A stretch of 32,000 bases of DNA from Longivirga aurantiaca (GCF_042660085.1 NZ_JBHSTI010000008.1:1809876-1841875), one strand, 5' to 3'; numbered from the stretch's first letter, positions 1 through 32,000 are shown. Translations and numbers: made by a program. Notes: generated from the sequence alone by a model not told the origin.

Positions 1-168
1 GCGCAGGGCCGCGAGCCGGCGGGAGTCCTTCGCGTCGCTGCCGCTCACGGTGACGCCGCGGGCGACCAGGATGCGGGCGATGCCGGACATCCCCGCGCCG
101 CCGATGCCGACGACGTGCACGCGCCCGAGGGCGGAGAGGTCGGCGGTGGCGTCGGTGCCCGGGGTCAC
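1..168 (-). CDS. murC: UDP-N-acetylmuramate--L-alanine ligase MurC, first 56 codons only (gene runs off the left edge)
   Basis: My own translation from GTG at 168 gives [56 protein letters not shown]. This contains the GIGGxGMSGIA Mur-ligase N-terminal nucleotide-binding motif. The start overlaps the murG stop as GTGA (165-168). Its position after murG matches dcw gene order. Confidence 0.85.
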
Positions 169-1271
169 GAGGTTCCTCCAGCGGTCGTGGCGCCCGTGAC
201 GGCCTCGAGCACCAGTGCCCTCAGTCTCTCGTCCGCATCGCGCTGACCGTGGGAGGCGGCCGCGTCCTCCATGGCGTGGCGCTGGTCGGCGTCGAGCAGG
301 AGCGGCGCGACGAGGGCCACGAGCCGGTCGGCATCGAGATCGGCGTCGTCCACCAGCAGCCCTCCCCCGGCGTTGACGACGGGCAGCGCGTTGAGGCGCT
401 GCTCGCCGTTGCCGATCGGCAGCGGGACGTAGATCGCGGGCAGCCCGACGGCGGCGAGCTCGGCGCAGGTCATGGCACCCGCGCGGCAGAGCGCGACGTC
501 GGCAGCGGCGTACGCGAGGTCCATGCGGTCCACGTAGGGCAGCGGCACGTACGGCGCCGGGCCGGTGGGGCCCGACGGCCGCTGGTCGTCGTTCTTCAGG
601 CCCGCCGCGTGCAGCACCTGGATGCCCTGCGCGGTGAGTCGCTCGACGGCGCCCACGGTGGCGGCGTTGAGGCTGCGGGCGCCCTGAGACCCGCCGAAGA
701 CCAGCAGCGTGGGGCGGTCCTGGTCGAGACCGAAGGCCGCCCGTGCCTCGGCCTGCACCATCGCCCGGTCGAGCCGCGCGATCGCGGGGCGCAGCGGCAT
801 GCCGATGTGGCGCGATCCGGGGATGGCGTCCGGCACCGCGCTGCCGACGTACGACGTGAAGCGCGCACCCACCTTGTTGGCCAGCCCCGGCCGCGCGTTG
901 GCCTCGTGGATCACGATGGGGACGCGCCCGCGGGCTGCGAGGTACGCCGGCAGCGCGACGTAGCCGCCGAACCCGACCAGGACGTCCGCGCCGGTGTCGT
1001 CGAGCACGGCGCGCACCTCGCGCACCGAGCGGCGCACCGCGGTGGGCAGCCGCACCAGCTCGCCGGAGGGCCGTCGCGGCATCGGCGTCGGCGTGATGAG
1101 CCTGAGGTCGTAGCCGCGCTCGGGGACGAGGCGGGTCTCGAGTCCGCGCTCGGTGCCGAGGAGCGTGATGCCGACGGCGGGGTCGTGCCGCCGCAGGCAG
1201 TCGGCCGTGTTGAGCGCGGGCTCGACGTGGCCCGCCGTGCCGCCTCCGGCGAGGACGACGTGCACGGTCAC
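165..1271 (-). CDS. murG: Undecaprenyldiphospho-muramoylpentapeptide beta-N-acetylglucosaminyltransferase MurG (368 aa)
   Basis: This is the C-terminal part of ORF 165..2261, starting at [20 protein letters not shown] (GGTAGH motif). It also carries [11 protein letters not shown] and a C-terminal glycosyltransferase domain. The GTG at 1271 overlaps the ftsW stop as GTGA. The upstream part of the ORF is an overlap artefact inside ftsW. Confidence 0.95.
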
Positions 1272-2440
1272 TTCCCCTTGAGCGGGTGCGGCGCCGGACG
1301 TCCGGCCTCCGCGCGTGCGAAGGCCATGAGCATGCCGAGGGCCACGAGCGTGGGGATGAGCGAGGAACCGCCGTACGACACGAGCGGGAGCGGCACGCCC
1401 GTGATGGGGATGAGCCCGAGGACCGCGCCCATGTTGAGCAGCGCCTGGGTCAGGATCCAGGCGACCACGGCTGCCGAGGCGCTGCGCACGAACGGGTCCA
1501 CGGTGGTCCGCGCGAGGCGGAGCCCCGCGATGCCGATCGCGGTGAAGAGGCCGAGCACGATCAGCGACCCGAGGATGCCGAGCTCCTCGCCGACGACGGC
1601 GTAGATGAAGTCGGTGTGCGCCTCGGGCAGCCAGTCCCACTTCTCGCGGGAGGCTCCGAGGCCGACGCCGAACCAGCCGCCGCCGCTCATGGCGTTCTGG
1701 CCGCGCAGCAGCTGCCATCCGCTGTTCAGCGGGTCGGCGGACGGGTCGAGCCACGCGGAGAAGCGCTTGAGCCGGTAGGCCTGGGCGTAGCTCAGCACGG
1801 CCACGCCGGCGAGCAGCACGATCCCGCCGCCGAAGAAGAGCCGGAACGGTGCCCCGTTGACCCAGAGCATGGCGGCCACCATCGGCACGAGGATGAGCGC
1901 CGTGCCGAAGTCGCCCTCGAGCAGGACGAGGCCGATGATCGTGAGCGACACCGGCATCAGCGGCACGAGCAGGTGCTTCCACTGGTCGAGGAGCGGCTGC
2001 TTGCGCGCGAGCAGGTCGCTGGCCCACAGCACGAGCGCGAGCTTGGCGAACTCGCTGGGCTGGAAGCGGAACGGCCCGCCGATGTCGATCCAGTTCCTCT
2101 GGCCCGCCACCTCGTGACCGATGATCAGCACGAGCACCAGCGCGACGAGCGCCACCATGAGCGCCGGGTAGGCGATGCGGCGGTAGAACACCACCGGCAG
2201 CCGCGACGCCACGACCATCGCGGCCAGGCCCACCACCGCGAACAGCACCTGGCGCGACCACAGCGTGTACGCCGATCCGAAGACGCGGTAGCTCTCGACC
2301 GTCGACGCCGACAGCACCATCGCGACGCCCAGCACGAGCAGCAGCAGCGTGGATCCGAGCAGCACGTGGTACGTCGCCATGGGGTGCTCGGAGCGCGGCC
2401 GGTCGGCCGAGCCGACGCGCCGCTCGTCCTGCTGGGTCAC
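1268..2440 (-). CDS. ftsW: SEDS-family peptidoglycan glycosyltransferase / cell division protein FtsW (390 aa)
   Basis: ORF 1268..2440 is a polytopic membrane protein containing [27 protein letters not shown] and [13 protein letters not shown]. It starts with GTG at 2440, 4 nt after the murD stop. Its position matches dcw order. Confidence 0.9.
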
Positions 2441-2444
2441 GAGC

Positions 2445-3884
2445 TCACCCGCCCAGGTGGCGCAGGACGGAGGCGGCGAACTCGTCGCCGCGGTGGCCGT
2501 AGTCGCGGAACATGTCCCACGACGCGCACCCGGGTGCGAGCAGGACGGTGTCGCCCGGGCGCGCCATGGCGGCGGCGGCGTTCACGACGTCGTCCATGGC
2601 TCCAGTGTCGGTGCGCCCGACCTCGACCACGGGGACATCCGGCGCGTGTCGCGCGAGAGCCTCGCGGATCCGCGCGCGGTCGACGCCGAGGAGCACGGCG
2701 CCGCGCATGCGGTCGCGCGTGCGCTGCACGAGGTCGTCGTACTCCTGGCCCTTGGCCATGCCGCCCGCGATCCACACCACGGACTCGTACGCGAGCAGCG
2801 AGGTGAGCGCCGCATGGCCGTTGGTGGCCTTGGAGTCGTCGACCCACGTGACGCCGTCGCGCTCGGCGACCTGCGCGATGCGGTGGCCGGCGGGCTCGAA
2901 CGAGCGCAGGCCCTCGCGCACCGCGGAGGCCGGCACCCCTGCGGCACGGGCCAGGGCCGCGGCTGCGAGCGCGTTGAAGACGTTGTGCGGCGCGAACGGG
3001 TGCACGTCGTGCACCGAGGCGAGCTCCAGCGCGCTGTCGGCGCGGTTGTCGATGAACGCCCGGTCGACGAGCAGGTCGTCCACCACGCCCACCATCGAGC
3101 GGCCGGGAGTGCCCAGGGTGATGCCGATCGCCCGGCAGCCCTCGACGACGTCGGCCTCCTCCACCAGGCGCTCGGTCACGGGGTCGGCCACGTTGTAGAC
3201 CGCGGCGACCTGGGTGTTGGCGTAGATCCGTCCCTTGGCCGCGACGTACGCCTCCATCGAGCCGAAGTGGTCGACGTGGTCCTCGGCGATGTTGAGGCAC
3301 ACCGAGGCCAGGGGGCTCGCGGTGAGCAGGAACGGCAGCTGCGGCGCACCGACCTCGACGGCGAGGACGTCGAAGCCCTCCGGGTCCATCACCGCGTCGA
3401 CGAGCGAGACCCCGATGTTGCCGACGGCGGCGGTGCGCAGGCCGGCCGCGCGCAGCATCGACTCGAGCATGAGCGTCACCGTGGTCTTGCCGTTCGTCCC
3501 GGTCACCACGAGCCAGGGGGCGGCGTCGGGGCCGCGCAGCCGCCAGGCCAGCTCGAGCTCGCCCCACACGGGCACCCCGCGCTCCTGCGCCGCCACGATC
3601 ACGGGCGCGTAGGGCGGCAGCCCCGGCGACACCACGAGCACGTCCGCGTCGTCCGGCAGCGTGTCGCCGTCACCGAGGCGGACGGCTGCCCCGACCACCT
3701 CGAGCACGTCGGCGCGCTCGCGCTGGCGCGCGCCGTCGCCGGAGTCGACGACCGTCACCCGCGCACCGAGGTGGACGAGCTGGTCGGCGCAGGCGAATCC
3801 GGCGACGCCGATGCCCGCGACGACCGCGTGCACGGCGCCCCAGTCGGACGACCTGCCGTACGCCGTGACGTCCGTACGGCTCAC
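2445..3884 (-). CDS. murD: UDP-N-acetylmuramoylalanine--D-glutamate ligase MurD (479 aa)
   Basis: This is the C-terminal part of ORF 2445..4448, starting at VSRTDVTAYG. It carries the VTGTNGKTTV P-loop and an NIAEDHVDHFGSMEAY Mur ligase motif. The GTG at 3884 overlaps the mraY stop as GTGA. Confidence 0.93.
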   Translation of the reverse strand: MSRTDVTAYGRSSDWGAVHAVVAGIGVAGFACADQLVHLGARVTVVDSGDGARQRERADVLEVVGAAVRLGDGDTLPDDADVLVVSPGLPPYAPVIVAAQERGVPVWGELELAWRLRGPDAAPWLVVTGTNGKTTVTLMLESMLRAAGLRTAAVGNIGVSLVDAVMDPEGFDVLAVEVGAPQLPFLLTASPLASVCLNIAEDHVDHFGSMEAYVAAKGRIYANTQVAAVYNVADPVTERLVEEADVVEGCRAIGITLGTPGRSMVGVVDDLLVDRAFIDNRADSALELASVHDVHPFAPHNVFNALAAAALARAAGVPASAVREGLRSFEPAGHRIAQVAERDGVTWVDDSKATNGHAALTSLLAYESVVWIAGGMAKGQEYDDLVQRTRDRMRGAVLLGVDRARIREALARHAPDVPVVEVGRTDTGAMDDVVNAAAAMARPGDTVLLAPGCASWDMFRDYGHRGDEFAASVLRHLGG

Positions 3885-4948
3885 TGACGGACCCACTCGG
3901 CGTAGAAGATGCCGAGGCCGAGCGCCACGAACAGGCCCTGGACGATCCAGAACCGCACCACGATCTGGATCTCGGCCCAGCCCAGCATCTCGAAGTGGTG
4001 ATGCAAGGGGGCCATCCGGAACATGCGTCTGCCGGTGAGCTTGTAGCTGCCCACCTGGCCGATCACCGAGAGCACGACGATGAGGAAGAGCCCGGCGAGC
4101 ATCGGCAGGAGGAGCTCGGTGCGCGACAGGATCGCGAGGGCGGCGATCGCACCGCCGAGCGCCAGCGACCCGGTGTCGCCCATGAAGATCCCGGCCGGCG
4201 CGGTGTTCCACCAGAGGAACCCGAAGCAGGCTCCTGCCGCGGCAGCCGCGAACACGGCGAGATCGAGCGGATCCCGTACGTCGTAGCAGCGCGCGAACTC
4301 GCCGAACTGGCAGTTCTGCCCGTACTGCCAGACCGAGAGCAGCGTGTAGGCCCCCAGCGTCATGACCGAGGCGCCCGCCGCGAGACCGTCGAGGCCGTCG
4401 GTGAGGTTGACCGCGTTGGTGGTCGCCGTGACGAGGAACCAGATCCACACGATGAACAGGGCGGTCGGCAGGACGAGGCTGGTGTCGCGGAACAGCGAGA
4501 CCGCGCGCGAGGCCGGCGTGCGCCCGTCGGCGTCCGGGAACTGCAGCGAGAGGAAGGCGAAGATGATCGCCACGGTCGCCTGGCCGAGCAGCTTGGTGCG
4601 CGCCCGCACACCCGTGCTGCGCTGCTTGAAGATCTTCAGGTAGTCGTCCGCGATGCCCACGCAGCCGAGCCCGACGGTGAGGAAGAGCGCGAGGACGCCC
4701 GACCAGCTCGGCGGCCGCCAGGCGACGACGTGCGCACCGAGGTATCCGACGAGCAGCCCCGCCAGGATGATGAGGCCGCCCATCGACGGGGTGCCGCGCT
4801 TGCCCTCGTGCTCGGGGTAGGGCTCGCCGGCCGTCGACACGCGGATGGCCTGCGCCAGGTGGTGGCGGCGCAGGAACTTGATGAGCAGCGGCGTGCCGAG
4901 CAGCGACACGAACAGGCCGAGGCCGGCAGCGATGAGCACGAGCCTCAT
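3881..4948 (-). CDS. mraY: Phospho-N-acetylmuramoyl-pentapeptide transferase MraY (355 aa)
   Basis: ORF 3881..4948 contains NAVNLTDGLDGLAAG, FMGDTGSLALGG and MAPLHHHFE. The ATG at 4948 overlaps the murF stop as ATGA. Confidence 0.95.
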   Translation of the reverse strand: MRLVLIAAGLGLFVSLLGTPLLIKFLRRHHLAQAIRVSTAGEPYPEHEGKRGTPSMGGLIILAGLLVGYLGAHVVAWRPPSWSGVLALFLTVGLGCVGIADDYLKIFKQRSTGVRARTKLLGQATVAIIFAFLSLQFPDADGRTPASRAVSLFRDTSLVLPTALFIVWIWFLVTATTNAVNLTDGLDGLAAGASVMTLGAYTLLSVWQYGQNCQFGEFARCYDVRDPLDLAVFAAAAAGACFGFLWWNTAPAGIFMGDTGSLALGGAIAALAILSRTELLLPMLAGLFLIVVLSVIGQVGSYKLTGRRMFRMAPLHHHFEMLGWAEIQIVVRFWIVQGLFVALGLGIFYAEWVRQ

Positions 4949-6354
4949 GCGGGGACCTCCGTCAGGGCCAGTGCGAGCCGTTCGAGACCGGCGGCGCGCG
5001 AGGCCTTCACCAGGACGACGTCGCCGGGCGCGACATCACCGGCGACGATCTCGACCGCCCGAGGCACGTCGGCCGCCACCATGACGACGGTGGCACCTCC
5101 GACCCCCTTCGCGCCCCTCGCCACGCCGGACGCGCCCTCGCCCACTGCGACGACCCGGTCGACACCGCGCTCGGCGGCGGCACGGCCGACGGCCTCGTGC
5201 GCAGCCTCGGCGCCGGCTCCCAGCTCGCGCATCTCGCCGAGGACGGCCCACGACCGGCGGGCGGGGCGCGTGGCCGTCGCCGCGCTCATGGCCACGAGGG
5301 CGTCGAGCGCCGCAACCACGGACTCGGGGTTGGCGTTGTACGCGTCGTTGACGACGGTGACGCCGGACGCCGTCGTCGACACCTCCATGCGCCAGCGGCT
5401 CTCCGCCGTCGCGCCGGAGAGGCGGCGGGCGACGATGTCCCCGGGGATGCCGAGCTCGAGGGCCACGGCCGCGACTGCGAGCGCGTTGGAGACCTGGTGC
5501 GCTCCGAAGAGCCGCAGCGAGACGGGCTCGCGGACGCCCGGCGCCACCAGGGTGAATCCCGGTCGCCCCTCGTCGTCCATCGTCTCGTCCACGGCCCGGA
5601 CCTGCGCCGCGGCGGAGCGGCCGTAGAGCACGACCCTGCCCCGCGTGCGCGGAGCCATCGCGGCGACGAGGTCGTCGTCGGCGTTGAGGACGGCGACCCC
5701 GCCGTCGGCCGCCGGGGGCACGGCCTCGACCAGCTCGCCCTTGGTCACGGCGATGTTCTCCCGCGAGCCGAACTCGCCGACGTGGGCCGACCCGACGTTG
5801 AGCACCACACCGATCCGGGGCGGGGTCACGGTGCAGAGGTACGCGATGTGCCCGAGCCCGCGCGCGCCCATCTCGGAGACGAGCACGCGCGTGCTCTCGT
5901 CGACCTGCAGCGCGGTGAGCGGCAGGCCGACCTCGGTGTTGAACGAGCCCTGGGGTGCCACGACCGGGCCGAGCTCGACCACGACCTGGGCCATGAGGTC
6001 CTTGGTGCTGGTCTTGCCCGAGGAGCCGGTGATCCCGACGACCACGAGATCCGGCATCCGGCCCACCACCCACCGGGCGAGGCGGCCGAGTGCGAGCACG
6101 GCGTCGTCGTCGACGACCACCGAGGGGACGTCGAGGGCTCGGGACGCGAGCGCCGCCACGGCACCGCCCGCGACGGCCTGGCCCGCGAAGTCGTGCGCGT
6201 CGTGGTGCTCCCCCACGACGGCCACGAACAGGTCGCCGTCGTGCGCGCTGCGCGAGTCGGTGGAGAAGCCCGTGACCCTTGTCGCAGGCTCGGCACCGCC
6301 GACGAGACGGCCTCCGACGGCAGCCGCGACGTCGCCCAGGGTGAGCGCGATCAT
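4945..6354 (-). CDS. murF: UDP-N-acetylmuramoyl-tripeptide--D-alanyl-D-alanine ligase MurF (469 aa)
   Basis: ORF 4945..6354 contains GITGSSGKTSTKD and DAYNANPESV. The ATG at 6354 overlaps the murE stop as ATGA. Confidence 0.93.
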   Translation of the reverse strand: MIALTLGDVAAAVGGRLVGGAEPATRVTGFSTDSRSAHDGDLFVAVVGEHHDAHDFAGQAVAGGAVAALASRALDVPSVVVDDDAVLALGRLARWVVGRMPDLVVVGITGSSGKTSTKDLMAQVVVELGPVVAPQGSFNTEVGLPLTALQVDESTRVLVSEMGARGLGHIAYLCTVTPPRIGVVLNVGSAHVGEFGSRENIAVTKGELVEAVPPAADGGVAVLNADDDLVAAMAPRTRGRVVLYGRSAAAQVRAVDETMDDEGRPGFTLVAPGVREPVSLRLFGAHQVSNALAVAAVALELGIPGDIVARRLSGATAESRWRMEVSTTASGVTVVNDAYNANPESVVAALDALVAMSAATATRPARRSWAVLGEMRELGAGAEAAHEAVGRAAAERGVDRVVAVGEGASGVARGAKGVGGATVVMVAADVPRAVEIVAGDVAPGDVVLVKASRAAGLERLALALTEVPA

Positions 6355-7928
6355 GTGGCGTCCTCGTCGTCGGTCGGCAGGTCGGCGGGCACGATCAGGC
6401 CGGGCTCCAGCGCCTCGGCCAGAGCGACCCGGTCGTCGAACGGCGTGACCGTACCCGCGACCTCCTGCCCCTGCTCGTGGCCCTTGCCCAGGACGAGAAC
6501 CACGTCACCCCTGCCCGCGAGCGCGACCGCCATGCGCAGGGCTCGCCGTCGGTCGGCCACCTCGATCCGCCGCGTGCCGGTGATGGTGCGTGCGCCGCGC
6601 AGGACCTCGCGGCGGATGAGGGCGGGGTCCTCGCTGCGGGGGTTGTCGTCGGTCACGATGACGACATCGGCGCCCTCGACCGCCGCACGCCCCATGTCGT
6701 ACCGCTTGTGCGGGTCGCGGTCGCCGCCCGCGCCGAGCACGACGAGGATGCGCGAACGGCGCCCGGAGCGTGCCGTCGCCACCTCGCGCGCAGCGGCCAG
6801 CGCCCGCTCGACGGCGTCGGGCGTGTGCGCGTAGTCGACGTACGCGTAGATGCCGCGCCCGAGGTCGGGGTCGGGCACCCTCTCCATCCGTCCGGGCACG
6901 CCCTCGCACGCGGCGATGCCGTCCGACGCGGTCAGCGGGTCGACGCCTGCCGCGACGAGCAGGGCCAGCGCCCCGAGCGCGTTGCTGACGTTGAACTCCC
7001 CCGGCAGACGCACCTCGAGCGGCACGTCCACGCCGTCGGGGCCGAGCGCGCGCATCACCGAGCCGCCGGGCACCGCGACCACGCCCTCGACCATCCACGT
7101 GGCCGGGCCGACGGTCGAGTACGTCGACACCTCAAGACCTTGCGCCGCAGCCGATCCCGCCATCCGTACGCCGTACCCGCCGTCGACGCACACGACGGCG
7201 GCCGCCGTGCGACGCGCGGTGAACAGCGACGCCTTGGCCGCGAAGTAGTCGTCCATGTCCGCGTGGAAATCGAGGTGGTCCTCGGTCAGGTTGGTGAAGC
7301 CGCCGACGGCGAACCGCACGCCGTCGACCCGTCCGAGGACGAGCGCGTGGCTCGACACCTCCATGGTCACGGCGGTCACCCCGCGCTCGCGCATGACCGC
7401 CAGCAGCGCATGCACGTCGGTGGCCTCGGGGGTGGTCCGCTGGCTGGGTACCGTCTCGTCGCCGATGCGCGTGCCCACCGTGCCGATGAGCCCGGTCACG
7501 TGGCCGGCCGCCCGGAACCCGCCGTCGACGAGGTACGACGTGGTCGTCTTGCCGTTCGTGCCGGTGATCCCGACGACGAGGACGTCGCGGGACGGGTGGT
7601 CGTAGACGTCCGCTGCGACCTCGCCGAGGACGGCCCGGGGATCCTCGACGACGAGGACCGGGAGCCCGGCGGCGGCGCAGCGCTCCGCACCGGACGGATC
7701 GGTGAGGACGGCGACGGCGCCGGAGGCGGCGGCCTGGGCGACGTACTCGGCCCCGTGCGTCACGAAGCCCGGCAGGGCGGCGTACAGGTCACCGGGACGG
7801 ACGTCGCGGGAGTCGTGGGTGACCCCGGTGACGAGGACGTCGGCGGATGCGGGGACGTCGGCACCCGCCACCCGCGCGAGCTCCCCGAGGGGACGCGGCG
7901 GCGTGCTCGGTCGAGGTCCGGCAGGCAC
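6351..7928 (-). CDS. murE: UDP-N-acetylmuramoyl-L-alanyl-D-glutamate--2,6-diaminopimelate ligase MurE (525 aa)
   Basis: ORF 6351..7928 contains GITGTNGKTTTSY, VTHDSRDVRPGDLY and TDDNPRSEDP (the DNPR motif typical of meso-DAP-adding MurE). It starts with GTG at 7928, 20 nt after the ftsI stop. Confidence 0.93.
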   Translation of the reverse strand: MPAGPRPSTPPRPLGELARVAGADVPASADVLVTGVTHDSRDVRPGDLYAALPGFVTHGAEYVAQAAASGAVAVLTDPSGAERCAAAGLPVLVVEDPRAVLGEVAADVYDHPSRDVLVVGITGTNGKTTTSYLVDGGFRAAGHVTGLIGTVGTRIGDETVPSQRTTPEATDVHALLAVMRERGVTAVTMEVSSHALVLGRVDGVRFAVGGFTNLTEDHLDFHADMDDYFAAKASLFTARRTAAAVVCVDGGYGVRMAGSAAAQGLEVSTYSTVGPATWMVEGVVAVPGGSVMRALGPDGVDVPLEVRLPGEFNVSNALGALALLVAAGVDPLTASDGIAACEGVPGRMERVPDPDLGRGIYAYVDYAHTPDAVERALAAAREVATARSGRRSRILVVLGAGGDRDPHKRYDMGRAAVEGADVVIVTDDNPRSEDPALIRREVLRGARTITGTRRIEVADRRRALRMAVALAGRGDVVLVLGKGHEQGQEVAGTVTPFDDRVALAEALEPGLIVPADLPTDDEDAT

Positions 7929-7948
7929 CTCGCGACCCTATCCCGCGC

Positions 7949-9742
7949 TCACCACTCGACCGGGATGCGCGGGCGCTGCGAACCGGTCGGCGGCGTGCGC
8001 TCCTGCTGGAGCGCGAAGGAGGTCACGCGCTTGAACACCGGGCCGGCGAGGACGCCGCCGTAGTGGCCGTTGCGCGGGTTCTGCAGGAAGACCGCGACCA
8101 CGAGGCTCGGGTTGTCGGCCGGCGCGATCCCGATGAACGAGGCGGTGTAGCCGCGGTAGCAGCCGCAGCTGTCGTCGATGCGGTTGGCGGTGCCCGTCTT
8201 GCCCGCCACGCGGTAGCCGGGGATCGCCGCGTTGGGCGCGGTGCCGTCCGCGGAGACGACCGACTCGAGCATCGAGCGGACGGTCCTGGCGGTCTTGGTG
8301 CTGACGACACGCGTCTCGCTCGCCTGCGGCGCCGCCTGGTAGGTGCCGTCCGGCAGCGTGTAGCCCTCGACCAGGCTCGGCGTGACGCGGACGCCGTCGT
8401 TGGCGATCGTCGCGAAGACCGAGGCCGCCTGCACCGCGTTGACCGACAGGCCCTGGCCGAAGGCCAGCGTGCCGAACGTGGTGTCGGACCACTGAGACGG
8501 TGCGGGCACGTAGCCCTTGCTCTCGCCGGGGAAGTTGAGGCCCGTCTTCTCGCCGATCCCGAACTTCTTCAGGTAGCGGTAGAGCGTGTCGCCGCCGATC
8601 CTCTCCGCCGCCATGATCGTGCCGATGTTGCTGGACTTGGCGAGGACGCCGTTCAGCGTGAGCTTGAGGGTGCCGTGCGGGCTGTGGTCGTGCCAGGTCT
8701 TCGCGGGCCGCTTGAGCACCGGCGGGATGACGAGCTGGGTGGTCGGCCCCGCCGCCTTCTCCTCGATGACCGCCGCCATCGTCATGACCTTGCTCGTCGA
8801 GCCGGGCTCGAAGACGTCGGACACCGCGCGATTGCCGATGTCCGCGGAAACGGCCTCGGCCGGACGGTTCGGGTCGAAGGTGGGCACGGTGGCGAGCGCG
8901 AGGATCTTGCCGGTGCGCGGGTCCATCACGACGACGGTGCCGCTGTCGGCCTTGGCGTAGGCGACCTGCTTCGCGATCGCGTCCTGCGCCACCCACTGGA
9001 TGTCGCGGTCGATCGTGAGCCGCACCGTCTTCCCGGGGATGGCCGAGGTGCCCGCGGCCTCGACCGTCGGGATCTCGGTGCCGCGGGCCGAGCTCTCGAA
9101 GATCTCCGAACCGGCCACGCCCGCGAGCTGGTCGTCGAGGCCGTGCTCGAGGCCCGAGCCGCCGGTGCCGTCGGCCCGGACGTGGCCCACGACGTTGGCC
9201 GCGACCTCGCCCGCCGGGTAGACGCGCGTCGACGTCGGCTCGCTGAACACGCCCGCGAGCTTGAGCGCCTTCACCGAGGCCCAGGTCTCCGGCGTCACGT
9301 TCTTGGCGATGTAGACGAAGCGCCGCTCCCCCGCAAGGCGCGGGGCGTACGCCGAGGCGTCGCCCCCGAGCACCGAGGCGAGCGCTGCGGCGGTGCCCTC
9401 GACGTCCTCGACCAGGGTCTGGTCGACCGTCACGTTGCGGGCGGCCACGGTGGTGGCGAGGGGCACGCCGTTGGCGTCGGTGATGTCGCCGCGCGTCGCG
9501 GGGATCACGACCTCGCGCATGCGGCTCTTCTCGGCCGCCGCCGCGAGGGTCGGCCCCTGGATGACCTGGAGGTCGACGACCCGGCCGGCGACGATCGTCA
9601 CGAGGATGAGCAGGCCAAGCTGCCAGAGGCGCAGGCGGCGCACGTGGTCGCCCTGACGGAACGTGCGCGGCGCGGGGCGTGCCGCGGGCCGCGGTGCGGG
9701 ACGCGACGAGGGACGGCGGGGCGGCGGGGCGAGCGTCGTCAT
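7949..9742 (-). CDS. ftsI: Class B penicillin-binding protein / septal transpeptidase FtsI (597 aa)
   Basis: ORF 7949..9742 has an N-terminal TM segment (LWQLGLLILVTIVAG). Its transpeptidase motifs are GSTSKV (SxxK), KSSNIG (SxN) and GKTGTA (KTG). The ATG at 9742 overlaps the upstream gene's stop as ATGA. Confidence 0.9.
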   Translation of the reverse strand: MTTLAPPPRRPSSRPAPRPAARPAPRTFRQGDHVRRLRLWQLGLLILVTIVAGRVVDLQVIQGPTLAAAAEKSRMREVVIPATRGDITDANGVPLATTVAARNVTVDQTLVEDVEGTAAALASVLGGDASAYAPRLAGERRFVYIAKNVTPETWASVKALKLAGVFSEPTSTRVYPAGEVAANVVGHVRADGTGGSGLEHGLDDQLAGVAGSEIFESSARGTEIPTVEAAGTSAIPGKTVRLTIDRDIQWVAQDAIAKQVAYAKADSGTVVVMDPRTGKILALATVPTFDPNRPAEAVSADIGNRAVSDVFEPGSTSKVMTMAAVIEEKAAGPTTQLVIPPVLKRPAKTWHDHSPHGTLKLTLNGVLAKSSNIGTIMAAERIGGDTLYRYLKKFGIGEKTGLNFPGESKGYVPAPSQWSDTTFGTLAFGQGLSVNAVQAASVFATIANDGVRVTPSLVEGYTLPDGTYQAAPQASETRVVSTKTARTVRSMLESVVSADGTAPNAAIPGYRVAGKTGTANRIDDSCGCYRGYTASFIGIAPADNPSLVVAVFLQNPRNGHYGGVLAGPVFKRVTSFALQQERTPPTGSQRPRIPVEW

Positions 9743-10368
9743 CGGTTCTCCCGGCTGGGCTGGGCGGGAGCGTCGAGGACGGCGCCGTCGGTCACGGGCG
9801 GGGGGTCGGCGACCGCGGCGTCCCCGGTGGGCGTCGCGGCGGCGGTCGGCGGCGCGCTGCTGGGCGCGGGTGTGGCGGCGGCGGCCGGCGACGCGGAGGT
9901 CGACGGCGCGGTGCCGGTGCCGCCCGTGGCGGGGATGCGCGTCGTGGGGTCAGCCTGGGCCGGGCGCGGGCTGCCGAGGACGGCGCCGTCGGAGAGCCGG
10001 AGGAAGACCGGGGCCGCGACCGGCACCATGCCGAGCTCCTGAGCCTTCTGCTGCAAGGACTCCGGGGCCTCGGCCCGCGCGACGTCCTGCACGAGCCGCT
10101 GCTCGCGCACCGCGAGGTCGCGCTGCTCGGACGACAGGTCGTTGATCTCGAAGGCGCCCGAGGCCAGCGAGGTGTTGAGCACGAGCAGCATGACCATCCC
10201 GAGCACGAGGATGCCCACGACCACGAGCGAGAAGACGCCGGTGCCCGCCACAGCGGGTGCCGGCGGGGGCACCTCCTTCAGCGGGGTGCGGCGCGGGCGG
10301 CCCGCCTTCGGCGCGGTGGGCTTCGGGTGGCCGGCGGGACGCGTCGTCGCGCGGGCGGTCGCGCTCAC
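9739..10368 (-). CDS. FtsL-like bitopic cell-division membrane protein with a Pro/Ala/Thr-rich tail (209 aa)
   Basis: This is the C-terminal part of the giant ORF 9739..12231, starting at VSATARATT. It has one TM helix ([21 protein letters not shown]) followed by a coiled-coil-like segment ([27 protein letters not shown]). The GTG at 10368 overlaps the rsmH stop as GTGA. The slot between rsmH and ftsI is the usual ftsL position. Confidence 0.6.
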
Positions 10369-11354
10369 GCCGCGGCCCGCTGACGCTCGACCGCACGCAG
10401 CCGCGCCGAGGCTGCGCGCGGGTTCTCCGCGATCTCGGCGGCCGAGGCCTTCTCCGAGGAACGGGTGATCATGCGCAGCTCGGGCTCGTGGCCGGCAGGG
10501 ACGAAGGGCAGGTCGTCCGGCACGTCGCTCCTGGCGCGGGAGACCATGGCGCGCTTGGTGATCCGGTCCTCGAGCGACTGGTACGACATCACCACGAGGC
10601 GCCCCCCGACCGACAGCGCGTCGATCGCGGCGGGGATCGCCCGCTCGAGCACCTCGAGCTCGCCGTTCACCTCGATGCGCAGGGCCTGGAAGGTGCGCTT
10701 GGCCGGGTTGCCGCCCGTGCGGCGTGCGGGCGCGGGGATCGAGTCGCGGATGATCTCGACGAGCCGCGCGCTGGTGGTGAAGGGCTCGCGGGCCCGCTCG
10801 CGGATCACGGAGTCGGCGATGCGCCCGGCGAACTTCTCCTCGCCGTACTCGCGCAGGACCCGCGCGATCTCCTTGCCGCTGTATGTGTTCAGGACGTCGG
10901 CGGCGGTGATCCCGCGCGACTGGTCCATGCGCATGTCGAGCGGGGCGTCCTGCGAGTAGGCGAACCCGCGCTCGGCCTCGTCGAGCTGCATGGACGAGAC
11001 GCCGAGATCGAACAGGATGCCGTCGACGCTCGGGATGCCCGCATCGGCAAGCACCTGCGGCAGCTCGTCGTACACGGCGTGCACGAGGAGCGTGCGGCCC
11101 GAGAACTCCGCGAGACGGCGGCCGGCCAGCTCGAGCGCGGCGGTGTCGCGGTCGAGGCCGACGAGCCGGACCTCGGGGTACCGGGTGAGCAGGGCCTCGC
11201 TGTGGCCGCCGAGACCGAGGGTGGCGTCGACGACGACGGAGCCGGGGCGCTCGATCGCCGGGCCCAGCAGGGCGAGGCAGCGCTCGAGCAGCACCGGGAC
11301 GTGACGGGGGTGGTCGGCGGCGCCCGGGTTCTGCGCGTCGACAGGGGTGCTCAT
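10365..11354 (-). CDS. rsmH: 16S rRNA (cytosine1402-N4)-methyltransferase RsmH/MraW (329 aa)
   Basis: ORF 10365..11354 contains [34 protein letters not shown] and SYQSLEDR. Confidence 0.95.
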
Positions 11355-11356
11355 GC

Positions 11357-11506
11357 TCAGCCCAGCCGCTCGACGAGGTCGGACAGGGCGACGAGCAGGA
11401 CCGCGGAGAGCACGCAGGCGCCGCCGAAGGCGGCGACCGGGACCACCGCGCCGCGGAGTGCGCGGGCGCGAGCGCCACGGTGCTGCCGCTGCAGGGTGAG
11501 GTCCAT
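11357..11506 (-). CDS. Candidate 49-aa single-pass membrane micro-protein between mraZ and rsmH
   Basis: The ATG at 11506 is preceded by GGAGG (11516-11520, 9-nt spacer). The product is [49 protein letters not shown], a basic N-terminus followed by a hydrophobic helix. I counted 46 of 49 codons ending in G/C, as in the real genes here. Its TGA lies 2 nt before the rsmH ATG. I recognise no family. Confidence 0.4.
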
Positions 11507-11672
11507 CTGTCGTCGCCTCCTCGCCCTCTCGGGCGCTCGCGGTGGGGGCCGGTCGTGCGGTGCGGTTCTGCTCTGGTGAGGCCGTGCTGCGGTGCCGCTG
11601 TGCTCGCGGATCTGCGGGGGCTTCGTGCCTTCGTGGTTCCAGGTCCCCGTCCGTCGTCCGGGGTGGGGTCCG

Positions 11673-11698
11673 CCTGGCACCGGGGAAGGTGCGCCAGG
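11673..11698 (-). other. Stem-loop in the mraZ-rsmH spacer (CCTGGCACC / GGTGCgCCAGG)
   Basis: The inverted repeat 11673-11681 / 11688-11698 has one bulged base. It lies about 40 nt downstream of the mraZ stop, inside a 232-nt non-coding spacer. Confidence 0.3.
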
Positions 11699-11738
11699 TG
11701 GCCGGGCGACGGATCGGAGGCCTGATGCCACGACGGGG

Positions 11739-12167
11739 TCAGCCGGAGGGCACCACCGCCGAGTCCATCTCGGCGAACGAGGCGTCCGCCTCGGCGCTGT
11801 AGGACTCCCACGCGGCGGGGTCCCAGATCTCGATGAACTCGTTCTGGCCGATGACGACGCACTCGCGGGTGAGGCCGGCGTACTCCCGGAGGGAGGACGG
11901 GATCGTGATGCGGCCCTGCTTGTCCGGGGTGTCGTCGTAGGCGCTGGCGAACAGCACGCGGGTGTAGCGGCGGATGTCCGCGACCGTGTGCTTGCCCTGG
12001 GCGAGCTCCTCGGCGTACTTCGCGAAGCCGACCTTGGTCCAGACCACGACGCAGCGGTCCTGGCCCTTGCTCATGACGAGGCCGTCGGCGAGGAAGTCGC
12101 GGTAGCGCGCGGGAAGGATCACGCGGTTCTTGTCGTCCAGGCGGGGCGAGTGGGTCCCGAGGAACAC
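11739..12167 (-). CDS. mraZ: Transcriptional regulator MraZ (142 aa)
   Basis: This is the C-terminal part of ORF 11739..12251. I chose the GTG at 12167 because it gives the canonical (M)FLGTH N-terminus and lies 8 nt downstream of GGAGG (12177-12181). Two SpoVT/AbrB-like halves carry LDDKNRVILP and PDKQGRITIP. Confidence 0.92.
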   Translation of the reverse strand: MFLGTHSPRLDDKNRVILPARYRDFLADGLVMSKGQDRCVVVWTKVGFAKYAEELAQGKHTVADIRRYTRVLFASAYDDTPDKQGRITIPSSLREYAGLTRECVVIGQNEFIEIWDPAAWESYSAEADASFAEMDSAVVPSG

Positions 12168-12219
12168 CGTCACCACCTCCTGCCGCTCCCCCGAGCCCGC
12201 TGCTCTGGGTGTGCGCGCC

Positions 12220-12251
12220 AACATACTCCACTTCACTCCACCGTCAACCAC
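12220..12251 (-). promoter_or_regulatory. Pmra promoter (-35 TTGACG, 16-nt spacer, -10 TATGTT) overlapped by three GTGG(T/A) direct repeats at 10-bp spacing (putative MraZ operators)
   Basis: The minus strand reads GTGGTTGACGGTGGAGTGAAGTGGAGTATGTT. The repeats are at 12247-12251, 12237-12241 and 12227-12231. The -35 is at 12242-12247 and the -10 at 12220-12225. The site lies about 45-50 nt upstream of the mraZ GTG. Confidence 0.55.
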
Positions 12252-12512
12252 ATCAGGTCGTCCGAACGGCTCATGTCGCGCAATTCCTGCTCACGCCCGT
12301 TCATCGCCGCAGGTCAGAGCGGTGGTGGGAAATGGAGGAGAAAGGTCGGAAACGGGCTGGAAACGCCGGCATGAGTGGGGACCGGGCGCGTGGCGCCCGC
12401 GGGCGCGCAGGGCATCGCCGCAGGTCAGGGGCCTGACGAGCATCGTCAGCCGACGGGCAGGGCCCGGAGTGGAGCGATGTGGGGGCTCCCGGGAGCGCTC
12501 CGGGGAGGCTGA

Positions 12513-13064
12513 CTAGAGGTCGGAGCGGGAGCCGACGTCGGTGACGCGGAACTGCTTGCGCACGGGCCAGTCGTGGATCACCGAGGTGCGCAGCAGGACG
12601 TCCTGCACCGATCGGTTCTCCCGGCTCACCACGCACCAGAAGAGTGCGACGGGCACCAGCGTGCACAGCGAGGCGCGCAGGAACGCGAGCGGCCAGGACA
12701 GCTTGGCACCCTTGCGCCCGACGACCCGGAGGCCGAGGATCCGCGACCCGATGCTGCGACCGGCCGTGGCCCAGCCCGCCGTGAGGTACAGGACCATGTA
12801 GCAGTAGCCGAGCACCACGAAGTAGAAGAAGGGCCAGACCGGCACCTCGAAGGTGCGCGGGTCGATGAGGAACTTCAGGACTGCGATCGCGAGCCAGGTG
12901 CCGAGGGTCAGCGAGGCCATGATCGCGTAGTCGATCGCACCGGCGAGGGTGCGCGTGACGACGCCTGCCCGCAGACCCTGGAACGCGCGCGCCTCGGGAC
13001 GGATGGGGTCGAGCAGGTGCTGCGGGCGGTCGTCGTCCTGGGGCACCGCGGTTGCGTCAGTCAT
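12513..13064 (-). CDS. RDD-family integral membrane protein (183 aa)
   Basis: ORF 12513..13064 has 3-4 hydrophobic helices with an RDD-type arrangement (AGVVTRTLAGAIDYAI ... GRSIGSRILGLRVV ... QDVLLRTSV). The ATG at 13064 overlaps the upstream gene's stop by 8 nt (ATGACTGA). Confidence 0.75.
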   Translation of the reverse strand: MTDATAVPQDDDRPQHLLDPIRPEARAFQGLRAGVVTRTLAGAIDYAIMASLTLGTWLAIAVLKFLIDPRTFEVPVWPFFYFVVLGYCYMVLYLTAGWATAGRSIGSRILGLRVVGRKGAKLSWPLAFLRASLCTLVPVALFWCVVSRENRSVQDVLLRTSVIHDWPVRKQFRVTDVGSRSDL

Positions 13065-13839
13065 CGGACCCCCGCCTCGACTGCGGCTCCCCGGGGGCGT
13101 CGGTATGACGCGCCTTGCGGCGCAGCAGGATCCGGTCGACCCACCGGTTCACCAGCTCGTCGCCGGACACGGCCGACAGGCGCGCGGAGTCGACGACGAC
13201 CGTGGCGACGCCGGAGGTCGAGCCGCGGATGATCTCGGGCAGGTCGACGTCGTCGATGACCTCCTCGGCGAGGCCCGCGACGTCCACCTGCGTGCGGATG
13301 AGGGTGTTGAGGTCGACGCCCTCGACGGCGGAGTTGACGACGGTCGCGAGGTCGACCCGCTCGAGCACGAGCTCGGTGAGGTCGAGCCGGTCGAGCACCT
13401 CGGTCACGATGCGCTCGAGGTCGACGCGCGAAAGCACCAGCTGGGTGAGGTCGATGCGGTCGAGCACCCGGGTGAGCACCTCGGGCACGACGTAGTCGAG
13501 GGTGTCGTCGGAGATGACCGTGAGGTCCTCCCCCGCGGCGAAGCGCACCGCCCGTCCGCGCTCGGCGAGCCGGTCGACGACGTAGCCGGCCGTGAACCTC
13601 TCGGGGACCAGGGGCGGACGCGAGACCAGCCCCCACACGCTGCGCGCCACGGGGGCCAACGACTGCGCGACGGCCGAGGTCACCGCCACGGCCGGTCGGG
13701 TGACGATGACCGCGGCGCCCACGGCGATGTCGAGCGGCGCCTCGACCGCGGCGGGCAGGCGGGGCGCGCGCTGACGGACCACGGGCAGGGCGCGGGGCTG
13801 CTCGTCGCCAGGGCGGGGTGCCCCCGTCTCGTCGGTCAC
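13057..13839 (-). CDS. Hypothetical protein with about 8 tandem [VL]DLxx[LIV][VIL] repeats (260 aa)
   Basis: ORF 13057..13839 starts with GTG at 13839. The central region is RIDLTQLVLSRVDLERIVTEVLDRLDLTELVLERVDLATVVNSAVEGVDLNTLIRTQVDVAGLAEEVIDDVDLPEII. DNA-level near-duplicate 25-mers lie at 13375-13399 and 13444-13468. The gene is translationally coupled to the RDD gene. I recognise no family. Confidence 0.6.
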   Translation of the reverse strand: MTDETGAPRPGDEQPRALPVVRQRAPRLPAAVEAPLDIAVGAAVIVTRPAVAVTSAVAQSLAPVARSVWGLVSRPPLVPERFTAGYVVDRLAERGRAVRFAAGEDLTVISDDTLDYVVPEVLTRVLDRIDLTQLVLSRVDLERIVTEVLDRLDLTELVLERVDLATVVNSAVEGVDLNTLIRTQVDVAGLAEEVIDDVDLPEIIRGSTSGVATVVVDSARLSAVSGDELVNRWVDRILLRRKARHTDAPGEPQSRRGSDD

Positions 13840-13885
13840 CGGGTCAGTGTGACGCAGAGCCGTCGCCCGTGGCCGAGCGATCCTC

Positions 13886-14338
13886 CTACCGGTGGAGGTT
13901 CTCGACGGTGCGCAGGCGCGAGCAGAGGACGCGGAGCATCGGCACCGCGACCTCCGGGTGCTTGTCGAGGAGGTCCTCGAACGTCCACCGAGACAGCGCG
14001 AAGGTCGTGAGGCCGCCGGCGTCGGCGATGATGTCGGCCGACCGCGGACGTCCGTCGATCAGCGAGAGCTCGCCGAAGTAGTCGCCCTCGGTGAGCCGGT
14101 TGACCTGCTCGCCGTTGACCAGCACCCGCGCGGCGCCGTCGAGCACGACGTGCATCTCGACGCCGGCCGGCGAGAATGCCTTGAAGCCCGTGACGCTGTC
14201 GCCCTGCACGATCACCGTCGTGCCCTCGACGTACTCCGCCGTGTTTCCGGCGTCGGCGATGTGGCTCAGCACCCGGTGCGACAGACCGCGGAAGAGGTCG
14301 ACCTCGCCGAGCGTGGCGGTGAGTTCCCTGTTACCCAT
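13886..14338 (-). CDS. Stand-alone cyclic-nucleotide-binding domain protein (150 aa)
   Basis: ORF 13886..14338 contains LFRGLS and GDYFGELSLIDGRPRSADIIA (the cNMP phosphate-binding cassette). No DNA-binding HTH follows. Confidence 0.85.
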   Translation of the reverse strand: MGNRELTATLGEVDLFRGLSHRVLSHIADAGNTAEYVEGTTVIVQGDSVTGFKAFSPAGVEMHVVLDGAARVLVNGEQVNRLTEGDYFGELSLIDGRPRSADIIADAGGLTTFALSRWTFEDLLDKHPEVAVPMLRVLCSRLRTVENLHR

Positions 14339-14344
14339 GGCCGG

Positions 14345-14350
14345 AGGCTA
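14345..14350 (-). promoter_or_regulatory. -10 hexamer TAGCCT placed 6 nt upstream of the ATG of the cNMP-binding gene (predicted leaderless mRNA)
   Basis: The minus strand reads CCTAGCCT-ccggcc-ATG. This is the TAnnnT class of actinobacterial -10 element. There is no SD. Confidence 0.4.
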
Positions 14351-14445
14351 GGCCAGCGGCGGGCGCTGTGCGAGCCGATCGCGAGGACTCGTCCGCCGTG
14401 GCTCCGTGCACCGCGCGTCGGCACGGCGTACGGCGGGCGCGTCCC

Positions 14446-14451
14446 TAGCCT
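14446..14451 (+). promoter_or_regulatory. -10 hexamer TAGCCT placed 6 nt upstream of the ATG of the HNH-like gene (predicted leaderless mRNA)
   Basis: The plus strand reads CCCTAGCCT-gggccc-ATG. It has the same hexamer and the same spacing as the divergent partner promoter. Confidence 0.4.
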
Positions 14452-14457
14452 GGGCCC

Positions 14458-14823
14458 ATGGCCGTCGCCCGCACCCGCAAGGCCCGCGCGTCGCGCAAGC
14501 GCGCGCGACGGATGAGCGCGGTGGAGCACGACCTCTCGGTCGAGCAGTGGACGGCGCTGCAGGAGGCCTGGGGCGGCTGCGCGTACTGCGGCGCGACCGG
14601 CGTGCCCCTGCAGAAGGACTGCGTGCAGGCGCTCTCGCGCGGCGGGCGCTACACCCTCGACAACATCGCGCCGGCCTGCCGGTCGTGCAACGCGAGCAAG
14701 TGCAACGACGAGGTCACCGGCTGGATGCGCCGCAAGCGCCTCGACGAGCGCACGTTCCTGCTGCGCCACGTCGAGATCCGCACGGCGCTCCTCGACCGCT
14801 TCGCCGACGAGCCCGCGTCCTAG
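14458..14823 (+). CDS. Small HNH-endonuclease-like protein (121 aa)
   Basis: ORF 14458..14823 has an Arg/Lys-rich N-terminus. It then reads CAYCG...KDCVQALSRGGRYTLDNIAPACRSCNASK, i.e. zinc-finger-like CxxC pairs flanking an HNH-type core. Confidence 0.7.
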   Translation: MAVARTRKARASRKRARRMSAVEHDLSVEQWTALQEAWGGCAYCGATGVPLQKDCVQALSRGGRYTLDNIAPACRSCNASKCNDEVTGWMRRKRLDERTFLLRHVEIRTALLDRFADEPAS

Positions 14824-14827
14824 CCGG

Positions 14828-15355
14828 TCAGGCGGGGGTGAGGGGCCCGGTCTTGGCCTCGGGGAAGTAGTCCTGCCCGATGCCGGTCTCGCGCTTGGGG
14901 ACCATGACCGAACGGGTCCACGACACGATCACGTCGCCGTCCTGGTTGAGGCCGCGCGTGATCATCGTGACGATGCCGAACCCCGGGCGCGAGGAGCTCT
15001 CGCGCAGGTCGGTGCAGATGCTCTCGGCGTAGATCGTGTCGCCGATGTAGACGGGGTGCGTGAGCTTGATGGCGTCCCACCCGAGGTTGGCCACGGCGTT
15101 CTGGCTCATGTCGATCACCGAGAGGCCGAGCACGAGCGCGACCGTGAGCCCGGAGTTCACGATGATGCGGCCGCCGGTGATCGGGTTCGACTGCGCCAGG
15201 TGGGCGTTGAAGTGGTTCTGGTTGGTGTTGCAGGTGAGCTGGGTGAACCACGTGGAGTCGGCCTCGGAGATCGTGCGGCCGAAGGGGTGCTGGTAGACGT
15301 CGCCCACGACGAAGTCGTCGAAGAACCGGCCGAGCTCGGCCTTGTGCACGGTCAT
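14828..15355 (-). CDS. MaoC-like (R)-hydratase / hotdog-fold dehydratase (175 aa)
   Basis: The ATG at 15355 (MTVHKAELGRFFDDFVVGDVY) is preceded by GGGAGGA. The product also contains NQNHFNAHLA, GGRIIVNSGLT and YIGDTIYAESIC. The upstream part of ORF 14828..15574 was rejected. Confidence 0.85.
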   Translation of the reverse strand: MTVHKAELGRFFDDFVVGDVYQHPFGRTISEADSTWFTQLTCNTNQNHFNAHLAQSNPITGGRIIVNSGLTVALVLGLSVIDMSQNAVANLGWDAIKLTHPVYIGDTIYAESICTDLRESSSRPGFGIVTMITRGLNQDGDVIVSWTRSVMVPKRETGIGQDYFPEAKTGPLTPA

Positions 15356-15443
15356 GGGGAGTCCTCCCGGTCGCGGTCCACGGCGCCACGATGCGCCGAC
15401 TGCTCGACTGTACGAAGCCGGTGTACCGCGACGCAGCGCAGGT

Positions 15444-16487
15444 CTACCAGCGCTGGAGCGGCGCCACCTCGGGGTGGTCGGCGCGCAGGGGCGGCATGCC
15501 GTACAGGCCGGGGGGCAGCGCACCCGTGTGCAGCGACAGTGCCGAGAGCATCGACGAGGTGTCGGCGTACGCATCGGCCGCGAGCTGCTCGGTGAAGCGG
15601 AAGTCGAGCATCGACGACGCGATCTGCTCGGGCGCGGGCAGGTAGACGAGCGGGATCTCCTCGGCCACCTGCAGGTCGCGGACCACCTGTTGACGGGAGG
15701 CGATCTGCACAGCCTGGATGACGACGGCGATGAGGCTCTCGGCCCAGCGACCCTCCATGCCGAAGCGCCCGCAGTCCAGCACCACCACCGACTTCGCGCC
15801 GCGCGAGTAGGCCACCTCGATGGGCACGTTCGACACGAGTGCCCCGTCGACCAGCCGCCGGCCGTCCCGCTCGACCCACGGGAAGACGCCGGGGATGGCC
15901 GACGACGCGAGCAGCGCGCTGCGGACGTCGCCGGAGTCCATCTCCACGCGCTCGCCGGTGTCGAGGTCGGTCGCGACCGCGACGTACGGCATCGGCAGGT
16001 CCTCGATGCGGCTCACCGGGACGTGCGCCGCGAGCAGCTCGGTCAACGGCCCGGGGTTGAAGAGGTACGGGCGGTTGGCACCGGCCGAGATGGCCTGGGT
16101 GAACATGTTGCCGGGGAAGACGTCGCGGCGCTCGATCTGCGGCCAGAGGTCGGCGAGCACCTGCGGGCCGTGGTCGGGGTCGGCCGCGATCATGATGCCG
16201 TTGAGCGAGCCGACGCTCGTGCCGACGACGAGGTCGGGCCGCAGGTCGGTCTCGTGCAGGGCACGGATCATGCCCATCTGCACCGCGCCGTACGCGCCTC
16301 CCCCGCCGAACACGTAGGCGAGCGGACGGGGCAGGAGCCGGGCGAGGGCCAGCGGCATCGCCACCGACGGCGCCAGCGGGGCGGGCGGCTCGTCGACGTG
16401 CTCGGGCAGGCCACCGGCGACCGCGGAGGCGCGCTGCTGCGCGCGGAGCTCGGACCGGCTCGTGTGCTCGTCGTTCGTGCCCGGCAT
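15444..16487 (-). CDS. Patatin-like phospholipase family protein (347 aa)
   Basis: ORF 15444..16487 contains FGGGGAYGAVQ (oxyanion Gly-rich loop), VGTSVGS (GxSxG) and LVDGAL (catalytic DGA). The ATG is preceded by GGAGGAGG. Confidence 0.88.
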   Translation of the reverse strand: MPGTNDEHTSRSELRAQQRASAVAGGLPEHVDEPPAPLAPSVAMPLALARLLPRPLAYVFGGGGAYGAVQMGMIRALHETDLRPDLVVGTSVGSLNGIMIAADPDHGPQVLADLWPQIERRDVFPGNMFTQAISAGANRPYLFNPGPLTELLAAHVPVSRIEDLPMPYVAVATDLDTGERVEMDSGDVRSALLASSAIPGVFPWVERDGRRLVDGALVSNVPIEVAYSRGAKSVVVLDCGRFGMEGRWAESLIAVVIQAVQIASRQQVVRDLQVAEEIPLVYLPAPEQIASSMLDFRFTEQLAADAYADTSSMLSALSLHTGALPPGLYGMPPLRADHPEVAPLQRW

Positions 16488-16499
16488 GGTCCGGCCTCC

Positions 16500-16525
16500 T
16501 CCGACGGCGGTGCGACGCCGTCGGA
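16500..16525. repeat. Inverted repeat tCCGACGGCG-gtgcga-CGCCGTCGGa in the patatin / ABC divergent intergenic region
   Basis: It has 10-bp perfect arms and a 6-nt loop. It sits immediately upstream of the patatin SD on the minus strand and about 45 nt upstream of the fetA-like -10 element. Confidence 0.5.
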
Positions 16526-16569
16526 TCGATCCTCGCAGCCGAGCGGGGGCCAGGCCACCGAAGCGGCCC

Positions 16570-16575
16570 TAGGGT
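16570..16575 (+). promoter_or_regulatory. -10 hexamer TAGGGT placed 6 nt upstream of the GTG of the ABC ATPase gene (predicted leaderless mRNA)
   Basis: The plus strand reads CCCTAGGGT-gacgac-GTG. There is no SD. Confidence 0.35.
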
Positions 16576-16581
16576 GACGAC

Positions 16582-17369
<788 letters not shown>

Positions 17370-17373
<4 letters not shown>

Positions 17374-18137
17374 CCACGATCCCGAGCTGGAGCGCGGTCG
17401 CGGTCTCCGGCCTGCTCGTCCTCGTCGCGGTCGGCATCGCCTCCTGGCAGCGCCTCGGCATCAGCCGGGACGTCGTCGTCGCGGCCGTGCGTGCGCTCGT
17501 CCAGCTGGTCGCCGTCGGCGCGGTGCTCGCGTGGCTCTTCCTGCACGCCGGGCTCCTGGGGGCGCTGGCCTGGATCGCGGCCATGACCGTGATCGCGGCG
17601 TTCGAGTCGCGGCGGCGCGGCGCCGGCCTCCCCCGGGCTCTGCTCGCGGCCTGGCTCGGCATCGCGATCGGCACCCTCGGCACGCTGGGCGTGCTCGTGG
17701 TGGGCGGCGTCGTGTCGACCGAGCCGCAGGTGCTCATCCCGATCGGCGGCATGGTCGTGAGCGGCGCGATGCAGGCGTCGTCCCTGACCCTCGCCTCGCT
17801 TCGGCGGTCGGCCGCCGACCGGCGCCCCGCCGTCGAGACCGCCCTCAGCCTGGGGCTCGGACCTCGCGAGGCGTTCGCGGGCGAGCTGCGCACCGCCGTG
17901 CGCACGGCGCTCGTGCCCTCGGTCGACTCGACCAAGGTGGTGGGCCTCATCGCCCTCCCGGGCACGATGACGGGCCTCATCATCGCGGGCGTCGAGCCGC
18001 TCGAGGCGATCCGCTACCAGATCATCGTCATGTACATGCTGCTCGCGGCGTGGGCGGTGGCCTCGCTCGTGACCGCTCGGGCCGCCGAGCGGTGGATGTT
18101 CGACGACGCCGAGCGCCTCGTCCGCGTGTCAACCTGA
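17370..18137 (+). CDS. fetB: ABC transporter permease, FetB/YbbM (UPF0014) family (255 aa)
   Basis: ORF 17370..18137 is a polytopic protein containing IPIGGMVVSGAMQ, VDSTKVVGLIALPGTMTGLIIAG and AIRYQIIVMYML. Confidence 0.75.
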
Positions 18138-18167
18138 GCCGTTCCCGGACGTCCTCTCCGTGAAGGG

Positions 18168-18200
18168 GCGCGCGGGGAACTCCGCCACTCCCCCGCGCGT
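18168..18200 (+). terminator. GC-rich stem-loop downstream of the fetB-like gene (candidate intrinsic terminator, no U-tract)
   Basis: GCGCGCGGGG (18168-18177) pairs with CCCCGCGCGT (18191-18200). The stem is 9 bp plus one G-U pair, with a 13-nt loop. It starts 31 nt after the stop codon. Confidence 0.35.
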
Positions 18201-18316
18201 CGGAGCGGTCCGGGGCAGTCTCTCGTGCGGGGACCGTGCGCGCAGGGCCGTTGCGGGTGACAATCGGATCCGGCGGGGGTCTCCCCCTGCGGACGAGGAC
18301 GACACGAGGAGACCGC

Positions 18317-19303
<987 letters not shown>

Positions 19304-19316
19304 CGGAGGTCTGCCC

Positions 19317-20597
19317 GTGCGTGCGGCGTTGCGTCAGCTCACCGGTCGGGGGCGGTTCCTGCTCGCCCTCGGCGGCATCGGGCTGATCGCGTCGCTCGTG
19401 CTCGAGCAGCGCGACCTGCTGCGCTTCGGCGTGCTCCTGGTCGCCCTTCCGCTGCTCTCGGCCGCACTGGTCTCGCGCACCCGCTACCGCCTCGCCTCGG
19501 CCCGCGGCCTGCGGCCCACCCGCGTGACCGTCGACGCCCCGACCACCGCCGTCGTGCGCCTCGAGAACGTCTCGCGGCTGCCGAGCGGCCTGCTGCTCGT
19601 CGAGGACGCGGTGCCGTGGCAGCTCGGCCGCTCGCAGCGCTTCGTCATCGACCGGCTCGAGTCGGGCGGGCGGCGCGACGTCCGGTACGAGCTGCGCAGC
19701 CCGGTGCGCGGCCGCTACACCGTCGGCCCCGTGAGCGTGCAGCTCGTCGACCCGTTCGGCCTGTGCCGCGCCACCCGGCAGTTCGCGACCACCGACACCC
19801 TCACGGTCGTGCCGTCGACCGTGCCGCTGCCCGGCATCCCGCTCGGCGGCGACTGGTCCGGACTCGGCGAGGCGCGAGCGCGCGCGGTGGCCTCGGCCGG
19901 CGAGGACGACGTGATCCCGCGCGAGTACCGCATCGGAGACGACCTGCGCCGTGTGCACTGGAAGTCGACGGCCAAGAGCGGCGAGCTCATGGTGCGCCGC
20001 GAGGAGCAGCCGTGGCGCACGCGCGCGACGGTCTTCCTCGACACCCGAGCGGTCGCGCACCGCGGCGACGGGCCGGCCAGCTCGTTCGAGTGGGCCGTGT
20101 CGGCCGCGGCGTCGGTCGCGGTGCACCTCGCCCGGCGGGGCTACGCCGTCCGCATCCTCGACGCCGACGGCACCCTGCTCACGCCGGGCGCAACGGTCGA
20201 GGAGGGCTTCTCCGGGGCCGAGGCCGAGGGCCCGCTGCTCGACACGCTGGCGCTCGCCACGCTCACCGAGGGCATCGCACCCGGCGTCGGTGACGCCCGC
20301 GGGCGGTCGCGGGTGCGCGACGGCCTGCTCGTGGCGATCCTCGGCGACCTCGAGATCGGCCACGCCGAGGCCGTCGCCGCCCTGCGCAGCGGCCACTCGA
20401 GCGCGGCGGCCCTGGTGCTCGACACGTCGGGCTGGGCCTCGCGCGCCACGATGCCGGAGGACGGCCGCACCACCCGCACCGCCGCCCTGCTCACCGCGGC
20501 CGGCTGGCGGGTGGCCGTGTGCGGCCCGCAGACCGACCTCGCCGACACCTGGCGCCATCTCGCCGGCAGCGGCTCGGTCGCCGGAGGTGCCCGATGA
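19317..20597 (+). CDS. DUF58 (vWA-like) protein, the usual MoxR partner (426 aa)
   Basis: The GTG at 19317 is preceded by GGAGG with a 7-nt spacer. Two N-terminal TM helices are followed by REYRIGDDLRRVHWKSTAKSGELMVRREE, the characteristic DUF58 core. Confidence 0.85.
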   Translation: MRAALRQLTGRGRFLLALGGIGLIASLVLEQRDLLRFGVLLVALPLLSAALVSRTRYRLASARGLRPTRVTVDAPTTAVVRLENVSRLPSGLLLVEDAVPWQLGRSQRFVIDRLESGGRRDVRYELRSPVRGRYTVGPVSVQLVDPFGLCRATRQFATTDTLTVVPSTVPLPGIPLGGDWSGLGEARARAVASAGEDDVIPREYRIGDDLRRVHWKSTAKSGELMVRREEQPWRTRATVFLDTRAVAHRGDGPASSFEWAVSAAASVAVHLARRGYAVRILDADGTLLTPGATVEEGFSGAEAEGPLLDTLALATLTEGIAPGVGDARGRSRVRDGLLVAILGDLEIGHAEAVAALRSGHSSAAALVLDTSGWASRATMPEDGRTTRTAALLTAAGWRVAVCGPQTDLADTWRHLAGSGSVAGGAR

Positions 20598-22963
20598 GCG
20601 CGACCGACACCCGACCGGCAGCCGATGCCTCGGGCGCACTCGATCGGGCCCGCCCGGGTGCACCCGTCCCCCGCTCGCTCACCGTCCCGGGCGTGCTCCT
20701 GCCGACGATCGCGGTGTGGGTGGCCGTCATGCTCTCGGCCCTGTGCCTCGGCTCGCTGTACGTCGAGTCCGGCTGGATCGGCGCCACGATGCTCACGGTC
20801 ACCGCCGTCGTCGCGGCGGGCGGCCTCGCCACCTGGCTGCGCGTCCCGATGGTGCTCGTCCCGGTGCTGTGCGCGCTGGCGATGTTCTCCGCGCTGACGC
20901 TGCGGTTCGTGACCGACGCGCCCTGGGGGTTCGTGCCGTCGCCGTACGCCCTGGGCGAGCTGCGCGACCTCCTCGCCGTCGGCACCACCGACATCAGCCG
21001 CTTCGCCCCGCCCGTGCCCGTGACCGAGGGCCTCACGGCGGTGACCGCGCTCGGGATCGGCAGCGTCGCGCTCGTGGTGTTCGTGCTCCAGGTCGTCCTC
21101 CGACTGCCCGCGGTCGCCGGCCTCCCGCTCGTCGCCCTGTACGTCGTCCCCTCGGCCGTGCTGACGGTCGGCGCCCCCTGGTGGGCGTTCGTCTGCGTGG
21201 GCGCCGGCTGGCTGCTGCTGCTCGTGGCCGACGAGCGGCTGACCCTCATCAGCTGGGGCAAGCTGCTCAAGCGCAGCGACGGCCTCGGCGGCTCCGTGGC
21301 GCTGTCGGGCCTGTCGTCGGCCGCCTTCCGGCTCGGTGCGGTCGCCGTCGCGCTGGCGCTCGTGCTGCCTGTGGTGATCCCGGGACTGACCGACGCCGTC
21401 ATGGGCCGCAGCGTGACCGGTGGAGGCGAGGGCGAGGGCGGCGGCGAGGGCGGCGACCCGGCGTCGATCGGGCTCGACCCGATCGTGGGCCTGCAGCGCA
21501 ACCTGCTCAACAACCCCGACGTCACGGTGCTCACCTACCGCACCACCGACCGCACCCCGGGCTACCTCCGGGCCGTGGTGCTCGAGAACTTCGACGGCGA
21601 CTCGTGGAAGCCGCGTGCCTTCTCCCCGGACGCGGGGGCCACGCCGCTCGCCGACGGCGTCTACTCCCTCGACGGCCTGCCCGCCGAGGTGCCCCGTCAG
21701 GAGTACCGCTACGACCTCGCCGCGGACAAGCTCGACAGCCGGTTCCTCCCGCTGCCCGAGGAGCCGCTGACGGTCGGCCTGGACGGCGACTGGTTCGTCG
21801 ACCAGGCGACCAGCACGGTCTTCGGCGCCGACGAGTCCACGACCACGGCCGGACGCAGCTGGGGCGTCGACGCCGTCGAGGTCTCGCCCACCCCCGAGCA
21901 GCTCCGCGCCGCGGCGCCGCTCACCGGGCTCGAGCGCGCGGCGGTGCAGGGCTCGGTCGAGATCCCCGACTCCCTGGCCGAGACCGCGCGGCAGCTGACG
22001 GCGGATTCGGCCACCGACTTCGACTCCGCCCGGGCCCTCGAGCAGTGGTTCCAGAGGGAGTTCACGTACTCCACCAACGTGCAGTCGGACTCCTCCGCGT
22101 CGTACCTCGAGCAGTTCCTGCGCGACAAGACGGGCTACTGCGAGCAGTTCTCCGCGACGATGGCGCTGATGGCGACCTCGCTCGGGATCCGGTCGCGGGT
22201 CGTCGTCGGCTACACCAGCGGCACCGCCGTCGCGGGCGACGAGGGCGCGTGGCGGGTCTCGGGCAAGAACGCCCACGCGTGGCCCGAGCTCTACTTCACC
22301 GGCCTCGGCTGGGTGCGGTTCGAGCCGACGCCCGCCACGGGCGGCGCCGGGATCACCACGCCGCCGTACACCGGGCCTGCGGCCGACAACCCCACGCCGA
22401 CGCCGAGCGGCAGCGCGAGCTCGCGTCCGGCGGGCAACCGTGCCGAGCAGGACCTCGCCGACATCCGGGGCGACAAGGGCCTCGTCGTCGACCTGCCGTC
22501 GTCCGCCTCGGGCCTGCCAGCCGACTGGTGGCGCGCCTGGGTCTTCGGCGGGCTGGTCGTGCTCGCCCTGCTCGCCGCGCTCATCCCGGCCGCACGGCGC
22601 GTGCTGCGCCGGCGCCGGCGCCTCGGCGCCGAGGCCGACGCCGAGGCCGCCTGGTCCGAGCTGCGCGACAGCGCCATCGACGTGGGCGCCGAGTGGTCGG
22701 ACTCCCGCACGCCGCGCCAGGCCGTGGCGGCGCTCGTGGACGACCAGCGTCTCTCCGGTGCCGCAGCCGACGCCGCGACCCGGCTCGGACGGGCGGTCGA
22801 GCGCGCCCGCTACGCCCCCACTCCCCCGGACCTGACCCTCGTGACCGACGACGTGACGACGGTGCGCTCGGCGATGCTCCACCGGCTCGACCGGCGTCGA
22901 CGGGCCCGGGCGACCCTCGCCCCCGCGTCGCTGCGCGCGTCGCGCGAGGACGTGCGGGTCTGA
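20594..22963 (+). CDS. Membrane-anchored transglutaminase-domain protein, TgpA-like (789 aa)
   Basis: The ATG at 20594 overlaps the DUF58 stop as ATGA. The N-terminal half is multi-TM. The TGase core is KTGYCEQFSATMALM (Cys) ... NAHAWPELYFTGLGWVRFEPTP (His/Asp). Confidence 0.88.
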   Translation: MSATDTRPAADASGALDRARPGAPVPRSLTVPGVLLPTIAVWVAVMLSALCLGSLYVESGWIGATMLTVTAVVAAGGLATWLRVPMVLVPVLCALAMFSALTLRFVTDAPWGFVPSPYALGELRDLLAVGTTDISRFAPPVPVTEGLTAVTALGIGSVALVVFVLQVVLRLPAVAGLPLVALYVVPSAVLTVGAPWWAFVCVGAGWLLLLVADERLTLISWGKLLKRSDGLGGSVALSGLSSAAFRLGAVAVALALVLPVVIPGLTDAVMGRSVTGGGEGEGGGEGGDPASIGLDPIVGLQRNLLNNPDVTVLTYRTTDRTPGYLRAVVLENFDGDSWKPRAFSPDAGATPLADGVYSLDGLPAEVPRQEYRYDLAADKLDSRFLPLPEEPLTVGLDGDWFVDQATSTVFGADESTTTAGRSWGVDAVEVSPTPEQLRAAAPLTGLERAAVQGSVEIPDSLAETARQLTADSATDFDSARALEQWFQREFTYSTNVQSDSSASYLEQFLRDKTGYCEQFSATMALMATSLGIRSRVVVGYTSGTAVAGDEGAWRVSGKNAHAWPELYFTGLGWVRFEPTPATGGAGITTPPYTGPAADNPTPTPSGSASSRPAGNRAEQDLADIRGDKGLVVDLPSSASGLPADWWRAWVFGGLVVLALLAALIPAARRVLRRRRRLGAEADAEAAWSELRDSAIDVGAEWSDSRTPRQAVAALVDDQRLSGAAADAATRLGRAVERARYAPTPPDLTLVTDDVTTVRSAMLHRLDRRRRARATLAPASLRASREDVRV

Positions 22964-22993
22964 GGGAGTCCGCCACCGGACGGCGGTCACGTA

Positions 22994-23043
22994 GCACAGA
23001 CAGCGGCCGCGGACCCTGACGGGTCCGCGGCCGGTTGCTGTGC
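22994..23043. terminator. Bidirectional stem-loop between the convergent transglutaminase and DUF3040 genes
   Basis: CGGCCGCGGACCC-tgac-GGGTCCGCGGCCG forms a 13-bp perfect stem (23004-23033). It is extended by outer GCACAG / CTGTGC arms. Confidence 0.6.
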
Positions 23044-23050
23044 TGGGGGG

Positions 23051-23446
23051 CTACTCGCCGCCGTCGCCCTCGCGACGCTTGCGGAAGCGCTCGTCCATCT
23101 TGTCCATGAAGCCCGACTTGGGCGCCTGCGCCTTGGCCTTCTTGGTGGCGGGGGCGGCGGCCGGGGCGGCGGCCTCGGGCTCGGCGCGCAGCGTCTGGAT
23201 CACCACGAAGGTGCCGCCGAGCATCCCGAGGAAGCCGACGACGCCGAGCGGGATGATCGAGGTGGCGGCACCGGCGATGAGCAGCGCGACACCGACGAGG
23301 GCGACGAGCACGCCGATCGCGGCTTTGCGGCGGCTGCCCGGACGAGGACCGGCGGAGCGCAGGCTGGAGGCGAACTTCGGGTCCTCGGCGTAGAGGGCCC
23401 GCTCCATCTGCTCGAGCAGTCGCTGCTCGTGCTCGGAGAGCGGCAC
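23051..23446 (-). CDS. DUF3040-family small membrane protein (131 aa)
   Basis: The GTG at 23446 is preceded by GAGGAGGA. The N-terminus MPLSEHEQRLLEQMERALYAEDPKF is the DUF3040 signature. Two TM helices follow. Confidence 0.85.
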   Translation of the reverse strand: MPLSEHEQRLLEQMERALYAEDPKFASSLRSAGPRPGSRRKAAIGVLVALVGVALLIAGAATSIIPLGVVGFLGMLGGTFVVIQTLRAEPEAAAPAAAPATKKAKAQAPKSGFMDKMDERFRKRREGDGGE

Positions 23447-23581
23447 GGCTCCTCCTCAGGTGTCGGGCACGGGGTGCGCCCATGTTCTACACGTCTGAGG
23501 ATAGGCAGCACGGGCCGATGTGGAAACCCAGAGTCCCCAAGTGGTCCCCGGAGTGTCGATCGGGCGGCGTGCCGGCACCGT

Positions 23582-23622
23582 CCTCAGGTGGTCCATCGGC
23601 ACCGTCCCGGGTCCACCTGAGG
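23582..23622 (-). terminator. Stem-loop about 75 nt downstream of dinB (CCTCAGGTGG ... CCACCTGAGG)
   Basis: The arms are 10-bp perfect with a 21-nt loop. It lies within a palindrome-rich 250-nt spacer and has no U-tract. Confidence 0.3.
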
Positions 23623-23695
23623 CGAACGGGATCGGCCGATCGGATCCACTGTGCACGACGAACCGGGCCCTCCGGGCGTTCCCGGCTGGGTCGGC

Positions 23696-25027
23696 TCAGC
23701 CCCGGCCGGGCCTCGGCGCGGTGGGCTGGATCCCGCCGAATCCCCCGTGATCGTCCGGCTCCTCGGGGCCGGGCACGAGGCGGGCAGGGCGCACCGACCC
23801 CCGCCCGAACCGGGCCTCGGCCCGGTCGACGGCCTGCTCGGCCTCGCGCCAGCCGAGCTCGGGCTCGTCGAAGAGCATCTGGCGCGTGGCATCGGCCGCC
23901 TCGACGAGCCCCTCGACCTTCACCCCGACCAGGCGCAGCCGGGCCCGCTGCAGGCCCAGCGCGTCGTAGAGGTCGCGAGCCGTGGAGTAGACCTCGCGGC
24001 CGACATCGGTGTGCGAGCGCAGGGTTCGCGACCGGGTGATGGTGGAGAAGTCGGCGAAGCGCACCTTGATCGACACCGTCCGGCCGGCGACCCCGGCCCT
24101 GCGCAGCCGCGAGGCCACCTTCTCCGACAGGCGCAGGAGCTCGCGGTGGATCACCTCGGGGTCGTCGACGTCGCGCGGGAAGGTCTCCTCGTTGCTGATG
24201 CTCTTCTCGCCCTCGGGCACCTCGACGCCGCGCGGGTCGCGGCCCCAGGCGAGCGCCGCGAGGTGCTGCCCCGCGGCCGGCCCGAGGGCGCGGACGAGGG
24301 TGTCGACCGGCGTGTGGGCGATGTCGCCGACGGTGCGGAGCCCGAGCCTCGTCAGCTGCTCCTCCGTCTTCTCCCCCACGCCCCAGAGCGCGCCGACAGG
24401 GAGGGGGTGCAGGAAGGCCACGACGCGGTCGGCGGGCACCACGAGCAGGCCGTCGGGCTTGGCCTGGGTGGAGGCGAGCTTGGCGACGAACTTGGTCGAG
24501 GCGACGCCGACGGTGCAGGTGATGCCCTGCTCGTCGTGCACCCGCGCCCGGATCTGCTCGGCGATGACCGCGGGCGGCCCGAGCCGTCGGATGCTCCCGG
24601 AGACGTCGAGGAACGCCTCGTCGAGCGAGAGCGGCTCGACGAGCGGCGTGATGTCGCGGAACACCGCCATCACGCCGGCCGACACCGCGGTGTAGAGCTC
24701 GAAGTCCGGCGGCAGCACGACGAGCTGCGGGCAGAGCCGCTTGGCGCGCGACATCGGCATGGCTGAGTGGACGCCGTACTTCCGGGCCTCGTACGTGGCG
24801 GCGGTGACGACGCCGCGCGAGCCCTCGCCGCCGACGATGACGGGCTTGCCGCGCAGCTCGGGGCGGCTGCGCAGCTCGCAGGACGCGTAGAAGGCGTCCA
24901 TGTCGACGTGCAGGATCGGGCAGCCGTCGTCCTCGCGCCGGCCGTCGTGGGCGACACGGGAGTCGCCGCTGGCCGAGACGTCGGCCTGGGTGATGCGCGC
25001 GCCCCGGGTGATCTGGCTGCGGCTCAC
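23696..25027 (-). CDS. dinB: DNA polymerase IV (Y-family), catalytic motifs intact (443 aa)
   Basis: The GTG at 25027 is preceded by GGAGG with an 8-nt spacer. The product contains ILHVDMDAFYASCE, SLDEAFLDV, VGVASTKFVAKLAS and GVGEKT. The start choice gives an N-terminal extension of about 36 aa and is uncertain. Confidence 0.9.
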   Translation of the reverse strand: MSRSQITRGARITQADVSASGDSRVAHDGRREDDGCPILHVDMDAFYASCELRSRPELRGKPVIVGGEGSRGVVTAATYEARKYGVHSAMPMSRAKRLCPQLVVLPPDFELYTAVSAGVMAVFRDITPLVEPLSLDEAFLDVSGSIRRLGPPAVIAEQIRARVHDEQGITCTVGVASTKFVAKLASTQAKPDGLLVVPADRVVAFLHPLPVGALWGVGEKTEEQLTRLGLRTVGDIAHTPVDTLVRALGPAAGQHLAALAWGRDPRGVEVPEGEKSISNEETFPRDVDDPEVIHRELLRLSEKVASRLRRAGVAGRTVSIKVRFADFSTITRSRTLRSHTDVGREVYSTARDLYDALGLQRARLRLVGVKVEGLVEAADATRQMLFDEPELGWREAEQAVDRAEARFGRGSVRPARLVPGPEEPDDHGGFGGIQPTAPRPGRG

Positions 25028-25065
25028 CGCCCCTGCCTCCGGCTCTGCTCGTGCTGCACGGGCCC

Positions 25066-25087
25066 ATCATGCGCCCTCGCACCGACC
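25066..25087 (-). promoter_or_regulatory. RecA-NDp-like motif upstream of dinB (GGTCGGTG-N8-CATGAT)
   Basis: The minus strand reads GGTCGGTG cgagggcg CATGAT. Compared with the published tTGTCRgtg-N8-TAnnnT, it matches 7/8 in the upstream box and has the correct spacing. The -10 keeps A2 and T6 but has C1. Confidence 0.3.
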
Positions 25088-25097
25088 ATGCCGCGGC

Positions 25098-25149
25098 GCC
25101 TCACGCTGTGCTGCCTCACGCTGTGCTGCCTCACGCTGTGCTGCCTCAC
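25098..25149. repeat. Perfect 15-bp tandem repeat x3.5 (plus strand TCACGCTGTGCTGCC; minus strand GGCAGCACAGCGTGA)
   Basis: I read this directly from the sequence. Full units lie at 25101-25115, 25116-25130 and 25131-25145, with partial units at both ends. The dnaE2 stop codon (25146-25148) is the first triplet of the partial fourth unit. Confidence 0.95.
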
Positions 25150-28100
25150 CATCCCGAGCTGCCCGGGCTCGAGTGCCACAGCTTGCTCGGGGCCTCCTTC
25201 TTCTCCTTCGCCCGCTCCTTCTCCGTGCCCGCCTGGCCGCGGGTGTCGGCGGCGTCGACGCCCTGGGGCTTGATGTCGGCGTACGGCGACTGCCGGAACC
25301 CGCTGGCGTGCACGAGCACGCGGCGCACGCGCTCGTCGCCCGAGAGCTCCGACCCGCGCTGGCCCATGCCGCCGGCGGCCGGTCCGGCGCCACCCGACGA
25401 CGCTGCCGCGCCGAGCCCGCCCGGACCGCCGTACTGCGCGCCCTGGGCGGCGGCCGGCACCACCGCGACCGGCCGGGTCGACCGGCTGCCCGCACGCCCG
25501 GCGACCGCGGCCTCGTCGGAGTCGTCGCGGGTGCCGCCGTCGTCGAGGATCGCGGCCACCGCGGGGAGGCCGCCCGCCCGCCAGGCGTCGTGCACGACGC
25601 CGAGCTCCCAGGCGCCGGTGGCGCGCAGCGAGATGCCGCGCGGGCCGGTGCGCCGGATCACCCCGCGTACGAGCAGCAGCCACGACCCGAACACCGTGGC
25701 CGCGTAGGGGCCCTGGGCGTCCTCGAAGAAGGTGGCGTCGACCGGGCCGGTGGAGTCGTCGAGGGTGAGGAACACGACGCGCCGGCCCGAGCGCACCGGC
25801 GGGGTCTGGGTGGCCACCTTCACCCCGGCCACGAGCACCTCGGACTGGCTGCGGCGCCCGAGCAGGTCGCGCGAGCGCGCGACGCCGAGGGCATCGAGCA
25901 TCGGGGCGTAGAAGTCCACGAGGTGCCGGCTGGCGTCGAGGCCGAGCACCTCGAGCTCGGCGCGCACCCGCTCGGCGTCGGTCATCTCGGGCAGGCCGCT
26001 CGCGGCCACCTCCCCCGGCGCGTCGCCGAGGTCGAGGGCGAGCTGCACGTCGAGGTCGGCGGCGGTGGTCGCGGCGGCCGGGCCCTGGGCCTGGCGCCGG
26101 GCGGCGCGCACGGTGTCGCGGTCGGCGTCCACGGTGACGCCGAGCGGGATGCCGGTGGGCCCGAGCGGGAGGTCGCGCCGCTTGCCCGCCGACCGGGGGG
26201 CGGCGGCCTTGGCCGCGCGCGTGGTGGCCCGGGTGTGCCGGTCGAGGTCGGCCACCTGCAGCAGGAGGTCGCGTCGGGTCACCCGGCCGCGGCGGCGCAC
26301 CGGGCTCGACAGGCCGATGCCGTAGAGGGAGTCGAACCCGCCCGCGACCACGAGCCGCTCGACCACCGGGCGGGAGACCCGGGCGCGGGTCCAGAAGTCC
26401 GACAGCGAGCCGTACGGCCGGCCCGCCACGATCCGCTCGACCTCGGCGTCGGTGATGCCCTTGACGTCGGCGAGCGAGAGCCGGATGCCGTACGCCGACC
26501 CGTCGGGCAGGCCGGGCACATCGGGGCCGCGGCGCGGGCGCTCGTCGAGGATCTCCGGCGGCGGCTCGTCGTACGGCGAGACCTTCTCGACGGAGTAGGT
26601 GCCCACCGACGCGTTGACGTCGAGGCTGAGCACCGCGATGCCGAGGTTGCGCGCGTCGTCGAGGATCAGCCGCTTCGGGTACATGCCCGGGTCGTGGGTG
26701 AGCACGCCGGCGAGGAACGCCGCCGGGTGGTGGGCCTTCAGCCACGCCGAGTGGTACGTCGGCAGCGCGAACGCGGCGGCGTGCGCCTTGCAGAAGCCGA
26801 ACGACGCGAACGCCTTGAGGACGTCCCAGACCTTCTCGATCGTCGCGAGCTCGTAGCCCTCGGCGCGGGAGGCGGGGTAGAACCACGCGCGGACGTCCTG
26901 CTGCCCCTCGGGCGAGCCCATGCTGCGGCGCACCTCGTCGGCCTCGGCGAGCGAGCAGCCCGTCATCACCGCGACGAGACGCAGCACCTGCTCGTGGAAG
27001 ACCACGACGCCGTAGGTCTCCTCGAGGGCAGGGCGGAGCGCGGGGTGCAGGTAGACGGGGTCGTTCCAGCCCTGCCGCGCGCGCAGGAACGGCGTGACCA
27101 TGTCGGACTTCACCGGCCCCGGGCGGAACAGCGAGATGTCGGTGATGAGGTCGCCGAAGGTCTCGGGCGCGAACTTGCCGACGAGCTCGCGCTGGCCGGG
27201 CGACTCGATCTGGAAGCAGCCGAGGGTGTGCGCGGACTTGATGAGCGCGAACGTCGCCTCGTCGTCGTGCGGCACGGCGTCGAGGTCGACCGTCTCGCCG
27301 TCGACGCGCTCGATCTCGGTGAGGGCGTAGGCCATCGACGACTGCATACGGATACCGAGGACGTCGAGCTTGAGCAGGCCGAGCTCCTCGACGTCGTCCT
27401 TGTCGAACTGGCTCATGGGGAAGCCCATCCAGCTGGCCTCGACCGGGGTGCGGTCGAGCAGCGTGGCGTCCGAGAGCAGCACGCCGCACGGGTGCAGGGC
27501 GATGTGCCGCGGCAGGCCGTCGAGCGCCTCGACGAGGGTGAGGAACCCGTCGAGCTCGCCGCGGGCGGCGAGGCGCCCGAGGCCCGAGGCCCGCAGCTCG
27601 GGCAGCTCCTGCAGCGCGTTGCGCGCATCGCGCGCGCGGATGTGCGGGAACGCGGTGGCGAACGCGTCGATCTCGCCGGGCGGCATCCCGAGGGCGGCGC
27701 CGACGTCGCGGACGGCGTGCCGCACGCGGTAGGTGTCGCGCATCGACACGCAGGCGCACCGCTCGCCGCCGAAGCGCTCGAGGATCCGCTCGTACACCTC
27801 GGTGCGGCGGGCGGACTCGACGTCGACGTCGATGTCGGGCAGCGCGCGGCGCAACGGCGAGAGGAACCGCTCCATGAGCAGGCCGTGGGCGAGCGGGTCG
27901 ACGCCGGAGATGCCGAGCAGGTGGTTGACGAGGCTGCCCGCGCCCGACCCGCGCGCGGTGACGCGGACGTCCATGCCCTTGATGAGGTCGACGACCTCGC
28001 CGACGGTGAGGAAGTAGCCCGCGAACCCGAGCACCCCGATCGTCTCGAGCTCGGCGTCGAGCCGCTCGCGCGCCTGCCGCGCGCGGTCGGCGCGGGTGCG

Positions 28101-29399
28101 GCGGGTGCGCGGGAGGTAGTCGGTGAGCGCGGCCTCGCACCGGGCTCGCAGGTGCCGGTCGGCCTCGAGCGCCTCGGCCGCGAGCGCCGTCGGGCCGCGG
28201 TCGCGGACGGCGCTGCTGCTGCCTGCCGTGCGCGCGGGCAGCAGGAGGTCGAGCTCGGGCACGTGCACCTCGCCGATCCCGAGGTCGGCGACGGGGTCGA
28301 GCCGGCAGGCCTCGGCGAGGGTGCGGGTGTCGGCGAGCAGGCGGTCGACCTCGCGCTGCTCGCTGCTGCCCGAGGCCGTGCCCGACATCCGCACCACCTC
28401 GCGGGCCACCTGCTCCATCCGCAGGCCGTCGGCGAGGTGCCCCTCGCCGTTGGCGCGGTCGAGGTGGCGGGAGTCGAGCGGCACGAGTCGGCGGATGGCG
28501 TCGAGGACGTCGACCACCGGCGCCTGGTCGCGCTCGGCGTGCCGCACGGCGTTGGTGAGCACCGCGGGCAGGTCGTGCTCGCGGGCGAAGGCGAGCATCC
28601 GGGCGGCGAACGCCGAGGAGTAGGGCAGACCGCGGGTGCGGGCGCCGGACAGGTCGGTGGTCGCCGTCGCGGAGTCGCGGGCGCGGTGGCTCACCACCTC
28701 GATCGCGAGCCGTCGCCCGAACGCCGCGCGCCACGGGGCGAGGGCGGTGAGGGCGAGGTCGGGACGTCGTCGCGCGAGCGCCCGGCCGACCTCGGACTCC
28801 GGGCCGAGCAGCACGACGAGGCCGTCGCTGTGCCGGGCGACGACCTCGGGCGTGGTGACGGGCGCACCGCGCACCGCCTGCTCCCCCGGCAGGGCGTCCG
28901 AGCCGAGGCCGAGGTGCGCGGCGGACACGAGCCGGCACAGCGACGCCCAGCCGGTGCGTCCGCGTGCGAGCAGCACGACCCGCGGGTGCCGCGGGTCGAC
29001 CTCGGCACCGCCGCGCGCGGGGGTGCGGCGCGCGGGCTGGGCCCGTGTGCTGCTCGTGCGCTCGGCGAGGGTCGGGCCGGCGCCGAGCCGGCCGGCCGCG
29101 GTGCGCTGCACCCGGGACCCGAGCCCGGCACGCCCGGTGCCGCCGGTGACCGAGCCGAGCGTCGGAACCTCGAGACCAGCGCGGACCGCGAGGTCGAGGC
29201 CGAGGATCGGGGCGATCCCGGCGTCGCGGCAGGCGAGGACGAACCGCACCGCGCCGTACAGGCCGTCGCGGTCGGTGAGGGCGAGGGAGTCCTGCCCGAG
29301 GTCGGCCGCCCGCGCCACGAGCGCAGCCGGGCTGCTCGCGCCGTGGCGCAGGGAGTAGCCCGAGGCGACGTGGAGGTGGACGAAGGGGTCGTCGGCCAC
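25146..29399 (-). CDS. dnaE2: Error-prone DNA polymerase, DnaE2/ImuC type (C-family alpha subunit), unusually long (1417 aa)
   Basis: This is the C-terminal part of ORF 25146..29702, from the GTG at 29399 (VADDPFVHLHVASGYSLRHGAS). Palm motifs are LPDIDVDVES, KLDVLGIRMQS and LGCFQIESPGQREL. It also carries KSFGFCKAHAAAFA-like, OB-fold (VLVAGVKVATQTPPVRSGRRVVFLTLDDSTG) and tail (ASGFRQSPYADIKP ... KLWHSSPGSSGW) segments that I recall as DnaE2-specific. Confidence 0.88.
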   Translation of the reverse strand: MADDPFVHLHVASGYSLRHGASSPAALVARAADLGQDSLALTDRDGLYGAVRFVLACRDAGIAPILGLDLAVRAGLEVPTLGSVTGGTGRAGLGSRVQRTAAGRLGAGPTLAERTSSTRAQPARRTPARGGAEVDPRHPRVVLLARGRTGWASLCRLVSAAHLGLGSDALPGEQAVRGAPVTTPEVVARHSDGLVVLLGPESEVGRALARRRPDLALTALAPWRAAFGRRLAIEVVSHRARDSATATTDLSGARTRGLPYSSAFAARMLAFAREHDLPAVLTNAVRHAERDQAPVVDVLDAIRRLVPLDSRHLDRANGEGHLADGLRMEQVAREVVRMSGTASGSSEQREVDRLLADTRTLAEACRLDPVADLGIGEVHVPELDLLLPARTAGSSSAVRDRGPTALAAEALEADRHLRARCEAALTDYLPRTRRTRADRARQARERLDAELETIGVLGFAGYFLTVGEVVDLIKGMDVRVTARGSGAGSLVNHLLGISGVDPLAHGLLMERFLSPLRRALPDIDVDVESARRTEVYERILERFGGERCACVSMRDTYRVRHAVRDVGAALGMPPGEIDAFATAFPHIRARDARNALQELPELRASGLGRLAARGELDGFLTLVEALDGLPRHIALHPCGVLLSDATLLDRTPVEASWMGFPMSQFDKDDVEELGLLKLDVLGIRMQSSMAYALTEIERVDGETVDLDAVPHDDEATFALIKSAHTLGCFQIESPGQRELVGKFAPETFGDLITDISLFRPGPVKSDMVTPFLRARQGWNDPVYLHPALRPALEETYGVVVFHEQVLRLVAVMTGCSLAEADEVRRSMGSPEGQQDVRAWFYPASRAEGYELATIEKVWDVLKAFASFGFCKAHAAAFALPTYHSAWLKAHHPAAFLAGVLTHDPGMYPKRLILDDARNLGIAVLSLDVNASVGTYSVEKVSPYDEPPPEILDERPRRGPDVPGLPDGSAYGIRLSLADVKGITDAEVERIVAGRPYGSLSDFWTRARVSRPVVERLVVAGGFDSLYGIGLSSPVRRRGRVTRRDLLLQVADLDRHTRATTRAAKAAAPRSAGKRRDLPLGPTGIPLGVTVDADRDTVRAARRQAQGPAAATTAADLDVQLALDLGDAPGEVAASGLPEMTDAERVRAELEVLGLDASRHLVDFYAPMLDALGVARSRDLLGRRSQSEVLVAGVKVATQTPPVRSGRRVVFLTLDDSTGPVDATFFEDAQGPYAATVFGSWLLLVRGVIRRTGPRGISLRATGAWELGVVHDAWRAGGLPAVAAILDDGGTRDDSDEAAVAGRAGSRSTRPVAVVPAAAQGAQYGGPGGLGAAASSGGAGPAAGGMGQRGSELSGDERVRRVLVHASGFRQSPYADIKPQGVDAADTRGQAGTEKERAKEKKEAPSKLWHSSPGSSGW

Positions 29400-29403
29400 G
29401 GCC

Positions 29404-30090
29404 TTACGACACTGCTGCGGAGGGACCGCCGAGCAGCGGCTGGTGCGGCACGCCGAGCAGCCGGGCGACCCGGGCGAGGAAGGCCTCGGCGTCGCGGACG
29501 AGGTCGTCGGCCTCGCGCTCGCTGACGACGCCGCGCAGCCCTGCCTCGGCCGCGGCGCGCTTGCCCGCGCCGGCCGCGAAGAACTGCGCCCACTCGCCGA
29601 GCTCGGGGGCCACCTCGGCGAGCAGCACCCAGGCGCTGCGCAGCCGGGCCGAGCGCTTGCCGCGCGGACGGGCCCGGGCCGCGAGCACCGCGGCGGCGGC
29701 ACGCAGCGCCGAGAGATGGGCGCGGGCGTAGCGCAGCCCGGTGTCGTCGGTGGAGCCGGCGGCGAGCAGCTCGCGCGCGGCCCCGGCGAGCAGGTCGCGG
29801 CTCGCGGCCGGGACCGAGGGCACCGGGGTGGCGGGCAGCGCGTCGGGCGGCACCGGGGTGAGCCCGACCTCGAGGTCGGGCCGGGGCCGGGTCTCGGCGG
29901 TGGCGGTCATGGCGGCTCCTCCCGGGGTCGGTGCGTCAGAGGCGGGTGCGGGGACGTCGGCGGGCTCGGGCAGCAGCGGCTCGGTGAGGACGAGCTGCAG
30001 CCCCCGGACGGGCGGGCGGAGGCGGACCGGGCGGCCCGGTGCCGGGCTGCGTCGGCCATGAACGCCGCTGCGGGTGCGGGTGCTGGACAT
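29404..30090 (-). CDS. SAV_6107-type HEPN-like domain protein with a Pro-rich N-terminal region (228 aa; alternative start at 29910 gives 168 aa)
   Basis: The ATG at 30090 is preceded by GGAGG (5-nt spacer), 12 nt after the upstream stop. The C-terminal helical domain is LRYARAHLSALRAAAAVLAARARP...SAWVLLAEVAPELGEWAQFFAAGAGKRAAAEAGLRGVVSEREADDLVRDAEAFLARV, which matches my memory of the actinobacterial SAV_6107 HEPN family. Its TAA stop lies 4 nt before the dnaE2 GTG. Confidence 0.6.
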   Translation of the reverse strand: MSSTRTRSGVHGRRSPAPGRPVRLRPPVRGLQLVLTEPLLPEPADVPAPASDAPTPGGAAMTATAETRPRPDLEVGLTPVPPDALPATPVPSVPAASRDLLAGAARELLAAGSTDDTGLRYARAHLSALRAAAAVLAARARPRGKRSARLRSAWVLLAEVAPELGEWAQFFAAGAGKRAAAEAGLRGVVSEREADDLVRDAEAFLARVARLLGVPHQPLLGGPSAAVS

Positions 30091-30102
30091 CGGGACCTCC
30101 GA

Positions 30103-30552
30103 TCAGTCGAGGGTGCGCGCGAGGCGCCACCGGGTGGGGACGGGCGGGCGGACCGTGGGGTCGTCGAGCAGGGCGGCCGCGGCGGCGGGGACGTCGCGCA
30201 CGAGGTCGTACACGCCGACCGAGGACGAGCGGCCCGCCCGTGCCTCGACCCGCCAGACCTCGCGCTCCACCGCACCGACGTCGAAGGCGACCGAGCGCCG
30301 CGGGGCCTCCCGGGCCTCCGCCGCCTCGGGGTCCTCGGGTGCCTGCGACCCGGCCGTCGCACCGACGGCGACGGGACGGCGACGGCGGGAGCCGGAGCCG
30401 ACCCACCACGTGCCGAGCTCGATCCAGTGGGCGAGCACCGCGCGGACGACGTAGAGCCGGCCGCGCCACAGGAACTGCGCCGGGGCCACCTCGAGGGTGT
30501 CGAGGCTCACCGGTGCCGTGCGGACCTGCACGGCCTCGCCGTAGCTGCGCAT
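30103..30552 (-). CDS. DUF6504-like small protein (149 aa)
   Basis: The ATG at 30552 is preceded by GGGAGGGAG. The product is MRSYGEAVQVR...PAQFLWRGRLYVVRAVLAHWIELGTWW...EREVWRVEARAG...GVYDLVRD...RWRLARTLD, which matches my recollection of the DUF6504 pattern. The frame stays open upstream to 30744, but there codon third positions become less G/C-biased. Confidence 0.6.
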   Translation of the reverse strand: MRSYGEAVQVRTAPVSLDTLEVAPAQFLWRGRLYVVRAVLAHWIELGTWWVGSGSRRRRPVAVGATAGSQAPEDPEAAEAREAPRRSVAFDVGAVEREVWRVEARAGRSSSVGVYDLVRDVPAAAAALLDDPTVRPPVPTRWRLARTLD

Positions 30553-30705
30553 GACGGTCTCCCTCCCCGGCTCGTGGCCGGGTGCTCGTCCGGCGCGCGC
30601 CCGGACGGGCGGCGCGACCGGCCGGGGGAAGGCGACCGGCGGGCACCCGGCCCCGCCCGTCGGACCCGGCGCTTCCCCACGCCGAGGCCCGACTGCGGGA
30701 CCGAC

Positions 30706-30745
30706 GGTGGGCCCGTGGGGACCGCGAGCTCCCCACGGGCCCACC
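30706..30745. repeat. Perfect 16-bp inverted repeat (GGTGGGCCCGTGGGGA-ccgcgagc-TCCCCACGGGCCCACC) in the leader of the DUF6504-like gene
   Basis: I read this directly from the sequence, with arms at 30706-30721 and 30730-30745. It lies between the LexA box and the DUF6504-like start codon. Confidence 0.85.
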
Positions 30746-30839
30746 GCGCCCCGCCCGCGGCAGCCGCGAATCCGCCGCGTGCGAGAGCTGGTGGTGCCCG
30801 TCGCCCGAACCGGTGGCCCGACCCTCCCGCGAGAGAGGA

Positions 30840-30855
30840 TCGAACACCTGTTCGA
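30840..30855. promoter_or_regulatory. LexA (SOS) box, a perfect match to the actinobacterial consensus TCGAAC-N4-GTTCGA
   Basis: The sequence TCGAACACCTGTTCGA is a perfect palindrome. It lies 9 nt downstream of the minus-strand -10 hexamer, so it covers the predicted TSS of the DUF6504-like/HEPN-like/dnaE2 operon. Confidence 0.8.
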
Positions 30856-30864
30856 ACACGACCT

Positions 30865-30895
30865 ACCGTAGCCCCCACCCCCGACAGCGCGTCAA
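30865..30895 (-). promoter_or_regulatory. Damage-inducible promoter: TTGACG ... TGTCGGGG-N8-TACGGT (RecA-NDp/PafBC-type motif plus -10)
   Basis: The minus strand reads TTGACGCGCTGTCGGGGGTGGGGGCTACGGT. TGTCGGGG (30879-30886), an 8-nt spacer and TACGGT (30865-30870) fit tTGTCRgtg-N8-TAnnnT. A TTGACG hexamer (30890-30895) lies 19 nt upstream of the -10. Confidence 0.45.
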
Positions 30896-30932
30896 GCCCT
30901 GGTCCGTCCGGCGTGCGGGCGCTGTCCGCCCC

Positions 30933-30938
30933 TACGCT
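30933..30938 (+). promoter_or_regulatory. -10 hexamer TACGCT placed 6 nt upstream of the ATG of the YbaK-like gene (predicted leaderless mRNA)
   Basis: The plus strand reads CCCTACGCT-ctggcc-ATG. There is no SD. Confidence 0.35.
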
Positions 30939-30944
30939 CTGGCC

Positions 30945-31532
30945 ATGGATCCCCACGGCAGCGAGACCGACGACGGCGTCCACGACGCCGGGCCCCCGCA
31001 CGCGGGGGTCAACGCCGACGGCACGCTCGCCGTCGCGGCGCCCGACCTCACGGGCCTGCACCCCAACGCCGTGACCGTCGCCCAGGCCCTTGCCGGGCTC
31101 GGCGTCGCGGGCACCGTGCGCGCGCTGCCCGAGCCCGCGCCCACGGCCGCCACCGCGGCCGCCCAGCTCGGCTGCGAGGTCGGCGCGATCGCCAACTCGC
31201 TCGTGTTCGACGCCGACGGCAGGCCGCTGCTCGTGCTCACCTCCGGCGCGCACCGCGCCGACACCTTCGCGCTCGCCAGCCTCGTCGGCGCGTCGCAGGT
31301 GAAGCGCGCGACGCCGGAGTTCGTCCGCCAGCACACCGGCCAGCCCATCGGCGGCGTCGCGCCCGTGGGGCACCCGCACCCGCTGCGCACGGTGGTCGAC
31401 GTCGAGCTCTCCCGCCACGACGTCGTCTGGGCGGCCGGCGGCCACCCGCACTACGTCTTCCCCACGACCTACGACGAGCTGCTGCGCATCACCGCCGGCG
31501 AGGCCGCCGAGGTCGGCGAGGGCAAGGCCTGA
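30945..31532 (+). CDS. YbaK/EbsC-family aminoacyl-tRNA deacylase domain protein (195 aa)
   Basis: The gene runs from the ATG at 30945 (MDPHGSE...). The product contains EVGAIANSLVF, LVLTSGAHRAD and GQPIGGVAPVGHP. The upstream part of ORF 30582..31532 runs through the LexA/promoter region and was rejected. Confidence 0.78.
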   Translation: MDPHGSETDDGVHDAGPPHAGVNADGTLAVAAPDLTGLHPNAVTVAQALAGLGVAGTVRALPEPAPTAATAAAQLGCEVGAIANSLVFDADGRPLLVLTSGAHRADTFALASLVGASQVKRATPEFVRQHTGQPIGGVAPVGHPHPLRTVVDVELSRHDVVWAAGGHPHYVFPTTYDELLRITAGEAAEVGEGKA

Positions 31533-31538
31533 CCCCCA

Positions 31539-31596
31539 CCTCACGCACGGGAGTGCCAGAAAACCCCTGCTGTTTCTGGCACTTCCATACGTGAGG
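31539..31596. terminator. Nested bidirectional stem-loop between the convergent YbaK-like and PhnB-like genes
   Basis: The inner stem is AGTGCCAGAAA (31552-31562) / TTTCTGGCACT (31573-31583), 11 bp perfect with a 10-nt loop. The outer arms are CCTCACG (31539-31545) / CGTGAGG (31590-31596). This stretch is locally A/T-richer than its surroundings. Confidence 0.6.
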
Positions 31597-31598
31597 CG

Positions 31599-32000
31599 CT
31601 ACTCGCCGGCGTACGCCGCCTCGAGGGTCGCGACGTCGAGACGGCTCATCGCGAGCATCGCCACCATCGCGCGCTGCGCGCCGTCCGGGTCGGCACCCCC
31701 GAGCAGCTCGTAGAGGCGCGTCGGCACGATCTGCCAGCTGATCCCCCACCGGTCGACGAGCCAGCCGCACTGGCTCTCGCGGCCCCCGCCGGCCAGCAGC
31801 CCGTCCCAGTAGTGGTCGACCTCCTCCTGCGAGCCGCACGACACGAGGAACGACGTCGCCTCGCTGTGCGCGAACTGCGCCGGCCCGCCGTTGAGGCCCA
31901 TGAGCTCGCGCCCGTGCAGCGACACCGTCATCGTCAGCACCTGGCCGGCCGCTATGCCCGGCACGCCCTCTCCCGCATGCGACGCGCCCAGCACGGAGGC
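31599..32000 (-). CDS. PhnB-like / 3-demethylubiquinone-9 3-methyltransferase-domain (VOC/glyoxalase fold) protein, probably 5'-truncated by the window edge
   Basis: ORF 31599..31994 contains FLVSCGSQEEVDHYWDGLLAGG and ESQCGWLVDRWGISWQIVP. The frame remains open to position 32000. Confidence 0.7.
   Translation of the reverse strand, partial: ASVLGASHAGEGVPGIAAGQVLTMTVSLHGRELMGLNGGPAQFAHSEATSFLVSCGSQEEVDHYWDGLLAGGGRESQCGWLVDRWGISWQIVPTRLYELLGGADPDGAQRAMVAMLAMSRLDVATLEAAYAGE

Follow-up and report, generated by a model that had tools for sequence, protein, structure and literature searches.

The Longivirga aurantiaca locus described here would encode a DNA-damage-inducible operon for the actinobacterial DnaE2 mutasome variant that is free of ImuA and ImuB, 'DnaE2B-PolY-ImuB-C-RecA', a reading to which we assign a probability of roughly 0.7. 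DnaE2-dependent mutagenesis drives drug-resistance mutations in actinobacteria. If read correctly, the locus displays a common natural form of one ImuA/ImuB-free DnaE2 variant, including a conserved gene of the HEPN_SAV_6107 family that is omitted from current models.

Organization and conservation of the locus

Within the window (the whole stretch of DNA analysed, 32 kb), four co-directional genes on the minus strand follow one promoter region, as an earlier reading made from the sequence only had noted. Pfam and NCBIfam profile matches identify them as imuB-C (DUF6504; 30552..30103; 149 aa; PF20114, E 3e-18, Pfam), a HEPN_SAV_6107 gene (30090..29404; 228 aa; PF18726, E 4e-34, Pfam), a dnaE2 gene of the DnaE2B group (29399..25146; 1417 aa; PHP, pol3_alpha, finger, HHH and OB domains) and a dinB-type PolY (Pol IV) gene (25027..23696; 443 aa; NF003015, 415 bits with a cut-off of 367). 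The first three genes are closely packed, with 12 nt (tcGGAGGtcccg) between the TGA of imuB-C and the ATG of the HEPN gene and 4 nt (ggcc) between the TAA of the latter and the GTG of dnaE2, and dinB comes only after a 118-nt spacer. These junctions had been described correctly before. The spacer contains a 15-nt tandem repeat (3.5 copies, 25098-25149, TRF score 104, 100% matches), which runs from the dnaE2 stop codon and bears an in-frame TGA in each unit; it is present in one relative (L001) and absent in three others (L007, L102 and L112).

The two small genes had been expected to be co-conserved with dnaE2, and this is what we found. In loci centred on DUF6504, the next gene encodes HEPN in 60/60 cases, followed by dnaE2 in 36/36 and dinB in 13/13, counting at each step the related loci with enough sequence. 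The gene order is kept across Sporichthyales, Nanopelagicales, Frankiales, Propionibacteriales and other MAGs. No imuA'/imuB-like ORF was found in the 32-kb window, and the earlier description of the cassette as a damage-regulated DnaE2 without ImuA'/ImuB is supported. The idea itself is not new, as it was anticipated by Aravind 2013, Timinskas & Venclovas 2019 and NAR 2026, and the deployment of DnaE2 and Pol IV as one unit is likewise predicted in the literature. The premise that DnaE2 generally requires ImuA and ImuB is valid only within the DnaE2A group; genomes with DnaE2B reportedly have neither imuA nor imuB (NAR 2026, PMC12926913).

Composite promoter and structured leader

The promoter (30865..30895, minus strand) contains TTGACG (30895-30890), cTGTCGggg (30887-30879), an 8-nt spacer and a -10 element TACGGT (30870-30865). 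A sigma-70 and terminator scan gave no match, and the promoter was recognized from the alignment of close relatives, among which its elements are invariant. The stretch cTGTCGggg-8nt-TACGGT at 30887-30865 matches the PafBC/RecA-NDp promoter consensus, tTGTCRgtg-8nt-TAnnnT (PMC5656591), and the core of the PafBC motif is TGTCGG (PMC8682763). The LexA (SOS) box TCGAACAGGTGTTCGA (30855..30840) lies 9 nt past the -10, where transcription is predicted to start (near 30856-30858); its perfect match had been noted before and is the only one within the 32-kb window. A LexA box with at most one mismatch is found upstream of DUF6504 in 17/17 genome loci having DUF6504, and likewise in the metagenome loci with sufficient upstream sequence. 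Of 94 distinct box-upstream sequences, 66 contain TGTCR-N11-TAnnnT-N8-10-LexA box, with a spacing of 11 every time, as against 58/50000 random positions. Judged by these motifs, the operon promoter is a predicted composite of a RecA-NDp/PafBC-like element, a -10 and then a LexA box, conserved across orders. Such a composite PafBC-like/LexA promoter has seemingly not been reported before and is absent from the NAR 2026 description. Mycobacterial mutasome genes are under joint LexA and PafBC control (PMC8682763), and the promoter described here would extend this dual control to another mutasome type.

The LexA box lies ~288 nt upstream of the first ATG, and the operon therefore has a long leader (~305 nt, 30553..30858, minus strand), which is non-coding and has a strong predicted structure. 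Its minimum free energy is -232 kcal/mol, compared with -187 +/- 5.5 for shuffles (z -8.2). A coding sequence in the leader was considered and ruled out, as GC is flat over the codon positions (0.76/0.81/0.81) with no codon periodicity; indels in the leaders of relatives are not multiples of three. A search of Rfam gave no credible match.

ImuB-C, DnaE2B and PolY

[quoted passage not shown] It matches Tessaracoccus ImuB-C VEP41449 (BLASTP E 4e-13), and the DUF6504 family profile matches the 80-aa ImuB-C of Deinococcus grandis (E 2.4e-10). By direct profile search against single full-length ImuB sequences the link from DUF6504 is weak, and the standalone ImuB-C proteins serve as intermediates. 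In addition, Pfam DUF6504 matches Agrobacterium ImuB residues 427-481 at E 0.013, and hhalign with ImuB C-termini gives P 3e-4 for a shallow ImuB C-terminal profile, as the protein search gave only near-identical Rhizobiaceae ImuBs. The AF2 model of ImuB-C is all-beta (pLDDT 76). Neither Foldseek nor a profile search of PDB sequences found a PDB match for DUF6504, in agreement with the published statement that ImuB-C has a novel fold. When 1.84 billion representatives were searched for DUF6504, the best 150 matches listed were short proteins only.

The polymerase is assigned to the DnaE2B group by pairwise matches and profile cut-offs. Its N-terminal 520 aa share 44% identity (E 2e-101) with Tessaracoccus DnaE2B and 42% with Streptomyces alboniger DnaE2B, and DnaE2A gives patchy matches only. 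The protein does not reach the cut-off of either NCBIfam model, DnaE1 or error-prone. The palm is intact, with PDIDVD at residue 521 and LDVLG at 678, and the C-terminal tail KLWHSSPGSSGW is conserved.

The only Y-family gene of the window encodes an apparently active PolY, since the catalytic acidic residues are present; the motifs DMDAFYAS (residues 42-49) and SLDEAF (134-139) are kept, as had been pointed out. PolY shows 54% identity (E 3e-140) to Tessaracoccus PolY VEP41451, in an alignment that reaches through the C-terminal tail, and its N-terminus, MSRSQITRG, is conserved in relatives. A clamp-type motif, QMLF, is located at residues 383-386 (nt 23870-23881), followed by a putative RecA-N-terminus-like tail at residues 394-417 (nt 23777-23848). 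The tail sequence REAEQAVDRAEARFGRGSVRPARL aligns with the tail of the published Tessaracoccus PolY; its best alignment to RecA, on RecA residues 8-41, is weak and not significant alone (BLAST E 0.17).

Given that DUF6504 appears to be a standalone ImuB-C, ImuB would be present here as two proteins, ImuB-C and an active PolY, and would not have given way to unrelated factors. The earlier interpretation is partly supported.

HEPN_SAV_6107, a probable damage-response protein and possible mutasome partner

The HEPN protein starts at M61 in the NCBI annotation (168 aa). The 228-aa long form is backed by a ribosome-binding site, by N-terminal conservation in five homologues and by the small distance between DUF6504 and HEPN in most relatives; codon-position GC over residues 1-60 is only weakly coding-like. 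A disordered N-terminal arm (residues 1-94) precedes a four-helix HEPN-like domain (residues 95-212, nt 29455-29808; AF2 pLDDT above 90), whose top Foldseek matches are HEPN proteins (2hsb, prob 1.00; 1wol; sacsin HEPN). There are 44 invariant columns over 23 homologues, including R120-x4-H125 and K177/R178, and identity across orders is 60-80%. The Rx4-6H motif was not found at the end of helix 3, where the sequence reads K177-R178-AAAEAGL with no His 4-6 residues past the Arg, and the protein may use an alternative site with the invariant H125. The SAV_6107 family is filed as HEPN-M and listed without Rx4-6H, and no gene context was reported for it in 2013 (PMC3710099). In the sub-lineage of the window, the arm carries the peptide QLVL(T/L/V)E, which is similar to the first part of a beta-clamp-binding motif. 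As this peptide is confined to one sub-lineage and the arm is variable elsewhere (11-100 aa), the clamp-binding motif is only a lead.

The HEPN gene seems to be an overlooked member of the DnaE2B operon; the NAR 2026 paper and its supplements never mention HEPN_SAV_6107. The gene is also found with neither dnaE2 nor imuB-C in cis, in 62 Streptomycetaceae loci, in Nonomuraea and, as HEPN-methyltransferase-DinB, in a Frankiaceae MAG, and Marmoricola has DUF6504-HEPN-methyltransferase-DinB without dnaE2 in cis. In the 62 Streptomycetaceae loci the lone HEPN gene is followed by a SAM methyltransferase and then DUF3040, and a PafBC-type promoter, TTGTCAGTG-N8-CACGAT, precedes it in 61/62 (expected 0.04). 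Two SOS-like boxes lie upstream of the lone Nonomuraea gene. Damage signals on lone HEPN genes have seemingly not been reported before, and these damage-type promoters argue for a function in the DNA-damage response. From gene context and promoters we infer that HEPN is a genuine DNA-damage-response protein, an operon member here and equipped with its own PafBC- or SOS-type signals when alone. Its most probable role is that of a binding or regulatory partner, with no canonical HEPN RNase chemistry.

The palm of DnaE polymerases has the Pol-beta fold. The HEPN clade classically pairs with Pol-beta-fold nucleotidyltransferases, so the HEPN protein, which would be co-transcribed with the polymerases, could dock on DnaE2B, and once docked there (or on PolY or the clamp) it could act as a gate between the error-prone polymerases and the fork. 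That HEPN_SAV_6107 is a hitherto unrecognised damage-response protein, widespread in Actinomycetes, and also joins the DnaE2B mutasome as a fifth subunit with a regulatory or adaptor role is a tentative proposal and, taken as a whole, rather unlikely.

HEPN persists without imuB-C or dnaE2 in cis, and it may therefore act independently of the polymerases. It could be a damage-response factor outside the polymerase complex that belongs to an older backbone of HEPN, SAM methyltransferase and DUF3040 near the dcw cluster, with its place in the operon owed only to regulation in common with the polymerase genes. We regard this as a serious possibility at somewhat below even odds. The Streptomycetaceae, Nonomuraea, Frankiaceae and Marmoricola arrangements described above favour it, as do the DnaE2B and ImuB-C pairs of Tessaracoccus and Micrococcales, which are consecutive in accession and so leave no HEPN gene between them. 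Published tetramer models also score well without any HEPN protein (NAR 2026, PMC12926913). However, HEPN follows imuB-C and precedes dnaE2B in all 60 related loci with enough sequence, with gaps mostly of -14 to +20 nt from DUF6504, and here its stop is 4 nt from the dnaE2 start. Moreover, in the published Janibacter, Kineococcus and Ornithinimicrobium systems a gap of one gene separates ImuB-C from DnaE2B; APH01278, ABS04680 and QFG68258 are candidate HEPN_SAV_6107 proteins of these systems. Streptomycetaceae keep DnaE2B elsewhere in the genome, so that HEPN could act there in trans. If HEPN regulates or joins the complex, the published four-protein models are incomplete; if it is independent, it would nonetheless be a new candidate for the PafBC/SOS regulon, open to study in tractable hosts, among them Streptomyces, Kineococcus and Nocardioides.

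A proposed mechanism and its alternatives

In the DnaE2B-PolY-ImuB-C-RecA reading, the PafBC-type element and -10, with the LexA operator at the predicted start, would switch on transcription of the four genes upon damage. According to published AlphaFold models of orthologous systems, the ImuB-C beta-barrel would bind the PHP domain of DnaE2B, and PolY would serve as a scaffold in the role of ImuB, contacting the clamp via QMLF and RecA via its RecA-N-terminus-like tail. Because this tail would tether RecA, RecA is proposed to stand in for ImuA. PolY appears catalytically intact, which makes insertion by PolY and extension by DnaE2B plausible.

DnaE2B and Pol IV might instead be co-expressed and act separately with no mutasome formed, DnaE2B being cryptic or non-mutagenic. 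The S. coelicolor DnaE2B, the only one tested, is induced by UV and MMS, yet UV survival and UV mutagenesis were unchanged when it was deleted, whereas the dinB genes of this species do show phenotypes (PMC3273824). However, the Streptomyces system is without ImuB-C and its PolY is classed as inactivated (NAR 2026), and it is therefore a different sub-type from the system in the window. The imuB-C ... dnaE2B-PolY order is fixed across several orders, and AlphaFold-Multimer gave an ipTM of 0.84 +/- 0.06 for five DnaE2B-PolY-ImuB-C-RecA systems (NAR 2026, PMC12926913). We consider separate action quite improbable.

It is very unlikely that this DnaE2 works with a canonical imuA'-imuB pair encoded in another part of the genome, in a split arrangement like that of M. 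tuberculosis. Our view covers 32 kb of the genome and split cassettes are known in Actinobacteria, but the polymerase is of the DnaE2B type and not DnaE2A, DnaE2B has been reported only from genomes that lack imuA/imuB, and a standalone ImuB-C in cis would make a second ImuB redundant. Hardly credible is a HEPN toxin or defence module (HEPN RNase) present by chance, for which the HEPN fold, the invariant R120-x4-H125 and K177/R178, a proposed alternative histidine in the family of the top fold match and weak PADLOC matches to PDC-M05B (E 8e-4, rejected as a defence reading because they are weak) might speak, but which is at odds with the missing Rx4-6H in a family listed without this motif, with the absence of an adjoining MNT or antitoxin partner (the operon neighbours being imuB-C and dnaE2B), with a fixed chromosomal position and 60-80% identity across orders, unlike mobile defence genes, and with the absence of HEPN and DUF6504 from plasmid DnaE2B cassettes.

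Comparison with known systems

The closest known system is the putative DnaE2B-PolY-ImuB-C-RecA mutasome, which was described computationally (NAR 2026, PMC12926913, after 2013 and 2019 work) with representatives in Tessaracoccus lapidicaptus, Janibacter, Kineococcus, Ornithinimicrobium and Nocardioides. The locus shares with it a DnaE2B-type polymerase, a standalone ImuB-C, an apparently active PolY with a possible RecA-N-terminus-like tail and restriction to Actinobacteria, and there are direct sequence matches to the published proteins. The published system consists of four proteins without HEPN, whereas here a HEPN gene lies between imuB-C and dnaE2B. In Tessaracoccus, ImuB-C, DnaE2B and PolY have consecutive accessions and HEPN is apparently absent.

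The canonical ImuA(')-ImuB-DnaE2 systems of M. tuberculosis, Caulobacter and Pseudomonas are damage-induced, as is predicted for the locus, and have in common with it a LexA box, an ImuB-C module, a C-family polymerase and a Y-family protein, here a presumed scaffold, with clamp-type and (here putative) RecA-type motifs. The mycobacterial one is under dual LexA and PafBC control, to which the composite PafBC-like/LexA promoter corresponds here. Unlike in these systems, there is no ImuA in the window, and no match to a RecA-like family was obtained for either of the two small proteins. The catalytic residues are retained in the Y-family protein, the 149-aa ImuB-C is encoded by a gene of its own, and the polymerase is DnaE2B and not DnaE2A.

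The Deinococcus ImuB-C/ImuY system also has a standalone ImuB-C beside dnaE2, SOS control and no ImuA, but its ImuY is inactive, lexA is in the operon, there is no HEPN, and the polymerase is in the DnaE2X group. The Streptomyces dnaE2-dinB2 operon (Tsai et al. 2012, PMC3273824) shares DnaE2B, a dinB-type gene and an SOS box with the locus, and is induced by UV and MMS. It has no ImuB-C, its PolY is the one that NAR 2026 classes as inactivated, and it lies elsewhere on the chromosome, HEPN being left alone at a dcw-proximal locus with its own PafBC-type promoter. Finally, nucleotidyltransferase-associated HEPN domains (HEPN-M/HEPN-T, PMC3710099) have the four-helix HEPN fold in common with the protein described here, whose neighbours are DNA polymerases rather than an MNT partner.

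Operon layout

Longivirga aurantiaca belongs to the Sporichthyales, and the GC content of the window is ~75%. Entries for this species at NCBI match the DUF6504 protein, and the NCBI-annotated portion of the HEPN protein, with 100% identity. Upstream of the operon are the dcw cluster, a MoxR-DUF58-transglutaminase set, and a DUF3040 gene. The operon contains four genes on the minus strand: a DUF6504 gene (30552..30103, 149 aa), a HEPN_SAV_6107 gene (30090..29404, 228 aa), a DnaE-type polymerase gene (29399..25146, 1417 aa), and a Pol IV (DinB) gene (25027..23696, 443 aa). The sequence-only reading had described the junctions as a 12-nt gap with GGAGG, a TAA, 4 nt and GTG, and a 118-nt spacer; reading the sequence confirmed these, as well as the catalytic motifs it had claimed for DinB. 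Its LexA box, TCGAACAGGTGTTCGA (30855..30840), is the sole perfect match in 32 kb.

The 118-nt spacer between dnaE2 and dinB contains 3.5 copies of a 15-nt unit (GTGAGGCAGCACAGC on the coding strand, 25098-25149). Because the repeats begin at the dnaE2 stop, they give four successive in-frame TGA codons. Among the related loci compared with the window, a similar repeat is found in L001 and is absent from L007, L102, and L112. A 23-nt element, GGGCGCATGATGGGCCCGTGCAG (25054-25076, minus strand), lies ~30 nt 5' of the dinB start; it is kept in L001, L102, and L112, and may serve as an internal promoter or in translation signalling to dinB's ribosomes. The NCBI start of the HEPN gene is M61 (168 aa); an upstream ATG with a GGAGG ribosome-binding site is found 12 nt past the DUF6504 stop (29911-30090). 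At another related locus (L170:7243-7926), an antisense 311-aa ORF was called in place of DUF6504. Small high-GC genes of this type are badly served by gene callers.

DUF6504 protein and polymerases

The sequence-only reading took both small proteins to be of unknown function, which is incorrect for the DUF6504 protein: it is the known ImuB-C module and matches the published Tessaracoccus ImuB-C (E 4e-13). Aravind 2013 places this module in operons that also encode DinB or DnaE2, and Timinskas & Venclovas 2019 in mutasome variants that lack ImuA. Pfam DUF6504 matches the C-terminus of a genuine ImuB from Agrobacterium (E 0.013), profile-profile comparison with ImuB C-termini gives P 3e-4, and a locus on Deinococcus grandis plasmid pDEGR-1 (L083:2027-7371) is a bridge linking DUF6504 to ImuB-C. 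The AF2 model is all-beta with no relative found in the PDB, in agreement with the beta-barrel of novel fold published for ImuB-C (NAR 2026, PMC12926913).

Over its first 520 residues, the C-family polymerase shares 44% identity with Tessaracoccus DnaE2B and 42% with Streptomyces DnaE2B, with only patchy matches to DnaE2A. Both NCBIfam models (DnaE1, error-prone) score below cut-off, and the palm residues are intact. Low-complexity sequence inserted in the PHP region and ahead of the tail accounts for the length of 1417 aa. The C-terminal tail, KLWHSSPGSSGW (25149-25184), is conserved in L001, L007, L102, L112, and L115. DinB is 54% identical to Tessaracoccus PolY end to end, including the tail TRQMLFDEPELGWREAEQAVDRAEARFGRGSVRPARL. 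By BLAST alone, this tail matches RecA weakly, and we call it RecA-like mainly because published work on this PolY group does so.

A DnaE2B-PolY-ImuB-C-RecA system, with AlphaFold-Multimer models and Tessaracoccus proteins in the supplement, has been described from Actinobacteria alone, and from genomes that lack both imuA and imuB (NAR 2026, PMC12926913). The proposed non-canonical mutasome is essentially right, but its class is already in the literature. The sole experimentally studied DnaE2B, from S. coelicolor, is induced by UV and MMS, and deletion of its gene left both UV survival and mutagenesis unchanged (PMC3273824). We count this null phenotype as evidence against a mutagenic role of DnaE2B.

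HEPN gene: published accounts and related loci

Neither the 2026 paper nor its supplements mention HEPN, SAV_6107, or DUF6504 (PMC12926913), and the 2013 HEPN census lists the SAV_6107 family with no gene context (PMC3710099). By the accessions in the 2026 paper, a gap of one gene separates ImuB-C from DnaE2B in Janibacter (APH01277, APH01279), Kineococcus (ABS04681, ABS04679), and Ornithinimicrobium (QFG68257, QFG68259); in Tessaracoccus the accessions are consecutive. We infer that the gap genes are HEPN.

Gene neighbourhoods were compared in 80 metagenome loci collected with the DUF6504 profile and 80 genome loci collected with the HEPN profile. In the metagenome set, HEPN comes next in 60/60 loci with at least 500 nt downstream, dnaE2 follows in 36/36 with enough further sequence, and dinB in 13/13 with enough sequence past dnaE2; DUF3040 then follows on the longest contigs. 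Both small genes are thus co-conserved with dnaE2. Seventeen of the 80 genome loci are DUF6504-HEPN, and each of these has an upstream LexA box. In this set, dnaE2 is missing in Marmoricola and one Propionibacteriales MAG, a Frankiaceae MAG has only box-HEPN-MTase-DinB, and 62 Streptomycetaceae loci have HEPN alone. This retention across varied loci makes HEPN the most persistent gene at the locus.

Many relatives (L003, L004, L014, L023, L033, L044, L051, L061, L078, L122, L150, L162, and L167) have a class-I SAM methyltransferase gene, absent from the window, between dnaE2 and dinB. The gene is also present at L017:10685-11455, and in Streptomycetaceae it comes directly after the lone HEPN gene. 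The order HEPN-MTase-DUF3040 has the look of an older syntenic backbone. In two metagenome loci (L153:1284-1299 and L160:3574-3589), another perfect LexA box is found between HEPN and dnaE2, suggesting that some lineages have an additional internal start under SOS control.

Damage-type signals and HEPN structure

In Streptomycetaceae (L005-L079), ATTGTCAGTG-N8-CACGAT, a putative PafBC/RecA-NDp-like promoter, is found ~60 nt 5' of the lone HEPN ATG in 61/62 loci (0.04 expected). An AT-rich palindrome, TTTTGAACTGACTGGTCAGTGCAAAA, is found farther upstream, together with a degenerate CCGAAC-N4-GATCGA box. The lone HEPN gene of Nonomuraea gerenzanensis is preceded by two SOS-like boxes (L168:8482-8537), with one mismatch each, around TTGACA. 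Downstream, on the opposite strand, is a bldD-like gene; this 11.85-Mb chromosome is recorded as a plasmid. These signals at the lone genes are our strongest evidence for placing the HEPN protein in the DNA-damage response; this evidence does not extend to polymerase binding.

In the AF2 model of the HEPN protein, a disordered arm is followed by a four-helix domain (residues 95-212) predicted with confidence, and the best PDB matches are HEPN proteins. HEPN_SAV_6107 lacks the canonical Rx4-6H motif at the helix-3 end. The protein is very highly conserved: there are 44 invariant columns, including R120, H125, K177, R178, R192, D195, D196, and R199. The invariant R-x4-H (R120-H125, nt 29716-29733) falls within helix 2, not at the canonical site in helix 3, and the invariant K177-R178 (nt 29557-29562) is at the canonical arginine position. 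The family of the top structural match (AF_0298, 2hsb) has been proposed to use an alternative histidine. The disordered arm contains QLVLTE (residues 32-37, nt 29980-29997), a peptide resembling the start of a beta-clamp-binding motif. Related sub-lineages have QLVL(L/V)E, QLLMPT, or QLSLDT in its place, and most other homologues have a short arm of unrelated sequence.

Operon promoter and comparison with known systems

The leader from the LexA box to the first ATG (305 nt, 30553-30858, minus strand) is non-coding, and its fold is far more stable than shuffles (z -8.2). A near-perfect hairpin of ~18 bp around 30707-30744 is absent from the more distant relatives L007 and L034. Alignment of relatives reveals an invariant block, TTGACG-cgc-TGTCGGGGG-tgggggc-TACGGT-9 nt-LexA box. 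This block fits the RecA-NDp/PafBC consensus tTGTCRgtg-8nt-TAnnnT (PMC5656591) and the TGTCGG core (PMC8682763), pointing to putative PafBC/LexA control. The pattern occurs at the exact spacing in 66/94 distinct box-upstream sequences versus 0.1% of random positions.

What remains new is, first, the composite promoter and, second, the overlooked HEPN_SAV_6107 gene with its independent putative damage-type promoters. In mycobacteria, LexA and PafBC are both known to control the imuA'-imuB promoter (PMC8682763), and the same logic appears, with putative regulators, in a different mutasome type here.
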